Source: Candidatus Peribacteraceae bacterium
GTDB lineage: Bacteria > Patescibacteriota > Gracilibacteria > Peribacterales > Peribacteraceae
DNA length: 64,000 nucleotides
Direction of reading: 5' to 3'
NCBI GenBank assembly: GCA_040081825.1
Contig: JBEBFT010000001.1
Coordinates: forward strand, 67,580-131,579
Within the stretch, counting starts at the first letter, position 1, and each line of letters opens with the position of its first letter. The notes under the pieces were generated by a model. The model saw only the letters and a list, made by a program, of their open reading frames with translations. It searched no databases and was not told where the DNA came from. This document shows positions 1 through 64,000 of the stretch, one piece after another. A program made the translations under genes and the position numbers.

Positions 1-150
1 AAACTTCTGGGTGACCTCACATTCGTACTATCGACATCTGCGATCGTGCTGGCGCTCACGATGGCGATCGGGACGGGCCTAGTGTTTGGACTGTATCCTG
101 CCAAGCGAGCAGCATCCTTAAGTCCCATGGAAGCCTTGCGATACGAGTAA
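1..150 (+). CDS. C-terminal fragment of ABC transporter permease (MacB/FtsX family), truncated by the window start
   Basis: Frame 1 reads ...IGTGLVFGLYPAKRAASLSPMEALRYE*, the typical MacB-family C-terminus. Confidence 0.85.
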   Translation, partial: KLLGDLTFVLSTSAIVLALTMAIGTGLVFGLYPAKRAASLSPMEALRYE

Positions 151-267
151 CAATCGTGAAAGGAATTCTTTCGTCCTCCTCCGCCCCTTCGGGGGAGGAC
201 GAAACAAACTGCCAGTTTCCATCTGCAGTTCTTCTGTGACCAACGAAAGATGAATAATAGGTAAGTG

Positions 268-359
268 TCGCGAACCCCGCACTTGCTGCGGGGTGGAGCG
301 CTTCCTCTTAGGGAAAGGATGGTTCGTGGAAGGAAAACCGTAGGTTTGTCTTCCGCGCT
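268..359. repeat. Structured ~90-nt dispersed repeat, copy 1
   Basis: GCGAA-hairpin-TGGAGC...GGA.GG...hairpin layout shared with 427-513 and the reverse complement of 15686-15775. Confidence 0.75.
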
Positions 360-362
360 CTC

Positions 363-392
363 AAAAAAAACTGCCGGTTCTCACCAGCAGTT
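363..392 (-). terminator. Probable intrinsic terminator downstream of the histone-fold gene
   Basis: Minus strand AACTGC-loop-GCAG followed by T8; a diverged duplicate lies at about 206-231. Confidence 0.5.
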
Positions 393-426
393 CTTCTTTG
401 ATCAAAGATGAACAATAGATAGATCA

Positions 427-513
427 GCGAAGCTTGGGCTTTGCCCGAGCTGGAGCTGCACCTTTTTAGGAAGGAGAGCTCAAGAGAGGAAACGAAAGGT
501 TTCCTTTCATGCT
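427..513. repeat. Structured ~90-nt dispersed repeat, copy 2
   Basis: GCTTGGG-CTTTG-CCCGAGC and GAGAGGAAAC-GAAAG-GTTTCCTTTC hairpins; homologous to the other two copies. Confidence 0.75.
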
Positions 514-518
514 AAAGA

Positions 519-683
519 CTAGCAGTCACAACCGTATACGGTCTGACGCTTGTTCTCCTTGCAGCGCATAGCAGCCTTCTTAACCATGTTCTCGCATTCC
601 TTAGCGAGAGCATCGCAGAAGTCGCCACCGCAGCGAAGGCCCATCTTGGAGAGTACCTCCTTGACGTGTGATTGGACGATCAT
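519..683 (-). CDS. Small histone-fold protein (bacterial histone), 54 aa, 6 Cys
   Basis: Hand translation MIVQSHVKEVLSKMGLRCGGDFCDALAKECENMVKKAAMRCKENKRQTVYGCDC, with a histone-like helix pattern and an RxTVxxxD motif; below the 60-aa ORF cut-off. Confidence 0.8.
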   Translation of the reverse strand: MIVQSHVKEVLSKMGLRCGGDFCDALAKECENMVKKAAMRCKENKRQTVYGCDC

Positions 684-847
684 ACGAACGGGGGGGAAAG
701 AGTAGATACGTCATTGTATGCACGTGGGATTTTCGTACACAAGGCTTTTACGGGGGCTTGCCTTGCATATTTCCCACTTTCAGCGTATTTCGACTCTTTG
801 ACTGTCGTGCTTTTCTTTTGCGATTTCTTGGCTTAGACTAGCGGTCT

Positions 848-1120
848 ATGAAGCGTCCAATCTGGTTTAAAGCGAAAAAGTACGGGTGGGGCTGGAATCC
901 GTCTACGTGGCAGGGATGGCTTATTTTGTTTCTTTTCGTCGTTCTTGTCATCGCGTTATCAGTGATGATCGAGCGTGTTGCACTGACTCCAGAGGAGGGA
1001 TTCTGGCTTAGTTTTATGCACCTCACTCCACTCGTGATCGTCCTGATTCTCGTCTGCGCGTACACAGGTGAGAGGCCAAGGTGGAGGTGGGGAGGGAAGG
1101 ATATAAGACGAAAAAAATAG
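848..1120 (+). CDS. Small two-TM membrane protein
   Basis: WFKAKKYGWGWNPSTWQGW, two hydrophobic segments and a GERPRWRWG tail. Confidence 0.75.
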   Translation: MKRPIWFKAKKYGWGWNPSTWQGWLILFLFVVLVIALSVMIERVALTPEEGFWLSFMHLTPLVIVLILVCAYTGERPRWRWGGKDIRRKK

Positions 1121-1186
1121 GAGTCGTTTTCAGATTCCCGTAACTTCTGTATAGTTTGTCAGCTTTGTTCTTTGCTAGAAAACTGT

Positions 1187-1262
1187 GGGTCGGTACCGAA
1201 GCGGGAAAACGCGGGGCAGACTGAAATCTGCTGTCGTAGGCATTCCGGGTTCGAGTCCGAAC
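1187..1262 (+). pseudogene. Decayed tRNA-Tyr-like copy upstream of the intact gene
   Basis: First 18 nt identical to tRNA-Tyr; GCAGA/TCTGC anticodon stem with a 6-nt loop; GTTCGAGTC T-loop; no 3' acceptor strand. Confidence 0.7.
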
Positions 1263-1288
1263 ACAATGAAGCTCTTTCCATCACACGT

Positions 1289-1373
1289 GGGTCGGTACCG
1301 AAGCGGTCAAACGGGGCAGACTGTAAATCTGCTGGCTATGCCTTCGCTGGTTCGAGTCCAGCCCGGCCCACCA
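1289..1373 (+). tRNA. tRNA-Tyr(GTA)
   Basis: GGGTCGG/CCGGCCC acceptor stem, CTGTAAA anticodon loop, long variable arm, GGTTCGAGTCC T-arm, encoded CCA. Confidence 0.97.
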
Positions 1374-1593
1374 TTTCACTCATCGAACAACAGATACAGT
1401 AACATTAGCAAAGGACGAGAAGTTTACCCTGAGCGAGTTCGCCGAAGGCGAACGAGTCGAAGGGAGTCCAGCCCGGCCCACCATTTCACTCATCGAACAA
1501 CAGATACAGTAACATTAGCAAAGGACGAGAAGTTTACCCTGAGCGAGTTCGCCGAAGGCGAACGAGTCGAAGGGAGTCCAGCCCGGCCCACCA
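1354..1593 (+). repeat. 110-bp tandem repeat (2 units plus a third copy of the 20-nt tRNA 3' end) containing a REP-like hairpin
   Basis: GAGTCCAGCCCGGCCCACCA at 1354, 1464 and 1574; each unit ends in CCCTGAGCGAGTTCGCCGAAGGCGAACGAGTCGAAGG. Confidence 0.95.
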
Positions 1594-1691
1594 CTAAATA
1601 GGAATATCTGAAATATTGTAACAACAGTTGACGAAAAGTGTTATCAAGTTTGCTCGTCCGGATTTCGGTGTAGACGTGAGCGAATTCGAAC

Positions 1692-2663
1692 TTACATACG
1701 TATCATCCTTCTGGCGATCGGCACGAAGAAGACGATAGATACGAGCAGTATGATCCCCGCAGTATGTGTGGGACCAGTCGCAGAGGTGGTAGGTGGTCTA
1801 TAGTTCGCGTACTGAGCAAGTGGTGCGCCGCTATGGAGCTTCTCGCTTGCAGACTCAACGGCGCTCGTAACAGCGCGCTGCTGATCCGCACCCGTTGCAT
1901 GCACGGTATAGGGGTTCGTTTGGATAGTCGCAGATCGCGTGGTGACGGCGACTGAAGAGGATACTGACGACTGTGAGCTGGTTCCTCCAATACTGATGCT
2001 GGCAGGCCCTGATGCATGGACGGTCACGACTGGTGCAGCGGATAACACACTGGAAGAAGAAGCGGACGTGGTTGCTCTGGCGTCGAACGGAATCGGGATT
2101 GGGTCACTATTTTCCGAATCTACGGATGTAGCCTGATTCTCTGTTGCAGCTTCGATCGGAAGCGAGACTGTGAAGGTGAGTGTTTGATCTTCGGGCAATG
2201 TTTCGGAGACGTACACGTATGGTCCCTTTGCATCGTCTGGAACTGTAAATGTAAACGGCTCGTCATCAGCGAAGAGTACTTGTGTCGTAAAGAGTTCTCG
2301 AGCGTTATGAGATTTCAGTACCTGTGGATCTTCGTTCATAGTATTGATCGTGACTTCGTCTCCTGGTTTGAGTTGCATTGTATTTGGATAAAACGTTCCC
2401 TCTGCAGTAATCGTGACGGTCTTTGTCGTATCAGTGTTTGTAAGCTGGCCCATCAGACTTTCTCCTAGTCCCATGCTCCAACCGATACTGACGAGCGCGA
2501 GTGTCATGCCGATAATCGCTGGCAACCCGATGCCACTTTTCTTCATCCGTGCTACTGGAACCATGTGCGATTCACTCGTTTTCCGTGACTGTGTTCGTAC
2601 AGGCACGGGTGTGTCCTCAGTATCCGTGGTGGTGTTCCAAGATGGAAGAGAGGGTGAAGACAT
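1692..2663 (-). CDS. Surface protein with cupredoxin-like domain, Ser/Thr-rich linker and C-terminal anchor
   Basis: TVTITAEGTFYPNTMQLKPGDEVTI resembles a cupredoxin fold; N-terminal TM; C-terminal ATGP, TM and RR. Confidence 0.6.
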   Translation of the reverse strand: MSSPSLPSWNTTTDTEDTPVPVRTQSRKTSESHMVPVARMKKSGIGLPAIIGMTLALVSIGWSMGLGESLMGQLTNTDTTKTVTITAEGTFYPNTMQLKPGDEVTINTMNEDPQVLKSHNARELFTTQVLFADDEPFTFTVPDDAKGPYVYVSETLPEDQTLTFTVSLPIEAATENQATSVDSENSDPIPIPFDARATTSASSSSVLSAAPVVTVHASGPASISIGGTSSQSSVSSSVAVTTRSATIQTNPYTVHATGADQQRAVTSAVESASEKLHSGAPLAQYANYRPPTTSATGPTHTAGIILLVSIVFFVPIARRMIRM

Positions 2664-2664
2664 G

Positions 2665-3996
2665 TTATGAGGGGAAAACGAATTGTCTACGAGCAGCGAC
2701 GACGGTGCCGATCACAGCTGAGAGAATGAGTAGTACACTGATTCCTGATCCTATTCCTGTTTCACCTGTGATCGTTGTCCCTCCTTTGGTAGACATAATG
2801 TTCTCTGCCTGCGGGTCGGTGAGGCCGCTTGCAAGCAGGGGAGATGTCGCGGTTTCTGGCTTACCAATCGTTACTGATACTTCTTTGCTGAACATGGTCT
2901 CTTCATTGCGTTCGTTAAATGCACGTACGGCGAAGAAGTATGTTTGTCCCGGCTCCAGATCTCGAATAATAGTTGTTGCGTAACTCGGCGGAACACTTCT
3001 GCGCTGCAGATACCTACCACTGACTGCTCCGTAGTAGATGTTGTATCCCTTCAGTTCAGAGCTCTCGAGGCCCAACCATCCGAGGTAGGCACTGTTATCA
3101 CGTGTTGTGATCTGCACTCCTTGCACTTGCAGTAGCATGAAACCGGACGGTGCAGTGTTGAACCGTGGGCCCCCAGCTGTAGTACCAGCTGACGATGCAC
3201 CGCCACTATTCTGCGTTCCTGAATTCAGAAGAGACGATGCGATACTGCTTGCAATGGCCATCGCCGAAGAGACGGTTGATCCGTTATTAGAATTTGTAGA
3301 TGCCGTGCTGGCACTGGATGACACGGCGGCGGACCCGAGCTCAACAACCAGAGACGCAGGTCGTACGAGGAGCATCGGTGTACGCTCTGTCGTACCGCAT
3401 CCGATGAGAACATCGATACACGGTGGCTGGGTCAATTTCCCCTGATAGTTGTCGTTTCCGGGAGCGGAAACACCTTCACCGTTCACTGCCGTGCGTCCTG
3501 CTCCGCTTGGCAGATATTGATCGAATGTGATGGTTGTATCCGATCCTGCTTTGATGACGCGGAATGTGACACGTGCGACACTCGCAGTGTTCTTTGCGAG
3601 GCTCTGAACTGATCCACCGATTTTGACGATTCCCTGCGATGCATCGATCGATTGCTCGCCAGGTGTTGGACTTGTGACAATGGACGTAAGCTCTACACTT
3701 CGTGCCTCCAGGACCTTTGGATCGTACTTGAGCCAGGAGCGAATATCTCTGACTGCAGCAGGTTGATCGGTCTTGAGTATGACATCGATATCCAGAATAT
3801 CGCCTGTGTTCAGTGTCGCTGTCGTGACACTCGTTGCGTCCAGAACAGAGTAGACGGGACAGGTTGTACGCTCGCTCTCTGTACAGTGTGGCTGCAATGA
3901 GAGCGACGTCCCAGCAGTTTGTGCTGACACGGTGTCTACATGTCCAGCCGTAAGGATCATGAGTAGCGCCAGTGTTGTTGCTGCTTCGCGCTTCAT
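2665..3996 (-). CDS. Secreted cohesin-domain plus fibronectin type III protein with C-terminal anchor
   Basis: Signal peptide; cohesin-like GDILDIDVIL...WLKYDPKVLE...ARVTFRV; FN3 motif GYNIYYG...DLEPGQTYFFAVRAFN; ETG, TM and RR tail. Confidence 0.75.
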   Translation of the reverse strand: MKREAATTLALLMILTAGHVDTVSAQTAGTSLSLQPHCTESERTTCPVYSVLDATSVTTATLNTGDILDIDVILKTDQPAAVRDIRSWLKYDPKVLEARSVELTSIVTSPTPGEQSIDASQGIVKIGGSVQSLAKNTASVARVTFRVIKAGSDTTITFDQYLPSGAGRTAVNGEGVSAPGNDNYQGKLTQPPCIDVLIGCGTTERTPMLLVRPASLVVELGSAAVSSSASTASTNSNNGSTVSSAMAIASSIASSLLNSGTQNSGGASSAGTTAGGPRFNTAPSGFMLLQVQGVQITTRDNSAYLGWLGLESSELKGYNIYYGAVSGRYLQRRSVPPSYATTIIRDLEPGQTYFFAVRAFNERNEETMFSKEVSVTIGKPETATSPLLASGLTDPQAENIMSTKGGTTITGETGIGSGISVLLILSAVIGTVVAARRQFVFPS

Positions 3997-4000
3997 GATG

Positions 4001-4348
4001 TTATCGAGTGTTTCCAGACTTGGTCTTATATTTAATGTGTTGCATCAGCATGAGAGCGTCAGCAGCATTGATCATGCCATCTTGATTCGGGTCAGCCTTC
4101 AGTTCTTCTGGAGTCGGAGTTCGTAGGTTCCCTGCCAGTTCGATCGCGACGACGATATCGTTCTCGTTAATCACTCCATTTCCGTCGAAGTCGCCCGGTA
4201 AGACCTCACTCGTTGCCATGATTGAGCCTACTACACTGCCTTCATTCGCAGTGCGTACTCCTACCGTGAACGCCCCGACCGTTGCGAGAACGACGAGGAA
4301 GATACTCGTGATGGGACTGACCCGGCTGTGTATGTGTTTTTGTTTCAT
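4001..4348 (-). CDS. Membrane-anchored dockerin (type I-like) domain protein; start re-called at MKQKH
   Basis: Duplicated Ca-binding motifs GDFDGNGVINENDI and ADPNQDGMINAADALML after an N-terminal TM. Confidence 0.8.
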   Translation of the reverse strand: MKQKHIHSRVSPITSIFLVVLATVGAFTVGVRTANEGSVVGSIMATSEVLPGDFDGNGVINENDIVVAIELAGNLRTPTPEELKADPNQDGMINAADALMLMQHIKYKTKSGNTR

Positions 4349-4535
4349 ACGAGAGTGGTGTGAAATCTCATTATTATACCGAAAAACCGCACTTTCAGCC
4401 ATGCACAGCAGTTGACGCTTAGTACGATTGTGACGTAGTAATCGTATTCCTCCGTTCGAGTTTAGCCCTTCTACAAGCCAAAAAACATGAAAGTGTGGAT
4501 TTCTCCTCGGCTCCATGCCATGCTCGGGACTGCGT

Positions 4536-5501
4536 ATGGCACACGATCAGCTACACCTCTTTACGGGCTCGAATGCATTCGCTCTACGAGAGGAGCTCAG
4601 GCGCTGGAAGCGAACATTTGCAGAGAAGTATGGGGACGAGAACATGCTGATTCTGGATGGTCGTTCGCTCACCCTTCCGACTCTTCTCGATGCGACAGCA
4701 ACGATGCCGTTTTTGTCAGAGAAGCGACTGGTCATCGTGGATGGGTTTCCATCTATCGAGAAAGAAGATGTCGCAACGATGCTCAGTAGCATGCACCACC
4801 AAGTTGTGACGCTTTTCATTGAACCTGCTCCGGATAAACGCACAGCACTTGCGAAGGAGATGTTGAAAGTTGCCACACTTCATGAGTTTCATGATCTGGC
4901 ACCGCATGAACTGCGTGGTTGGATCACAGGGACGGTCAAAGGTTCCGGGAAAGCGATCGATCACGAGGCAGTCGCAGAATTACTTCTGATCGTCGGATCA
5001 GATCAGCAAGTCCTGTCGCAGGAACTCGCGAAACTACTCTGCTACGTAACGAGCACGATTACGAAGCAAGATGTGCAGCTCCTCGCCGTTCCTTCTGGCT
5101 CGCAGGTAATCTGGAGACTGACTGATTTACTTGGGAGCGGCAAAGTACACGAGGCGGTAGAGTTCATCCGATTTTCCCTCGATCGTGGAGAGGATCCGTA
5201 CACACTCTGGTCGATTCTTCTGAATATGATCAAGAATGTCGTCTTGGTCTCTGCGTCGCTTCGATCTGGTACAACAGATGACAAATCGATCGCATCGGAG
5301 ACGGGCATGCATTTCTTTGCCGTTCGTGGTCTTAAAAACCTTGCTCGTTCGCTGAGCCCCGAAGCGGTGACGGTGCTTGCAAAAGCGGCTCTCAGTGCAG
5401 ATATCGCCCTTAAAACCGGCGGACACAAATACACTTCAGAACGCCCCGAAGAACTCATTTGTCTCCTAGAGCGTACGGTTCTGCTGTGTGCTCAGAAGTG
5501 A
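4536..5501 (+). CDS. holA: DNA polymerase III subunit delta
   Basis: LHLFTG start, TMPFLSEKRLVIVD, ELAKL, IWRLTD, ADIALKTG. Confidence 0.9.
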   Translation: MAHDQLHLFTGSNAFALREELRRWKRTFAEKYGDENMLILDGRSLTLPTLLDATATMPFLSEKRLVIVDGFPSIEKEDVATMLSSMHHQVVTLFIEPAPDKRTALAKEMLKVATLHEFHDLAPHELRGWITGTVKGSGKAIDHEAVAELLLIVGSDQQVLSQELAKLLCYVTSTITKQDVQLLAVPSGSQVIWRLTDLLGSGKVHEAVEFIRFSLDRGEDPYTLWSILLNMIKNVVLVSASLRSGTTDDKSIASETGMHFFAVRGLKNLARSLSPEAVTVLAKAALSADIALKTGGHKYTSERPEELICLLERTVLLCAQK

Positions 5502-5506
5502 GAAAA

Positions 5507-5896
5507 CTACATATTTCTGATGCGCTCTAAGATTGAGGCTTCAGACTCCTGTTCCTGACTTTCGGTAGCCATTTCAACTGCGTCGCGTGCTGATTTGTTT
5601 GCGCGGATACGTTTCCCTGTCTCTTCTACTGATACGGTTCCACCTGCTTCTTGTTTTTTCTTTTCTGCATACTTGGCATCGATGGCGGCTAGCTGCGCTT
5701 TCTCATTCACCAAAATTTCGTTCAGACTGCGTAGCTGCTCTTCTGTCATGACCGGCAGGATGTTGATCCAGTACTGACGTTCCTCCATATTCATACTTTC
5801 AGAGCCCTTGATCAGTTCCACAACCGCACCAAACTTTGCCTGCGTTTCCGCAGGAACTTGTAGTGTAGTGCTCGACTGAGTAACTGGATCGGTCAT
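5507..5896 (-). CDS. Hypothetical protein (helical/coiled-coil)
   Basis: 129-aa ORF following greA; SESMNMEERQYWINILPVM. Confidence 0.7.
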   Translation of the reverse strand: MTDPVTQSSTTLQVPAETQAKFGAVVELIKGSESMNMEERQYWINILPVMTEEQLRSLNEILVNEKAQLAAIDAKYAEKKKQEAGGTVSVEETGKRIRANKSARDAVEMATESQEQESEASILERIRNM

Positions 5897-5998
5897 AGGC
5901 GGGTAGCGATTTGCGGATAGCGGATAACTACCGATAACTACTATAGCAATCGGAAAAGCTTCTGACTATCACGCTCGTTCAATCCAGGATGTCACTTA

Positions 5999-6520
5999 TT
6001 ACACGACCTTCACGATCTCATACTTGAACTTTCCTGCAGGAGCAGTGACATCGACAGTATCACCCTTTTCACGACCAAGGAGAGCCTTACCAATCGGAGA
6101 CTCGTTACTGATTTTGTGATTGATTGGGTCAGCTTCCATGCTTCCAACAATTGTGTACGTTTCTGACTCTTCATCCTCAGTGAGATTCTTGACTGTGACC
6201 ACTGATCCAATGTCGATGACCGAACTCTTGGTCGTCTTCGTGGAGTGCTCTGTGATGATCTTCGCGTGCTTGACCTGCTTCTCCAGTTCTAAGATACGAC
6301 CTTCCACGAATGCCTGTTCGTTCTTTGCTTCTTCGTACTCAGCATTCTCACTTAGGTCACCGTAACTGATCGCTTCTTTCAGGCGCTCAGCAACTTCGCC
6401 ACGCTTGGTGGTCTTTAGATAATCCAATTCGTCCTGCAGTTTCTTCAGTCCCTCTTTCGTGATCAGAACATGGTCTGCATCACTGAACCCTGAGGCCGAG
6501 GCTTGAGTTGTCTTTGGCAT
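5999..6520 (-). CDS. greA: Transcription elongation factor GreA
   Basis: GDLSENAEYEEAK and ISNESPIGKALLG motifs. Confidence 0.97.
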   Translation of the reverse strand: MPKTTQASASGFSDADHVLITKEGLKKLQDELDYLKTTKRGEVAERLKEAISYGDLSENAEYEEAKNEQAFVEGRILELEKQVKHAKIITEHSTKTTKSSVIDIGSVVTVKNLTEDEESETYTIVGSMEADPINHKISNESPIGKALLGREKGDTVDVTAPAGKFKYEIVKVV

Positions 6521-6560
6521 AGCGAAGAGAGTGTAGAGGAGCTCAGTACCGAGCGCAATG

Positions 6561-6860
6561 CTACAGTTGCGGCCTGTTTATTACTGCAGAAGGATCGATC
6601 TTGAGGTGGAGAGCATTAAGTGCGCTAATTTCTCTACGTACCTGGCTCTTTCTTTCTTCAACAGCATTCAGACGACAAAGTTTTTCTACTTTCAAATAAT
6701 GCTCAAGCTTTTCGCGGTGACGAGTGATGGCAGTAACGACCATCTGCTTTTCATCGTCACTTATGTCTTTCAATTGGTCTACTGCTGATGAATCACCCTC
6801 AGCAGCTGAGCGGACTAATCTTCCTACTTCCCATGCTTTTTTACAAGAGTGGAGGCTCAT
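6561..6860 (-). CDS. Hypothetical protein
   Basis: 99-aa ORF overlapping the upstream ORF by 4 nt; no motif recognised. Confidence 0.5.
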   Translation of the reverse strand: MSLHSCKKAWEVGRLVRSAAEGDSSAVDQLKDISDDEKQMVVTAITRHREKLEHYLKVEKLCRLNAVEERKSQVRREISALNALHLKIDPSAVINRPQL

Positions 6861-7210
6861 GCGACTTTTTTGCGAACAGGTTTAAAATCGAGAGGGCTCA
6901 GAGCACTTGCAATTTTTCTGGCTGCAATTGCGGATTGAATGATGACGCTCTGGAGAACTTCATCACTCGGCTCCTTGGTTATCTCATTAAATTGCATCCA
7001 TCGTTTGATTGCCCGTTCAATTTCTAGAGGGTCACGTAGTCGCTTCAGGGCGGCACGTGCCAGCTCGACATTACTGAGTTCTCCAGAATCTTCTGTTTCA
7101 GCAAAAACTTGTAGCAACACTGACTCGACGATATCACCATTTTCTTGAGGTGACTCGTTTCGATGTAGTCTGATCAGACTATTTGCGAGGAATGCAGCGT
7201 TGCTCATCAA
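6857..7210 (-). CDS. Hypothetical protein
   Basis: 117-aa ORF preceded by an AT-rich promoter-like region. Confidence 0.5.
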   Translation of the reverse strand: MMSNAAFLANSLIRLHRNESPQENGDIVESVLLQVFAETEDSGELSNVELARAALKRLRDPLEIERAIKRWMQFNEITKEPSDEVLQSVIIQSAIAARKIASALSPLDFKPVRKKVA

Positions 7211-7282
7211 ATTGTATTGTACAATATAAATAGGTTTAATGCAAATACTAACGTTAACCAGACTATACCCGCCGGGGATTGA

Positions 7283-9475
<2,193 letters not shown>

Positions 9476-9616
9476 CAGTTGGTATCATTTTCTTGATCCA
9501 AAAGGAGCCTTGATTTTCTTTGTGAAAATAGTAGCGTATCCACATGGTAGGTTCTTCCCCCCAAGAACAGCTCATCTTAGTACAGCCGATTGCTGATATA
9601 GCTCCCGAGCCCAGTC

Positions 9617-11059
9617 ATGAACTTATTCAAAGAGCGACTGATTTTGTCGGTACTCAACTCAATAAACGATCAGGAATTTTTTCAGTTGCTAGGCATCAAA
9701 AGGGATTCAGGTTTCAGTTCACTGATGCTGTTGGACCTAAACCTGTTTTTTACAATTGATCCTGCCGAATGTGATGAAATCAATCTCGACGGGGTTAATG
9801 CGTATGTTGATGGAAGAATGGATGAGTATGAACGCGCAAATGGCGATTCCCATACAGTTGCGCAGAATATACTGCTCAAAGCATTGGAATATGCAGGAGT
9901 AAAGGTTGCCCACGGAGGTAATGCGCTTAACTTTACCGCTAGCCTACTTGCATTACGTCGTGGTCTTCCTTCAACGATACGGCACGATCGCCTTCGACTC
10001 ATACTACCAAACGATCCCGACTATCATGAGTTCTTTAAAAACTTGAGCGGTACAGATCTTGAGTTAGTGCAAGATGATGAAATCCAGCCTCGAGTGAGTT
10101 TTCACGTTCCAATGAATCAACCTGGGAACCCTAGGACAGCCATGTTATCGAGTCCATCGATTGATCGAGAGAAGTACACAGGTAAGATACGTGAGCTTAG
10201 AGGAGATACGCGGCTTCGTGCTTTGGCAGTTGCGTTTCCATCTGATCATGGCGATCTGTTACTGCCAAGTAGTGCTGCTATGAAGGAGCTTCAGGTAGAG
10301 CACTTGCAAACACATGATACGAGAATTAATGAAGAAGAGTTTGTCAAAATACTACTTAATTCAGGAGTCCCGTTGCCTTCGTTACTCCAGAAAAACGAGC
10401 ACTCAGATTCGGAAGAGCTAGAGCTTCTAGAGGCAGCGAGGTATGCAACTTTGCGTGATTTTGACTCTATTCCTCTAGAGCAAAAGAAAGAGATAGTAGA
10501 CTGTCTGCGCAGAATTTATGACACTCCTGAATCGAGGAGAGCAATGCCAGCGCCTGATAGTGACTCTGGCCATCGGCGTCTCTTGAGTGTAGGCATTGGT
10601 CCAGCTGGTTGCGTTAGCGTGCATCGAACGATGGACGGTCTCATAGGGACATTTGCTTCATCTTTTGCACCAGATGACTTGCCTCTCGTTCGTTCGCTTC
10701 TCGCGGAGGAAGACATGCCACACTTTTCTACACAGGAAAAAACAGGAAGAGGTGACGCATGTGCTGCTATACAGTATTTGTGTGATAGATACGGTGATGA
10801 TTTGCTTGCAGAGTTTAATACGCCATCTTTTCCACGTCAGCATCGAATGCTCAAGATTTGGTTTTCTGAGGTTCTAGGTCGTATTGCACCAGCAATTGTT
10901 GCGCAAACGAGTAAGCCTAATCTAGCCGAATTAAGTCCTGCATCCGCATCAAATATTCTTCAGTATCTTATCCAGGAACTGAGAAAAAATGGTGGAGATT
11001 ACAAGAAAGTACACACTCTAGGACGCACATTTAGTTCCTGGAGGATTGCTGAAGAGTGA
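9617..11059 (+). CDS. Hypothetical protein, possibly a divergent ribokinase/PfkB-fold kinase
   Basis: GGNALNF, INEEEF, VGIGPAGC and TGRGDA echo PfkB motifs in the expected order. Confidence 0.5.
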   Translation: MNLFKERLILSVLNSINDQEFFQLLGIKRDSGFSSLMLLDLNLFFTIDPAECDEINLDGVNAYVDGRMDEYERANGDSHTVAQNILLKALEYAGVKVAHGGNALNFTASLLALRRGLPSTIRHDRLRLILPNDPDYHEFFKNLSGTDLELVQDDEIQPRVSFHVPMNQPGNPRTAMLSSPSIDREKYTGKIRELRGDTRLRALAVAFPSDHGDLLLPSSAAMKELQVEHLQTHDTRINEEEFVKILLNSGVPLPSLLQKNEHSDSEELELLEAARYATLRDFDSIPLEQKKEIVDCLRRIYDTPESRRAMPAPDSDSGHRRLLSVGIGPAGCVSVHRTMDGLIGTFASSFAPDDLPLVRSLLAEEDMPHFSTQEKTGRGDACAAIQYLCDRYGDDLLAEFNTPSFPRQHRMLKIWFSEVLGRIAPAIVAQTSKPNLAELSPASASNILQYLIQELRKNGGDYKKVHTLGRTFSSWRIAEE

Positions 11060-11067
11060 GAGCATTC

Positions 11068-12417
11068 TTATCCCTCCCCCGGATCCCGGAAATCGCCCAG
11101 CTTGTCTTTTATTGAATAGGTATCCAGGTTTTGCTTACCGATCAGCTTGATCACTTCTGGGATCGCTTTCTCAAACTTGATCTGCTTCTGCTTGCCCGCG
11201 TGCATGTCACGCAGAATGGCAGTGCCTTCTTTTACTTCCATCTGCCCCATCAGGATGCAGTAACGCGCTTGGAAACGGTCTGCCAGACGCATCTGACTCT
11301 TCAGACTTGCTTCACCCAGTGCACCCACAGTGTGAATGCCGAGGTCACGTAAATCCGACACGAGACGCAGACACTTTTTCTTCGCCTCCGGACCCAGCTG
11401 TGCAACGAACACATCGACCTGATCCTTGAATGGGGCCTCAACTCCTGCTTCCTGCATGTGCCACATCACGCGTTCCATACCCATCGCGAAACCGACTGCT
11501 GGCGTGTGCTTTCCACCCAGTTGCTCCATCAGGTAATCGAATCTGCCACCACCACCCACTGCATTCTGCGCCCCTGTTGAACTATCCCAGAACTCGAAGA
11601 CAGTTTGGTTGTAATAATCCAAGCCACGCACCAATCCTTCATTCGAAGTGAATGGAATGCCGAGTTCGGTCAGATACTCGAGGAGGTCACTGTGATACTT
11701 CTGGCTCTCCTTGCTGACGAACTGACTGAGCTTGGGTGCCATCTTTACCAGAATCTGTGTGTCCTCTTCTTTGGAGTCGAGTAGGCGAAGGGGATTGCTC
11801 GCTACACGCTTTCTATCGATCTCGGGTAGGTTTCGCTCTTTCCCTGCGAAGTACTCTCGGAGTGCATCTACAAATGCTTTTCGGTCCTCCGCAGCACCGA
11901 TGTTATTGATTTGTAGTCGCAAACGGTCCTGAATACTCAGATCCCCAAGAATTTTCCAGGCTACTTGGATGAGCTGTGCGTCGATACTTGGATCCGAGAG
12001 CCCAAGCACTTCGAAGTCGAATTGGTGAAATTGTCGATATCGTCCTTTCTGCGGACGGTCGTAGCGGAAGCACGGACCAATGGAATAGAGCTCGACCGGT
12101 TGTGGAAGCTCTGCCATGCCATGCTGAATGTACGAGCGGCAAATACCTGCTGTGAATTCGGGACGGAGTGCGTAGTCCAACTGCTCGTCCGCTCCTTTTC
12201 TTCCGACACCGAAGAGTTCCTTTTCCACGATATCTGTGTGCTCACCAATGCCACGTTCGTAGAGAGCACGCTCTTCGAAAATTGGAGGATCGATACGCTT
12301 GTAGCCTGCCTGACGTGCACGGTGACGAACGGCTTTCTTGATGTACGTCATGTACTGGTTGTCACCCGGTAGGATGTCGTGAACGCCTTTGGGGGAGCGG
12401 TATTTCAGTTCAGCCAT
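11068..12417 (-). CDS. hisS: Histidine--tRNA ligase
   Basis: LRPEFTA, FRYDRPQKGRYRQFHQ, LVRGLDYY, GFAMGMER. Confidence 0.98.
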   Translation of the reverse strand: MAELKYRSPKGVHDILPGDNQYMTYIKKAVRHRARQAGYKRIDPPIFEERALYERGIGEHTDIVEKELFGVGRKGADEQLDYALRPEFTAGICRSYIQHGMAELPQPVELYSIGPCFRYDRPQKGRYRQFHQFDFEVLGLSDPSIDAQLIQVAWKILGDLSIQDRLRLQINNIGAAEDRKAFVDALREYFAGKERNLPEIDRKRVASNPLRLLDSKEEDTQILVKMAPKLSQFVSKESQKYHSDLLEYLTELGIPFTSNEGLVRGLDYYNQTVFEFWDSSTGAQNAVGGGGRFDYLMEQLGGKHTPAVGFAMGMERVMWHMQEAGVEAPFKDQVDVFVAQLGPEAKKKCLRLVSDLRDLGIHTVGALGEASLKSQMRLADRFQARYCILMGQMEVKEGTAILRDMHAGKQKQIKFEKAIPEVIKLIGKQNLDTYSIKDKLGDFRDPGEG

Positions 12418-12495
12418 GAACGGGAGTGTAGCAGTTCTGGATGTTGGAATCTAGGCACTTCCTCCGTGTATATTTGAAGATTTCATTATAAAAAA

Positions 12496-12524
12496 GTAGA
12501 GACGCCCCAGTGGGGCGTCTCTAC
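12496..12524. repeat. GTAG-type REP palindrome
   Basis: GTAGAGACGCCCCA-G-TGGGGCGTCTCTAC, a perfect inverted repeat. Confidence 0.8.
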
Positions 12525-12538
12525 AGAAAACTTCAATC

Positions 12539-13405
12539 CTATTTCGCCATTACCGTTCGTGCCAAGTGAATGCCGAACACCATCATGAAGGCGCTGCCGA
12601 GCTGTACCAAAATGGCAGTGACCCATGTACCGATCGTACCGAACATTCCTAGAACCATGGCGACGATCATGACTGCAATCCAGAGCACGATCGCGACTGC
12701 GATCATGTTTCCAAAGATCTTGCCCCATTGACCTGTGGTTTGTGTATAACTCATTGATGCGCTTTCCATCACGCCTTTCTTTCCTTCGAGGAGGTTGATT
12801 GGAGCCGTGATGAAGCGTGGACCCAGAATGATACCCGTGACGATGCCGACAAAAGGAATCCAGACGAAGGTGCGGATCATGATCCAGATCGACAGAAGGA
12901 AGACCTTCACAATGTGAGCTCCAGCGAGCGAGACGGCACCCCCAACGGAAGTTGCATTCAGAACCGTGACGGAGAGGAAGTATGCGGCAGCGAGTGTGCT
13001 GATGAGCATTGAGAGGAGCATTCCTTTACCAAGCATGCCTGCGAATCCACCAATCGTCTCTGCCGTTGGCATCTTCATATTTCTCATTTTCTGCTCCATT
13101 TCTCCTGCCATCGCTTCCATTGATTCACCCATTTTTTCCAGTTCCATGGCTGCGTCTGCATCACCCTGCATCGCTTTCATCGTTAGGTCCTGCATCTTCT
13201 GGATATTATTTTCATTCATCATGTTTCCTGCGCCCATGTCCTGCATCATGTTCGTGGCAAACTTTTTGCCTTGGATGTCCATGTACGAGCCGACCCAACC
13301 GTTGAGGAGTCCGAAGACCACAGCACCGACAAGGAGGACCATGAAATGTTTCTGAAAGAACGAGAACGAATCGGAGAGAAGTGTACCGAGCGGCTTCATA
13401 GCCAT
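12539..13405 (-). CDS. Multi-pass membrane protein with a Met-rich loop
   Basis: Several hydrophobic segments; SMSYTQTTGQWGKIF. Confidence 0.75.
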   Translation of the reverse strand: MAMKPLGTLLSDSFSFFQKHFMVLLVGAVVFGLLNGWVGSYMDIQGKKFATNMMQDMGAGNMMNENNIQKMQDLTMKAMQGDADAAMELEKMGESMEAMAGEMEQKMRNMKMPTAETIGGFAGMLGKGMLLSMLISTLAAAYFLSVTVLNATSVGGAVSLAGAHIVKVFLLSIWIMIRTFVWIPFVGIVTGIILGPRFITAPINLLEGKKGVMESASMSYTQTTGQWGKIFGNMIAVAIVLWIAVMIVAMVLGMFGTIGTWVTAILVQLGSAFMMVFGIHLARTVMAK

Positions 13406-13428
13406 AGGAGAGGTGGGGGAAGAATTGT

Positions 13429-13701
13429 CTATGATTCTACTAACTCTTCTCCCACTACTGTATCTGCTCTGACACTGTCTGCTGGAGTGTCAACGGCAAA
13501 GAGGTGAAGGATTCTCGCTCTCGATTCCGCGATTTCAGAACCTGTGATCAGTCCACTGCCCGATTGCTCTATAACTGAAAGATGCCGGGTAACAGCTTCT
13601 ATCTGTTCGTCATTCATTTTTCCTGGCAAGTCATGACAGCTTGCCCATAGCTTTGCCGCACGTTCGAGGGAGAAATCGGAGTAGTGATCTGGTGTTTTCA
13701 T
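13429..13701 (-). CDS. Hypothetical protein (start re-called at MKTPDH)
   Basis: 90-aa ORF starting about 20 nt after the attenuator U-tract. Confidence 0.5.
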   Translation of the reverse strand: MKTPDHYSDFSLERAAKLWASCHDLPGKMNDEQIEAVTRHLSVIEQSGSGLITGSEIAESRARILHLFAVDTPADSVRADTVVGEELVES

Positions 13702-13722
13702 CGAGAATGATGGAAAGATAAT

Positions 13723-13751
13723 AAAAAACTCCCCTCGCTTTGAGCGAGGAG
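13723..13751 (-). terminator. Attenuator terminator hairpin
   Basis: Minus strand CTCCTCGCT-CAA-AGCGAGGGG-AG-TTTTTT. Confidence 0.75.
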
Positions 13752-13775
13752 GTGAGAGAGAAAAAATCAATTACT

Positions 13776-13844
13776 CTACACACGCACCCCGCTCATAGGA
13801 ATGAGCGAGAGAATAATGCCGACGATTATCGTGCGGGCGTGCAT
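13776..13844 (-). promoter_or_regulatory. Ile-rich leader peptide MHARTIIVGIILSLIPMSGVRV (candidate ribosome-mediated attenuator)
   Basis: 5 Ile codons clustered with Val/Leu; mutually exclusive 1:2, 2:3 and 3:4 pairings; downstream terminator. Confidence 0.65.
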
Positions 13845-13956
13845 GAGAGTGCGGACACTGTATTATCTGTCAAATGGCAATCAAAGAAAAAACTAACCCC
13901 CAGTCTTCTTTCGGCTTCTGGTAGAGGAAAAATCGAATTCACTTTTTTGATATTGT

Positions 13957-14922
13957 TTATTTTGTTCCTATCACGGGAGATGGTTCACGTTGAGTTTCTG
14001 TTTTGAGAGTTTGGGTTGACCCGACAACGACACGAACATACCCAAGAGGGAGATCAATGTCTTCATCTACTTCTGGCCGAAGATGCAACAGAACTAAATT
14101 CGCTCCGATATGTGAAGTATTAATGAGCTTTGCTGGGTAACGATACTCTCCTACTTCTAGTAAAATATTATCTGTAAGTGTGCCGACTTTCACAGTCACA
14201 ACCACTTCGCGACGATTCCCATGAACAGTAATTATTTTCGTGGCAGGGTGAACGTATACCCGACCCGCTCTTGGGGACACACCTTCTGTTCCTAGCTTCA
14301 GTAGTTCGTCTGCAAGTGTTGCATTAATTCTGTTCTGCGCGTGATCGTATTCAGCTTGTTCTACTTCACTTGGTGCGACTACTGGTCGCCCTTTTTCACT
14401 TTCATTTAGCATCCTTTGAAATCGTTCCTTTGTCGCAGTGCTCAGCCGCAAAGCCTCCTTCTGAACATCCGTTGCAGCTTGTAGTTTTGCACTAGCTATT
14501 GGATCGGCGTTTCTCCATAGAACTGCACCCTTTTCCACGAACGCTCCAACTTCGGGCACTAATTCGTAACTCGGAGGTGGGATAACTGTTATTGAATCGT
14601 CTGCAGCGGGAAAAATTGTTCCATCGAATAATTGCTCCGTTGGTGAAGTCTTTCCTTCGAGAGTGTCATTTTGATTTGATGATTGCCCTTCCCCCGTCAG
14701 TGTTTTCTCTTCTTTTGGAGTATCGTTTTGATTAGCAGGTTGTCCTTGCCCCTGTTTACCATTGAATGAGTTATTGACACTGCAGCCAACATTTTGAAGT
14801 GCCGCAGTGACGGCGAGGAGCATTGCGCTAACCCTCAACATGACTGGCATGCTTGATACACGACTGAGTGATCGCATTTGGGAATCTGCGCCAGAAGATG
14901 GACTCAGAGAGGGCTTTGGCAT
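13957..14922 (-). CDS. Exported protein with membrane-fusion (HlyD/efflux adaptor)-like features
   Basis: VGAFVEKGAVL lipoyl half, helical hairpin ERFQRML...VAPSEVEQAE, SPRAGRV; hydrophobic N-terminus with Cys. Confidence 0.5.
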   Translation of the reverse strand: MPKPSLSPSSGADSQMRSLSRVSSMPVMLRVSAMLLAVTAALQNVGCSVNNSFNGKQGQGQPANQNDTPKEEKTLTGEGQSSNQNDTLEGKTSPTEQLFDGTIFPAADDSITVIPPPSYELVPEVGAFVEKGAVLWRNADPIASAKLQAATDVQKEALRLSTATKERFQRMLNESEKGRPVVAPSEVEQAEYDHAQNRINATLADELLKLGTEGVSPRAGRVYVHPATKIITVHGNRREVVVTVKVGTLTDNILLEVGEYRYPAKLINTSHIGANLVLLHLRPEVDEDIDLPLGYVRVVVGSTQTLKTETQREPSPVIGTK

Positions 14923-15059
14923 TAGTAGATCATTCTCTGGGGAACTATTCCTTCAAACAAGAAAACCCACTTTCTTTTTCTTGGACACCACGTATACCTG
15001 TACTTTGGGATCGCTGTATTTTTCTGTAAAAACAGCTACAATTTTCGGGCTTCTAAAAG

Positions 15060-15106
15060 TATGGCGATCGTAGCTCAGTGGGTTTCGCACCGCGAAGCGG
15101 GGCGAA
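15060..15106 (+). repeat. Duplicated tRNA-His 5' end followed by a GAA-loop hairpin
   Basis: TATGGCGATCGTAGCTCAGTGG at 15060 and 15158; TTCGCACCGC-GAA-GCGGGGCGAA. Confidence 0.85.
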
Positions 15107-15160
15107 CAAGGCAAAAGGAGGTACGCTCGCCGTCACAGATCATTCTTTCACAAGGTATAT

Positions 15161-15237
15161 GGCGATCGTAGCTCAGTGGTTAGAGCATCCGGTTGTGGTC
15201 CGGAGGGTCGTGGGTTCGATCCCCATCGGTCGCCCCA
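15161..15237 (+). tRNA. tRNA-His(GTG)
   Basis: G-1, TTGTGGT anticodon loop, GGTTCGATCCC T-arm, C73 and CCA. Confidence 0.97.
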
Positions 15238-15678
15238 TTCTGTCTTCGCGGGAAGAGTAGACGAATCGTACAACAGAGCACACGCATCGAGCGTGACGAT
15301 ACCGCTACGACGCAATGGTGCTATATTGTAGAACTATGCATTACGTCTATATTCTTGAATCACTTGCACATTCAAATCATTGGTATGTGGGTGTGACGAA
15401 CGATCTAAGGAAGAGATTAGCCCAACACAACACAGGCGACAGTGTCCACACTAACAAGTTTAAACCATGGAAAGTAAAGAATTATTTTGCTTTTGAGAAT
15501 CGAAATATTGCTGAAAATTTTGAGGCATATCTCAAGTCAAAATCTGGACGTGCGTTTTCTAAACGACATTTTCCGTCAAGAGATGAGTCGCGGCGCAGCG
15601 GTATCGCGGAATCGACTGAGAGATAGCTACCGCATCCATGATGTACTCATCCGCGAAGCCGGGCCATCGGTCGCCCCA
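15223..15678 (+). mobile_element. Candidate minimal element: GIY-YIG gene within nested inverted repeats, bounded by a 15-bp tRNA-His 3' direct repeat
   Basis: CCATCGGTCGCCCCA at 15223 and 15664; inverted repeats 15244-15259/15644-15658 and 15297-15313/15590-15606. Confidence 0.65.
15336..15626 (+). CDS. Stand-alone GIY-YIG nuclease
   Basis: YVYILES...WYVGVTNDLRKRLAQHN...FEAYLKS. Confidence 0.92.
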   Translation: MHYVYILESLAHSNHWYVGVTNDLRKRLAQHNTGDSVHTNKFKPWKVKNYFAFENRNIAENFEAYLKSKSGRAFSKRHFPSRDESRRSGIAESTER

Positions 15679-15685
15679 GAAATAA

Positions 15686-15775
15686 AGCATGAAAGGAAAG
15701 CTACGGTTTCCTCTCATGAGCTCTCCTTCCCTTAAGTGGAGTCGCTCCAGACCACAGCAAGTGTGGTCTTCGCGA
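15686..15775. repeat. Structured ~90-nt dispersed repeat, copy 3 (inverted relative to copies 1 and 2)
   Basis: Reverse complement TCGCGAAGACCACACTTGCTGTGGTCTGGAGC...GGAAGGAGAGCTCATGAGAGGAAACCGTAGCTTTCCTTTCATGCT. Confidence 0.8.
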
Positions 15776-16009
15776 GAATTAGTCATGTATCCGCTTGGTC
15801 CTGAGGGTCTTAGGGTTGCTTCTCCATTAGTTGCTCCTTTCGATTCGGATCCTCCAGAGCATTGCTAGTAGCCTACCGCCTTCGTCCTGTGACCAGAATC
15901 TCCAATTCGAAGAGCTATCGTACGGGGCTATGGACTGAAGACGAAAAAAGCACTAGAATAAGCCAATTGTATAGAATTGACTAAAAAGTGAATAAATTGT
16001 ACAATACTT

Positions 16010-18652
16010 TTGATGAGTTTAGACTTTGATCCAGCCGTCGTCGGTCCGCAGAAGAGGCTCCCTTCACCAGAGGAGTATGTGAAAGAGCAGGAGCGGCCAT
16101 TTGAAATTCGTGCTCAGTTTTTATCGATACCTGCAGCAGAGGTTGTGGAGCGGCACCAGTACATGCAATCAATTGATCGTGCTTACTCCCGATTGATGCG
16201 GTTACTGACACAGGCAAACGTCTCGACTCTCAGATCATCTATTAAAAATCCTACATCACTCGAACATTTTAACAATGTTGTTCTTCGCTACTGCATGAGC
16301 ACAAAGTTTGGAGCGACTGCTAGTGATAAAGTGGTTGGTGAAAGCGACCATCCAAACTCGAGAATTGCACCAAAGAATGAGCGCTTATTTTTCGGTAAAG
16401 ATGCTACACCGCTCTCTTTAGAAGATCTGAGGAGTAGATCCAAGGCTGTACAAAATCGCCTTAGAATTGTTCTCGCATTATTGGAAGAGCATATTCCTGA
16501 TTTTTCGATTCCGACGGATCATATTTCTTCCTTACATTCAGACGACGCATGTGCTTTTTATACTGTGCGTGAGCTAATGGAGGACAGAGATACGATGCAG
16601 GTACCCGAGAAGCTTACTCAAGAGATGTGGGAAACAAGGAGAGACCTCCAATCATTAGCAACCTTGCGTGACTTGCTAGGACGCATGCTTGCGCGCCTGC
16701 AAGAAGTGCGAAGGGAGAGAGGCCGATCGCTGTCTGATGAGGAAATGTCAATGTACCGAGAGACCTTGGGTCATTTTAAGAGAGATGGAATTATTGATAC
16801 GCAGTTAATTCAACAGAAGGTGCAGCAGATTGGTAGATGTATCGATACAGTTGGAGAAGAGATACGTCCTTTCGATTGCGAGTTACCAGATGTTGCTGAC
16901 TTGAATGTTCGAAGCTTGGTCCAAGACTATAGATCTGAGTACGACGAGGTCGAGTTAGCAGACCACAACCTCGGTGTTCTTTGTAGCCTGAAGGATCGCG
17001 TACAACAGGCCTCTTCAGGTGGAGTAGCTTCTCTGTCTGCATACAGGAGAGCTAAGCAACTTCTGACACTTGCCTCTATTAAGAGGGCGGTCGTTTCCAC
17101 AGGGCGCTCACCTGCTATCGTCAGTGAGCAAAATGAAGAAGCAGCAAAGATTATTCATGACCATCGATTTACACTCACGCAGACTAGGGCGTTTACAAAG
17201 AAACCCAAAGGGTGGCTGCCCCATCCAGAGGTGTTAATAAAAGCATACTCCGATTATCGCACTATTGCAGCGGCTCCTGGTATGACGACTCCACAGCTTC
17301 TCAGCTTTCCTCGATTACCATCTGAAGATGAATGGGCTACTGACTCGGGACCACTTCAGTATTTAGGTGAAGATGATAGGACATACTGGGCGCTATTAAC
17401 GCGTTTGCCATCTCAGCCATTGGATAATTCTTCAATTGCAGTTCCAGTTGCTGCTGAGCAGAGAACGGGAACGATGAGAGATGATTCGCGTAGTCGTATG
17501 GCAAAAGCGCTGCGTTGGTTACCATATGCTGTTGCAGGACTTGGGGTTGCTCTTACTGCATCGCTTCCATTCGTTTTGAATAAGGGGCAATCCAAGAAGG
17601 CAGTCGCAGATCGTAGTAATTCACCAGTTGTGAAGCCTGACGATACTCCTAACAATGATCCATTTATTGGAGTGCCACCAGAGCAGTATGAAGCTGAGGA
17701 GCGAGCAGCACTTCTTGCTCATATTGCTGATACTCCTCGCCCTCCACCTAAATACTATCCTTTCGAGCCAACACTGACTATTGAACGATCGCTCGAGCCT
17801 GACCCTCTTCGTAATGAGAAAGGTGAATCTGACTTTGATGTGAATCCGTTCGAACCTCCAGTTGATGCACTCGCTTTGACACGTCCAGGATTACCCATTG
17901 AACGTCGCAACATTGAACGCGAGAGTCCATTGCTTGCACTCCGTGATGGCTCAGCGGCTCAACTGCGTCGTTCGATGATTGATCCCGTTCCGAGTGTCAT
18001 GGCGCCGATTGCGGTGGCACCTTCTAGTGCTGATAGTGCGGCATCCCGCTCCACTTCTCTCACGCTTGAGCCTAATGACACAGTACTTGATATTCGTCGC
18101 TCTGAGAGCCCTGCATCTATTCCAAAAGTTACTTCTCCATCGTTAGAAGCGAGTGTGCCCAGCATTAGTTCAACACATCCCACTCGAAGAGAAACGACTT
18201 CGGACTCTACGCCCCTCGTAGCAGCACCTTCGGCTATGAGGAGAGCTACGACTTTGCCAATTCCGAGTGACAGAGCGTTTGCGCCAATTGAAATCGTAGA
18301 CACAACTCCGCCAGCGCTCAGTAATCCGATAACTGATATAACTGCTCAGCAGGCACGTGTAGCAGCAGAAGCAAAGAAAGCAGCCGATGAGAAGGCAGCA
18401 AAACTGGCAGCCGAGCAGGAGCGTATGAGGATTGAGGCTGAAAAACCTGCGGAAAAAGAGAAGGTGAGGATCGCTCAAGAGAAAGAACAGCAACGACTCA
18501 CGAGAATTCAAATGCTGAATACTCAGATAGAAGATCTCTTTGTAAAGGCAGAGGATCCGAAGACGAATGAAGCTGACCGAAACAAGTTCATTGCAGCTCT
18601 TGAGAAGCTTATTGAGGAAAAAGAAGCCCTAGAGAAAGCCGGAAAGGAATAG
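16010..18652 (+). CDS. Large hypothetical single-TM protein with Pro/Ser-rich region and C-terminal coiled coil
   Basis: 880-aa ORF; TM near aa 505-525. Confidence 0.7.
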   Translation: MMSLDFDPAVVGPQKRLPSPEEYVKEQERPFEIRAQFLSIPAAEVVERHQYMQSIDRAYSRLMRLLTQANVSTLRSSIKNPTSLEHFNNVVLRYCMSTKFGATASDKVVGESDHPNSRIAPKNERLFFGKDATPLSLEDLRSRSKAVQNRLRIVLALLEEHIPDFSIPTDHISSLHSDDACAFYTVRELMEDRDTMQVPEKLTQEMWETRRDLQSLATLRDLLGRMLARLQEVRRERGRSLSDEEMSMYRETLGHFKRDGIIDTQLIQQKVQQIGRCIDTVGEEIRPFDCELPDVADLNVRSLVQDYRSEYDEVELADHNLGVLCSLKDRVQQASSGGVASLSAYRRAKQLLTLASIKRAVVSTGRSPAIVSEQNEEAAKIIHDHRFTLTQTRAFTKKPKGWLPHPEVLIKAYSDYRTIAAAPGMTTPQLLSFPRLPSEDEWATDSGPLQYLGEDDRTYWALLTRLPSQPLDNSSIAVPVAAEQRTGTMRDDSRSRMAKALRWLPYAVAGLGVALTASLPFVLNKGQSKKAVADRSNSPVVKPDDTPNNDPFIGVPPEQYEAEERAALLAHIADTPRPPPKYYPFEPTLTIERSLEPDPLRNEKGESDFDVNPFEPPVDALALTRPGLPIERRNIERESPLLALRDGSAAQLRRSMIDPVPSVMAPIAVAPSSADSAASRSTSLTLEPNDTVLDIRRSESPASIPKVTSPSLEASVPSISSTHPTRRETTSDSTPLVAAPSAMRRATTLPIPSDRAFAPIEIVDTTPPALSNPITDITAQQARVAAEAKKAADEKAAKLAAEQERMRIEAEKPAEKEKVRIAQEKEQQRLTRIQMLNTQIEDLFVKAEDPKTNEADRNKFIAALEKLIEEKEALEKAGKE

Positions 18653-18707
18653 TTGCACAAATAAAAAAATATAGTATAATATACATAACAAATACCCATC
18701 TCACTCT

Positions 18708-19169
18708 ATGTTTCATTTTCATCAGGAAGCACGTTTGCTCGCTCGTTTCCTCGAAAGGCCACGGCAAGATCCAGTCGAATCACCTCAGAGTCCTAGTGCT
18801 GCCGATAACAAACAGCGGCTTAATGCCCTGCGACAAAGAGTCCAGCAGAGCGCTCCTCAGGAACCGGTTGCGCCGACAGCGGCTGATGATCGGGCACGAC
18901 TTGATGCGCTCAAAAACAAAACAGTGACTCCGGAAGCTCAGTTGCATCCTGCCAATACGCCAGCAACACTCGAGCTTGGTCCAACGGAGCAGGCACGCGT
19001 GATCATCCCTGGTATCAACCCTCCGATTCTCGTGCATCGCAACTTCGTTCGAACGCAGAATGATCCAACAGGTCGTATCAAGTTTAATGTCGAGCGCAAA
19101 CGCAACGGTGACAAGTACACGGTCACTGCCAGCGCATCCGTGGCAGGCCTAAAGATCGAGCGTGTATAA
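18708..19169 (+). CDS. Hypothetical protein with a short internal repeat
   Basis: PSAADNKQRLNALR / PTAADDRARLDALK repeat. Confidence 0.6.
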   Translation: MFHFHQEARLLARFLERPRQDPVESPQSPSAADNKQRLNALRQRVQQSAPQEPVAPTAADDRARLDALKNKTVTPEAQLHPANTPATLELGPTEQARVIIPGINPPILVHRNFVRTQNDPTGRIKFNVERKRNGDKYTVTASASVAGLKIERV

Positions 19170-19242
19170 AGAGCAAGTAATCCTTGTAACAAAAGGAGAG
19201 TGTGATCGTCTATACTAATATCACACTTTCCTTTTTTCTTTT

Positions 19243-21795
19243 ATGCGCGTTTCTCTTTCACTTCTTACGCTCACAGCGATTACTGCAACTCTGGTGCCGC
19301 CGCTTGCCCCCGTGCATGCAGTAGCCTTCTCGGATGTATCGGGCTCGACTGAGTATCACGACGCGATTCAGTCGCTCGAATCCAAAGGAGTTATTCAGGG
19401 CAATCCCGACGGAACATTTCGATCTACTGCATTTGTTAATCGTGCAGAGCTGCTGAAGATTCTTCTTGAATCCCGAGGAACCGTCGAGTCGGAAGACGGA
19501 AGCCACTGTTTCCCAGATGTGAGGGACGAATGGTTCGCAGGATACGTCTGTGCCGCAGAGGAAGAGGGGATTATCGATGGCTATCCAGACGGGATGTTCC
19601 GACCTGAGAAGCCCGTCACATTCGTCGAGGCTGCAAAGATTTTCTCCAACGCGTACGATCAGGAACTTGGGACCGGATCCGAATGGTACGAGCCCTTTGC
19701 TCGTGCACTCGATTCCTCGAAAGCCATTCCCCCAAGTATCGAAAAGCTGGACGCTCCACTCACGCGTGGAGAAATGGCAGAAATGATGTGGCGTTTGTCT
19801 GAGGGAAAGACCGATCAGGATTCGAAGGGCTATCTGAACGTGAAGTATCCAGACATGAAGGTGGATTTGTCTTCTGATGCTCCACAGAAACTCACGTCTT
19901 GTACTGATTTGAAGGCGTTCACTGATGAGGCAGGAATGGGTGGAGGCGGGTATCCGATGCCGTTAGGTTTTGCGAGGGAGATGCCTGCGATGATGGATAT
20001 GGCCGTGAACGATGGAGCCGCAGTGACGAAATCGGAGTCCTCTGGAACCACAGGAGGCGATTACTCTCACACGAACATTCAGGTCGAGGGAGTCGATGAG
20101 GGAGATATCGTGAAGACCGATGGACAGTATGTGTATGCACTCTCACGCAATGACGGCAAAGTGCGCATTGTAGATATTCGTGATGCTAAGAACCCGAAGG
20201 TTGTATCCACGGTTTCCATCGACAATTTCTACGGATCTGAAGTCTACGTTGCAGGATCGACGCTCGTGCTCATTGGCACGATTTCGGTTCCGTACGACGG
20301 AGGCGTGTATCCGATGCCTCTGGGTGAGGGTCCTGCTGATCAAAAAATGGCAATGTCGATGATCTATCCACCGATCTATCAGACACAGAAAACGACTGCG
20401 CTCTTCTTCGATGTTTCGACGAAGTCGAAGCCTGTGGAGAAGAGGCGAGTGTCTATCGAGGGAAATCGCATCTCTACACGCGTCTCCGATGGAGCTCTAC
20501 TCCTTGTCCTTCAAACCAGTCCGCGATGGTGGGGTCCGTACGTTCAGAGCAAAACTGCACGTGCCGAAGGACTGCTTCCCGTGTTCGATGATTCTGCAAA
20601 ACGAATCGAAGACTCACCAGTCGTTGGCTGCAATGATGTGACGGTACTTCCTCGCGTTCCGCGTCCACAGTATCTGATTGTCGCGAGTGTACCGCTCACT
20701 GGCACAGGTGACGTGCAGCGCGAAGTGATCTTGGGTGATGCTACACAGGTATATGTCTCGAGTGACAACCTGTACATCGCAGCGACCGAGTGGCAGTACT
20801 GGTGGGGGAGCCGCGGCATGCCGCCATCCGAGAAAACGCATCTGTATCGTTTCTCCTACAGTCCTTCCTCAGTTGAGTTCCGTGCACACGGAACGGTTCC
20901 TGGACATTTACTGAACCAGTTCTCGATGGATGAAATGAATAGCAACTTCCGCGTTGCGACCACTATTGGTGAGCAGTGGGGAGTAGATGATAGAACAAGC
21001 GTTTCAAGAAATAATGTTTTCGTTCTCAATTCTTCACTCGAAACAGTTGGTTCCATTGAAAACATTGCACCAGGTGAAACGATCTATTCTGCTCGTTTCC
21101 TGGGCAATCGTGCGTACATGGTGACGTTCAAAAAGATCGATCCTTTCTTCGTTCTCGATCTCTCGAATCCACGTGATCCAAAGGTCCTGGGCGCACTCAA
21201 GATTCCTGGCTACTCCGATTATCTGCATCCGTACGATGAGAATCACATCATCGGCTTCGGTAAAGATGCAGTCGATTCAGGAAAAGAAGACTTCGCCTGG
21301 TATCAGGGCATGAAGATCGCTCTCTTCGATGTCTCGGATGTCGAAAATCCGAAAGAGAAGTTCAAGACGATCATTGGTGACCGTGGCACACAGAGCCCGC
21401 TCCTCTACGATCACAAGGCTTTGCTCTTCGATAAAGAGCGTGGACTGCTTGCGTTTCCAGTGCAGGTACTGGAACTCACTGCCGAGCAGAAAGCGAAGCC
21501 AGATGATGGATCGGCATACGGCAGTCCTGTGTTCCAGGGTGCCTACATCTACGATCTCTCGCTCAGTAAGGGGTTCACTCTTCGCGGCAAGATCTCGCAC
21601 TACGAGGAAGAGGATTTCATCAAGTCTGGAAGTTCCTGGTATGGATACGGCAAGGACATCGAGCGCATTGTGCGTATCGGTTCTTCACTCTTCACAGTTT
21701 CTGAAGGCATGTTGAAGGCCAACGAACTGGAGTCACTTAATCCGCAGGGATCGGTGAAATTGGCTGAGCAGACGAACGGGGGAATCGTATATTAA
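19243..21795 (+). CDS. S-layer homology (SLH) plus secreted beta-propeller domain protein
   Basis: FSDV...GVIQGNPDGTF...NRAE SLH repeats; TNIQVEGVDEGDIVKTDG, LLNQFSMDE, LKIPGYSDYLHP. Confidence 0.9.
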   Translation: MRVSLSLLTLTAITATLVPPLAPVHAVAFSDVSGSTEYHDAIQSLESKGVIQGNPDGTFRSTAFVNRAELLKILLESRGTVESEDGSHCFPDVRDEWFAGYVCAAEEEGIIDGYPDGMFRPEKPVTFVEAAKIFSNAYDQELGTGSEWYEPFARALDSSKAIPPSIEKLDAPLTRGEMAEMMWRLSEGKTDQDSKGYLNVKYPDMKVDLSSDAPQKLTSCTDLKAFTDEAGMGGGGYPMPLGFAREMPAMMDMAVNDGAAVTKSESSGTTGGDYSHTNIQVEGVDEGDIVKTDGQYVYALSRNDGKVRIVDIRDAKNPKVVSTVSIDNFYGSEVYVAGSTLVLIGTISVPYDGGVYPMPLGEGPADQKMAMSMIYPPIYQTQKTTALFFDVSTKSKPVEKRRVSIEGNRISTRVSDGALLLVLQTSPRWWGPYVQSKTARAEGLLPVFDDSAKRIEDSPVVGCNDVTVLPRVPRPQYLIVASVPLTGTGDVQREVILGDATQVYVSSDNLYIAATEWQYWWGSRGMPPSEKTHLYRFSYSPSSVEFRAHGTVPGHLLNQFSMDEMNSNFRVATTIGEQWGVDDRTSVSRNNVFVLNSSLETVGSIENIAPGETIYSARFLGNRAYMVTFKKIDPFFVLDLSNPRDPKVLGALKIPGYSDYLHPYDENHIIGFGKDAVDSGKEDFAWYQGMKIALFDVSDVENPKEKFKTIIGDRGTQSPLLYDHKALLFDKERGLLAFPVQVLELTAEQKAKPDDGSAYGSPVFQGAYIYDLSLSKGFTLRGKISHYEEEDFIKSGSSWYGYGKDIERIVRIGSSLFTVSEGMLKANELESLNPQGSVKLAEQTNGGIVY

Positions 21796-21810
21796 AAAAT
21801 CTGATGATTG

Positions 21811-21841
21811 TAGAGCCGCACAACTTTGCGGCTCTATTTTT
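21811..21841 (+). terminator. Intrinsic terminator
   Basis: TAGAGCCGCA-loop-TGCGGCTCTA-TTTTT. Confidence 0.75.
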
Positions 21842-21852
21842 GTCGACATCAC

Positions 21853-21936
21853 CTCACGCAGGTCGGTAGACCTGCGCTCGGCTTCCGTCATTTGCTCACT
21901 CAGGTCGGTAGACTTGCGCTCGGTTTCCGTCATTTC
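21853..21936. repeat. Tandem 42-bp repeat with hairpin
   Basis: CTCACGCAGGTC-GGTA-GACCTGCGCTCGGCTTCCGTCATTT twice, with few mismatches. Confidence 0.85.
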
Positions 21937-23871
21937 CTATTTCCTTAAACTATCCGCACTGATGATTGCAATCGGCGGGTCGGTGTCGTCCTTCTTCTGC
22001 TCAGGGATTGGCTGAGACGTGGATGGCGTCACGGGCTTCGGCTCAGCAGGTCGATTCTGCACTGCAGGAGGCACGGCTTTAGGAGCAGGGGGTGGCAGCG
22101 GAGCACTCACAGGCTTCGCAGTTACTTGTGGTGCAGCAGGAAGCGGCCTCGGACTCGCTTCAACCTTAGGAGAAGGTGGAATAGGAGGTGTGACTGGTGC
22201 AGGAGTGGCTGTTGGCGCTGGCGGAGCTAGTTGCGTAACGGGCTCAGTTTTTGGAGGCACGGGAGTATTCTGTTTAGGCTTTAGCCAGTCGGGCACTGCG
22301 CCATTGTCTGCTTGCTTCGTTGGGTTCTGTACTACTGCACTTGCTTCAGTCGCAGTGACAACTGGAGGTTTCGGTACGTTGGTTTTGACTTCGTTTTTTG
22401 TCAAAGGAGCTGTGCTTACGACCGTGGCTTTCTGAGGAGCGGCAACTTTTTGATCACTCGCTGGAGCCTTCTTCAGCCAATCTGGTACTGGTCCTGCTGC
22501 GGTTGTGGGTGCGGCAGAAGCAGCTGTGGGCTTCAACTCAGTGTGTGACATTTCTTTCTGGATCACTTCCTCTTCAGTCAGTACTGTCCCTTTCTTCACA
22601 GACTCTGATGCTTCTGTGCTTGGGCGTATCGTCACTGCTGCAGGCTTCGCTACAGTTTCTTCCTCTTTCTTCTCTACTATTGCACCTTCCATTTTCTCCA
22701 GTGTTTTCTGAATCCCTGTCGTCGTTTTGCTTTTGATCCATTGCAAGAGTGCATACAGGCCGATAGCGAGTGCAAGGAGAACGAAAATGATAAGAAGCAC
22801 TTTGATAATGCCGAAGATTGAAGAAGAGCCGCCACTCGTGGGAGTCGTAACTATGTCGTCAGAAGATGCTGAACTCGATGTCGTACCGCCCGTCGTGCTT
22901 GATGTCTCTACGACCACACTCTGACTGGACTGGAACAGTTCTTCGCCTGTGCGAATGTCGCGGATGCGTACAGATACTGCGTACGTTCCTGCCGATCGAT
23001 ACTCGTGTGTTGGACTCGTGAGTAGACTCTTGACCCTATCACCGAAGTCCCACTCGTACAGAAGTTGCCTGCCCTCTGATTGTGCTTGATCCAGAGTGAC
23101 CGAGAATGTGAGTTGACCCTTGTCGTTCTTCACCGAGATTGGCCCAGCCTGCTGCACCGTTCCACTCGTTGAAGGGGTGACGGTCACTCCGTACAGAACG
23201 GGAAGTGCCAACGTGTACGGCTGGTCACCGCGAGTATTGGTAACTGTCAGCGACACACTTCTGCCGGGTCGTGGAAGCATGGCGACGAAGATCGGTGACC
23301 CGATTTTCTCAAACGATGTTCCAACAGTGTCGTCATCATTGGTAGGATTGCCATCTCCGTTACTGTCGAGTGTAGTATCTAGGTCGAGCGAGAATCGGTC
23401 GATGCGCCCTGTGGATGCAGACGGATCAATTTTTAGCAGCCCTCCTTGTTCAGGTAGACCACTGGATGTTCCTTGTGGATTCTGTAGCTCCAGCCGCGCC
23501 TGTGGTGGGGAGTCAGCATTACGCGCTTGTGGCAGCACTGCAGCAGTCTCGGCGACAATAATCGTGAACGCTCTGTAGTGCTGCTGATTTGTGACAGAAT
23601 CCTGAATACTGACGTCCAGTACATATGTTCCAGGCTCTGTCAGACGTGCCTGAAAGAAGCGTGTCCTAGCAGCCGACTGAAACGCTCGGTCCTTGGTCAG
23701 AATCCAGTTGAATTCGCTGGATGGCGATGGACTATCAACTGTGATTTCGAAGACCTCACCTTGGCTTAGTCTAATCGCATCTGGGACTGAGGCATTCGTT
23801 TGTGCGCTCATCAGTCCCGGTAATAGTCCGAGAACGAACACTACGCCGATCAGGAAGGAGTGGATCTTCAT
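21937..23871 (-). CDS. PKD-domain membrane protein with Pro-rich tail
   Basis: Signal peptide; YEWDFGD...PTHEY...GTYAVSV; TM; two VPDWLK repeats. Confidence 0.8.
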   Translation of the reverse strand: MKIHSFLIGVVFVLGLLPGLMSAQTNASVPDAIRLSQGEVFEITVDSPSPSSEFNWILTKDRAFQSAARTRFFQARLTEPGTYVLDVSIQDSVTNQQHYRAFTIIVAETAAVLPQARNADSPPQARLELQNPQGTSSGLPEQGGLLKIDPSASTGRIDRFSLDLDTTLDSNGDGNPTNDDDTVGTSFEKIGSPIFVAMLPRPGRSVSLTVTNTRGDQPYTLALPVLYGVTVTPSTSGTVQQAGPISVKNDKGQLTFSVTLDQAQSEGRQLLYEWDFGDRVKSLLTSPTHEYRSAGTYAVSVRIRDIRTGEELFQSSQSVVVETSSTTGGTTSSSASSDDIVTTPTSGGSSSIFGIIKVLLIIFVLLALAIGLYALLQWIKSKTTTGIQKTLEKMEGAIVEKKEEETVAKPAAVTIRPSTEASESVKKGTVLTEEEVIQKEMSHTELKPTAASAAPTTAAGPVPDWLKKAPASDQKVAAPQKATVVSTAPLTKNEVKTNVPKPPVVTATEASAVVQNPTKQADNGAVPDWLKPKQNTPVPPKTEPVTQLAPPAPTATPAPVTPPIPPSPKVEASPRPLPAAPQVTAKPVSAPLPPPAPKAVPPAVQNRPAEPKPVTPSTSQPIPEQKKDDTDPPIAIISADSLRK

Positions 23872-24257
23872 TCAAAGATGCTGACAACAAGTGCGACAAT
23901 CACTCTGGCGAACAGAATGACGATAATGCCGATCACAACGTACGTAATAATTTTCTTTGCCTTATCTTTGTTTCCTTCATCTCCGTTGCTGACTATCAAA
24001 TACACACCAGCAATGATGATGGCGAGAACGGCGAGGAGGAGTGCGATGTCCAAGATGAATGCGATAATCGCGAGTACAATTTCTTGCACAGTGGAAGCTG
24101 CAGAGATGCCTCCGATACCACTGAGAAGCCCGAGTCCACTTTCTAATCCAGAACCTCCGTAGACTTGCGCAGCAGCTACGCTTGGGACGAGTAGTGTGGT
24201 CAAAAGAGAGAGCCGTACTACCGCACTTTTCACCGTGTTTGAGAGGAAGAAAGTCAT
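23868..24257 (-). CDS. VirB2/TrbC-like pilin
   Basis: Signal peptide, two TMs, IIAGVYLIVSNGDEGNKDKAKKII pattern. Confidence 0.75.
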   Translation of the reverse strand: MTFFLSNTVKSAVVRLSLLTTLLVPSVAAAQVYGGSGLESGLGLLSGIGGISAASTVQEIVLAIIAFILDIALLLAVLAIIIAGVYLIVSNGDEGNKDKAKKIITYVVIGIIVILFARVIVALVVSIFE

Positions 24258-24301
24258 CTCACTATGATACCATAGTTTCGTAGATTTCTCTACCCCTTGT
24301 T

Positions 24302-25315
24302 ATGCCTCAAAAGCACTATACTTTGCATCTCCAGCGCCTTAAAGCACTCATGCGCAAAGTCGCTCTACCAGCACTTCTGATCACGAACCTAACAAACATT
24401 CGCTACCTGACTGGACTCACTGTGTCTGCCGGGTCGATTCTTATTGCTAACGACGAAGCAACACTCTTTGTCGATGGCAGGTACAGCGAAGCGGCAACTA
24501 CAGTCACGTGGATGAAGGTGAAGAGGCACAGAGATCTTCTGACTGATCTGTCTCGTATTCGGCGGCTCGGGATCGAAGAAAGTGTCATGACAGTTGCAGA
24601 GCATCAGCGACTGCATACAAAACTGAAGAGTACAAAACTAGTTCAAACAAAGTCTATGATAGAAGGGCTCCGTATGATTAAGGATCAGAAGGAAATCAAA
24701 TCAGTTCAGGCTGCCCTTCGTATCACTAAAAGTATTCTCCGCTCGATTCCTGCGTGGCTACGAGCGAGTATCTCCGAGCGCGATCTTGCATTTCGTATCG
24801 AGAGAGAAGCACTCGCACTTGGGGCTGAAACCATGGCTTTTCCTACGATTGTTGGGTTTGGATCGAACACAAGCCTTCCACATCATCATCCAACGGATCG
24901 TCCACTACGCAAAACTGACATAGTGCAGATCGATCTGGGAGTAAAAGTAGATGGTTACTGTAGCGACATGAGTCGTGTGTTCTTTATTGGGACACCAACG
25001 ACTGAAATGAAGAAAGTCTACCGAGCCCTAAAGAAAGCCAAGAAGTCTGCTGAGTGTCTTGTGCATCCCGGTGTGTCTACTAGACGATTAGATAGGGTTG
25101 CTCGTGATTCTCTCAAAGTAGAAAACTTGGAACAGTACTTCGTTCATTCGCTCGGACATGGTGTGGGTTTGGATATTCACGAGTCGCCGACCCTCTCGAG
25201 CAAGGCACCCGATCATCGCTTACGCGCAGGAGAAATCATAACGATCGAACCCGGTGTGTACATCCCCGGTAAGTGGGGGATGAGGATCGAGGATACGATT
25301 ATTGTGACTGTGTAG
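24302..25315 (+). CDS. Xaa-Pro peptidase (M24 family)
   Basis: NIRYLTG, IDLG, YCSDMSR, HSLGHGVGLDIHE, TIEPGVY, RIED. Confidence 0.92.
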   Translation: MPQKHYTLHLQRLKALMRKVALPALLITNLTNIRYLTGLTVSAGSILIANDEATLFVDGRYSEAATTVTWMKVKRHRDLLTDLSRIRRLGIEESVMTVAEHQRLHTKLKSTKLVQTKSMIEGLRMIKDQKEIKSVQAALRITKSILRSIPAWLRASISERDLAFRIEREALALGAETMAFPTIVGFGSNTSLPHHHPTDRPLRKTDIVQIDLGVKVDGYCSDMSRVFFIGTPTTEMKKVYRALKKAKKSAECLVHPGVSTRRLDRVARDSLKVENLEQYFVHSLGHGVGLDIHESPTLSSKAPDHRLRAGEIITIEPGVYIPGKWGMRIEDTIIVTV

Positions 25316-25377
25316 TGGCTAGTAGCTAGTGGTTAGTACAACTGATTCTGTTAACTTGCCACTAACCACTAGCCACT
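25313..25377. repeat. Inverted heptamer-repeat element (TAGTGGY)n
   Basis: TAGTGGC/TAGTAGC/TAGTGGT followed by ACTAACCACTAGCCACT; same family at 40959-41030. Confidence 0.7.
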
Positions 25378-25395
25378 TCGTGTTATCCTTCACCC

Positions 25396-26391
25396 ATGGC
25401 TCGCCTCAAAATTGCTGTTCTCTACGTCGGAGGATCCATCGGTATGATCCGGAACCGTCGCACTGGTCGTATCGAACAGTTGGATTCCATCGAACATATT
25501 CATCGGTTTCTTCCCGAGGCTCAACGCGATGTTTCCTTGGAGTTCTTCACTGTAGCAAACGTCGGTTCCTCAGAAGTCACGCCCGAGCACTGGGTGCTGA
25601 TCGCTGAAAAAATTCGCGCACTCTACGATCGGTTCGATGGCTTTGTCGTCATTCACGGTACAAACACGATGGCGTATACCGCAGCGGCACTCTCGTTTGC
25701 GCTACAGAATCTCAGTAAGCCGATTATTCTCACGGGATCGATTCTCCCTCTCGATGAACTAGGCAGCGATGCACGCATGAATCTTGCATACGCTTTGCAG
25801 GCGGCACAGCTCGATTTGGCTGAGGTCTGCGTTGTTCTCGGTCCCCGTGTTCTTCGCGGGAATAGAGCAAAGAAGACAGATCAGTCCATCATTAAAACGT
25901 TTTCAACTCCACGCATGTCGCCACTTGTTCGTTTCGATGCGACAGTGGAGCTGAGTCCACGCAGAGTGGTGAGGCGAAAGAGAAGTTTAATTGTAAAACC
26001 CGCATTTGATCCGAATGTTCTATCGATCACGCTTCATCCTGGGATGCCGGAGCATTACTTCGATCTTCTTCTGGATTTTAATCCGAGCGGTATCGTGCTT
26101 CGAGCCTACGGACAGGGAATGTTGCCTGAGAGTTTGTTTCCGTGGCTCAGAGAAGCCACGAAGCGCAAGATTCCCATCGTGATCGTTTCGCAACTGCAGA
26201 AGGGCAGTATCGATCTTCATCGTTTTCGTAAGCAGATGACTCTAGAGAGTATGGGAGTCATCAGTGGTATGGATATGACGTACGAGTGCGCAGTTACAAA
26301 GCTCATGTGGGTGCTCGCGCAGACGAAAGATCCGCGAAGAGTTCGCGAACTGATGGAAAAAAGTTTGGCAGGGGAGCTGACACATGTGTAG
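25396..26391 (+). CDS. Type I asparaginase-family protein with variant active-site motifs
   Basis: VGGSI, DGFVVIHGTNTMAYTA, KPIILTGS, LRGNRAKK, DMTYECAVTKL. Confidence 0.85.
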   Translation: MARLKIAVLYVGGSIGMIRNRRTGRIEQLDSIEHIHRFLPEAQRDVSLEFFTVANVGSSEVTPEHWVLIAEKIRALYDRFDGFVVIHGTNTMAYTAAALSFALQNLSKPIILTGSILPLDELGSDARMNLAYALQAAQLDLAEVCVVLGPRVLRGNRAKKTDQSIIKTFSTPRMSPLVRFDATVELSPRRVVRRKRSLIVKPAFDPNVLSITLHPGMPEHYFDLLLDFNPSGIVLRAYGQGMLPESLFPWLREATKRKIPIVIVSQLQKGSIDLHRFRKQMTLESMGVISGMDMTYECAVTKLMWVLAQTKDPRRVRELMEKSLAGELTHV

Positions 26392-26422
26392 AAGTTGATC
26401 AATTCGCTATACTAGAAATCGT

Positions 26423-26510
26423 GCCGGGGTGGCGGAACGGTAGACGCAGGGGACTTAAAATCCCCGATCCCGAAACGGATGTGTGGGTTCGACTCCCACC
26501 CCTGGCACCA
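26423..26510 (+). tRNA. tRNA-Leu(TAA)
   Basis: CTTAAAA anticodon loop, long variable arm, GGTTCGACTCC, CCA. Confidence 0.95.
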
Positions 26511-26613
26511 TCTGTAACTTGCGAAGACGCATCAAGAGCGACTTTGAGCGATGTTTTCGAAATTCGCGAAATATATAAAAATATGGTATAATAACAAGTA
26601 AATACAAACACTC

Positions 26614-27627
26614 ATGGAAGCACCGAATAAAGCACAGGCAGAGTATCGACTCGGCATTTTGCTCGCGATCGGCACCCTTGTTTGGTCAGGTACCTACAGT
26701 TCGCTTGCTAAAGGACTGACGCCGTTTCTGTCTCCGATGACATTACTCCTCGCGAGCGAAACGCTGACTGCACTCTTCATTCTGCTTACCTTCGGTGTTG
26801 TGCCACTGGTGAAGGGGTTTAGGTCGCTTCCTTCTCGCTTGATCATCATCGCAGCATGCATCGGAGTACTCAACTCAGCGATAGCGCCGTACCTTTGGTT
26901 CTCTGGTCTCACACTGACGACGGCTGCGAATGCGTCTCTACTTTCTTCGGTGGAGATCATTTGGGGACTCGCTCTTGCAATGCTTCTTCTCGGAGAGCGA
27001 ATCAACAGTATGCAGGTATTGGGTATGATCGTTGTACTGGTCGGTATTGGTGTCATCAACTTCGGCACCGGCGCTGAGGCGCTTACCATTCACAAAGGCG
27101 ATGTGCTGGTGATCTTGGGTGCGGTGACATCAGGAACAGGTGCAGTGTTGTTCAAAAAGTACCTCTCACATATCATGCCGGAGCTGGCGATTCTAATACG
27201 CAACTTCGCAGGAATCGCAGTTGTGATCATGATTGGTTTTGCATTTTCGGTACCACTCACAGCTGAGGTTGCGGCATTCCCACTCGAGAAAGTACTACTA
27301 CTCCTCGCCTTTGCATTCTTCTCTCGTTATCTGACACTCACGTTCTTTTACGAGTCATTGGATCGCTTGCCGTCTACAACGTTCTCGCTTATTCAAATCG
27401 GTAGCCCGCTCGCGGGTGTCCTCTTTGCGGCTCTAATCGTTGGGGAGCAGATTCACTCCTATCACATTCTCGGCGGCATTTTCATACTCCTTGGACTCTT
27501 CATCGAGCAGATGTCAGCAGCGCGCATACGCTCGCTTAGCAAAGTCCACCCCCTTCGTTGGGTCCGTGCGCTGCACCTTCAGCGAAAGGATCAGGCGGGC
27601 TTACCGTTGCTGCCGAAGCATGTGTGA
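26614..27627 (+). CDS. DMT/EamA family transporter
   Basis: About 10 TMs in two EamA-like repeats (LLGERI, IVGEQI). Confidence 0.85.
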   Translation: MEAPNKAQAEYRLGILLAIGTLVWSGTYSSLAKGLTPFLSPMTLLLASETLTALFILLTFGVVPLVKGFRSLPSRLIIIAACIGVLNSAIAPYLWFSGLTLTTAANASLLSSVEIIWGLALAMLLLGERINSMQVLGMIVVLVGIGVINFGTGAEALTIHKGDVLVILGAVTSGTGAVLFKKYLSHIMPELAILIRNFAGIAVVIMIGFAFSVPLTAEVAAFPLEKVLLLLAFAFFSRYLTLTFFYESLDRLPSTTFSLIQIGSPLAGVLFAALIVGEQIHSYHILGGIFILLGLFIEQMSAARIRSLSKVHPLRWVRALHLQRKDQAGLPLLPKHV

Positions 27628-27630
27628 AAA

Positions 27631-27716
27631 GTATGTCGTATGTTGTATATGGTATGTGGTATACGAAAAGTTCTTAGATACTACATACGACATACCACAT
27701 ACCACATACAACATAC
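27631..27716. repeat. Inverted heptamer-repeat element (GTATGTG)n
   Basis: GTATGTC/GTATGTT/GTATATG/GTATGTG, then CATACGA/CATACCA repeats; half element at 55509-55540. Confidence 0.75.
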
Positions 27717-28873
27717 TAGATTGGCAGTGCCGACAGCCCTGTGAAGAGACTGGTTGCATCAGATGCAGCAACTTTCTCTCCCACTGCCAGTGCTTCATTG
27801 GTCACAGGATCGTATTCTTCTGACTTCAAGATAAGTCGAGCAATCGTAGTTCCTGTCGGCGTGCACGTCATGAGTGTCGACAGACGTTTGTCCGTTGGCT
27901 GATCCAGAACCGAGACATTGTTCGGAGATACTTCGAATTTGGAAATGATGCGATAGTTATGCTTGTCACCATTGTGATAGACGAAGTACGTGTCACCGAT
28001 ATCCAGTTCGTGCAGTCTTGCGAAGACTTCTTTGTAATCTCCCGCTGCCCATGGGTAGTAGGAGCTATGACCGGTGAGGAAGAAGTTTCCTGCCTGCCCT
28101 GGACGCGCTGATCCTGGGTAGTGAACGACTCCGTCTTCCAGAGCGACTTGGATGTCCTCCTCAAAGCCTTTCCATTTTTGCTTCATCAAGTTTTCGATTG
28201 CTGGGACGACGATCGGAACATTCTTACCGATCTTCGGAATCACAATTCGATCTTCTTCGGGACCGACCTTGGGCAGATATTTCACGATATGATTACTGTC
28301 GTACTTGATCGTAGTTGATCCGAGTCGGCCGGGAGTATTCGCTTTGCCAAGGGAGTCCAGTGCTTCGTTGGTCTCTGTATCTAACCCAAGTGCCAGTTCT
28401 GCCTTGGCAATTGCATAGAAGCTGCGGTAGTTCATACCGGCAAAAAGCACGCCGAAGATGACGGCGAATGTCGCTCCAAATCTGACCGTATCAATGAAAA
28501 AGAGCTGTGCCTTGGTTCGTACTTTCGTCTTTCGCTTTCCCTTCAACGTTACGGGAGTGAGTGCCATACGCCAGAAACGCGAGAGACTGCCCTTGATCGT
28601 CGAGGGTAGTGCTCGCAGATCTTTCATCAGCGAATCACTTGTATTGCGTAGTGACACTGTTGCTTCTGCAAACACTGATAGATTTGTAACAGGGGTAGGT
28701 GCAGATTCAGTCTTTGGGATTGTTTGTCGCTGAGGTTTGTCACCAATGCTCCAGTTCTGAGTTGGTGAACGATCAGAGCGTGATTGTCGCCCGCGAGGTG
28801 GTGCAACGCTCTCTACGATTTCCTCGTGCAGAATCACGATATTGCCGTCGCTGTCGTATGTAGATTGATGCAT
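27716..28873 (-). CDS. Sortase
   Basis: GNFFLTGHSS (His), TLMTC (Cys), downstream Arg; TM anchor. Confidence 0.9.
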   Translation of the reverse strand: MHQSTYDSDGNIVILHEEIVESVAPPRGRQSRSDRSPTQNWSIGDKPQRQTIPKTESAPTPVTNLSVFAEATVSLRNTSDSLMKDLRALPSTIKGSLSRFWRMALTPVTLKGKRKTKVRTKAQLFFIDTVRFGATFAVIFGVLFAGMNYRSFYAIAKAELALGLDTETNEALDSLGKANTPGRLGSTTIKYDSNHIVKYLPKVGPEEDRIVIPKIGKNVPIVVPAIENLMKQKWKGFEEDIQVALEDGVVHYPGSARPGQAGNFFLTGHSSYYPWAAGDYKEVFARLHELDIGDTYFVYHNGDKHNYRIISKFEVSPNNVSVLDQPTDKRLSTLMTCTPTGTTIARLILKSEEYDPVTNEALAVGEKVAASDATSLFTGLSALPI

Positions 28874-28931
28874 GAATAGTAGTCGATCATTATAGCAAAG
28901 AATGCAACTTTAGGCGAGCACAGACTGATTC

Positions 28932-30050
28932 TTATGACTCTTGAATGAGTGCTTTGTCGCCCTCAATCACTCCGCCGCCCAGCACTTCTTCACCGCGGTA
29001 AAAGACTATTGACTGACCAGGAGATTGTGGAGAAACAGCACTATCAAATTGAAAGAGATACTGTTCACCTTGTCGCACTAGTCGTCCCGTTTTTTTAGGG
29101 CTGAGCGATCTAGGGCGGTAACTGCAGACGAGGTTTTCAACGACTTGGGATTCCTCTGAGATGAAGCGCACATCCGTGAGTGTGACAGAATCTGTGAGCG
29201 ATCGCCCCTTGTCGTCAACGACGAGCTCAGATCGATCAACATCTTTGCGGATGACCTCCAATGGAATCGTCAGTCCTCCGATACCCAGTCCTCGCCGCTG
29301 ACCATAGGTGTAGAGCGGCAGCCCTTTGTGTTTGCCGACGACGGTGCCGTCACGCCGCACGATGTTCCCGGGCTTGAGATCTCCACTCAAGTGTCTCTTT
29401 AAAAATTCCGTAGGTGTTTTCTCTGGGAAGAAACAGAGATCCTGACTCTCGCGATAGGAGGAAGGGAGTGGCACACCAAAATGCAGAGCGAGTGTGTAGA
29501 CTTCCGATTTCTTCATTCCTCCGAGAGGAAAAAAGACGTGCTTCAGTTGGTCTTGGGTCAGCCCGTACAGGTAGTAGCTCTGATCTTTCTCTGAGTCGAT
29601 CGCTTCGAGTAGCAAGTATCTCTCTGATCCGTCTGATAGCTTCTCGCTCGCGACACGTGCATAGTGCCCAGTCGCAAGCTTGTCGCACCCTAACGTGCGC
29701 ATCAGCTCAAGCAATTTACCGAACTTGATGGTGCGGTTGCATCCGATGCATGGGTTAGGGGTGAGTCCCTGACGATGTGCTTCTAGATATGGATCAACGA
29801 CGCTTTCCTTGAACTCGCGCTCGAGGTCGATGACATGCAGTGGAATCGAGAGTTCCTTCGCAACCGAATGAGCACGCGCGATGTTCTGCGTTGTGCAGCA
29901 TTTGCTGGGAAGAATCTGTGCGAGTGCAGGCGCCAGCGGATCCGTCCACAGTGTGAAACGAACGCCAATCACTTCGTGACCCTGTTCTTGCAGCATATGT
30001 GCAACAACTGAAGAGTCGATCCCGCCGGACATTGCAAGCAGTATTTTCAT
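28932..30050 (-). CDS. mnmA: tRNA 2-thiouridylase
   Basis: AMSGGIDSS, TPNPCIGCN, ATGHYA, KDQSYYL, ESQDLCF. Confidence 0.97.
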   Translation of the reverse strand: MKILLAMSGGIDSSVVAHMLQEQGHEVIGVRFTLWTDPLAPALAQILPSKCCTTQNIARAHSVAKELSIPLHVIDLEREFKESVVDPYLEAHRQGLTPNPCIGCNRTIKFGKLLELMRTLGCDKLATGHYARVASEKLSDGSERYLLLEAIDSEKDQSYYLYGLTQDQLKHVFFPLGGMKKSEVYTLALHFGVPLPSSYRESQDLCFFPEKTPTEFLKRHLSGDLKPGNIVRRDGTVVGKHKGLPLYTYGQRRGLGIGGLTIPLEVIRKDVDRSELVVDDKGRSLTDSVTLTDVRFISEESQVVENLVCSYRPRSLSPKKTGRLVRQGEQYLFQFDSAVSPQSPGQSIVFYRGEEVLGGGVIEGDKALIQES

Positions 30051-30090
30051 GCTACTTGCCACATAGTACATACTGTATACTTCGGACACT

Positions 30091-31167
30091 ATGACTCCCT
30101 CATCTCTCGCTACTTTCATCTCCCATGCCCGTGATAAAGGTATGGATCATCAGACCATTCGCATGCTTCTTCTGTCCGCTGGATGGAAGGAGAAGGACAT
30201 AGCAGGTGCGCTTGCCTCTGAAAGTTTGTCCATGCCTGTGCCGACCCCTTCTGACGCTGGTTCCGCCCGTGATGCTTTCTTGCATCTGCTGGCATTTGCG
30301 ACGCTCTACACCACGGTCATCAGCATGATCGTTCTCCTGTTTCAGTACATCGACAAACTATTCCCAGATCCAACGGAAGCTATCTACTACTATGATGGTG
30401 GGACTTCGACTGCTATTCGTTGGTCCATGGCGTCGATCATCGTTGCATTTCCTCTCTTTTTGTTTGTTTCCCGCATTCTGTACAAGGACTGCGCAGCACA
30501 TCACGAGAAGCTGATGTCAGATGTTCGCAGATGGCTCACCTATCTGACACTTTTTTTCACAGCGATGACGATGACTGTCGATGTCATCACACTCATTTTC
30601 TTCCTCTTAGACGGCGAGCTGACTACCCGCTTCATTCTCAAGGTTCTCGTTGTATTTGCACTCACTGGCATGCCGTTCCTGTACTACTTCCGCACACTCA
30701 AGATGGATCCAACCGAGTATGCGAAGAGCAGCATCCACATTTGCTTTCGATGGCTATCAATCGTTCTCGTTCTAGCTGTGTTCATTTCCGGTTTCTACGT
30801 TGTTGGCAGTCCTTCCAGTGGTCGCGCTGAGCGCTTTGATGAGAAACGTCTGGAGGATCTTCGCGGTATTTCGAACGAGGTCTACTCGTATGTATTCGCA
30901 GGTACAGCCTGGGAGTTACCTCAGAAACGCGTGAAGGTAAATGATCTGCCTGAAACATTGGAAACTGTTGCAGTAAATGCGCAGTACCAGCGTCTTACCC
31001 TCACTGATCCAGAAACAGAAGTGCCCTACGAGTATACGACGACGAAGGATTCGTTCTCTCTCTGTGCGACATTTTCTCAAATTCGTGATCAGAACTACGA
31101 CATTCAGTGGAATCATCCTGAGGGGCGTCACTGTTTTGAATTCGGACTGAAGGACGTTCGCAACTAA
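30091..31167 (+). CDS. Membrane protein (DUF5671-like)
   Basis: ARDAFLHLL...IRWSMA...VRRWLTYLTLF...GELTTRFILK; several TMs. Confidence 0.7.
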   Translation: MTPSSLATFISHARDKGMDHQTIRMLLLSAGWKEKDIAGALASESLSMPVPTPSDAGSARDAFLHLLAFATLYTTVISMIVLLFQYIDKLFPDPTEAIYYYDGGTSTAIRWSMASIIVAFPLFLFVSRILYKDCAAHHEKLMSDVRRWLTYLTLFFTAMTMTVDVITLIFFLLDGELTTRFILKVLVVFALTGMPFLYYFRTLKMDPTEYAKSSIHICFRWLSIVLVLAVFISGFYVVGSPSSGRAERFDEKRLEDLRGISNEVYSYVFAGTAWELPQKRVKVNDLPETLETVAVNAQYQRLTLTDPETEVPYEYTTTKDSFSLCATFSQIRDQNYDIQWNHPEGRHCFEFGLKDVRN

Positions 31168-31179
31168 CGCTCATCTCGC

Positions 31180-32235
31180 ATGATTGAAAAAGCCCGGTCA
31201 TCCGTCGGCGAGCTTCGGGATCTTCGAAAGAAGATGGAGGATCCTGCAATATTTGGTGATCCGAAAGAGATCACCCGTCTCGCACGTCGGATTAAACAGT
31301 TAGAACCACTTGAGCAGGTTGTTGCGGAGTATGACCGATGTGAGCAAGCTATCCGTGACGAGGCAAGTATGAGCGGCGATGCTGAATTGGCGGTACTGGC
31401 TGCGGAAGAGGCAAAGTCTGCGCGTGAGAAAATGCCCGTGCTGGAGACGCAGATGAAGAAGCTGCTCCTTCCCCGTAATCCCGACGATGAAAAGAGCGTT
31501 ATCATCGAAGTACGTGCTGGAGCAGGAGGAGAAGAGGCAGCCTTGTTTGCTGCTGAGCAGCTCAAGATGTATCTGCGCTATGCCGAGTCACGCGGATGGA
31601 GGATCGAACTTCTTGATACCTCTGACGCGGATGCAGGAGGAATCAAAGAAGCCTCAGCGCGCATCGAAGGTTCGGGTGTCTACGGAGATCTGAAGTTCGA
31701 ATCTGGCGTGCATCGTGTGCAGCGCATTCCTGAAACGGAAGCGAAAGGTCGTGTGCACACGTCAACGACGACCGTTGCTATTTTGCCGGAGGCCGAAGAA
31801 GTGGACATCGTCGTGAAGCAGGAGGATCTGAAGATCGACACATATCGCTCTGGTGGTGCAGGTGGTCAGCACGTGAACAAGACCGAGAGCGCAGTCCGCA
31901 TTACGCACATTCCTACAGGCGTTGTTGTAGCATGTCAGTCCGAACGTAGTCAGATCAAGAACCGCGCACTCGCGATGAGCGTGCTCCGCTCGCGTTTGTA
32001 TCAAGCTGAGCAGGAACGAAAGGCGAAAGAGAGAGGGGATTTGCGATCAGGACAAGTCGGAACTGGTGATCGGTCAGAGAAGATCCGAACGTACAACTTT
32101 CCACAAGATCGCGTCACCGATCACCGCGCCAATGTGAACTTTTCGAATCTCCCTGCCATCATGGAAGGGGATTTGCAGGACATTGTGGATGCGATGAAGA
32201 AGTGGGAAGAGGAAGAATTGCTGAAGACTTTGTAA
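31180..32235 (+). CDS. prfA: Peptide chain release factor 1
   Basis: ESGVHRVQRIPET (PxT motif), GGQHVN, RSEKIRTYNFPQ. Confidence 0.97.
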   Translation: MIEKARSSVGELRDLRKKMEDPAIFGDPKEITRLARRIKQLEPLEQVVAEYDRCEQAIRDEASMSGDAELAVLAAEEAKSAREKMPVLETQMKKLLLPRNPDDEKSVIIEVRAGAGGEEAALFAAEQLKMYLRYAESRGWRIELLDTSDADAGGIKEASARIEGSGVYGDLKFESGVHRVQRIPETEAKGRVHTSTTTVAILPEAEEVDIVVKQEDLKIDTYRSGGAGGQHVNKTESAVRITHIPTGVVVACQSERSQIKNRALAMSVLRSRLYQAEQERKAKERGDLRSGQVGTGDRSEKIRTYNFPQDRVTDHRANVNFSNLPAIMEGDLQDIVDAMKKWEEEELLKTL

Positions 32236-32315
32236 GAGTTTCCCGCAGCACAGATTCGACAATCTCTGCGTTGTTCCTGTGGTCTTGGCGCGACGGTAAC
32301 GAACCGTCGCTGCGA

Positions 32316-33647
32316 CTATTCTTCATTTGTCTTGGTTGCCCTTACTTTTGAATCGATGAGCTCCTTCGTTCCAATATCTCTCCTATATCTCACAGGACCT
32401 CCGATTTTCTTTGCGAATTCCTCTGCTGCCCTCTCTGCTTCCTCGATCGTTTTTCCGATCCCGACAATACCGAGTGACCGCGATCCACCAAGTAGCACGT
32501 TCTCGCCATCATCCTGCGTCACATCACCGTAAAAAAGGCGAACGCTGTCCGGGACATCTTTCGGAATCACCATTCTCTGCCCTTTCTCATTCTTCGCATC
32601 GGGATAACTTTTCGGAACGATGTACTTGCACACGGTGGCTTTCTTTTCGAATTGGACGAGATCAGATGAGAGAGTTCCATCGATCAGGCTTTGGCAGATC
32701 TTCACAAAATCTGAGGAAAGGAGTGACAGAACGTTCAGGGCTTCAGGATCACCAAAACGCGCGTTGTACTCGATGACTTTCACTCCTTTTTTGGTCACGA
32801 TAAATCCACCGTACAGAATCCCGACGTACGGCTCTCCGCATTCAAGAAGAAGCGCCTTCGCAATCTGTGTATTGATGAGGCTCGCTTCTTTGAGGTGACT
32901 ATCCGTAAGGAAGGGGAGTGAATGATTGCTATCAGAATACGTGCCCATTCCGCCCGTGTTGGGACCCAAGTCACCCTCGTACGCACGCTTATGATCCTGT
33001 ACCGCTGGCATGTCGATGGCTGTTTCGCCAGAAACAAATGAGAGCAAGCTGAACTCGACACCGACCAGCTTCTCTTCGATCACGACTGAGCCACATTCGT
33101 CGATGCACTCGCGAGCGTAGGCAACACCTTCATCAATTGACTGCAGATGATCGCCGCTCACCTTCACGCCTTTTCCTCCACGTAGTGCATCGTACTTCAC
33201 GACATATTCGGAGTGCAGATCACCTTCGATATACGAACGAATGTTATCATCGGTTGCACTCTTTCCGAATGATCGAAAGAGGGGACTCGCATCGACCTCG
33301 TGTTTCTTCATGAGCTCTCGTGTGAATCCCTTACTCGCTTCGATTCGTGCCAGAGCCTTCTTTGGAGCGACTGACTTGATCCCCATTTCTTCTAAATAGT
33401 CTGCGAGACCGGCTCCAATTGGGTCATCTGGAGCAATAAATGCGAAATCAGGCTTTTTGGCTTTAGCTAGGGCTCCGATCAATTCAAAGTTCATGATATC
33501 GATGACATGAACTTCCGAGCACATCCTGAGTAACCCTGGGCTTTTGACCGTCGACGCTGCGATGATCTCGGGTTTGGATGGACTGCGAGCGAGAGCTTCG
33601 GCAATCGCTTCGCCGCGGGCCGAGTTTGAGATCAGTAAAATCTTCAT
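32316..33647 (-). CDS. purD: Phosphoribosylamine--glycine ligase
   Basis: GKGVKV, QDHKRAYEGDLGPNTGGMG, EYNARFGDPE. Confidence 0.95.
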   Translation of the reverse strand: MKILLISNSARGEAIAEALARSPSKPEIIAASTVKSPGLLRMCSEVHVIDIMNFELIGALAKAKKPDFAFIAPDDPIGAGLADYLEEMGIKSVAPKKALARIEASKGFTRELMKKHEVDASPLFRSFGKSATDDNIRSYIEGDLHSEYVVKYDALRGGKGVKVSGDHLQSIDEGVAYARECIDECGSVVIEEKLVGVEFSLLSFVSGETAIDMPAVQDHKRAYEGDLGPNTGGMGTYSDSNHSLPFLTDSHLKEASLINTQIAKALLLECGEPYVGILYGGFIVTKKGVKVIEYNARFGDPEALNVLSLLSSDFVKICQSLIDGTLSSDLVQFEKKATVCKYIVPKSYPDAKNEKGQRMVIPKDVPDSVRLFYGDVTQDDGENVLLGGSRSLGIVGIGKTIEEAERAAEEFAKKIGGPVRYRRDIGTKELIDSKVRATKTNEE

Positions 33648-33717
33648 AGGATAATTTACATTATACATTATACATTTTACATTGCTCCGGTACGCGGCGT
33701 ACCGGCTGCGGTCGCAT

Positions 33718-35226
33718 TTACACTAATGACATCATCTTGTACTGATCAGGGTTTCCCTCTTCATGTTCTTTTTTGAAGGTATCTCTCGATTCGTTTCGTC
33801 CGCATCCCATTTTTCTGAGCAGTGCGGGAGTGACTTCAGGAGTCGGGTATTTACCCGTGAAACACCCATCAGAGAATTTCTTAATCTTTTTATTTCCCAC
33901 AGTGATCGATGCTCGCATGTCAGCAACAGTATTGTAGAAAAGGCCATCGCATCCGATAATCTTCTGAATTTCTTTGATCGTGTGGTTGCTAGCAACGAGC
34001 TCCGTAGAGGTAGGTAGATCGATGCCATAGGGATCCGGTCCGATGATCGGTGGAGCGGCCGAAGCGAAGTAGACCTTTTTAGCACCCGCCTTTCTGGCCA
34101 TTTCTACGATCTTCTTGCTTGTATTTCCACGAACAATCGAATCGTCGACGAGAAGAACATTGTTGCCTTTGAATTCCAGATCGATCGGGTGGAGTTTGAA
34201 GTTCAGACTGCGCTTGCGCACTTCCTGACCCGGCATGATGAACGTGCGACCGATGTAGCGGTTTTTCACAAAGCCCTCGCGATAACGAACCTTTAGCTTA
34301 TCTGCGAGTCCCGCAGCAGCTGGACGGCCGGTGTCTGGAATCGGAATAACTGAATCGATCTTGATACCAGATTTCAGAATCTGCTTCGCCAGTGCCTCAC
34401 CCATACGGACACGAGCCTTGTACACGTTTACCTCGTCGATGGTTGAATCTGGTGCTGCGAGGTACACCCACTCGAAAATGCAGGGATTTAGCTCTCCATG
34501 TCGCACCTGACGTGAATGCAGACGATTATGCTTGTCAACGAACACGACTTCGCCGGGTCTGATGTCACGCATAAATTCATAATCAAGCGCTTTGAAGACT
34601 GTATTTTCCGACGCGACCATGTACTCGTACTTCATTCCAAGCGCACGTCTCCCGATTTGGAGCGGACGAATACCGTGTGGATCACGAAACGCCACGATGC
34701 CGTGGCCACCGATGAGTGACACGACAGAGTACGCACCCTTGCAGCGCTTGAAGACTGTTTTCACAGCACGGAAGACATGTTCGGGTGTCAGCTTCTCAGG
34801 TTTCTGCTTTCTGAGTGCGAGCGAGAAAACGTTGAGTAGCACCTCAGAGTCAGAGTTTGTGTTGAGATGACGAAAATCATGCTTCTTGATGTCCTTCGCC
34901 AGTTCCGCTGCGTTCGTCAGGTTGCCGTTGTGCGCGAGTGCCATGCCGAACGGAGAGTTTACGAAGAATGGCTGTGCCTCGAACTCGCTACTACAACCAG
35001 CAGTCGGATAACGCACATGCCCGATGCCCATGGGGCCTTTCAGTCTCTCGAGCGAGCTCTTATGAAATACTTCGTTCACCATGCCATTACTCTTCTTCAG
35101 ATGAAATTGATTGTCATATGTCACGATGCCCGCTGCATCCTGTCCGCGGTGTTGCAGCACGATCAGTCCGTCATACAGGTCCTGGATGACGTTACTAAAG
35201 CCACTGGCTGCTATGAGTCCACACAT
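33718..35226 (-). CDS. purF: Amidophosphoribosyltransferase
   Basis: MCG N-terminus, QHRGQD, GHVRY, LVDDSIVRG. Confidence 0.97.
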   Translation of the reverse strand: MCGLIAASGFSNVIQDLYDGLIVLQHRGQDAAGIVTYDNQFHLKKSNGMVNEVFHKSSLERLKGPMGIGHVRYPTAGCSSEFEAQPFFVNSPFGMALAHNGNLTNAAELAKDIKKHDFRHLNTNSDSEVLLNVFSLALRKQKPEKLTPEHVFRAVKTVFKRCKGAYSVVSLIGGHGIVAFRDPHGIRPLQIGRRALGMKYEYMVASENTVFKALDYEFMRDIRPGEVVFVDKHNRLHSRQVRHGELNPCIFEWVYLAAPDSTIDEVNVYKARVRMGEALAKQILKSGIKIDSVIPIPDTGRPAAAGLADKLKVRYREGFVKNRYIGRTFIMPGQEVRKRSLNFKLHPIDLEFKGNNVLLVDDSIVRGNTSKKIVEMARKAGAKKVYFASAAPPIIGPDPYGIDLPTSTELVASNHTIKEIQKIIGCDGLFYNTVADMRASITVGNKKIKKFSDGCFTGKYPTPEVTPALLRKMGCGRNESRDTFKKEHEEGNPDQYKMMSLV

Positions 35227-35443
35227 ATTACGGGCGGGGAGAAACGGCAAAGCACGGCGTTCGGGGGAATCCGAAAGCCGGAGGTACAGAGGTGAGGGCC
35301 TCAACCATGGAGTTATTGTACAGATGAGTCATGAACTCGCAAGTGAATGAACGATTGAAACGACGTGATAAGGAGGCTGTACTTTCCCCAAAAAATGGCT
35401 ACACTAAGCCGACCCTAAATGTATCTACCCGCTAGTCGCTAAC

Positions 35444-35463
35444 CCTGCCTACCGGCAGGCAGG
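35444..35463. repeat. REP-like palindrome CCTGCCTACCGGCAGGCAGG
   Basis: Near-perfect palindrome flanked by CTACCCGC at 35425 and 35466. Confidence 0.7.
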
Positions 35464-35517
35464 CGCTACCCGCCTCATGACTCGCGCGAAGCATCGCGCT
35501 CTCATTTCTTCTCTCTC

Positions 35518-37317
35518 ATGGAATTCCGCACTATCGCCATCATTGCCCACATCGACCACGGCAAAACAACGCTCGTGGACCAAATCCTAAAGCAGGGTGG
35601 GGCATTCGCTGCTCACGAGGCAGTGGATGAACGCGTGATGGACAGCAACGATCAGGAAAAGGAGCGCGGCATCACGATTTACGCCAAGAACTGTTCGATT
35701 CTCTACAAAGGCACCAAGATCAACATCGTCGATACGCCTGGTCACGCGGACTTCGGTTCTGAGGTCGAACGTGTTCTTCGTATGTGTGACTGTGTCTGTC
35801 TCCTCGTCGATGCGTTCGATGGTCCGATGCCACAGACTAGATTCGTTCTGAAGAAGTCTCTCGAGATTGGTATCAAGCCTATCGTGATCCTGAACAAGAT
35901 CGACAGACCCGGATCGGACCCAGAGGCGGCACTTAGTAAGGTATTCGATCTCTTTGTGCAGCTCGGAGCGACTGATGCGCAGCTCGACTTTCCGTATGTT
36001 TATGCGATCGGCCGTGATGGCATCGCGAAGATGAAGATGGCAGACGAGTCCAAGGATCTGACACCACTGTTCGATCTTGTCCTCACGCACGTGAAGCCAG
36101 CTTCGAACGACGCATCCAAGCCGCTTCGAATGCAGCCTGTAAACCTGGAGTACGACACGTTCTCGGGTCGTACGGCTATTGGTCGTATCACCGATGGTAG
36201 CGTCAAACAGAACGATCAGATCACGATTCTCAAGCCCGATGGCAAGTCTGAAACAGGACGCATTACCAAGATTCAGGTCTATCAGGGACTGAAGCGCGTG
36301 GAGCAGAAGGAAGCGGTTGCTGGCGATGTCGTTATGCTTTCCGGTATGCCAACGGTCTACGTTGGTGACACTGTTGCAAGTGACGAAACGAGCGAGAGGC
36401 TTCCGGTGATCAGCATCGATCCGCCAACGGTCTCGATGGACTTCATCGTCAATGATTCTCCATTCGCAGGCAAAGAAGGAAAGTTGGTCACCACACGTCA
36501 CATTCGTGAGCGACTAGAGAAGGAGCTGGAGACAAACGTGGGACTGAAGATCGAGTTCGGTGATCGCACCGATGCGTTCCGCGTTTCTGGTCGTGGAGAA
36601 ATGCACTTGGGAGTTCTCATCGAAACCATGCGACGTGAAGGATTCGAGATTGCTGTCTCCCGTCCAGAAGTTATTACCAAAACAGAAGGGGGAACTGTAC
36701 TCGAGCCCTATGAAACGGCGTACATCGATGTTCCAGAAGAGAGTGCCGGTTCTGTCATCGAGAAACTGGGTCGTCGAAAAGGAATCATGCAGAACATGGA
36801 GACCAAGAATGGTATTGCGAGACTGACGTACGACATTCCGACACGCGGACTACTGGGATTCCGCAACGAATTCATCATCGATACACGAGGAAACGGCATT
36901 TTGACCCACTCTTTTCACGATTTCCGTCCGTGGGCCGGGGAGATGCCGGGTCGCACAACAGGATCGATTATCTCGGGTGTTACTGGTGCGTCTGTTGCGT
37001 ATGCCATCTGGCAGCTGCAGGAACGCGGCTCGTTCTTCATTGGCGATGGTGTGGCTGTCTATGAAGGTATGATTATCGGAGAGTCACCGAACGGTATGGA
37101 CATGGAGGTCAACGTCAGTAAAGAGAAGAAGTTGAGTAACGTTAGAGCGTCCGGGTCAGACGAGGCAATTCGTCTTACTCCTCCACGCATTATGGAGCTG
37201 GATATGGCACTCGAGTACATTCAGGACGATGAGCTGGTTGAGGTCACTCCGACGAGCATTCGGCTTAGAAAGAAGCTCCTCAAAGAAGTCGATCGCAAGA
37301 GGATGAAGAAGAAATAG
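35518..37317 (+). CDS. typA: Translational GTPase TypA/BipA
   Basis: [38 protein letters not shown]. Confidence 0.97.
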
Positions 37318-37321
37318 ATCG

Positions 37322-38425
37322 CTAGAAGTCTGTTTTCCCATCCCCCTCACCAGGGGCGTAGTCAGGAGCAGGCCCAGGATCTTCCTCCTCTTCTTTCAAG
37401 AGATTTTCATCAACGAATCTTGATGCTGCAAGTACCTCTTTCATACCGACACATGAAAGTATTGCAGTCGTACTCCCATCTTCAGCTTTATGCAGTGTGA
37501 TTCCAGTACATATGCCGACGCACGAATTCGGATCGTTTGCGAGTCGCACTGGCGAACCTTGCAGACCAAATAGAGCTTCGGGATCAGCTACATCTTTTGG
37601 ATCAATCTTCAGCATCATGATTCTGTGATTTGCTACTTCTTTGCCTTCTTTTGTTCCTGTAACTTCCATTGGGAACGCTTTTCCAGTAATGCGAAAGACG
37701 TCTAAGCCTATGCCATTAATTTCAAGTTCTTCATTAAAAACTTCGTCGGGAGTGAGGGCCGAAGCTTTGAGTGGCTTCAGATCGTTGGGATCGTTTGGAC
37801 ACCGATGAACATGCGCGCCGTCGACAATAGCCACATTGATTCCGGGGATGAATGCACGTGCGTCATTGTCTATATTACTTGCAGATGAAATCATGGGTGT
37901 GACTGAAAGAACCTGATTGCTTCCTTGCTCAGACTCAAGGATAAAACCACCGACACCTCGTAGGTAGAGCGCAGGATTTGGTACCTCTTTTCCATCTACC
38001 ATCTGTGGAAACTTTTTTCTATTCTTTTCAATCCAGCCTTCGTTGTCTAAGTGTGATAGTGTCTCCGCAACCAACCCTCCATCTCTTCGGAGAAAGAGCT
38101 TTACCGAGGCAGAATCTTCTGGAGGCTGTTCGAGAGACTCGACTTTTGCAAAGGGTACTGAGTCGAATTCTTCAGGGCTATATATTGCTTTGAATTCTGT
38201 AGGAACACTTTTTGGTGCTTCTTCTAGCTTCTTTTGTTCTAACATCTGACCTTCGTCTGGGAGAACGAGAGGCTCTTTTTCAAATAATTCTCGTAGCTGA
38301 ATTTTAAATGGCGTTCGATCAGGTGTTTTATGACTGGTTTCCCTCGTTTCCGGAGCTACAGACCCGAGTGCGACAGCTCCGGCTGTAAGCAATTTGAGCA
38401 TTGTTGACTGCTTTGGCATGCGCAC
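37322..38425 (-). CDS. Hypothetical exported protein
   Basis: 367-aa ORF with hydrophobic N-terminus. Confidence 0.6.
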   Translation of the reverse strand: MRMPKQSTMLKLLTAGAVALGSVAPETRETSHKTPDRTPFKIQLRELFEKEPLVLPDEGQMLEQKKLEEAPKSVPTEFKAIYSPEEFDSVPFAKVESLEQPPEDSASVKLFLRRDGGLVAETLSHLDNEGWIEKNRKKFPQMVDGKEVPNPALYLRGVGGFILESEQGSNQVLSVTPMISSASNIDNDARAFIPGINVAIVDGAHVHRCPNDPNDLKPLKASALTPDEVFNEELEINGIGLDVFRITGKAFPMEVTGTKEGKEVANHRIMMLKIDPKDVADPEALFGLQGSPVRLANDPNSCVGICTGITLHKAEDGSTTAILSCVGMKEVLAASRFVDENLLKEEEEDPGPAPDYAPGEGDGKTDF

Positions 38426-38472
38426 AGACTAGACCAGCAGACTGAATTGGCAAGAACTCTATACATTCTTTC

Positions 38473-39372
38473 TTACACTTTGGCTTCCAGCTGCCGTTTC
38501 TTCGCTGTTACGCAGTTACGGATCAGGCTGGCTACCGTCATCGGACCCACGCCTCCAGGCACCGGGGTGATCGCGGATGCGACTTCCTGTACAGCATCGA
38601 AGTCGACGTCACCGACCAGTTTGCCGTCCACTCGCGACATGCCGATGTCGATGACGATAGCACCTTTCTTCACCATGTCTTTTGTGAGCAGCTTCGGTTT
38701 CCCGACGGCGGAGAAAATCAGATCAGCGTTCTTCGTGAACGATGCGATCTCTTTGGTCTTACTGTGACACACACTGACTGTTGCTCCTCGGTTCACCAGC
38801 ATGATGGCGAGTGGTTTGCCAACGATATTACTTCTTCCGAGGACGACCGCATTCTTTCCGGCAACATCGATCTTGTAAAACTTCAGAAGCTCGATGACAC
38901 CTGCAGGAGTTGCAGGTGGCAGGTGTTCGAATTCTGCAGACAGGAACATCTTCCCAAGGTTATACGCGCCAAAACCATCGACGTCTTTCTTCGGATCAAT
39001 CGCGCGAATGACATCCGGTACATGCGATTCCAGATGTTTCGGGAGTGGCAGTTGTACGATAAATCCTGTGACATCTGGATCCTGATTCAGCGCGGTTCTC
39101 TGAGCCGCGTGCGCACCCTGGAAGGGTGCGTTGGGATTCCCGATGACTGCCATGAGTTCTTCCAATGTAGTTGTTTCCGGAAGATGTATGTGTTCACTAC
39201 GCATACCAACCGCAGCGCAACTCTCCATCTTCTTTTTGATGTAGCTTGAACTTGCGGGGTCTTCGCCTACTTGTACTACAACCAACTTCGGATCCAGTTT
39301 CTGAATATCGTCCTTCAGCGACGCCAAAAGGGCATCTGCTGCAGGTTTGCCGAGGAGGAGCGTGGCGGACAT
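38473..39372 (-). CDS. folD: Methylenetetrahydrofolate dehydrogenase/cyclohydrolase with an in-frame insert
   Basis: VQLPLP, KDVDG, GRSNIVGKP, TPVPGGVGPMT. Confidence 0.97.
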   Translation of the reverse strand: MSATLLLGKPAADALLASLKDDIQKLDPKLVVVQVGEDPASSSYIKKKMESCAAVGMRSEHIHLPETTTLEELMAVIGNPNAPFQGAHAAQRTALNQDPDVTGFIVQLPLPKHLESHVPDVIRAIDPKKDVDGFGAYNLGKMFLSAEFEHLPPATPAGVIELLKFYKIDVAGKNAVVLGRSNIVGKPLAIMLVNRGATVSVCHSKTKEIASFTKNADLIFSAVGKPKLLTKDMVKKGAIVIDIGMSRVDGKLVGDVDFDAVQEVASAITPVPGGVGPMTVASLIRNCVTAKKRQLEAKV

Positions 39373-39479
39373 GGGCACATGCTACACGAATTTAAAGACA
39401 TCGTCTTTTGTGAATGTGTTAATAAATGCATAATTAATAATTGATAATGAATAATTATCAATTATTCATTGTTAATTAT

Positions 39480-40061
39480 TCATTTCTTCACCGCCTCCCA
39501 CACTCGTTCCGCCGCTTCTTCTAGTCTGCCTGACGTATCCACCACTTTGATCTGCGGATCATCGGTCATTCTCTCGTACAGGTCATAGACCTTCTTTTGA
39601 AATGCCGAGTTTTCGAACACATCCAGCTGCTTCCTGAGCCCGATGCGTTCCAGGCACACCGACAGTGGCGGGAGAGCCAGTACCATCACATCAGGTTCCA
39701 CAAACGGCGTGTTTACCTGCAGGAGCCAGTCCGGATCCAGACCCAGCGCTTCGCCATACACAAGTGTTGAAATAACATATCGATCCGAGATCACGGTCTT
39801 ACCAGCTGCCAGCGCTGGCTTGATCACTTCCTGAATATGCAGCGCACGATCAGCACAAAATAGGAGCTGCAACGCAGCGGGGGAGGGGATGGTCTTCCCT
39901 TTTAGCTGCTCCCGAATAAACTTACCAATAGATGAGTCTGTTGGTTCGGCAGTCAGCAGCACGTCGTGTCCCTCTTTACGCAGTCTCTCACCCAGCAATT
40001 TCGCGTGCGTGGTTGTACCGCTGCCGTCAGGTCCTTCGAGGACGATGAATCTGCCAGTCAT
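39480..40061 (-). CDS. tmk: Thymidylate kinase
   Basis: EGPDGSGTTT P-loop variant, LLFCADR, VISDRY. Confidence 0.93.
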   Translation of the reverse strand: MTGRFIVLEGPDGSGTTTHAKLLGERLRKEGHDVLLTAEPTDSSIGKFIREQLKGKTIPSPAALQLLFCADRALHIQEVIKPALAAGKTVISDRYVISTLVYGEALGLDPDWLLQVNTPFVEPDVMVLALPPLSVCLERIGLRKQLDVFENSAFQKKVYDLYERMTDDPQIKVVDTSGRLEEAAERVWEAVKK

Positions 40062-40117
40062 ACATGAAAGTGTAGCACATCCATCTTACGATTTAGTCTC
40101 AGAAATCGTTGGAGCTC

Positions 40118-40705
40118 TTACAAGTCAGAAGCACCACCCATTCCTGCAGCGTCAGGCGTGCATGCCCTTGTCATGGTGCAGAGAATCTCAACATTACAAC
40201 GAGCACCTGTTCGGTTATTTCCGGCCTGATCGATGTCTTTGACTTTGGTGCAGATCTTGCTTGTAACTTCATAAGAAGCTACCAGATCGATTCCTGTACA
40301 ACCTACATCACATGGCTTCGGGGTTTTGATTTTCGGTGCACAGTCATTGCCAGCATTTTCGATAGCTACCTCTGTTGCTTTATCTTTGCAGGATTCGCTG
40401 TAATGGTTATTTGCACAGTACCAGAGACCCCAACCAGCTCCCTTGGCAGTAGTTTTCTTATCTTCACATGAGATTGCGCTCGATAGAGAAGAAGAATAAA
40501 TAGAAGACGGACACATGCTGCAAATATTCAGGATGCTGTCCCAACATAAATCATGAGCACAAGCAGAATCGCCTATTTCACCTCTGAGTGTCGTTTCGTT
40601 AGTCGGCATTTGGCTGACAACAACCCCAGCGATCGCAAGCATCGAGATACCAACGACGACTCCAAGATGATTTTTCATAAGAGAGGAAGAAAGTAACGAT
40701 AGCAT
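40118..40705 (-). CDS. Cys-rich exported hypothetical protein
   Basis: N-terminal TM followed by many cysteines. Confidence 0.6.
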   Translation of the reverse strand: MLSLLSSSLMKNHLGVVVGISMLAIAGVVVSQMPTNETTLRGEIGDSACAHDLCWDSILNICSMCPSSIYSSSLSSAISCEDKKTTAKGAGWGLWYCANNHYSESCKDKATEVAIENAGNDCAPKIKTPKPCDVGCTGIDLVASYEVTSKICTKVKDIDQAGNNRTGARCNVEILCTMTRACTPDAAGMGGASDL

Positions 40706-40754
40706 GAACTATTTTTACTCCAGTGCAATTGACGGAAGAAAAAAATGACACTCT

Positions 40755-40946
40755 TTAAATCTTACTCGCCAAATCGTTCAGCGTGTGCGTCAGGCTCTTG
40801 ATCGCTCCCTTCACCGGCATTTCCTTGAGCGAGTAGGTGACCTGTGTGTTCGTGGGATCAGTTTGAAGTCCGAGAACGATAAAACCCGGCATGTCGATCG
40901 ATTTGAGGAATTCTTCGCAGAGTTTCTGGATGTGGGCGGTGTCCAT
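40755..40946 (-). CDS. Small hypothetical protein downstream of groL
   Basis: 63-aa ORF with codon usage like the neighbouring groL. Confidence 0.6.
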   Translation of the reverse strand: MDTAHIQKLCEEFLKSIDMPGFIVLGLQTDPTNTQVTYSLKEMPVKGAIKSLTHTLNDLASKI

Positions 40947-41033
40947 AGATGAAGTGGGTAGTGAATAGTGGTTAGTGGCTAGTGAAGCAGTACTTGATCG
41001 TACTAACCACTAGCCACTAACTTCTAGCTTCTA

Positions 41034-42668
41034 TTAATAGTCCATTCCACCCATACCTCCTGGCATGGCTGGTGCATCCTTCTCCTTCTTCGGTGCATCG
41101 ACGATGCCGACTTCCACCGTCAGGAACATGGCTGCCACAGACGCTGCATTCTGGAGAGCGGAGCGTGTCACTTTCTTAGGATCGATGACGCCAGACTTCA
41201 CCAGATCTTCCACAGTTTCCGTTACGACGTTATATCCCATCGATTGGCTCGCAGCTTTCTTCACCTGATCCACGATGACCGATCCTTCCAGTCCAGCGTT
41301 GGATGCAATGTTCTTGAGTGGGTAGACGAGTGACATCTTCACGATATCGATACCGATCTGCTCGTCTTCATTCGCACCCTTCAGTTTCTCGAGTGACTTG
41401 AGCGCATGGATGAGTGCGGCACCGCCACCAGCGACGATGCCTTCTTCAGCAGCTGCGCGGGTTGCAGAGAGCGCGTCCTCGACACGATGCTGCAGTTCCT
41501 TCTGTTCGACTTCTGTTGCTGCACCGACTTTGATGACGGCAACACCTCCGCTCAGTTTCGCCATGCGTTCCTGCAGCTTCTCGCGGTCGAACTCGGACTT
41601 GGTATTGTCGATTGCATTTTTGATCTCTTCCACGCGTGCTTCGATCTCCTTCTTCTTCCCGGCACCGTCGACGATCAAAGTGTTATCCTTGGTGACGACT
41701 ACTTTGCCAGCACGACCCAGATCCTCGAGCTTGGTGTTCTCGAGCTTCAGCCCCACTTCTTCGCTGATCACGCGTCCGCCGGTCAGGATCGCGATGTCCT
41801 TCAGCATTTCCTTGCGACGGTCGCCGAAGGCAGGAGCCTTCACTGAGACTGCGCTGAACGTGCCGCGGAGTTTATTGACAACCAATGTCGCGAGCGCTTC
41901 TCCATCGATGCTCTCTGCGATGATGACGATCTCTTTCTTTCCGGTCTGTGCTAGCTGCTCTAGGATCGGCAGTATTTCCTGAATCGAACTGATCTTCTTA
42001 TCCGTGATCAGAATGTGTGGGTTCGTGTACACCGCTTCCATCCGAGCTGGATCAGTCACAAAGTAGGCGGAGATGTAACCCGAGTCGAACTGCATTCCTT
42101 CGACGTATTCCTTTTCCATACCCATGGTCTGACCCGCCTCTACCGTGACGACACCGTCAGAGCCGACCTGATCCATGACTTCTGCGATGATGCCGCCGAC
42201 AGTCGGATCTTGTGCCGAAATCGTTGCGACTGCTGCAAACTCTTCTTTGGTTGAGATATCTTTCTTCTGCTTCTCCAAATCAGCAACAACTGCTTCGACT
42301 GCTTTCATCATGCCCGTTTTCATACTGATGGCGTTGGCTCCCGCTGTCAGGAACTTGAGCCCCTCCGAGATCATGCCTTCCGCGAGCACTGTCGCAGTCG
42401 TGGTCCCGTCACCAGCAGCATCATTCGTCTTTGTCGCTGCTTCCTTCACGAGCTGTGCGCCCATGTTTTCCCATGCATCTTCCAGCTCGATTTCCTTCGC
42501 GACCGTGACACCGTCTTTCGTGACTGTGGGTCCGCCGTAGCTTTTGGCAATCAGCGCGTTTCTGCCATTTGGACCCATCGTGGTGCGGACAGCATCTGCG
42601 AGCTTTTTGACACCTTTGAAGATTTTCTGGCGAGCGTCGTCACCGAAGGAGAGAAGCTTGGAGGACAT
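41034..42668 (-). CDS. groL: Chaperonin GroEL
   Basis: [25 protein letters not shown] tail. Confidence 0.99.
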
Positions 42669-42701
42669 AAGAGGAAAGGGGAAAGCGGGTAGCGAGTAGT
42701 A

Positions 42702-43040
42702 TTATTGTACAATTCCGAGCACTGAATCGAGGTGCAGGATTTTGACTTCGATGTCGGTGCCGGCTTTCGTTTTCAGTTTCACATCGTCACCAGAGTACTT
42801 ACCGAAGAGGACAACATCGCCGACTTTCAAAAACTCAGACGGATTCACACTGTCCTTACCGATGCCGCCTTTTCCAACTGCGATGACCTTTCCTTCCTGC
42901 GGTTTCTCTTTACTTGCGGTGTCTGGAATCACAATGCCGGAGGCAGAGACCTGCTCCTTTTCCATTGGCTGAACAACGACGCGATCACCAATTGGTTGAA
43001 TCGTGACGGCGAGCTCTGAAGTTACATCTTTTGCTGACAT
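42702..43040 (-). CDS. groS: Co-chaperonin GroES
   Basis: PIGDRVVV, SGIVIPD, EKPQEG, VGDVVLFGKYSG. Confidence 0.97.
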   Translation of the reverse strand: MSAKDVTSELAVTIQPIGDRVVVQPMEKEQVSASGIVIPDTASKEKPQEGKVIAVGKGGIGKDSVNPSEFLKVGDVVLFGKYSGDDVKLKTKAGTDIEVKILHLDSVLGIVQ

Positions 43041-43099
43041 AAGAGAGAGAATGAATAATTAAGAATGAAGAATGAAGAATATATCCGATACTCTCATTC

Positions 43100-43126
43100 T
43101 TAGCAGTCGTGAGTCTAGAGTGCTAA
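43100..43126 (-). promoter_or_regulatory. CIRCE operator (HrcA site) upstream of groESL
   Basis: Minus strand TTAGCACTC-N9-GACTGCTAA, one mismatch to TTAGCACTC-N9-GAGTGCTAA. Confidence 0.9.
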
Positions 43127-43136
43127 CTTAGTACAG

Positions 43137-43490
43137 TCAAGAGTCCCTAGTGGCGGGACGTAGGATTTGGTCCAGTTGCTCCAATGCAGCGCCTGTGATC
43201 TGATGAATGTTGCCGTCACTTATGTACCTTAGCGCCTCTTCTTCAGAGATCTTTTCTATTCCTCTGAGCTCACGTCCCTTCATTGGTTTTGTTCTGATAT
43301 AGATGCCATCAGCGTCACGCACACCAGACCAGACTGCAGGGAATACAGTTGCAACGAACATTTTCAACTCCTGAGAGTAATCGAGAATCTTTACGTTCGT
43401 ACGGAAAACTCCACCTCGTCTTTTCCATACCTCACCGCGCTCTGTTGCAACGGCTAAGATCTCGACCAGTTCGCGGGAAATGTTTTCCAT
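43137..43490 (-). CDS. Hypothetical protein
   Basis: 117-aa ORF. Confidence 0.5.
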   Translation of the reverse strand: MENISRELVEILAVATERGEVWKRRGGVFRTNVKILDYSQELKMFVATVFPAVWSGVRDADGIYIRTKPMKGRELRGIEKISEEEALRYISDGNIHQITGAALEQLDQILRPATRDS

Positions 43491-43541
43491 GAGCGGAAAA
43501 TCCTACATCTCTTCGCGATGATATGCAACCCTAACATGGGC

Positions 43542-43844
43542 TTACTGCAGCTTAGAAACACTGGTTCCATTCACAGAAACGATCGATGTCATGTCGTAAC
43601 ACTTGAACCAGGGACTATCTGGGGGCAGATCTTTCATATTTGCTTCGGCGTTCTTGGCCGCATCCTTCGACTCCCACCGCACGATGTCCATGTATCCTTT
43701 CTCTTCTCCGAGCAAATTGATTTCCCAGGAGATGAATCCAGGCTGCTTGCTCATCCACTGTGCGTGCACATCTTTCGCGGCAGCCTGAAGCATGGCTTCC
43801 GTGACGCCACTTGCCAGTTTGTACTGGATGAAATCGGTGTACAT
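43542..43844 (-). CDS. ABM/dimeric alpha-beta barrel family protein (start re-called at MYTDF)
   Basis: KQPGFISWE...DIVRWESKDAA; the longer ORF call runs through a tRNA. Confidence 0.7.
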   Translation of the reverse strand: MYTDFIQYKLASGVTEAMLQAAAKDVHAQWMSKQPGFISWEINLLGEEKGYMDIVRWESKDAAKNAEANMKDLPPDSPWFKCYDMTSIVSVNGTSVSKLQ

Positions 43845-43871
43845 AGAGTGAGTGTAGGGAGATGTCATGCC

Positions 43872-43958
43872 TGGTGCCGACGGAGAGAGTCGAACTCTCA
43901 CAACCTTACGGATACACGCTCCTGAAGCGTGCGCGTCTACCAATTCCGCCACGTCGGC
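43872..43958 (-). tRNA. tRNA-Leu(CAG)
   Basis: GCCGACG/CGTCGGC acceptor stem, TTCAGGA loop, variable arm, CCA. Confidence 0.96.
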
Positions 43959-44055
43959 AAGCCGCGCAATCCTAACACAGGACATCGCACTTCCGCACCT
44001 CGACTTTTCCTCCATCGATCTTCAGTACGTATCTACGCTAGAATCGATCATACGT

Positions 44056-45957
44056 ATGAGAAACCTCTTCTTTATTGCCTCACCGGTGACGGCGGGGATT
44101 CTGTTTCTCCTCTCCTTCCTCATTCTCTGGAAGGGGGGAAAGTCCGTCGATGCTACATGGCTTTTCGCACTCGCAGCTTCGACTGCAGGGTTGCTACAGA
44201 TCGTGCGTGCGCCAACACGCGCAGTACATCCTGCCGTGTGGTGGAGTGCCTTTGCATTCGTGTTGCTCACTATCCTGAGTTACGTGATGACCGGTACGAG
44301 AAATTATGGATTGGATGAAGTGATGCACACAGTATCGCTCTTCATTCTCTTTCAGTGGGTAGTGACACTACAGTCCGAGCGCACGGAACGCAGGATCGAA
44401 CGCGTGATCGGCGCGACGACACTCCTCGCCATTACTGTTGGTATAGCTGTGTACATGCTGCAGCCGGTCAGCCGATTTGTAGGAACGTTTTTCGATTATC
44501 GGTTTCACACCGATTACTGGCCGAATGCATGGGCCGAGTTCTTACTTCTCTCAGTTCCGATTCTTTTTGCGATCGTACTACGACGCGCACGGACGCCTCG
44601 TGATCAGCACATCGCAGGATTGGTCCTAGGAATTGCTTTGGCCTCTCTCTTTCTCAGTTACTCTCGCGGGGCGGTTCTCTGCTTTATCGCGCAGCTTCTG
44701 GTATTCGTTCTTTTGGTTCTTTGGCGGAGGCGCGCGTCCTTCTCTCTTCGGTCCGCAGTTTCGACATCGGTCATTATGCTCGCGAGCTCGTTCGTTGTTT
44801 TCTTTGGCATCAATCAGATTCGGGCTCAGATCTATCACGTCGAGTCCGTTGTCTCCAAAGTGACGTTCACTGCAGATGAGGGGACGTCTTCAGTCAGCGA
44901 GCGCTCGTCTTTCTGGTCACAGTCGTTTCAGTTGGCACTCTCTCGCCCGATTCTTGGACACGGGCCCTACAGTTTCCGTTTCGTACAACCGGGCATCCAG
45001 TCTGAGGTGCTCGCGACATCCGATCATCCGCATAACGTGCTGCTCAAGTATGCGTCGGAGCGTGGCATTCCTGCTGCAGTCGCCTTCGTACTTTTCCTTC
45101 TACTGATTGGGCTCGCGTATCTGAGGCGTACTACTCACTCGTGGTTTTCATTACTTGCCGGGATCGGTGTCTTTGGTGTGCTTCTGCATAATATGATCGA
45201 TTTCAATCTGCAGTTTCTGGGGATCTCGTTTCCGCTTTTCGTCGTCCTTGGACTGCTCTGTCCTGTGTCTCTGCACCTTTCCACTTTTCGTTTCCAGCGA
45301 ATCGTCACCGTTCTCCTTTCCATTCTTCTTCTCATTGTCACAGTGCGAGAAGCGTACGCACTCTGGCAGACGTCTCAGGCGCGTCACGCCTCGGCAGCAG
45401 GGGATAAGGCAACTGCAATTGAACATTTCGATTCCGTCGAGTGGGCGATGTTCTCTCGTGATGATTGGCTGACCAGAAGCATCCTTGCACTCGAGCGCAA
45501 AGACTATCTGACAGCCGAGGCAAACGCTCAGCGCTACATCGTTCTGAATCAGAGTGACGCACGCGGTTTTAGGCTACTTGGCGACATCTACCTCGCATGG
45601 GGACAGCGTGAGGATGCACTGCGCGCGTATGAAAAGGCGTACAACCGTTCGTCACGCAATGACCTCGGTATCGCTCGTGGCTACGCCACACTTCTTGCCG
45701 AGAAGACGGATGATCTGGATCGGCTCCGCGCAGAATTCGATCATCTTCTTATCGACTTCGAAAAAGCGATTCTCAGAAACTCGCACTTTGTCGCACTCAG
45801 CAAAAACGTCGAGGAATTCGATGCGCTGACAAGACTCCTCGCACGTCTCTATCCAGAGGATCGCGACATCTATGCCGCTATGCGGGATCGTGTAGGCAAA
45901 CACGCAGAAGAAGAGCGCAGCAAGTATCGTGCCAGGCCAACTGGTTTCCTTTGGTAG
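44056..45957 (+). CDS. O-antigen ligase-like membrane protein with C-terminal TPR region
   Basis: SYSRGA, ERSSFW, PILGHG, HPHNVLL motifs; TPR-like LGDIYLAWGQREDALRAYEKA. Confidence 0.8.
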   Translation: MRNLFFIASPVTAGILFLLSFLILWKGGKSVDATWLFALAASTAGLLQIVRAPTRAVHPAVWWSAFAFVLLTILSYVMTGTRNYGLDEVMHTVSLFILFQWVVTLQSERTERRIERVIGATTLLAITVGIAVYMLQPVSRFVGTFFDYRFHTDYWPNAWAEFLLLSVPILFAIVLRRARTPRDQHIAGLVLGIALASLFLSYSRGAVLCFIAQLLVFVLLVLWRRRASFSLRSAVSTSVIMLASSFVVFFGINQIRAQIYHVESVVSKVTFTADEGTSSVSERSSFWSQSFQLALSRPILGHGPYSFRFVQPGIQSEVLATSDHPHNVLLKYASERGIPAAVAFVLFLLLIGLAYLRRTTHSWFSLLAGIGVFGVLLHNMIDFNLQFLGISFPLFVVLGLLCPVSLHLSTFRFQRIVTVLLSILLLIVTVREAYALWQTSQARHASAAGDKATAIEHFDSVEWAMFSRDDWLTRSILALERKDYLTAEANAQRYIVLNQSDARGFRLLGDIYLAWGQREDALRAYEKAYNRSSRNDLGIARGYATLLAEKTDDLDRLRAEFDHLLIDFEKAILRNSHFVALSKNVEEFDALTRLLARLYPEDRDIYAAMRDRVGKHAEEERSKYRARPTGFLW

Positions 45958-46007
45958 GAAGTAAAGATGTAACGCTGCACGATTATTTTCGTCTATACTC
46001 AGTGCAT

Positions 46008-46475
46008 ATGCGTACACCACTTATTCTTCTCGTACTTTCCTTACTTATTTCTGCTTGCGGCGAACCCGCTCCAGTTTCGAGCGGCCGCGAAAAGGTAGTT
46101 GATCCAGAGCACGGAAAAGAAGTTGTGTTTATGTACGGAGCGGTCGAGGGTGTGAGCGGTACGAACGCGAATGGTGTCGCGTTCTTGAGTGTCTTTGCAG
46201 ATGGCGTCTCGCGAGCAACGGCTAACGTCAATATCGCACTGCCCGAAGAAGGCAATCGTTACTTCGTTACTCTTTCGGATCAGTCAAACATGACTGTTGA
46301 CTGCGGGTATTTGAAGAGTGTCCTTGGTGACGTGCGACATGCTGTTCAATGTGACATTCCTCAAGATCTTCGCGAGTACACATCGATTAACGTACTTCTC
46401 GAACAAGCTGAGTTGCTCGTGCTTGTGGCACAGGCGACCGTGAAGGTTCCGAAGCCGAGTGTCACCGTACAGTGA
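46008..46475 (+). CDS. Lipoprotein
   Basis: Lipobox LISAC. Confidence 0.7.
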   Translation: MRTPLILLVLSLLISACGEPAPVSSGREKVVDPEHGKEVVFMYGAVEGVSGTNANGVAFLSVFADGVSRATANVNIALPEEGNRYFVTLSDQSNMTVDCGYLKSVLGDVRHAVQCDIPQDLREYTSINVLLEQAELLVLVAQATVKVPKPSVTVQ

Positions 46476-46486
46476 CAGGCAACTCA

Positions 46487-46609
46487 CTAGAGTGAGACTG
46501 CTGGCAGGGTCGTCACCATAGCCACGGTGACGAGTACGATCAGTGCCACGTGCATCAGCACGAGTGGCATGCTGGCACTGCTCCTGCGGCGGGAAGGGAG
46601 GATGTGCAT
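46487..46609 (-). CDS. Possible small membrane peptide (40 aa)
   Basis: MHILPSRRRSSASMPLVLMHVALIVLVTVAMVTTLPAVSL: basic N-terminus plus TM. Confidence 0.35.
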   Translation of the reverse strand: MHILPSRRRSSASMPLVLMHVALIVLVTVAMVTTLPAVSL

Positions 46610-46724
46610 AGACAAAAAGGCGGCGAGTCTACCTATGGCAAGGAAACTGTCCAGGAATATGAGCAAATAAGTTATTCAACTAAAAATGATATTGGCTTCT
46701 ATTAGCCAAAGTTAGTGCATCATG

Positions 46725-47114
46725 CTAGAAAGATTGCAGTATCGATAGTGCCTCGTTTCTTCTCTCCCACGGCACAAATAAGTGGTCGTGATAGTAGGCG
46801 GATACTGCATTGACGGAGATTCCAGCGTTTGCCAATTCTCTTGTCATCGCAGCGAGAAAACCAACAGCCTGCAGATCAGAATGAACGTTGAGCGTGATTT
46901 TTGCCCAGATGGGTTCGCTCCCGCTGGTCAGTGTCTGCGCGAGTTTCTTTTTTGTGATGACCGTCACACCCTCGACTTCTTTGAATACCATTGTTGCGCT
47001 CGACTCTACTTCACTGCCGAAACCGTGATCAGAGGTCAGGAAAACATATTCATCAGCATCCAACTCTGCCTGCATGTTTTTGAGTAGTATTTCTATATTG
47101 TTTTCTCCTGACAT
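46725..47114 (-). CDS. ACT-domain protein
   Basis: MSGE..LLKNM, ITLNVHSDLQAVGF, SAYYHDHLFVP. Confidence 0.85.
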   Translation of the reverse strand: MSGENNIEILLKNMQAELDADEYVFLTSDHGFGSEVESSATMVFKEVEGVTVITKKKLAQTLTSGSEPIWAKITLNVHSDLQAVGFLAAMTRELANAGISVNAVSAYYHDHLFVPWERRNEALSILQSF

Positions 47115-47151
47115 ATGAGAGTGGGAAGCAAATGGTCGAAAAAACAGCAGC

Positions 47152-47769
47152 TTACTTCTTCAGATACTGGATCGCGTAGTAGATTGCACCTGCGCAGATG
47201 AGATGCCAGATCCAATGCGTACCGTAAGAGAAAATAGGAGAATTGCAGAGGACTTGGTCGAGTTGCCTTATGCCATAGCCGACCGAAAACAGAATGAATA
47301 CAGTAAATAGTTGCGTAGTTCGCTGCTTCTTTGCGATCCACTGGAGGACTACTAATCCGAGCAGTGTGAGAATAATGGAAAAATAAATCTCAGAGCAGCC
47401 TGGGTCGGCGAGTACGAAATGATACTCAAGAATAGAGTAGATGATTCCGATGACGAGAAATCCTACGATCGGCGCATAAGCGTGATATCTTTTAAATATA
47501 AGATACGTTACCAGGAGCAAGAGAAAGGCAAGTGGAGCAGTATCGGCATAATAGGTCGGTATACTTCGAAACGTGTGCCAAGCAAAAGAGCCTAAACCGA
47601 GGAGAAGCGTAAGAACTCCGACTGGAAGTAATTCTATAGTTCGGTGACGTCGAATAATGTACAGAGCGACGAGAATGAAACCAAGATTCGAAATAGCATT
47701 CAGTGGCTCCATGCCAGAGCTCAGCATTGGTTCACAGTACGCCCGTAGCGAGAGAATAGAATTCGACAT
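47152..47769 (-). CDS. Ceramidase-like (CREST superfamily) membrane hydrolase
   Basis: YCE, EPLNAISN, SFAWH, THWIWH. Confidence 0.8.
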   Translation of the reverse strand: MSNSILSLRAYCEPMLSSGMEPLNAISNLGFILVALYIIRRHRTIELLPVGVLTLLLGLGSFAWHTFRSIPTYYADTAPLAFLLLLVTYLIFKRYHAYAPIVGFLVIGIIYSILEYHFVLADPGCSEIYFSIILTLLGLVVLQWIAKKQRTTQLFTVFILFSVGYGIRQLDQVLCNSPIFSYGTHWIWHLICAGAIYYAIQYLKK

Positions 47770-47809
47770 GTAATAGTCTGAACTGTCTTGGAGCGAAAGG
47801 GAGAACAGC

Positions 47810-47878
47810 CTATTTTAGGTACTGGATCGCGTAGTAGATTACACCTGCGCAGATGAGGTGCCAGATCCAGTGCGTACC
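47810..47878 (-). pseudogene. Orphan duplicate of the ceramidase gene 3' end
   Basis: Encodes GTHWIWHLICAGVIYYAIQYLK*; matches 47155-47223. Confidence 0.85.
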
Positions 47879-47910
47879 AGAAAAAATTACGAACGATATT
47901 TCTTCGTTGC

Positions 47911-48345
47911 TTATTCTTTTTGCCGCCATCGTTCTGGTACTAGTAGCCCCAGTATCTCTCGGTGTTGTTTTGTTCCTTGCATCTCAATTAGTTGAGACAT
48001 CGCAAGTCCGTCGATCTCTGGCCTTCCAAGAAGATCAATCATTTTACCTCTCTCTCCCCAAAGAATTCTAAACACCGATAGATCATACTGCGACCTCTCA
48101 AAAAGTTTAGCCATAATACAGAAAAGGACATACTTAGCTTCCCACTCCTCTTGTGAAGTATGCTCACCGTTGATAATTATTCCTGTTGCCGAATCCTGAG
48201 GTATACCAAGTATGTCTGCCCAAAATTTCAGCTTCTGAGGGACCGTCATTACTTGGAATTTACGCCTATCGAACTCGACAGCCGTGTGTACTGCACCCGA
48301 TTCGGGTGCTTTTGTTCCAGCTTTGTCGGTATGGTCTAGAGTCAT
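47911..48345 (-). CDS. Hypothetical protein
   Basis: 144-aa ORF in an AT-richer patch. Confidence 0.5.
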   Translation of the reverse strand: MTLDHTDKAGTKAPESGAVHTAVEFDRRKFQVMTVPQKLKFWADILGIPQDSATGIIINGEHTSQEEWEAKYVLFCIMAKLFERSQYDLSVFRILWGERGKMIDLLGRPEIDGLAMSQLIEMQGTKQHREILGLLVPERWRQKE

Positions 48346-48507
48346 AGTTAGTAAACAAATGTAGTATTTTATTTTTATTGTGTCAAAGCTATTCTTAGTG
48401 GGTATTTAATCAACTACATGAGCATTGATGATGATAGTATTCGACGTATGTCTCCCGAATATCGCGAATCTGGGGGCATCTGACTTTTCCTTGCTACACT
48501 GCTGCCC

Positions 48508-48945
48508 ATGCTTACCCCACCTACCCCATCCCCACACTGGCACGCAACCGATGACGCCGGAGTGTCGCACTCTTCCGAATCTTCCGCTGGCTCATGGCTC
48601 ATTCTCTACTTCTATCCAAAAGACGACACACCCGGATGCACCATCCAAGCATGCGGATTCCAGAAGTCGTCACCGTCATTTGCTGGTCGCGCGCGTATTC
48701 TGGGTGTCAGCCGAGATGACCAGGAGAGTCACGTAGCATTTCGCGAGAAGTACGGACTTGGGTTTCCGTTACTGATCGACACAGACGGATCACTCCATAC
48801 TACTTTCGGTGTAGGTACCGACTATCCGAAACGCACGACGTTTCTGATCGATCCCACGGGCACCATCCAGAAGATCTATCACGGGTTCGACTGCAATGAC
48901 CATGCTGCAGACCTACTTCGTGGTTTAGATGAGCTCGGTGCGTAG
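48508..48945 (+). CDS. bcp: Peroxiredoxin, BCP family
   Basis: YFYPKDDTPGCTIQAC, RTTFLID. Confidence 0.88.
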   Translation: MLTPPTPSPHWHATDDAGVSHSSESSAGSWLILYFYPKDDTPGCTIQACGFQKSSPSFAGRARILGVSRDDQESHVAFREKYGLGFPLLIDTDGSLHTTFGVGTDYPKRTTFLIDPTGTIQKIYHGFDCNDHAADLLRGLDELGA

Positions 48946-48992
48946 ATTCAAATTTTCTGATACTATTTGTCTACATTTCCCCATTCACTTTT

Positions 48993-49574
48993 ATGTCGAT
49001 GAAAAAAATGCTGTCACCGTGGGTCATCATTCTTGGTGTCGTTGTGATTTTGTCACTCTGGGTTGTTGCTTCGTACAATGGATTTATCGGTGGAAAGGCG
49101 AATGTCGATAACGCATGGGCACAGGTCGAGACACAGTATCAGCGCCGTGCTGATCTGATCCCCAATTTGGTCGCAAGTACGAAGGGTGCGGCTGACTTCG
49201 AGCAGAGCACATTCACCGAGGTGACGGCAGCCAGAAGTGCATGGGCAAGCGCCAAAGCGACTGGAACGAGGCAGGATCAGATTGTCGCTTCGCAGAACTT
49301 TGACTCGGCTCTCTCCAGACTTCTCGTGACAGTGGAGGCGTATCCACAGCTGCAGGCCACTCAGGCGTTTCGTGATCTGATGGTGCAGCTCGAAGGAACC
49401 GAGAATCGTGTTGCGGTTGCTCGAAAGGATTTCAATGACGCAGTAACTGCGTACAACGTTCAGGTGAAAACTGTTCCTGGCGTTTTCGTAGCACGTCTCT
49501 TTGGATTCACTCCTGAGCAGATGTTCGAAGCGAAAGAAGGAGCGGACGATGCTCCAGTAGTCGACTTTCAGTAA
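48993..49574 (+). CDS. lemA: LemA family protein
   Basis: QRRADLIPNLV, EAYPQL, LEGTENRVAVAR. Confidence 0.95.
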   Translation: MSMKKMLSPWVIILGVVVILSLWVVASYNGFIGGKANVDNAWAQVETQYQRRADLIPNLVASTKGAADFEQSTFTEVTAARSAWASAKATGTRQDQIVASQNFDSALSRLLVTVEAYPQLQATQAFRDLMVQLEGTENRVAVARKDFNDAVTAYNVQVKTVPGVFVARLFGFTPEQMFEAKEGADDAPVVDFQ

Positions 49575-49586
49575 TTCGATTCACTC

Positions 49587-50456
49587 ATGCGGCTACCCTT
49601 TACCCTGTTTCTTGGCACGATTCTGTGTCTCATCGGAGCAGGAACTGTTCATGCCTTCCCGATTCCCGCGAATGACGGTTTCGTGACTGATGCTGCGGGC
49701 GTTCTCTCTGATGAAGAGGATCGAGAGTTAGAACGGATACTCACCGAGTACCGGTCTACCACGTCCAATGAAATCGCGATCGTGATGGTCCCGACTTTGA
49801 GTGGGGCTGTGATCGAGGATGTAGGACTGGAGATCGGGCGTGCGTGGGGGGTCGGATCAATAAAAGATAATGGCATTCTGATTCTCGCGTCGTATCAGGA
49901 TCGTGCTGTTCGCATCGATGTTGGATATGGACTGGAGGGAGCAGTGCCAGATGTGGTCGCCAAGGGAATTATCGATACAGATATCATTCCTGCATTTCGA
50001 GAGGCAAAGTATGCCGTTGGACTCACGAATGCAGTGACGTCTCTTCAGAAGCACATCGGTGGAGAGTACACGGCAGAGCGTTACCAATCCGAACCAAGCG
50101 GAGCTGCACTCTCGATCCTTGTATATTTCGTCGTCATGTTTTTGGAATGGGTACTCGCAATCATGGCTCGTACCAAATCTTGGTGGCTCGGCGGAATATT
50201 CGGTGCCGTGGGTGGAGTGGCCGTGTACATGATCGCTGACTGGTGGGTCACGATTCCGATATTGATTTGTGTGGGACTAGCGATGGATTTCTTGGTTTCT
50301 CGTGCATATGCCCAGCATGGTCGTCGATCCCCCTGGTGGGCGGGTGGCAGCTGGGGGCCGGGCACTGGCGGGCGCTTCGGCGGTGCCGGAGGTGGCGGAT
50401 TCGGTGGATTTGGAGGTGGGGGATTCGGCGGTGGTGGCGCGAGTGGGAAATGGTAA
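49587..50456 (+). CDS. TPM-domain protein with Gly-rich tail
   Basis: VTDAAGVLS, DNGILIL, IDVGYGLEG, GGGGFGGGGASGKW. Confidence 0.9.
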   Translation: MRLPFTLFLGTILCLIGAGTVHAFPIPANDGFVTDAAGVLSDEEDRELERILTEYRSTTSNEIAIVMVPTLSGAVIEDVGLEIGRAWGVGSIKDNGILILASYQDRAVRIDVGYGLEGAVPDVVAKGIIDTDIIPAFREAKYAVGLTNAVTSLQKHIGGEYTAERYQSEPSGAALSILVYFVVMFLEWVLAIMARTKSWWLGGIFGAVGGVAVYMIADWWVTIPILICVGLAMDFLVSRAYAQHGRRSPWWAGGSWGPGTGGRFGGAGGGGFGGFGGGGFGGGGASGKW

Positions 50457-50517
50457 AAAGAAAATTAAAAATGGAGAATAGTGGCAACTATCCTCAGATT
50501 TTTGTACTCTCTATAGC

Positions 50518-51468
50518 ATGCTCTCCTCACTTCTACTCGCATATTCGCTTTCCGATTTTTATGCTCCAAAAACGACGACTACTCCGCCGCCTTCTGCAGT
50601 GGCGTGGTCAGCGGAGAGTGGTCAAGGAGCATTGAGTGTTCTTGTCACCTATCCAGAGAATGAGGAAGAGTCAGTGGCACTCGGTCAAACACGCATCCCT
50701 ATGTTGACGCTCGAACTCGGCGCATCGTGTGATGCTCCTGTGACTGTGCAAGAAATTGATCTGAAGCACTTTGGGCAAGGGAGAAGCAAGGATCTACGAT
50801 CTGTCTATGCACTTTCAGGGTATCGTCGTGTGTCGAGGGGGCAGTCATTTGATACAGATGGAAATCTTAGTCTTCGCCTTCAACGGGTCACTATCCCCGC
50901 ATGCGATGTACTGCGACTTACAATTGTTGCAGATCTGAGCATAGCGGCAGATCCGACAGGTGAGCATAGTATCCAACTGGCTACAGCACCGTCAGTCCAG
51001 TCCACGGCCCTGAAAACCGAGTACGTCTCAGTCGCATCTCTCTCGTCGATGATCAAGAGTAGTCCTTTCGATCCCGGTGCGGTCACCGTCCGCTTCCTGC
51101 CACATCAGGTCAACATGCTCTACGGAACCATTCAGACGATCGCTCGCATCCAAGTCACTGCTGACCAAAACGGCAGTCATGTTCTACGCAATCTAACACT
51201 CACCAATGCTGGCTCTGCGCGTGGACATGAGTTTATCGACATGCGTTTGGAGGACAGGAAGGGTAATGTTCTGACCAGGCTTACGCAGCATATGGACGGT
51301 CGCAGAGTATCGTTTGATTTCGACCCCACGTATATTTTGAACCGTGGCGACACCGTCCTACTACTTCTTCGTGGAGAAATCCGAACATCATATGCGAAGA
51401 CTGTTGATTTTGAGCTCGAGGAAGAATCTGATTTTGTCACATCATCATATCGCAGACCACTTCCGTAA
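50518..51468 (+). CDS. Hypothetical exported beta-rich protein
   Basis: 316-aa ORF. Confidence 0.65.
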   Translation: MLSSLLLAYSLSDFYAPKTTTTPPPSAVAWSAESGQGALSVLVTYPENEEESVALGQTRIPMLTLELGASCDAPVTVQEIDLKHFGQGRSKDLRSVYALSGYRRVSRGQSFDTDGNLSLRLQRVTIPACDVLRLTIVADLSIAADPTGEHSIQLATAPSVQSTALKTEYVSVASLSSMIKSSPFDPGAVTVRFLPHQVNMLYGTIQTIARIQVTADQNGSHVLRNLTLTNAGSARGHEFIDMRLEDRKGNVLTRLTQHMDGRRVSFDFDPTYILNRGDTVLLLLRGEIRTSYAKTVDFELEEESDFVTSSYRRPLP

Positions 51469-51531
51469 GGGTTTTGAGAAGTTGCGCACGAAGTAGACAT
51501 CTTGTTTTTCGGCTGTACACTTCGCTCTGAC

Positions 51532-52347
51532 ATGCACAGAATCGTACTCCTGCTTCCACTGGCTGCCACTCTCCTTACAGGGTGCACTGAACCCGCAATC
51601 GATCCATCAGAAGTCATTCGACGGTCGCTGTATGCAGGAAGCTCAACGGAGTCCTATGAATTCTCTGCACACGTTGTAGCAACTGCACGCGGACCCATTG
51701 TCTATTCGGGCAGTGCAATTTTGCAGGGCAGTGTCAGGCGATCCGGCGTCATTGCGTCGACAGTGTCACTGTCGATGGAGCGCATCCAGGGTACTGCTTC
51801 TGATCGCGTCGACGGAGTCGTAGGTATGCGCTATCCCGGTAACAGAATTCTGTATCTCGATCTCTCCGCCATCTCTGGACATGTTGGCAGTGAATTACAG
51901 GCACAGCTTTCTGGAGCGACATTCGATGGATGGACCGCTTTGACGATGACAGGTGTTTCGATTCAACCTTCATTTCCCACCGAGGAAGAGATTCAAGCCC
52001 AAGCGTCAGCATTCGTCGTCTTACGTGATCGCTCCACTCGTAGTGGTGACTATATGTTTGATGTTGGCTTTGCCCCCGGCGTTGTTTCCGCTCTTGTGAA
52101 TGGTGCTCGAGACGACGCAATTACGGGTGCGCTGACGATAGATCGTGAGACCTTCGCGCTCAAGCGTGCACTCTGGACTATGGTTGCACTTCCGACACCG
52201 ATTGGGAATATGACCGGTACCGTCGATGTAACATTTTCATCATTTAATGAAGTGACACTTCCGGTCATGCCACTTTTCACCGGATCCTCGCTTCCCTTCG
52301 ACACACTCTTTGACACTATTTCTGCCGCCGTGCCAATTTCATCGTAA
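51532..52347 (+). CDS. Lipoprotein
   Basis: Lipobox LLTGC. Confidence 0.7.
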   Translation: MHRIVLLLPLAATLLTGCTEPAIDPSEVIRRSLYAGSSTESYEFSAHVVATARGPIVYSGSAILQGSVRRSGVIASTVSLSMERIQGTASDRVDGVVGMRYPGNRILYLDLSAISGHVGSELQAQLSGATFDGWTALTMTGVSIQPSFPTEEEIQAQASAFVVLRDRSTRSGDYMFDVGFAPGVVSALVNGARDDAITGALTIDRETFALKRALWTMVALPTPIGNMTGTVDVTFSSFNEVTLPVMPLFTGSSLPFDTLFDTISAAVPISS

Positions 52348-52376
52348 GCCTATTCTGAGGGATACTGTTACCCACG

Positions 52377-54419
52377 ATGAACGATCCTCAAACTCCGAAT
52401 GTATCCGTGGACGGTCTGAGTCCTGCTCTGCCATCTACATCAGAGACTCAGGTACCTTCGCTACCGCCGGCCCCTCCACGTGACAAAGCGCACGAGCGAC
52501 GCACTGTCGTTATCATGATTATATTAGCTGCGATCTACACGCTTCCTGCTCTGGTGCTCATCTCACTCTTTCCACGAACAGATGGAGCTCTTACCGGACT
52601 GAAATCGGCGGCGACGCTGATTTACGCAGTGTGTGGTGTGCTCTGGCTGCTCCTTGGAGCAGCGGGTTTCCTTAGAATTGGTTCTCTCAAAGATAGACCA
52701 CGCATGCGTTTCTTTGCCGGTATTCGATTAGCAGTGCTCGTTATCCCTATGCTTATTCTGAGTGGACTCGTGCCTGTACTCATCAACATCGCGCCCGCAC
52801 TCCGACTGGAGATCGCATCTCCTCGAACAGCTGCAGAAATGGTGGCGCCTGTTGCAGTCCAGTTTGGTATGCCGACAGCTTTACGATATTTCTCGACACT
52901 GGGTCTGACTCCGCTGAACTACCAGTGGGATTACAACAATGACGGCAAGTCCGATCAGGAGACATTTGATCCGGTTTCTACGTACGTGATCTCCAGGGCG
53001 GGGATTTACAATATTGTCTGTACCGTTTCCATGACTGATGGAAGCCGCAAAAATGTCGTGCTTCGTCTCGTGATTAGCCGTGCGAGCTTTGGAGTTCAGC
53101 CATCGACGCCGGTGATCGACGAGCCGGTTACATTTTCACTCGATCACCTGTTTCCAAAAACGAGCGCGAATGCGACAACACCAACGCTCACCAAAGCTGA
53201 GTGGGATTTCGACAATGACGGCACCGTAGATACCGAGTCCACGGGACTCACTGCAACGAGTATGTTCCATACGCTCGGTGAACGAGAGGTTGCGGTCAGG
53301 GTGACATTGTCGAATCAAACGCAGCAAACTCTCACGCGTACCGTCACTGTCGTTGAACCAACTCCTCAGCCATTCCCCGTCGCACTGGAAACCGAGCCAG
53401 GGCTACTCCTTGGACCACCGCCATTTCCTGTTCTTTTTTCGATTAAAACTGACGAAAAAGTAGCATCGGCATCCTGGGACTTTGGTGACCAAAAAACTGC
53501 AGAGGGCCTCAGAGTCGCGCACCAGTTTGCTGCGATTGGCAACTTTACAGTCTCGGCTACCGTTCGGTCGGCCAGTGGTACCATTGCGAAGCTGACAAAG
53601 CTCGTCCGAGTGACAGAACCTCTCGAGATTCGCGATCTTACATTGCAGGGATCACCCCCAGTGAAGAATTTTGAGATCGAAGGTCCAGTGCCCCTCACAG
53701 TAGATCTGACCCCGAACACACTCCAGACGTTCATTACGTTCTCGTGGGATGTTCCGAATGCATCTGACTTTACTGTCACAGGCAAGTCGCTGCGTGCTGT
53801 GTATCGAGACGAAGGTCGCTACACCATCGATCTTATTGGCGTTGATCCAGACGGTCGCGTCTTCCGCAAACCCATCGTGATTCAGGCTAAATCCCCTGCA
53901 TCGTCCGTCGTCTTTACCATGACTCCTGTCGCGCCCACGGCACCAGCCAGCGTTTCTTTTGATGCATCCGATACATTCGTTCCGTCCGGAGAGCAGGTTA
54001 CTGGTTTCGAGTGGAAATTTGGCGATCAAGCCTCAGTAGCAGCACGTTTCACTGGTGCCAGAACTGACTATCGGTATGAGAAGCCGGGGACCTATGTGAT
54101 CGAGCTGACTGTGCGAACGATCAATGGAAACTCGTATACCGGCAAGCAAACACTTGTGGTGCGTGCGTCTCTTGTCGACGCGTGTGTGCTGCCGAGTAGA
54201 ACGAAGGGTGCTGCTCCTCTAGGGGTCAAGTTTGATACCTCGTGCTCAACAGGGGATTTTACTTCCTGGAAGTGGAACTTCGGTGACGGCTCCGAGAGTG
54301 ATCAAGCAAGCCCAGTCCATGTCTTCACCGAAGCTGGTGAGTACACGGTTCGTGCAACGGCAACGACAGCTGATGGAAAAGCTAGTACAATCACTACCAC
54401 TATTTCCGTTTCTTCATGA
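52377..54419 (+). CDS. Membrane protein with multiple PKD domains
   Basis: 3 TMs, then repeated W(D/K/N)FGD PKD motifs. Confidence 0.85.
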   Translation: MNDPQTPNVSVDGLSPALPSTSETQVPSLPPAPPRDKAHERRTVVIMIILAAIYTLPALVLISLFPRTDGALTGLKSAATLIYAVCGVLWLLLGAAGFLRIGSLKDRPRMRFFAGIRLAVLVIPMLILSGLVPVLINIAPALRLEIASPRTAAEMVAPVAVQFGMPTALRYFSTLGLTPLNYQWDYNNDGKSDQETFDPVSTYVISRAGIYNIVCTVSMTDGSRKNVVLRLVISRASFGVQPSTPVIDEPVTFSLDHLFPKTSANATTPTLTKAEWDFDNDGTVDTESTGLTATSMFHTLGEREVAVRVTLSNQTQQTLTRTVTVVEPTPQPFPVALETEPGLLLGPPPFPVLFSIKTDEKVASASWDFGDQKTAEGLRVAHQFAAIGNFTVSATVRSASGTIAKLTKLVRVTEPLEIRDLTLQGSPPVKNFEIEGPVPLTVDLTPNTLQTFITFSWDVPNASDFTVTGKSLRAVYRDEGRYTIDLIGVDPDGRVFRKPIVIQAKSPASSVVFTMTPVAPTAPASVSFDASDTFVPSGEQVTGFEWKFGDQASVAARFTGARTDYRYEKPGTYVIELTVRTINGNSYTGKQTLVVRASLVDACVLPSRTKGAAPLGVKFDTSCSTGDFTSWKWNFGDGSESDQASPVHVFTEAGEYTVRATATTADGKASTITTTISVSS

Positions 54420-54514
54420 AAAACAATTCTTTCGTTCGCTTCATTGCGATTGTTGGCGTCGCCGCGATTCTGCTAGGCGCACTGCTCCCGGCTCTCGGCG
54501 CACTTCCTTTCTAG
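54416..54514 (+). CDS. Small single-TM peptide (32 aa), translationally coupled
   Basis: ATGA overlap with the upstream stop; MKNNSFVRFIAIVGVAAILLGALLPALGALPF. Confidence 0.55.
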   Translation: MKNNSFVRFIAIVGVAAILLGALLPALGALPF

Positions 54515-55506
54515 AGTGGTAACTGCGCACTCGTTTTCCAGTCGTGTTTCGTTTGATGTTTTCCGCTACGTAGCTCTAGTGCGGCTGCAGCTGCAATCAT
54601 GGCCGCGTTATCAGTGCAGTAACGAAGTGTGGTGGGTACTCGTAGCTTCAGACTCTCTCGCTCACACAGAGATGCTGCGGACTTTCGAAGCGCGAGATTT
54701 GCACTGACGCCGCCGACGATGTGTAGCTCTTTTGTATCAGGGAATTTTGCCAATGTACTTTCAGTGCGACGCACGAGTTGCTCAGTGATCGCGCGTTCGT
54801 AGCTCGCTGCAATGGATGCATACACCGAAGTGTCACCAGGATGATCACGCAGCCAGTATTTGAGCGAAGTCTTCAGGCCCGAGAAGCTAAATTGATCACC
54901 TGCAGGAACGGGGAAGTCATGGAAGAGAGGGTCGCCTGACAGAGCCAGCTTCGCGAGTGCCGGTCCGCCTGGATAGGGTAGTCCAAGCATCTGTGCTCCT
55001 TTGTCAAAAGCCTCTCCCGCAGCATCATCCAGCGTCGTTGCGACGAGCATATGTTCAGTGACACTCGTACGATACCGAAGTTCAGTGTGCCCACCTGACA
55101 CGGAGAGTGTGAGAATTGGAAATGTCGGCTCATCTTCTTGGTCGAGCCAGGTAGAGGCCAAGTGGCCTGCGATGTGATGGACAGGAATCAACGGTTTCCG
55201 AGCGAGGTGTGCGAGCGCACGTGCCGTCATCGTTCCAACGAGTAAGGAGCCAAGTAATCCCGGGCCATGCGTGACTGCAATTGCATCAACCTGATCGAGT
55301 GTCATACCCGCATCGCGGAGAGCTTTTTCAATTGTAGGAAGGATTGTTTCCTGCTGCCTTCTTGCTGCTTCCTCGGGGATGACGCCCCCGACAAGCTCAA
55401 AGTCCTTTCGGGAACTCGCTATGACGCAGGACAGAACCTTTGACACCCCCTCGACGACTGCAGCCGACGTTTCATCGCACGATGATTCTATTCCGAGGAT
55501 GCGCAT
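54511..55506 (-). CDS. tsaD: tRNA N6-threonylcarbamoyltransferase
   Basis: GIESSCDET, HHIAGH, SGGHT, DDAAGEAFDK, CTDNAAMI. Confidence 0.96.
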   Translation of the reverse strand: MRILGIESSCDETSAAVVEGVSKVLSCVIASSRKDFELVGGVIPEEAARRQQETILPTIEKALRDAGMTLDQVDAIAVTHGPGLLGSLLVGTMTARALAHLARKPLIPVHHIAGHLASTWLDQEDEPTFPILTLSVSGGHTELRYRTSVTEHMLVATTLDDAAGEAFDKGAQMLGLPYPGGPALAKLALSGDPLFHDFPVPAGDQFSFSGLKTSLKYWLRDHPGDTSVYASIAASYERAITEQLVRRTESTLAKFPDTKELHIVGGVSANLALRKSAASLCERESLKLRVPTTLRYCTDNAAMIAAAAALELRSGKHQTKHDWKTSAQLPL

Positions 55507-55550
55507 AGGGTATGTGGTATGTAGTATGTGGTATGTAGTATCAATTATCT

Positions 55551-56333
55551 ATGCTTGATTTATTCCCTTCACGAGAGGTGCTGCTGTCTATCGGACCCTT
55601 GTCTGTGCATTGGTACGGGGTCATGTATGCGATAGCATTTTTACTCGGGCTGTTTCTTCTGAGGCGCCTGCTTCCGTATCGGTCATTGCTTCTGAGCAAG
55701 CAGCAAATCGATAAACTTTTTGTGTGGATTGTCCTTGGCGTAGTTCTTGGAGGCCGGTTGGGGTTCGTTCTTTTTTATGGGGATGCCTCGTACCTATCAG
55801 AACCACTTCGGATTCTTGCAGCGTGGGAAGGTGGGATGTCTTCGCATGGTGGCTTTATTGGTGTGACGATTGCACTCTTACTTTTTTGTCGTAGAAACAA
55901 GGTCTCTCTACTCAGCCTAACCGATGTCTTGGTCGTACCAATCGCACTCGGACTGATGCTTGGTCGTATCGGGAATCTGATTAATGGCGAGCTATTCGGT
56001 ACCGTGACTTCCGTACCCTGGGCCATGAGCTTTCCGCATGCAGAAGGGCTCCGTCATCCAACACAGATCTACGCAACTTTGAAGGATCTCTTCATCGCGT
56101 TGGTGTGTTTCGGTCACCTTCGCATGACTGCCAAGACAGAGAAACCAGGCGGCACGACCGCCACTTTTCTGCTTCTGTATGGGCTCCTTCGGTTTTGTCT
56201 TGAGTACTTCCGGGAGCAATCGTACGCCGGAACTGAGCTTGCAGGCGTGATTCTGAGCCGAGGTCAGCTCCTGACGCTACCCATTTTACTTCTCGGTGTT
56301 GCTGTATTTCTCTGGTCAAGAAGGAAAGCCTAA
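55551..56333 (+). CDS. lgt: Prolipoprotein diacylglyceryl transferase
   Basis: HWYG, GGRLG, GGMSSHGG, GRIGNLINGELFG, RHPTQIY. Confidence 0.96.
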   Translation: MLDLFPSREVLLSIGPLSVHWYGVMYAIAFLLGLFLLRRLLPYRSLLLSKQQIDKLFVWIVLGVVLGGRLGFVLFYGDASYLSEPLRILAAWEGGMSSHGGFIGVTIALLLFCRRNKVSLLSLTDVLVVPIALGLMLGRIGNLINGELFGTVTSVPWAMSFPHAEGLRHPTQIYATLKDLFIALVCFGHLRMTAKTEKPGGTTATFLLLYGLLRFCLEYFREQSYAGTELAGVILSRGQLLTLPILLLGVAVFLWSRRKA

Positions 56334-57652
56334 GAGCGCGCTAGTTTCTCACGAAGAATCTCACGTTCGTTCCATGGGATTTGACCCGTCTTGGTCATCA
56401 TCGTGACATCAGATCCTTTGCCAGCGAAGAGAAGGGCGTCACCAGGCTTCGCAAGAGCTAGCATCGCATCAATAGCATTCATGCGGTCACTCAGCCGCAG
56501 GCACACGTGTCCGAGATCAGTTTTTGTCTTGCACTCCTCGAACGAACGAACGATGGGTACGGATGCAGGGACGCCTGAGAGCACTTCATCAATGATCTTT
56601 TCCGGATCTTCGGTATACGGATCTTCATTGGTGACGATGGTGATGTCGGCCAGTCGTGTACAGATTTCGCCAACGAGCGGACGCTTCTCACGCATTCTGT
56701 CTCCGCAGCTGCCGGCGAGCACAAGCAATTTCCCTGATCCTTTCATGCTTTCGCGGATGGTCAGCAGTGTCTGTTCATACGCACGCGGTGTCACAGTGAA
56801 ATCGATGTAGACCGCAAATGATTGACCTTCAACAATTGGCTCAATGCGCCCTGCTACCCCCGTAAACGACGCGAGTGCCTGAGTAGCTTCGTTGAGTGTG
56901 ACGCCAAACACAGACGTTGACGCTATTGCTGCAAGTGCATTCTCGATATTGAAACTTCCTGGAATTCTCAGTGAAAGCGAGGCACGTTCATTGTTCTTTG
57001 TTCCGAGATTCGCTGTCACCGAACTTGGCCCCGAGACAATACTCGATGCATGAACATCAGCTGTTTCCCGCATTCCATAACTGATTGTCTTCGCAGAAGG
57101 AATGCCTGAATAGGCATGATACGTTCTGTCATCGGCGTTCAGTACTTTCGTTCCATCGGCTGTGAGTGCACGAAAAAGGAGTGCTTTTGCCAGCATGTAC
57201 TCTTCCATCGTGCCGTGGTAATCCAGATGCTCCATGGAGAGATTGGTAATCACAGCAACGCTCGGTCGGATGCCTGCCAGTCTTCCCTGTACTAATCCAT
57301 GGGACGACGCTTCGATCACTGCGTGCGTACAGCCAGATGCCACTACTCGTTTGAGAAAACGCTGCAGAGTGCCAGCATCGACTGATGTTTTCTGTGTTGG
57401 ATTAGGTTCCACTACTCCATCGATATCGAAATATGCAGTGGATACCATTGCAACTTTTTTCCCACTCGGTCGTAGAATATGTCCGATCATCCCCACGGTC
57501 GTCGTTTTGCCATCGGAACCTGTGACGCCGATCACAATCAGCTTCTTCGCGGGGTAGCCATAAGAAAGAGCGATGAGCTGGTTTTTCAGCCGATGTGCCG
57601 CAATCCTGAGCGGATGATTGTCTGGAAACAGACGCTTGAGAAGTGCTTTCAT
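56330..57652 (-). CDS. murE: Mur ligase, MurE-type
   Basis: GVTGSDGKTT, EASSHGL, TNLSMEHLDYH, EDPYTE, AGKG. Confidence 0.85.
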   Translation of the reverse strand: MKALLKRLFPDNHPLRIAAHRLKNQLIALSYGYPAKKLIVIGVTGSDGKTTTVGMIGHILRPSGKKVAMVSTAYFDIDGVVEPNPTQKTSVDAGTLQRFLKRVVASGCTHAVIEASSHGLVQGRLAGIRPSVAVITNLSMEHLDYHGTMEEYMLAKALLFRALTADGTKVLNADDRTYHAYSGIPSAKTISYGMRETADVHASSIVSGPSSVTANLGTKNNERASLSLRIPGSFNIENALAAIASTSVFGVTLNEATQALASFTGVAGRIEPIVEGQSFAVYIDFTVTPRAYEQTLLTIRESMKGSGKLLVLAGSCGDRMREKRPLVGEICTRLADITIVTNEDPYTEDPEKIIDEVLSGVPASVPIVRSFEECKTKTDLGHVCLRLSDRMNAIDAMLALAKPGDALLFAGKGSDVTMMTKTGQIPWNEREILREKLARS

Positions 57653-58035
57653 GAGGGGTGCAGGATAGCACGGATTTTCGTGATATCTCGAGCGATTTCA
57701 TCGGTCATCGCTTGGACACTCGGGAAGAGCTGGACATCGCGAACCTTGTCAAAGATCGTGAGATCAAGCGTTGAGGGAGGAACCTGAATCTCATGATCCA
57801 GAATATGGATTTCACACGAGACACTTGGATCATCGAACACTGGTCTCGGTCCATAATGCATCGCACCATCGAACGTCGTCGCATTAAACGTCACTCTGCA
57901 GGCGTAGATGCCCTGCGGGAGAGAGTTTGGAAGTAGAGCTGGATCGATATTGATCGTCGGTACTCCAATTTTCTTCCCCTGGCCGTGGCCGGAGGTAACG
58001 CGTGCGGCGAGTAGTGTTGCAAGAGGAGTTGGCAT
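57649..58035 (-). CDS. Monofunctional riboflavin kinase
   Basis: GHGQGKKIGVPTIN, GIYA, GPRPVF, EIHILD. Confidence 0.88.
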   Translation of the reverse strand: MPTPLATLLAARVTSGHGQGKKIGVPTINIDPALLPNSLPQGIYACRVTFNATTFDGAMHYGPRPVFDDPSVSCEIHILDHEIQVPPSTLDLTIFDKVRDVQLFPSVQAMTDEIARDITKIRAILHPS

Positions 58036-58084
58036 GTTGATCGGAGGATCGGGAGATCGCCGAAGGAGGGCAGTGCCTGATTCG

Positions 58085-58174
58085 TGGCGGAAGGGGAGGG
58101 ATTCGAACCCTCGAACCCCGTAAGGGGTTAACAGTTTTCAAGACTGTCGCCATCGACCACTCGGCCACCCTTCC
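58085..58174 (-). tRNA. tRNA-Ser(TGA)
   Basis: GGAAGGG acceptor stem, CTTGAAA loop, long variable arm, GCCA end. Confidence 0.96.
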
Positions 58175-58246
58175 ACAACTACAGGATAGCATGAAAGATT
58201 GGACTGCTCACAGGGCAAAGATTGTTCCTGCTCACCCTGGATCCAT

Positions 58247-58278
58247 AAAAAAACGAGAGGCACATGCCCCTCGTTTTT
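58247..58278. terminator. Bidirectional-type intrinsic terminator
   Basis: AAAAAAACGAGAGGCA-CA-TGCCCCTCGTTTTT. Confidence 0.7.
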
Positions 58279-58294
58279 ACGTATCTAGAGTATG

Positions 58295-59653
58295 TTACGG
58301 CAGTGTCACGCTCGCTTCGTTGCTGTAGCCAGAGTCACCAGCTGGGTTGAATGCACGAACGCGGTATGTGTACATTATTCCTCCAGTTCCGGTATCGAGG
58401 TAGAACATCGTATTCGGTACGAAGGTTTTGATCTGACTGAAGGAACCAGCGCCAATCTTTCTCTCAAGTTTATAGAGTGTTTCATTGGTTGCGTTGTCGA
58501 TCCAGTTTAGAGCGATTTTGGTTGCTCCTGAAGCAGTTGCCGAGAGAGACGTGGGATCTGCTGGAAGCGTGTAGGTGTGCACTGAAGAAGAGAAGGCGTA
58601 CGCAGAGTTTCCAGCTGCGTTATATGCTCGTACTCTGTACGAGTAGATATGGTTTGCTGTCACTGTGTTGTCAGTATAGTTTGTAACGTTTACGCCAACA
58701 GTCGCGATTTCGGCATAGGCAGCACTATCAGTGCTTCTCTCGATTTTGAAGCCGTCTTCGACAATCGCGTTATCAGTCCAGGCGAGGGCAATGTCAGAAC
58801 CTGCAATAGTCGCTGACAAGCTTGTGGGAGCTGCTGGGACCGTATTTGCTGTAGCTGTGTTTGTGTACGCTGAGTTCGCACCTGTGTTATAGGCACGCAC
58901 TTGATATGTATAACTGTGGTTTGCTGTCACGGTCGTATCTGTGTACGTGACAACGTTTGCACCGACAGTGGTGATTTCGGAAAAAGCTCCTCCATCCGTA
59001 CTTCGCTCAATCTTGAAGCCGTCTTCAACTGTTGTGTTGTCCGTCCAATTAAGAGCAATATTGGTGCTGACATTGGATGCAATTAAACTCGTTGGAGCAA
59101 CAAGTGGCGTGAATGTGACAACGGCCGCGAGTCGGCTAAGACGAACACCTTTCGTACCAGCGGAGAGCACAGCACCGATCTGGAGGGTGCTAGCTGCTAA
59201 CTTGATGTGCGAAAGGCTGCTGAAGTTCGTTGTAGCAAGCGCAACGGGTGTTGTTCCGGAAACGGAATAGCTTCCTGCGTCCGCACTATTTACTCCCGTA
59301 AAGCGGTAGAAGACATTCATAGTCGAGTTCGAGCCACCACCACTGTTTTTGGAAGCACATGGAGTGATGCTGATCTGTGTAATTTTGGAGCCATCGGAAA
59401 CCCCACTGAGGTCAACGCCATACGAATCGCGTTCTCCGATTGTCGTTTCTCTGTTGTAGTCTGTCGTTCCATTACAAGTTGATTCATCCACCAGTGTGTA
59501 ATGTGTGGCGCCGGCACTTGGCGTCCACTGAGCGTAGGTTCCATCACTTGTGGGCAACAGAGTGCCAGTGACATCAGCATGCGCAAGTGGAGTACCTACG
59601 ATAGATACTACAAACAGCACAGCGACTAAACGTGTGAGTCGATTTATGTTCAT
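58295..59653 (-). CDS. Secreted protein with three FN3 repeats
   Basis: Repeats of L.WTDN...E.GFKIERS...Y.YRVRAYN; signal peptide. Confidence 0.88.
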   Translation of the reverse strand: MNINRLTRLVAVLFVVSIVGTPLAHADVTGTLLPTSDGTYAQWTPSAGATHYTLVDESTCNGTTDYNRETTIGERDSYGVDLSGVSDGSKITQISITPCASKNSGGGSNSTMNVFYRFTGVNSADAGSYSVSGTTPVALATTNFSSLSHIKLAASTLQIGAVLSAGTKGVRLSRLAAVVTFTPLVAPTSLIASNVSTNIALNWTDNTTVEDGFKIERSTDGGAFSEITTVGANVVTYTDTTVTANHSYTYQVRAYNTGANSAYTNTATANTVPAAPTSLSATIAGSDIALAWTDNAIVEDGFKIERSTDSAAYAEIATVGVNVTNYTDNTVTANHIYSYRVRAYNAAGNSAYAFSSSVHTYTLPADPTSLSATASGATKIALNWIDNATNETLYKLERKIGAGSFSQIKTFVPNTMFYLDTGTGGIMYTYRVRAFNPAGDSGYSNEASVTLP

Positions 59654-59722
59654 AAGTATGTGAGAAAAAATAAGATACTTACTATCGCAGCCTGTCTTTC
59701 GCTTAGCAATTGATAGGTAGTA

Positions 59723-60055
59723 TTAATTCTGTTTCTGTACCTGTGTCATCCACTCCAAATAACTAGTTGTTGCTTCTGCATTCCACTCTGCGACGTACGG
59801 ACAGTCGTACGGATGGATCGATTCGATTACCTGCCTGGCTTGTAGTGCAGTGGAGACCGATGTTTTGCAGAGGAGTAGCACCTCACGTGTCTTCTTGATT
59901 TTCCCTTCCCACATGAAAAGAGAACTGCACTTTGGGACGAGAACACCACAGGCGATCAGCCTTTTTTGCAGTAGCGCACGCGCAACTTTTTCCGCTGAAC
60001 GCTTGGTCGGAAACGTACTGAGGAGGAGAGTGATAGTAGTCGCACGCTTTTTCAT
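59723..60055 (-). CDS. cutA: Divalent-cation tolerance protein CutA
   Basis: RLIAC, SLFMWEGKI, HPYDCP. Confidence 0.88.
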   Translation of the reverse strand: MKKRATTITLLLSTFPTKRSAEKVARALLQKRLIACGVLVPKCSSLFMWEGKIKKTREVLLLCKTSVSTALQARQVIESIHPYDCPYVAEWNAEATTSYLEWMTQVQKQN

Positions 60056-60076
60056 GCTGCTGTACTCTACTCGTAT

Positions 60077-62593
60077 ATGACAGATCTGTCTCGTAGTCAC
60101 ATCTTGACTTCACTCGGAACATCGCCTGATGGATTACATGATGCCGAGGTGTTGGCTGCACGTACGCAACATGGCTGGAATGAGATTCCGATGAAGAAGC
60201 CGTCTCTCCTCGCACTTTTTCTCTCCCAGTTTAAAAGCACGATGGTGATGATCCTTCTCGGGGCAGTGGTTGTGTCGCTCGCGATGCCGTATCTCACGAG
60301 CCACACGGAGGGGAACGAAACACTGAATGCGTTCATTATTCTGGCGATCGTCATTCTGAATGCCGCGTTTGGCTTTGCTCAAGAGTGGCGTGCCGGCAAC
60401 GCCATCGCGAGCCTCAGGAAACTATCTGGTCCCGAAGCAAGAGTGAGACGTAACGGTACAGTCTCGATGATTGCTGCGCGTGAACTGGTACCCGGAGATC
60501 TGGTACAGCTCGAGGCCGGTGATCGCATCAGTGCTGATGCTGTACTGACCGTTGCGTCGTCGCTGGACATAGATGAATCCAGTCTCACGGGTGAGTCCGT
60601 TCCGGTGTCGAAGAAAGCAGAAGAGAGAGTCAGTACTTCCGATCGTTCATTTCTTCCAAGCATGGTGTACGCAGGCACACTTGTGACGCGTGGCTTTGGA
60701 GAAGCAGTGGTGTCTGAGACGGGACTGAAGACACAGATCGGCCACATTACTTCGATGGTGATGCAGTCTGAATCCCCAGAGACACCGCTTCAGCGAGACC
60801 TGCGCATTGTCGGACATCGCATTGGACTTGTTGTGCTTGGGCTCTCCGTGTTTATTTTCATCGTTGGCTTACTTCTGAATCGCGATCCGATCGAGATGTT
60901 TTTCGTCGCGATCAGCTTGGCAGTCGCAGCAGTACCCGAGGGTTTACCTGCTGTCGTCACTATTTGTCTCGCCATTGGTGTCACACGCATGTCGAAGAGA
61001 AATGCTCTCGTTCGTAAACTGGACGCTGTTGAGACGCTTGGATCAGTGACTGTCATCGCCGCAGATAAAACAGGGACAATGACCGAGAACCGGATGACCG
61101 CGACAAATGTCTGGACGATACCAGGTGTGACAGAAGAAGAGCTGCTGCAGGCTGCGGCGTCGTGCTCGAGAGCGGAGCTGCCTGATATCGGCGATCCAAC
61201 AGAGATCGCATTGCTCAGAGCCGCAGGCGATCGAGGGATTTCCAGAATCGCGATCGATGAGGAGGAAGTTCCCTTCACCTCGGAAGAGAAGTACATGGTG
61301 ACGGTGCATACAGCCAACGGTGTCAAAGTACGATACGCAAAAGGAGCTGTGGAAGTGATGATGCGAGTTGCAAAGAGCAGTGATCCGCTCATCACAGAAA
61401 CGAATGCAAACTATACGTCTGAGGGACTGCGCGTACTGGGGGTTGCAGCAGACACGGGTTCGGGTATGCGACTCCTCGGTCTTATCGCGATGATGGATCC
61501 TCCACGTGCAGAGGTGCGCGTGGCGATCGAGAAAGCTGAGAGCGCTGGCATCCGCACGTTTATGATTACCGGCGATCATCCTGCGACTGCATACTCGATT
61601 GCGGATCGTGTGGGTCTCACTTCCGATGGCGTCCTTACCGGCGCTGATCTCGACCGTCTGTCGGATGCGGAGCTCACACAGAAACTTGAGACCGTATCGG
61701 TGTTTGCGCGCGTCAGACCTGAGCACAAGGTTCGCATTCTTTCGCTTTTGCAGAAGAACGGTCACATCGCTGCTATGACAGGAGATGGCGTGAATGACGC
61801 ACCAGCACTTCGTCAGGCACATGTGGGCGTTGCTATGGGCAAAGTGGGAACCGATACAGCCAGGGAGTCATCGTCGATTGTGCTCACCGACGACAACTAC
61901 GCCACGATTGTTTCTGCGGTGGAGGAGGGGAGACGTATCTACGATAATATCCGTCGGTTCATTCTGTTTCTCATGAGGAGTAATGTCGGCGAAGTGCTCA
62001 CGGTTGCATGTTCGATGCTGCTCCTTCTTCCGCTTCCGCTTTTACCTTTGCATATTCTGTGGGTCAATTTGGTGACCGACAGTCTCCCAGCACTCGCTCT
62101 AGCGATGGAGCCGGGGAGTCCGCATCTGATGAAGAGAAAGCCGCGAAGCAGCTCGTCTGGAATTTTCACGGGCGAGTGGTCGCTCCTTCTTCTTGCAGGA
62201 GCATTCAACGCTGTTCTCTGTCTTGTGCTATTTATTTCAGCGCTGCACGCTCACGCCGATCTGACCACTGCTCGCACAGTTGCACTCACTGCACTGATCT
62301 TGTTCCAGTTCTGTCTCGCGTACTCGGTACGCACCAGACGCTTCTCGCTTCTGGAGCATCCGTTCGCTAATCCCTGGCTGATAGTTTCCATTCTCTTCTC
62401 CGTCGGGCTGCATGCCGCACTGCTTGCATCGCCATTTGCCGCGGTCATGCATCTCACGTTCCTGCCATTCTCGCAGTGGCTTACGATCACCCTCTGGACG
62501 CTGGTCACATTCTTGGTCTTCGAGTGTTGCAAGGTCCTCTTTTATCGACTCAGATCCTCGCACGACATTCGGCTGGGGCTTACTTCTTTCTAA
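60077..62593 (+). CDS. P-type cation-transporting ATPase (type II, Ca2+-like)
   Basis: LTGES, VPEGL, DKTGT, TGDH, GDGVNDAP, VNLVTD. Confidence 0.93.
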   Translation: MTDLSRSHILTSLGTSPDGLHDAEVLAARTQHGWNEIPMKKPSLLALFLSQFKSTMVMILLGAVVVSLAMPYLTSHTEGNETLNAFIILAIVILNAAFGFAQEWRAGNAIASLRKLSGPEARVRRNGTVSMIAARELVPGDLVQLEAGDRISADAVLTVASSLDIDESSLTGESVPVSKKAEERVSTSDRSFLPSMVYAGTLVTRGFGEAVVSETGLKTQIGHITSMVMQSESPETPLQRDLRIVGHRIGLVVLGLSVFIFIVGLLLNRDPIEMFFVAISLAVAAVPEGLPAVVTICLAIGVTRMSKRNALVRKLDAVETLGSVTVIAADKTGTMTENRMTATNVWTIPGVTEEELLQAAASCSRAELPDIGDPTEIALLRAAGDRGISRIAIDEEEVPFTSEEKYMVTVHTANGVKVRYAKGAVEVMMRVAKSSDPLITETNANYTSEGLRVLGVAADTGSGMRLLGLIAMMDPPRAEVRVAIEKAESAGIRTFMITGDHPATAYSIADRVGLTSDGVLTGADLDRLSDAELTQKLETVSVFARVRPEHKVRILSLLQKNGHIAAMTGDGVNDAPALRQAHVGVAMGKVGTDTARESSSIVLTDDNYATIVSAVEEGRRIYDNIRRFILFLMRSNVGEVLTVACSMLLLLPLPLLPLHILWVNLVTDSLPALALAMEPGSPHLMKRKPRSSSSGIFTGEWSLLLLAGAFNAVLCLVLFISALHAHADLTTARTVALTALILFQFCLAYSVRTRRFSLLEHPFANPWLIVSILFSVGLHAALLASPFAAVMHLTFLPFSQWLTITLWTLVTFLVFECCKVLFYRLRSSHDIRLGLTSF

Positions 62594-62652
62594 GGTCAGT
62601 TTTCTTACTAATGGACAGAGATTTAGGAAAGGGGTAGCGTACTGTCTATCCT

Positions 62653-63873
62653 ATGAATGCCCGTACTTCCGCACTGATAGCCGCAGCCGCAGTTGTTGCA
62701 GGCGCTATTCTGTTTCTACAGAGTTTTGATGCCGGGAAAATTGCCTGTCCGGATATCGCAGATGCTCGCGCCGAGCTACAGGCACAGTACGACACGGGAG
62801 TGAATGCAAGCGTGGAGGTCTACGCGGGTGAGCAGGCTACTGCAGACGAAGCACTCAGCCGATGCTTAAACGCAAATCCTAAGGACCCATGTGAAGACCT
62901 ACAGAAAGCACGCGACGTTGCAGTAAACGGTTTTAATGATATTCCTTCCCCACCCGATAGTGCTCCGTATGCTGAATTCCAGACGTACTTTGCGAAGCGT
63001 GACCAAGCATATAGCACATACAAGAATGCGAAGAGTGCTCTCGAACAGTGTCGCGCAGCAAATCCACCGAAGCCCGATGTTCCGTACGAGGAGTCCGATT
63101 CGAAAGTATGTTTTGATGTCTACGATGCATCCATCGGAGTAATGAGGGACAAGTTTACAAAGAATACGCAGATTCTTCGTAATGCTCTCCAGGCGGCTCT
63201 AGCAGCTCTGGATGCACGGGAAAAGGCATGTAACCCGCCGACTGGAGCAGAGTCGATCACGGATCCCTTCTGGGAAAGTGAGGAAGGGGGCACGACACCC
63301 ACGTCACTCCTCAACTGCAGACTGATTGATCCGAATTGGGATACCGAGCTATTCGTTCTACGCAGGAGAGCTGCCGCGCTGCCCGCAGAGATCCAGGCTA
63401 TCCAAGACAGTATCGAGAACATTGATGACAGAATGGATCCGCTGGAGCGCGACCTGCGCGATGTTGATACCTACATTCCGCCCGAGAGTGCAAAGTCACA
63501 GTATGAAGGAGCGATGAATGCGAAGCGAGCGGAGCGCAAAATCTCGATCGAGTTTTCGCTCGACTACTACCGTGGCCTTCTGCAGCGGAGGCAGGTAGAG
63601 AAGGTGGAGCTGGAGCAGGAATTGAGTGCTGTCCAAGCAAAGATTGCAGCGCGTCTTGCCCAAATTGAAAAAGAAAACCAAGCAAGGAAGCGGGCATTTC
63701 CCACGAACATTCATCTTTCAGGTCCCGATAAGTGCGAGTTTTACCACTGTCATGGAACGCTTTGCGGACGCCCGGACCCTGTGCAGGATGGCTGTGGTCA
63801 CGGCACGACGACGCAAGATGACGTGGAGTGTAAGAATTTTATCGAGACGTACTTGAAAGCCGCGGGGGTGTAG
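62653..63873 (+). CDS. Exported Cys-containing coiled-coil protein
   Basis: N-terminal TM, helical repeats and Cys/His-rich C-terminus. Confidence 0.65.
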   Translation: MNARTSALIAAAAVVAGAILFLQSFDAGKIACPDIADARAELQAQYDTGVNASVEVYAGEQATADEALSRCLNANPKDPCEDLQKARDVAVNGFNDIPSPPDSAPYAEFQTYFAKRDQAYSTYKNAKSALEQCRAANPPKPDVPYEESDSKVCFDVYDASIGVMRDKFTKNTQILRNALQAALAALDAREKACNPPTGAESITDPFWESEEGGTTPTSLLNCRLIDPNWDTELFVLRRRAAALPAEIQAIQDSIENIDDRMDPLERDLRDVDTYIPPESAKSQYEGAMNAKRAERKISIEFSLDYYRGLLQRRQVEKVELEQELSAVQAKIAARLAQIEKENQARKRAFPTNIHLSGPDKCEFYHCHGTLCGRPDPVQDGCGHGTTTQDDVECKNFIETYLKAAGV

Positions 63874-63937
63874 TTCTATGTCTGACTAACAAATTACGGG
63901 ATGCGAAATGGTGCTGCATCCTCTACAATAGTCGTAC

Positions 63938-63955
63938 GGAGAGGTGGCCGAGAGG
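63938..63955 (+). other. Isolated tRNA-Ser-like 5' fragment
   Basis: GGAGAGGTGGCCGAGAGG after a TACAAT -10-like box, followed by non-tRNA sequence. Confidence 0.5.
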
Positions 63956-64000
63956 CTTGCCTCGAGCGTTTCTTTCGCAAACACCAATATGCATGGTATT

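Follow-up and report, generated by a model that had tools for sequence, protein, structure and literature searches.

What does a 54-codon reading frame near the start of this stretch of Candidatus Peribacteraceae DNA (64,000 nucleotides, analysed whole and called the window below) encode, and why should so short a product carry six cysteines? A preliminary description, made from the sequence alone, had proposed an unannotated bacterial histone of minimal size, perhaps responsive to redox state or to metals. We take up in turn the reality of the gene, the kind of histone it encodes, the history of its cysteines, and the roles that those cysteines may play.

The gene and its surroundings

In the ORF listing of the window, the 54-codon frame at 519..683 runs from ATG to TAG on the minus strand. 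Its translation is MIVQSHVKEVLSKMGLRCGGDFCDALAKECENMVKKAAMRCKENKRQTVYGCDC, which starts MIVQSH and ends VYGCDC; the segments VQSHVKEVL, GLRCGGD and KRQTVYGCD that had been singled out earlier can all be read in it, as can the reported 6 cysteines in 54 residues and the terminal CDC. The features of the locus are these:

737..742, minus strand: putative -35 box, TTGTGT; the TTGT columns are invariant or at least 90% conserved among 15 upstream regions
713..718, minus strand: putative -10 box, TACAAT, 18 nt past the -35 box; TA.AAT is invariant or at least 90% conserved at 15 loci
684..706, minus strand: pyrimidine-rich leader (..TCTACTCTTTCCCCCCCGTTCGT) with no Shine-Dalgarno sequence; a conserved C/T stretch before the ATG
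519..683, minus strand: histone coding sequence, 54 codons plus the TAG stop; alpha3-truncated, of face-to-face (FtF) type
484..508, minus strand: possible terminator hairpin from predicted folding, with a GGAAAC/GUUUCC stem and a weak U tract, 11 nt past the stop

A frame of only 54 codons that has no Shine-Dalgarno sequence and is absent from the earlier ORF track might be a chance ORF or a mis-called frame, but we regard this as having a negligible likelihood. With one genome scanned per species, 36 loci came up, of which 34 are full length; all 34 are in metagenome-assembled genomes (MAGs) labelled Candidatus Peribacteria, Peribacterales, Peribacteraceae, Peregrinibacteria or "Patescibacteria group". 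We left out the other two: L036 is truncated where its contig stops, and L037 matches over just 21 residues, in Caenispirillum (E 8e-4). The existence of homologues, which the preliminary description had left to be checked, is settled by these 34 loci from Peribacteria and Peregrinibacteria MAGs. For the window and its 27 closest loci (26 distinct coding sequences among the 28), mean dN is 0.057 and mean dS 0.754 over 325 pairs, a ratio of 0.076. This low ratio, the 34 orthologues and a confident predicted fold that matches solved histones refute the chance-ORF explanation, and we conclude that 519..683 is a real gene. There is no need to invoke a Gracilibacteria-type code (TGA read as glycine), since table 11 already gives an open and conserved frame.

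A word-indexed search found 16 close homologues at 74-96% identity. Four of these 16 clusters are named "histone H3/H4" by JGI, so that the term "unannotated" holds at most for the ORF track of the record. Some database entries are extended at the N terminus, to 71-103 aa, and these extensions show no mutual alignment before the shared methionine. We take the 54-aa form to be the product, since a conserved promoter precedes that methionine by about 30 nt. At 15 orthologous loci, the upstream region reads TTGTG(y), a spacer of 17-18 nt, TA(G/C)AAT, and then a C/T-rich leader of about 22 nt that lacks a Shine-Dalgarno sequence. The pattern points to a conserved promoter belonging to the histone gene itself, the two boxes being candidates for its functional elements, and transcription would start about 7 nt past the -10 box. 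A consensus promoter scan missed this -35 box because only three of its six bases match TTGACA; the single terminator that the same scan predicts falls within another ORF.

The C/T-rich stretch precedes the ATG at all 34 orthologous loci and at 20 more distant ones. A Shine-Dalgarno-like 4-mer stands ahead of just 61 of 746 long ORFs in the same genome, and motifs of this sort are therefore too rare genome-wide for their absence from the histone leader to be special. On the other side of the gene, the 3' stretch with the possible hairpin folds no better than shuffled sequences (z -0.89), which is weak evidence for a terminator. Downstream lies a gene for a MacB_PCD/FtsX permease, convergent with the histone gene. 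A homologue of it is found near the histone at 25 of the 34 loci, directly past the histone stop at 18, and it is the sole conserved neighbour; we put the adjacency down to synteny rather than to a functional link. The histone gene has no partner gene and stands alone. The divergent 90-aa ORF at 848-1120 matches no Pfam family, and tblastn finds no counterpart of it at the 34 orthologous loci; an Rfam search of window positions 1-2000 gave only a tRNA-Tyr and a sub-threshold sRNA match.

An alpha3-truncated histone

Alone, the protein yields nothing but noise against Pfam and NCBIfam (best E 0.081 and 0.15). Against PDB sequences it finds, both end to end, 9f2c, which is HTkC of Thermococcus kodakarensis (E 1.6e-3), and 9qt0, which is HLp of Leptospira perolatii (6e-3); HBb/Bd0055 of Bdellovibrio bacteriovorus scores 0.6. 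A phmmer search of 1.84 billion cluster representatives gave 53 matches at E <= 1e-3, nearly all of them singlets of 54-70 aa or doublets of about 115-130 aa with the common pattern VV.SKVKE...G..GD...AL...RAK.N.RKTV...DL. Four long repetitive proteins with partial matches (P0018, P0024, P0047, P0058) were excluded, since they lack homology across the fold. A family alignment of 41 sequences (A2) was used as a profile and as input to AF2. Searched against the PDB, the A2 profile finds HLp at 4.8e-20 (74.6 bits), HTkC at 7e-16 and HBb at 1.4e-13 (54 bits), followed by the archaeal histones HmvA and HMk at about 3e-3; the Pfam families PF00125, PF09123 or PF00808 are matched by only 3-4 of the 41 members, and weakly.

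The AF2 model built with A2 has a pLDDT of 96.2 and the following predicted layout:

Residues 4-13: helix alpha1
Residues 14-21: loop 1
Residues 22-43: helix alpha2
Residues 44-50: loop 2
Residues 51-53: one-turn alpha3

Among PDB structures, Foldseek places HLp (9qt0) first, at TM 0.96 and an rmsd of 0.7 A over 54 columns, with HTkC second (TM 0.94) and HBb third (TM 0.89). All the matches listed are histone-fold proteins, none with E below 1e-3 for so short a query. The loop-2 motif R-x-T-x4-D, known as the RD clamp, is present as R46, T48 and D53; A2 shows no variation at T48 or D53, and at least 90% of its sequences keep R46. With profile, fold and signature residues in agreement, the protein is an alpha3-truncated histone, and the identity first proposed for it stands. 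Helix 3 had been called essentially absent and unusual for it. The model does reduce it to one turn, but this is no oddity, because the alpha3 family is defined by a histone fold with alpha3 cut to three or four residues (Schwab et al. 2024, PMC11390915). A DUF1931 pseudodimeric histone is ruled out, since the protein has a single 54-aa fold and carries the DNA-binding signature residues. "DUF1931" on entry 9qt0 is a label given by its depositors, a name only.

HLp (PDB 9QT0/9QT1/9QT2; PMC12701072), as described in the report of its structure, is of similar size and has the same succession of alpha1, loop 1, short alpha2, loop 2 and one-turn alpha3, its alpha2 being one turn shorter than that of HMfB. 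The two proteins are 33% identical; the tetramer and RD-clamp residues are conserved; and the HLp gene, like ours, is a stand-alone gene in single copy. Unlike HLp, our protein has no 9-residue N-terminal extension, and by sequence alignment the numbering of the HLp paper is that of our protein plus 9. In that paper, the FtF tetramer is held by contacts of R49, S52 and N53 of one chain with R55, T61 and F63 of the opposing chain (PMC12701072). R49, N53 and R55 correspond to R40, N44 and R46 here, and the clamp R55-D62 to R46-D53. Every A2 sequence has R40 and at least 90% have N44; in 17 close homologues none of the three arginine and asparagine residues varies. HBb carries E and D in the R40 and N44 columns of the profile alignment. 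We group the protein with the FtF histones, and not with the Bd0055 type, because it has R40 and N44 where HBb has the two acidic residues. By these alignments it is closest to the tetrameric FtF histones HLp and HTkC.

The preliminary description had compared the protein with HMf and Bd0055. The comparison was sound in pointing to a histone, but the nearest characterised kin are others. HBb/Bd0055 (8FVX, 8CMP, 9EZZ, 9F0E) is likewise alpha3-truncated and has an RKT...D motif. It is described as a dimer that bends DNA (PMC11317129), and assignment to this bacterial dimer type is set aside by the presence of both R40 and N44 and by a profile score of 54 against 74.6 bits. HTkC (PDB 9F2C), the best single-sequence match in the PDB, over residues 1-51, differs in being archaeal, in having a loop 1 that is two residues longer and in lacking a cysteine cluster.

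Judged by its homology to HLp and HTkC, two chains would form a head-to-tail histone-fold dimer; the contact between two such dimers would probably be made by the last part of alpha2 (R40, N44), loop 2 (R46) and the alpha3 turn (C52, D53, C54). Tetramer formation and the wrapping of DNA (about 60 bp, an FtF trait) have been shown for HLp, and we infer them for our protein. The same homology suggests that the particle binds DNA non-specifically, through the lysines of alpha1 and the beta-bridge formed by loops 1 and 2. HLp is reported to touch DNA with A13, S14, K15, K17, K21, T27, G29, T56 and T57 (PMC12701072). Four of these nine residues are identical in our protein (S5, K8, G20 and T48), while the DNA-contacting lysines K15 and K21 are replaced by H6 and S12; ten basic residues (7 K, 3 R) against seven acidic ones (3 D, 4 E) leave a net charge of just +3. 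These two figures, four of nine contacts and +3, sit uneasily with a DNA-packaging role.

The host assembly (1.08 Mb in 14 contigs, 97% complete) has a single copy of the histone gene and also encodes HU (98.5 bits). Leptospira is reported to lack HU (PMC12701072), whereas HBb of Bdellovibrio coexists with HU (PMC11390915), as our histone does. Since HU is encoded in the genome, the histone is not the sole nucleoid protein. The earlier view of it as a nucleoid protein is in keeping with its membership of the histone family, provided that it is not taken to be the only one; the histone may work beside HU.

HU could cover the general nucleoid role, and a histone-fold protein might instead serve as a specific regulator or as an adaptor that binds other proteins, as has been proposed for DUF1931 and for some further groups of prokaryotic histone-fold proteins. 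The partial conservation of DNA contacts, the modest charge and the long stem of the clade to which the protein belongs (described below), which suggests a functional shift, are in favour of such a role, and prokaryotic histone-fold proteins need not all organise genomes, a point made by Schwab et al. (PMC11390915). We nevertheless consider it improbable. The residues that DUF1931 is missing are present here (K8, R17, G20-D21, R46-x-T48 and D53); the best matches are two FtF histones whose DNA binding has been studied experimentally; and a lone gene with a putative promoter of its own, and with a convergent permease as its only conserved neighbour, offers no candidate partner. We continue to read the protein as a small nucleoid-associated histone, probably of the FtF subtype.

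Cysteine load and its history

Histones are among the most cysteine-poor proteins. This one has cysteine at positions 18, 23, 30, 41, 52 and 54, the last two forming the C-terminal CDC. Cysteine makes up 0.99% of the 293,177 residues in the 746 ORFs of at least 150 aa that we kept from the genome; the histone lies about 11-fold above that background, and the naive binomial probability of 6 or more cysteines in 54 residues is 1.6e-5. HLp has no cysteine at any of the six sites. Below, each site is given with its HLp equivalent, with the role reported for that residue where there is one (PMC12701072), and with the residues usual at that position among 261 alpha3 domains that share under 60% identity with our protein, a comparison set made up mostly of doublets and not free of bias:

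C18: HLp T27, loop-1 beta-bridge and DNA contact; V in 183 of 261
C23: HLp V32; A in 190 of 261
C30: HLp L39, dimer core; A in 101, L in 97, V in 45 (243 together) of 261
C41: HLp T50; A in 239 of 261
C52: HLp T61, tetramer interface; K in 106, R in 96 (202 together) of 261
C54: HLp F63, dimer core and tetramer interface; L in 135, V in 71, I in 17 (223 together) of 261

Five of the six sites are thus hydrophobic or small across the family, and C52 alone replaces a polar surface residue: with K or R the norm at position 52, it cannot be a hydrophobic swap. Of the 261 domains, 105 have no cysteine, 133 have one, 20 have two and three have three. That alpha3 domains outside the clade in this set never exceed three cysteines and normally keep K or R at position 52 is an observation that does not favour passive cysteines.

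In close relatives the cysteines are strongly conserved. An alignment of 17 sequences has C18, C41 and C52 invariant and C54 in 16; over the 34 loci, cysteine is found at position 52 in 34, at 54 in 33, at 18 in 31, at 41 and at 23 in 28 each, and at 30 in 24. In the 26 distinct coding sequences of the core clade C18, C41, C52 and C54 are all invariant, and only two homologues seen have alanine in place of C54 (P0012 and L029). Both cysteine codons occur at positions 18, 30, 41, 52 and 54 in these coding sequences; C18, C41 and C52 are thus invariant though both codons are in use at each, an observation that again does not favour passivity. The preliminary description had looked to conservation of the cysteines as a sign of redox or metal function and to their being mere hydrophobic substitutions as a sign against it. 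Both came out in part: three sites are invariant in the core clade and a fourth nearly so, and yet five of the six are hydrophobic or small in the family, the pattern that had been named as speaking against the redox idea.

To place the gain of cysteines in time, we turn to the wider family. We fetched 19 singlets, some from family f23 and the rest from further genera of the window's family; they have 0-3 cysteines and share the pyrimidine-rich leader. These ordinary Peribacter and Peregrinibacteria histones are 56 aa long and, like ours, are encoded by stand-alone genes in single copy. They differ from ours in starting MSYVVAS where ours starts MIVQSH, in ending (P/A)CDL or xEDL where ours ends GCDC, and in having 0-3 cysteines against the 5-6 of our group; our protein is 46% identical (24/52) to one of them. 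The terminus is CDL in 7 of the 19, which indicates that a cysteine at the equivalent of position 52 predates the clade ending in CDC.

We built a maximum likelihood tree from 53 distinct sequences with few columns, rooted at the midpoint, in which many forks are unresolved. All proteins ending in CDC fall into one clade of 28 rows with a support of 100/98 and a stem of 1.43 changes per column; within it, the 21-row core that includes the window sequence has a support of 100/98. The rows of the clade are arranged as a ladder along which the cysteine count rises from 2 to 3, on to 3-4 and finally to 5-6; the sister lineages have 0-3. The ladder indicates that cysteines were gained singly and then kept. 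One subclade of the Peribacteraceae has, in other words, replaced six positions stepwise with cysteine.

Passive residues, metal site or switch

The reading we favour, with a probability of roughly 60%, is that of an FtF nucleoid histone with passive cysteines; we infer its oligomerisation, DNA binding and abundance, as well as the passivity of the cysteines. Most of the six would be conservative swaps of hydrophobic or small residues, fixed stepwise, and would form no switch. Passive substitution in the core is the leading interpretation because the family has hydrophobic or small residues at all but one of the six sites, and a stepwise gain at core-like positions likewise favours conservative substitution.

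The same histone might instead use C18 in loop 1, C41 where alpha2 ends, and C52 and C54 in the alpha3 turn as a metal site between subunits (Zn, Fe-S or Cu) or as a thiol/disulfide switch. We think this unlikely, though some of the cysteine data fit a passive role poorly. Placed at the junction of loop 1 with alpha2 and alpha3 of the partner chain, and beside the interface between dimers, such a site would make the stability of the tetramer or the compaction of DNA responsive to the metal or redox state. The conservation of the four residues, the climb from two to five or six cysteines within the 100/98 clade, a cysteine load that has no equal in the other alpha3 histones we looked at, and the disappearance of the basic residue usual at position 52 all speak for it, as does the placement of C52 and C54 at HLp tetramer-interface positions and of C18 at T27, a residue of the DNA contact and of the beta-bridge. 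Cysteines gained one at a time and not as a set, at sites most of which are hydrophobic or small in the family, tell against it. The spacing of the four, C-x22-C-x10-C-x-C, fits no zinc motif known to us, and a Pfam zinc-finger match to the protein is noise (E 0.17). Peribacteria are generally regarded as fermenters that live anaerobically and keep their cytoplasm reducing, which makes standing disulfides unlikely.

Natural alpha3 doublets bear on the same question. In 112 of them, cysteine at position 16 (first fold, loop 1) tends to co-occur with cysteine at position 38 (second fold, alpha2): both, first only, second only and neither are counted at 39/33/2/38, an odds ratio of 22 that is not corrected for relatedness. 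The co-occurrence suggests that cysteine pairs recur across the junction between loop 1 and the partner's alpha2, and indirectly it supports the proximity in space of loop 1 and the end of that helix. Against this, the co-occurrence of C18 with C41 in 37 singlets from outside the clade (6/4/7/20) is not significant (P 0.12), in a sample biased by a query that itself bears cysteines. A prediction of a four-chain complex with four Zn ions (A2) gave ipSAE values of 0.03 and 0.05, against a threshold of 0.42, and no contacts; it weighs neither for nor against oligomerisation or metal binding.

A more specific form of this idea, which we hold to be slightly less likely still, is that the only histone of the subclade is gated by a metal or by redox state: C18 would join C41, C52 and C54 of the partner or the opposing chain, beside the FtF interface, so that tetramer assembly and the compaction of DNA in this ultra-small cell depend on Zn, Fe-S or Cu loading or on thiol oxidation. 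Eukaryotic H3 offers a precedent in Cys110, a residue at the H3-H3' interface for which the binding and reduction of Cu2+ have been proposed (10.1101/350652, PMC11988410). The likeness is one of analogy only: the H3 site lies in a four-helix bundle of long alpha3 helices, uses one cysteine plus histidine per chain, and is not homologous.

Some relatives of the protein have been catalogued before. The supplement to Hocher et al. (2023, PMC10627809) includes histone-fold proteins of 56-57 aa from Candidatus Peribacter riflensis (ALM10226.1), from Peribacter sp. UBA bins and from Peregrinibacteria; the main texts of that paper and of Schwab et al. (PMC11390915) do not mention Patescibacteria or the CPR. 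A literature search found no publication on histones of Patescibacteria or on naturally cysteine-rich prokaryotic histones; the cysteines described for MJ1647 are engineered disulfides (PMC10516927). Peribacteria histones are therefore already known, and what is new is the cysteine-rich subclade.

Four to six cysteines fixed in a histone of 54 residues, two of them at HLp tetramer-interface positions, amount to a natural experiment, and the clade could reveal how histone oligomerisation is stabilised or regulated. Should the metal or switch reading be true, chromatin compaction in a CPR bacterium would be coupled directly to the metal or redox state of the cell, and, given a cysteine cluster that gates assembly, this would be the first case of a natural prokaryotic histone that carries its own sensor. 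If the cysteines are mere core substitutions, the clade shows how far a histone core can drift with its fold kept.

The subclade belongs to a wider, uneven distribution. Within a sample of the same class, the profile detected a histone in nearly every genome of the window's family (38 of 40), in most of those from one other family (5 of 7) and in none of the 253 from the remaining families; across the phylum, a histone was found in 39 of 401 sampled genomes, including 18 of 20 of another family (f57). FtF-type histones are thus near-universal in two or three families of Patescibacteria and were not found in most of the others sampled. The 19 histones that we fetched from families outside f1 have 0 or 1 cysteine each.

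Structured repeat and leader of the histone gene

The gap between the permease and histone genes of the window holds two tandem copies of a structured repeat.

202-421: structured repeat of approximately 100 nt, between the permease and histone genes (units at approximately 202-363 and 364-520; core 260-363)

The reverse complement of this repeat folds at -39.8 kcal/mol (z = -4.2), a value equaled by 0 of 200 shuffled sequences, and blastn returns 13 matches across the 1.08-Mb genome, at identities of 75-90%. The copies are intergenic without exception and frequently lie 7-10 nt 3' of a stop codon, as they do past the genes for HU, SecY, and a 322-aa ORF; the repeat resembles a REP-like element or a 3'-end element. 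Since the histone-permease gap spans only about 100 nt in L002, the histone locus of the closest relative, the repeat at this site in the window appears to be an insertion.

Throughout the window's own genome, Shine-Dalgarno-like 4-mers precede just 61 of 746 long ORFs, and the upstream regions of long ORFs average 58% pyrimidine. The histone leader (684-706) falls at approximately the 95th percentile for pyrimidine content, with approximately 84% C/T in its last 25 nt (counted by hand), and each of the 54 Peribacteria loci inspected has a C/T-rich leader ahead of the histone start.

The tRNA-Tyr region and adjacent ORFs

Four further features lie near the histone gene.

848-1120, plus strand: 90-aa ORF in divergent orientation, with two predicted hydrophobic stretches
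1185-1288: truncated copy of tRNA-Tyr, immediately upstream of the real gene
1354-1593: tandem repeat at the 3' end of tRNA-Tyr, two exact 110-nt units followed by a third copy of 20 nt
1692-3996, minus strand: two large Ser/Thr-rich proteins of 323 and 443 aa

The truncated copy is 85% identical to the real tRNA-Tyr over 76 nt; it lacks the 3' T-arm and acceptor half, and its anticodon-loop triplet is GAA, whereas that of the real tRNA is GTA. At 1185-1288 no tRNA is reported by either ARAGORN or Rfam (E <= 1), and the copy is therefore probably a tRNA pseudogene.

Each 110-nt unit of the tandem repeat joins the final 20 nt of tRNA-Tyr (GAGTCCAGCCCGGCCCACCA) to the 90 nt that lie 3' of it, and portions of this 90-nt spacer are also found on four other contigs. 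Either an assembly artefact or a scar left by successive integration events at the tRNA, acting as an att-like site, could account for the array. The 138-aa ORF running across it (1185-1601) is spurious.

The 90-aa ORF belongs to no Pfam family, and tblastn finds no counterpart of it in the 34 orthologous histone loci; it is either a lineage-specific gene or no gene. The 323- and 443-aa proteins, which are probably secreted or surface proteins, are kept near the histone gene in about a dozen related loci, as judged by tblastn.

Fused histone doublets

In several genomes, from both the window's family and a second family (f23), alpha3 folds are fused as doublets in a single frame, and the fused doublet either replaces the singlet or occurs alongside it.

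G215:C1:387830-388386 (L058): fused histone doublet
G039, G149, G184, G191, G203, G023, G036, G060, G090: further genomes with a fused doublet

Among 112 doublets from protein databases, cysteine at position 16 in loop 1 of fold 1 is coupled with cysteine at position 38 in alpha2 of fold 2: 39 of the 41 doublets with the fold-2 cysteine carry the fold-1 cysteine as well.

What the first reader, a model, noticed from the sequence alone, without database searches (positions are those of the whole stretch)
15223..15678. GIY-YIG mini-element at tRNA-His: candidate autonomous member of a gene-end-duplicating mobile system
Seen: a ~96-aa stand-alone GIY-YIG nuclease is enclosed by two nested imperfect inverted repeats (CTTCGCGGGAAGAGTA/TACTCATCCGCGAAG and CGATACCGCTACGACGC/GCGGCGCAGCGGTATCG). 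The unit is bounded by an exact 15-bp direct repeat of the tRNA-His 3' end, and no integrase or transposase is present. Known: tRNA 3' duplications normally mark integrase-driven islands, and GIY-YIG domains nick DNA in homing endonucleases. Inference: this is a ~440-bp integrase-free element in which the nuclease nicks at or near hairpins and repair installs a replacement gene end. The hairpin-only inserts at tRNA-Tyr and gyrB would be non-autonomous derivatives.
Basis: partly seen in the sequence, partly recalled or inferred. Interest (0 to 1): 0.8.

Follow-up and report, generated by a model that had tools for sequence, protein, structure and literature searches.

The report
Tiny GIY-YIG nuclease cassette at tRNA-His
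A 0.4-kb cassette made of one minimal DNA-cutting enzyme gene between hairpins sits at the end of the histidine tRNA gene; it belongs to a barely described family found at tRNA gene ends in many bacterial phyla, and in this tiny-genome bacterium gene-less hairpin copies have replaced the ends of tRNA and protein genes.

Summary
In detail: a 96-aa single-domain GIY-YIG gene (15336-15626) lies between two nested inverted repeats, and the unit is bounded by an exact 15-nt repeat of the tRNA-His 3' end. No integrase is present. It is not a one-off. All 4 Ssn-like GIY-YIG genes of this 1.08-Mb Peribacteria genome abut tRNA genes. 16 of 43 tRNA/tmRNA genes carry exact terminal duplicates of 15 nt or more, against 5 of 1891 control segments. 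Among relatives of the protein in other phyla, 53 of the 80 best loci have a same-strand tRNA 65-448 nt upstream, joined by a conserved nested-hairpin leader that follows the CCA. Only 2 of 17 related genomes have a GIY-YIG gene at tRNA-His. ORF-less hairpin modules of two families sit at tRNA ends and at ends of protein genes (gyrB, map, yebC). At the protein genes the displaced copy differs from the working copy almost only synonymously (32 of 39 differences; simulation mean 5.4), so the two ends come from diverged functional alleles. Best reading: an integrase-free, nuclease-plus-hairpin selfish cassette family that spreads by recombinational copying together with the adjoining conserved gene end. 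The cutting and copying steps are inferred, not shown. This scan noted the same family before on other DNA. The closest published relative is the Ssn ssDNA nuclease family, whose paper does not mention tRNA.

The parts
15060..15081 (+). Displaced stub of the tRNA-His 5' end (4 upstream nt, G-1 and nt 1-18, ending at the D-loop GG)
   Evidence: Exact 22-nt direct repeat with 15158-15179 (D1). The same layout occurs at tRNA-His in 4 other genera.
15082..15157 (+). 76-bp 5'-type ORF-less module: a junction hairpin (about 15082-15106), then a leader running into the intact tRNA
   Evidence: Read. Related modules lie upstream of tRNA-Arg(tct), Ile(tat), Met, Lys(ctt), Cys and Ala(ggc).
15162..15237 (+). 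Intact tRNA-His(GTG), the only tRNA-His of the genome
   Evidence: ARAGORN; Rfam tRNA, 64.1 bits.
15238..15335 (+). Left end of the cassette, starting at the base after CCA; outer IR arm 15244-15259, inner IR arm 15297-15313
   Evidence: I2. The same left-end motifs follow tRNA-His in G014, G017 and G010 and in L080 and L082.
15336..15626 (+). GIY-YIG single-domain nuclease gene (96 aa; the family core is about 78 aa, and this copy reads on into the right-end repeat)
   Evidence: Pfam PF01541, E 2.4e-14. Y5, Y17, R27, H31 and E63 are invariant in 14 homologues. Best PDB match is UPF0213 BH0048 (1zg2), E 1.5e-5.
15590..15663 (+). Right end of the cassette: inner IR arm 15590-15606, outer IR arm 15644-15658, terminal motif CGAAGCCGGG
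   Evidence: The same terminal motif ends the ORF-less family-B modules at tRNA-Ile(tat) and tRNA-Thr(cgt).
15664..15678 (+). Displaced copy of the last 15 nt of tRNA-His (direct repeat)
   Evidence: D6: 15 of 15 identical.
15679..15779 (+).
   Evidence: Query positions 1686-1780 match 7 other places in this genome and many places in 10 or more relatives. The BoxC/PIT label comes from note e1-4394483 and was not tested here.
15780..15840 (+). Decayed older tRNA-His 3' half, left from an earlier displacement
   Evidence: 15796-15814 is 84% identical to tRNA positions 15196-15214 (D3). The collinear alignment was read.

Best explanation
The region is one copy of a family of minimal, integrase-free selfish cassettes. 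Each is a single-domain GIY-YIG nuclease gene of about 79-96 aa (Ssn/UPF0213-like, Slx1 lineage) plus nested hairpin ends, attached to the end of a tRNA or tmRNA gene. Here the cassette lies in the 3' part of tRNA-His. A complete 3' end precedes it, so the only tRNA-His stays intact, and the displaced last 15 nt follow it. The proposed mechanism is inferred. The nuclease recognises hairpin or single-stranded DNA structures at cassette ends, as published Ssn enzymes do. The cut end is repaired by copying the cassette from a filled copy, or from incoming DNA, using the adjoining highly conserved gene as the homology arm. The far junction forms at the cassette's hairpin end, so the resident gene end is pushed aside as a repeat. 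ORF-less hairpin modules (family B for this type; family A and a 5' type for other subfamilies) would be moved in trans. Shown: the architecture, its recurrence, the tRNA association, the patchy presence, the absence of an integrase, and the foreign origin of the displaced gene ends. Inferred: cleavage, strandedness and the repair pathway.
For: (1) Genome-wide: 7 PF01541 hits. Four are Ssn-like genes, all co-oriented beside tRNAs (His, Ser-gct, Pro-ggg downstream; Leu-caa upstream). Two are UPF0213-like genes 95-255 bp from tRNAs. One is a 786-aa frame, taken to be UvrC (not checked). (2) 16 of 43 tRNA/tmRNA genes have exact end duplicates of 15 nt or more, against 5 of 1891 controls. (3) Family level: 55 of 61 Peribacteraceae genomes have at least one copy, up to 11. 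Of the 29 best loci, 20 have a same-strand tRNA within 500 bp upstream, and these are different tRNAs. (4) Other phyla: 53 of the 80 best loci have a same-strand tRNA 65-448 bp upstream, including the complete genomes of Thalassospira lucentensis and Rhodopseudomonas palustris BisB18; one further locus is at a tmRNA. (5) Leader: 60 of 69 distinct leaders start with the same 4-nt pattern right after CCA; in 33 of 69 the first 10 nt have a 9/10 or better complementary partner, against 8 of 1380 shuffles. (6) Patchy presence at tRNA-His: a GIY-YIG gene in 2 of 17 relatives. On the protein tree the neighbouring tRNA changes 41 times among 73 labelled rows. (7) The four tRNA-His cassettes (window, L075, L080, L082) have repeats matching their own tRNA at 15/15, 21/21, 19/19 and 21/21, although these tRNA ends differ between genomes and the non-repeat cassette DNA has diverged. 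The repeat is therefore renewed or constrained. (8) Displaced protein-gene ends: 32 of 39 differences lie in codons that stay synonymous; simulation mean 5.4, maximum 15 in 20,000. (9) None of 150 flanking frames from 87 loci hits an integrase, transposase or RT family; the genome has one tyrosine recombinase and no RT hit. (10) Published Ssn enzymes are single-domain GIY-YIG ssDNA nucleases flanked by hairpin repeats in an IS-like layout (PMC11893778, passages read).
Against: There is no direct evidence of cutting or movement. Only the probable source sample holds the locus, and its contigs show no allele without the cassette. Proteins cluster largely by phylum (10 label changes, minimum 5, shuffled mean 40.4), so much of the inheritance is vertical within phyla and a domesticated role is possible. 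A tRNA-end repeat after the ORF occurs in only 8 of 53 wider loci and 4-5 of 20 family loci. The published Ssn hairpin motif is not enriched: 5 hits in the genome against 5-10 in shuffles, and 2 of 80, 2 of 29 and 1 of 29 loci. The exact repeats at tRNA-His fit a target-derived duplication better than a carried foreign end. The strict family-A core lies upstream of a GIY-YIG gene in only 2 of 29 loci. The Pro-ggg copy has an internal TAG.
Confidence: 0.55

Rival explanations
1. Domesticated host module. The nuclease and its hairpins are no longer mobile; they serve the cell, for example by trimming incoming single-stranded DNA at conserved loci, as proposed for Neisseria SsnA. The tRNA position would give expression from tRNA promoters.
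For: Catalytic residues are conserved in 14 of 14 aligned homologues. Proteins cluster by phylum. The published Ssn function is modulation of transformation. Most loci lack a terminal repeat.
Against: Copy number ranges from none found to 11 per ~1-Mb genome, and copies lie beside different tRNAs. Tandem arrays and ORF-less copies occur. At least one copy is interrupted: the Pro-ggg copy has an internal TAG. Only 2 of 17 relatives have it at tRNA-His.
Confidence: 0.15
2. Cut-and-insert transposition with a long target-site duplication. A nuclease makes staggered cuts in the tRNA T-arm and at its 3' end (or in the D-loop and at the 5' end), and fill-in creates the repeat. No foreign gene end is carried.
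For: The repeats at tRNA-His match the resident tRNA exactly in 4 of 4 genomes even though those tRNAs differ. Most tRNA repeats in this genome are exact. The left junction falls at the base after CCA.
Against: Repeat length varies from 12 to 24 nt and more, up to a whole tRNA-Gln in Thalassospira. Displaced protein-gene ends differ from the working ends by synonymous changes far beyond neutral expectation, which a fresh target duplication cannot give. GIY-YIG enzymes hydrolyse DNA and are not known to transfer strands (general knowledge).
Confidence: 0.15
3. RNA-level feature. The leader is a structured RNA (a processing signal or tRNA-like element) co-transcribed with the tRNA. The nuclease gene hitch-hikes on tRNA transcription, and the repeats are debris of tRNA gene duplications.
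For: The leader starts at the base after CCA and folds strongly: about -18 to -77 kcal/mol for 65-140 nt (excluding one 41-nt leader at -5.7). The sense strand is the more stable in 44 of 69 leaders.
Against: The strand bias is weak: the other strand is more stable in 25 of 69, and the mean difference is 1.9 kcal/mol. No Rfam family matches in 20 loci. The same hairpin cores lie at protein-gene 5' ends on the opposite strand to the gene. Published Ssn binds ssDNA, not RNA.
Confidence: 0.08
4. Remnant of a larger tyrosine-integrase island that integrated into tRNA-His and then decayed to 0.4 kb.
For: A direct repeat of a tRNA 3' end is the classic scar of integrase-driven islands (general knowledge).
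Against: The unit has no integrase, and the genome has a single tyrosine recombinase on another contig. The same 0.3-0.45-kb unit recurs at many tRNAs with ordinary housekeeping neighbours, and 0 of 150 flanking frames hit an integrase family. 5'-end versions also exist.
Confidence: 0.03

Closest known systems
Ssn family of single-domain GIY-YIG site-specific ssDNA nucleases with NTS/SRM hairpin repeats (PMC11893778; passages and Supplementary Data 4 read)
   Same: A stand-alone GIY-YIG protein of about 80-100 aa with no DNA-binding domain. Catalytic Tyr, Tyr and Glu at almost the same positions (Y6, Y17, E64 there; Y5, Y17, E63 here). The gene is flanked by hairpin-forming inverted repeats in an IS-like layout, and ORF-less hairpin copies are scattered in the genome.
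   Different: The word tRNA does not occur in that paper's main text. Its SRM search motif is not enriched here. Here the hairpins are nested pairs starting at the tRNA's CCA, and the cassettes and hairpin modules are bounded by duplicated gene ends. Membership of cd10448 could not be tested.
Free-standing GIY-YIG homing endonucleases of T-even phages, especially SegB in the T4 tRNA gene cluster (PMC2330249 and PMC13096335; abstracts seen in the listing)
   Same: A GIY-YIG gene lying among tRNA genes that spreads by cutting and recombinational repair, with co-conversion of flanking DNA. No integrase or transposase is involved.
   Different: Seg proteins are larger and carry DNA-binding modules (recalled, not tested). 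They are phage-borne, and hairpin ends, gene-end repeats and ORF-less derivatives are not reported for them.
Mobile GIY-YIG ORFs of fungal mitochondria that insert at gene 3' ends and carry a replacement gene end
   Same: An endonuclease ORF inserted at the end of a conserved gene, with a new functional gene end proximal and the displaced old end distal. The two ends differ as diverged alleles do.
   Different: Those are organellar and their targets are protein genes. Here the targets are mainly tRNA and tmRNA genes of bacteria, the enzyme is a minimal single domain, and hairpin-only derivatives do most of the gene-end replacement.
tRNA/tmRNA-targeting integrative islands and phages (tyrosine integrases; recalled general knowledge)
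   Same: The target is the 3' part of a tRNA or tmRNA gene; the gene is restored and the displaced end remains as a direct repeat; serial insertions stack repeats.
   Different: No integrase is present. The units are 0.1-0.45 kb, the junction position in the tRNA varies, 5'-end versions exist, and protein-gene ends are also targeted.

Membership tests
GIY-YIG nuclease superfamily (Pfam PF01541) | Profile match above the curated cut-off | tested here: met
   53.8 bits against a cut-off of 22.6, E 2.4e-14.
GIY-YIG nuclease superfamily (Pfam PF01541) | Conserved catalytic Tyr (GIY), Tyr (YIG), Arg and Glu | tested here: met
   Y5, Y17, R27, H31 and E63 are invariant in 14 aligned homologues.
Ssn family (CDD cd10448) | Single-domain protein of about 80-100 aa with no added DNA-binding domain | tested here: met
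   96 aa here and 75-100 aa in 28 of the 29 relatives translated (one 39-aa truncated frame). The only Pfam hits are GIY-YIG and overlapping T5orf172/MUG113 hits.
Ssn family (CDD cd10448) | Match to the cd10448 position-specific matrix | not testable with these tools
   No CDD library is on hand. Indirect only: T. lucentensis is listed as having an SsnA homologue above 60% identity. That species has two small GIY-YIG genes, one of them 63% identical to the window protein.
Ssn family (CDD cd10448) | Gene flanked by SRM/NTS hairpin motifs as defined by the published search pattern | tested here: not met
   5 hits in the genome against 5-10 in shuffles, none at the GIY-YIG genes. 2 of 80, 2 of 29 and 1 of 29 loci have any hit. 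Other nested hairpins flank the genes instead.
Ssn family (CDD cd10448) | Site-specific cleavage of single-stranded DNA next to the hairpin | not testable with these tools
   Needs an enzyme assay.
UPF0213 / bacterial Slx1-like lineage | Sequence similarity to solved UPF0213 proteins | tested here: met
   1zg2 E 1.5e-5; 1ywl E 0.0093; Slx1 chains E 0.03-0.34. The similarity is weak but is the best in the PDB.
Free-standing homing endonucleases (Seg / I-TevI type) | GIY-YIG domain joined to a C-terminal DNA-binding region | tested here: not met
   The protein ends after the nuclease domain. NCBIfam gives only sub-threshold hits to the group I intron endonuclease model: 16-24 bits against a cut-off of 56.
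Free-standing homing endonucleases (Seg / I-TevI type) | Spread with co-conversion of flanking host sequence | tested here: inconclusive
   Displaced ends at protein genes differ synonymously from the working ends, as co-conversion from diverged donors would give. For this cassette the two copies are identical.
Tyrosine-integrase island at a tRNA gene | Integrase gene inside the repeat-bounded unit or next to it | tested here: not met
   0 of 150 flanking frames from 87 related loci (150 of the 303 frames of 170 aa or more were scanned).
Tyrosine-integrase island at a tRNA gene | Direct repeat of the tRNA 3' end | tested here: met
   D6.
MITE / classical transposon | Terminal inverted repeats plus a fixed-length target-site duplication | tested here: not met
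   Inverted repeats are present. The repeats, however, vary from 12 to 24 nt and more, and at protein genes they are diverged alleles.

The most novel reading that the evidence does not exclude
These are among the smallest autonomous mobile DNA elements: one 79-aa structure-specific nuclease plus two hairpins. They are spread across at least five bacterial phyla and use the most conserved genes (tRNA, tmRNA, gyrB, map) as portable homology arms. By moving together with the adjoining gene end they repeatedly overwrite the ends of essential genes with alleles from other lineages. That would be an unrecognised route of inter-lineage gene conversion, and very active in CPR bacteria. Each subfamily would pair a nuclease with its own hairpin code.
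Probability: 0.35. Interest if true: 0.85.

Novelty: new variant of a known kind. Interest (0 to 1): 0.75.

Why it matters
If the reading holds, tRNA and tmRNA gene ends in many phyla host a class of nuclease-only selfish cassettes. These need no integrase or transposase, which would extend the known ways DNA can be mobile. It would give the recently described Ssn-type ssDNA nucleases a natural genomic context and a testable selfish role. It would explain the many tRNA fragments and odd repeats in CPR genomes, where 16 of 43 RNA genes are affected here. It would also show that the ends of essential protein genes are being replaced by foreign alleles through about 50-100-bp hairpin modules. Finally, the paired nuclease and hairpin specificities could serve as ssDNA tools.

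Tried and rejected
- **Known RNA families.** Rfam at permissive threshold on 20 tRNA loci with inserts found only tRNA and tmRNA, with sub-threshold noise on the tRNAs. My hammerhead and k-turn readings of the family-A core therefore have no support.
- **Sequencing runs.** No RNA holder is listed. Only the probable source sample holds the whole stretch. Three other runs hold short identical pieces or the tRNA. There are no joints, so neither empty alleles nor expression could be assessed.
- **Published SRM and NTS motifs.** Not enriched.
- **NCBIfam.** Sub-threshold hits only.
- **Locus search with the 14-sequence alignment.** I repeated it with a 5-sequence alignment, so the wider survey covers the His-type subfamily only.
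- **Strand asymmetry of leader folding.** Weak: 44 against 25. It does not decide between RNA and DNA.
- **Strict family-A core upstream of UPF0213-like genes.** Found in only 2 of 29 loci. I saw looser variants by eye in about 9 more but did not count them by a rule.
- **Literature.** Searches found no description of GIY-YIG cassettes at bacterial tRNA ends. One search was wasted on a badly chosen prefix. The Peribacteria genome paper (PMC4736985; passages read) does not mention them.
- **Integrase-island reading.** Rejected.
Full report
**Observation.** The window holds tRNA-His(GTG) at 15162-15237. Immediately after its CCA lies a 426-bp unit (15238-15663), followed by an exact copy of the last 15 nt of the tRNA at 15664-15678 (D6). 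The unit contains one ORF, 15336-15626, of 96 aa (103 aa from an upstream ATG). It matches Pfam GIY-YIG with E 2.4e-14. An inner inverted repeat (15297-15313 / 15590-15606, 88% complementary) and an outer one with an indel (15244-15259 / 15644-15658) enclose the ORF. The flanking 321-aa and 880-aa ORFs have no Pfam hit.

It missed three features. A 22-nt exact repeat of the tRNA 5' end (15060-15081 / 15158-15179) brackets a 76-bp hairpin module upstream (D1). A multicopy repeat lies at about 15679-15779. A decayed older tRNA-His 3' half lies at about 15780-15840 (D3). The locus has therefore been invaded several times from both sides.

**The genome.** The window lies in a 1.08-Mb, 14-contig assembly with 42 tRNAs and one tmRNA. 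Earlier notes call it an uncultured Peribacteria (CPR) bacterium, and the closest named relatives of the protein are Peribacteria/Peregrinibacteria bins. Pfam GIY-YIG rings 7 times:
- Four small Ssn-like genes, all co-oriented with an adjacent tRNA: downstream of His, Ser-gct and Pro-ggg, and upstream of Leu-caa.
- Two UPF0213/YhbQ-like genes, 95 and 255 bp from tRNA-Glu(ctc) and tRNA-Arg(cct) in divergent orientation.
- One 786-aa frame, taken to be UvrC (not checked).

The Ser-gct cassette ends in a degenerate copy of the tRNA 3' end. The Leu-caa cassette is a tandem 360-bp unit carrying a duplicated 24-nt tRNA 5' end, and it runs off the contig.

Beyond the ORF-bearing copies, 16 of 43 tRNA/tmRNA genes have an exact copy of 15 nt or more of their own 5' or 3' end within 600 bp on the matching side; 21 of 43 do at 12 nt or more. 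Random 77-nt segments give 5 and 8 of 1891 (details). The inserts are about 75-130 bp, sometimes in tandem, and fall into three families:
- Family B has the same left and right terminal motifs as the tRNA-His cassette. It occurs at Ile-tat, Thr-cgt and Ser-gga.
- Family A has an invariant CCTGAGCGA...GAGTCGAAGG frame around a variable hairpin, and it abuts the displaced copy. It occurs at Tyr x2, Gly-tcc, Leu-gag, Glu-ttc and Pro-tgg x2.
- A 5' type follows a stub that ends in the D-loop.

Rfam recognises none of them.

**Relatives.** One genome per genus was searched. Of the 19 loci fetched, 17 hold a tRNA-His gene.
- One (G014) has an orthologous cassette downstream: 66% protein identity and a 21-nt repeat.
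- One (G010) has a different GIY-YIG gene upstream, with a duplicated 5' end.
- Four have 5' hairpin modules and one has a family-B module.
- Two carry left-end-like DNA without an ORF.
- The rest are plain.

The gene is therefore not vertically fixed at this site.

Across 61 Peribacteraceae genomes, 55 have at least one copy, up to 11. Of the 29 best loci, 20 have a same-strand tRNA within 500 bp upstream. A further 2 or 3 are of the upstream (5') kind, and 2 of the remainder are cut by contig ends. Close homologues (50-67% identity) sit behind His, Thr, Leu-taa, Leu-caa, Gly-tcc, Gly-gcc, Ala, Lys, Pro, Gln and Val.

A pattern scan of one genome per species found 579 relatives of the His-type protein. 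The 80 best come from Peregrinibacteria, Alphaproteobacteria, Acidobacteriota, Lentisphaerota, Verrucomicrobiota and others. Four of these loci are the same places as family loci. 53 of the 80 have a same-strand tRNA 65-448 bp upstream. Seven of the other 27 have less than 320 bp of upstream DNA, and one (L083) proved to lie at a tmRNA that ARAGORN had missed. In Thalassospira the cassette lies between two full tRNA-Gln genes. In R. palustris BisB18 only the close homologue, not five more distant small GIY-YIG genes, is beside a tRNA.

**The leader.** Between the CCA and the ATG lies a conserved structured segment.
- 60 of 69 distinct leaders begin with the same 4-nt pattern.
- 58 of 69 have an (A/G)(A/T)TG(C/T)C-type spacer motif.
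- 36 of 69 end in an ...AAGNCGG(G/A)C motif.
- In 33 of 69 the first 10 nt have a 9/10 or better complementary partner downstream, against 8 of 1380 shuffles.

The pairing partners co-vary between loci. Predicted folding energies are about -18 to -77 kcal/mol, apart from one 41-nt leader at -5.7. The sense strand is the more stable in 44 of 69, a weak bias. In most loci both hairpin halves precede the ORF. In the tRNA-His lineage (window, G014/L075, L080, L082) the ORF lies between them and the tRNA-end repeat follows. A repeat after the ORF is seen in 8 of 53 wider loci.

**Is it active?** Two lines of evidence bear on this.

First, the four tRNA-His cassettes have repeats identical to their own tRNA (15/15, 21/21, 19/19, 21/21). 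Yet the tRNA ends differ between these genomes in the acceptor stem, and the unconstrained cassette DNA has diverged beyond recognition. A neutral relic of an ancestral insertion would have decayed, so the repeat is either regenerated or constrained.

Second, family-A cores also sit at ends of protein genes:
- the gyrB 3' end in the window (new end 9362-9397, core 9421-9438, old end 9439-9475);
- the 3' end of a gene whose tail resembles methionine aminopeptidase (identified by eye only);
- the 5' ends of a YebC-like gene and another gene elsewhere in the genome;
- the same kinds of sites in other genera.

In 8 such pairs, 32 of 39 nucleotide differences lie in codons that stay synonymous. Random mutation of the same number of sites gives a mean of 5.4 and never more than 15 in 20,000 trials. 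Both copies therefore evolved as working coding ends, in different lineages, before being joined. That is what a cassette bringing a donor's gene end would produce, and what a fresh target duplication would not.

The exact-pattern family-A core occurs in 41 of 61 family genomes (87 hits outside this genome plus 10 in it), against 0 for the reversed control pattern.

**Link between hairpins and nucleases.** Family B is the terminal structure of the His-type cassettes. In the Acidobacteriota locus L083, a tmRNA 3' end is followed, in order, by:
- a family-A core and, 15 nt later, a UPF0213-like GIY-YIG gene (Pfam E 1.5e-16);
- a repeat of the tmRNA end;
- a family-B leader and a His-type GIY-YIG gene;
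- another family-A core and a partial copy of the first gene.

In Peribacteraceae the strict family-A core precedes a UPF0213-like gene in 2 of 29 loci. I noticed looser variants in several more but did not count them by a rule. So each hairpin family appears to belong to its own nuclease subfamily. The tRNA-Tyr and gyrB inserts are not derivatives of the tRNA-His element itself.

**What it is not.** The genome has a single tyrosine recombinase, on contig 1, and no reverse transcriptase hit. None of the 150 longest flanking frames (of 303 frames of 170 aa or more) from 87 related loci hits an integrase, transposase or RT family. The neighbours are housekeeping genes such as HisRS, EF-Tu, MreB and thymidylate synthase.

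**The protein.** The best solved relatives are UPF0213 proteins (1zg2, E 1.5e-5) and, weakly, Slx1. Y5, Y17, R27, H31 and E63 are invariant. The closest published family is Ssn: single-domain GIY-YIG enzymes that cut single-stranded DNA next to a hairpin repeat and whose genes are flanked by such repeats like an insertion sequence (PMC11893778; passages and Supplementary Data 4 read). That paper's main text never mentions tRNA, and its search motif is not enriched here. Membership of cd10448 could not be tested.

On a FastTree of 109 rows with few columns, the proteins group mostly by phylum (10 changes, minimum 5, shuffled mean 40.4). The neighbouring tRNA changes 41 times among 73 labelled rows; the first five shuffles gave 58-62. 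The family is therefore old and largely vertical between phyla, but it hops between tRNA genes within lineages.

**Mechanism, with its status.**
- Shown: the architecture, its recurrence, the tRNA/tmRNA association, the patchy occupancy, the lack of a recombinase, and the foreign origin of displaced protein-gene ends.
- Inferred: the nuclease cuts hairpin or single-stranded structures at cassette ends or targets. Repair copies the cassette together with the adjoining conserved gene end. The conserved gene supplies the homology, and the far junction forms at the hairpin end.

The exact tRNA repeats fit a target-derived duplication equally well, so I keep that variant as a rival. A domesticated role, as proposed for Neisseria SsnA, is also not excluded.

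**Earlier notes of this scan.** These describe the same cassette family at tRNA and tmRNA ends in at least five other genomes, including 5' versions, a 20-nt palindrome, and the Ssn link. My calls reach the same reading independently. They add the synonymous-difference test, the resident-tRNA tracking of the repeats, and the pairing of hairpin families with nuclease subfamilies.

**Literature.** I found no published description of GIY-YIG cassettes at bacterial tRNA ends in the searches.

Noticed in passing
window 1187-1593: tRNA-Tyr (1289-1373) is followed by two identical 110-bp family-A units, each ending in a 20-nt copy of the tRNA 3' end (cores 1428-1463 and 1538-1573; copies 1464-1483 and 1574-1593). 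It is preceded by an older partial tRNA-Tyr-like copy starting at 1187.
   Followed up: partly
window 9362-9475: The gyrB 3' end (last 36 nt including the stop) is duplicated 78 bp downstream, with a minimal family-A core (9421-9438) abutting the old copy. All 4 differences are synonymous third-position changes.
   Followed up: yes
genome contigs C9:43463-43504, C14:75443-75486, C7:39484-39518 (outside the window): Family-A cores at the 3' end of a gene whose tail resembles methionine aminopeptidase, and at the 5' ends of a YebC-like gene and another gene. Each has a displaced copy of the gene end that encodes the same or nearly the same peptide. The same genes are hit in other genera (L183, L193, L186).
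   Followed up: yes
genome C13:92660-92680, C9:32840-32870, C10:102500-102540; also L042: A 19-20-nt GC palindrome (CCTGCC...GGCAGG type) sits inside displaced, dead tRNA fragments: at position 24/25 of old tRNA-Leu, in the T-loop of old tRNA-Thr, and in an old tRNA-His stub in G009. It also lies inside the 5' module upstream of tRNA-Cys. I never saw it inside a working tRNA.
   Followed up: partly
genome C8:10392-10527: The tmRNA gene also has a 13-nt copy of its 3' end 123 bp downstream, and a family-B-like hairpin lies 52 bp from its other end.
   Followed up: no
genome C14:31508-31805: Three tandem 95-bp 5'-type units lie upstream of tRNA-Thr(tgt).
   Followed up: no
L083 (Acidobacteriota bin) 605-1940: A stack of at least three GIY-YIG cassettes of two subfamilies lies behind a tmRNA gene, each with its own hairpin type and a repeat of the tmRNA end. 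ARAGORN did not call this tmRNA, so other loci scored as having no tRNA may also be tmRNA sites.
   Followed up: partly
L149, L055, L100 (Peribacteria tRNA-Thr(cgt) loci): dprA, the mediator of transforming single-stranded DNA, is the neighbouring gene in three cassette-bearing tRNA-Thr loci. This is probably plain synteny, but it is worth a look given the Ssn link to transformation.
   Followed up: no
window 15679-15779 and 7 other places in the genome: A multicopy repeat of about 65-95 bp with purine and pyrimidine runs around a hairpin, shared with many Peribacteraceae genomes and often next to tRNA genes (Asp, Asn, Glu-ttc, Ile-gat).
   Followed up: partly
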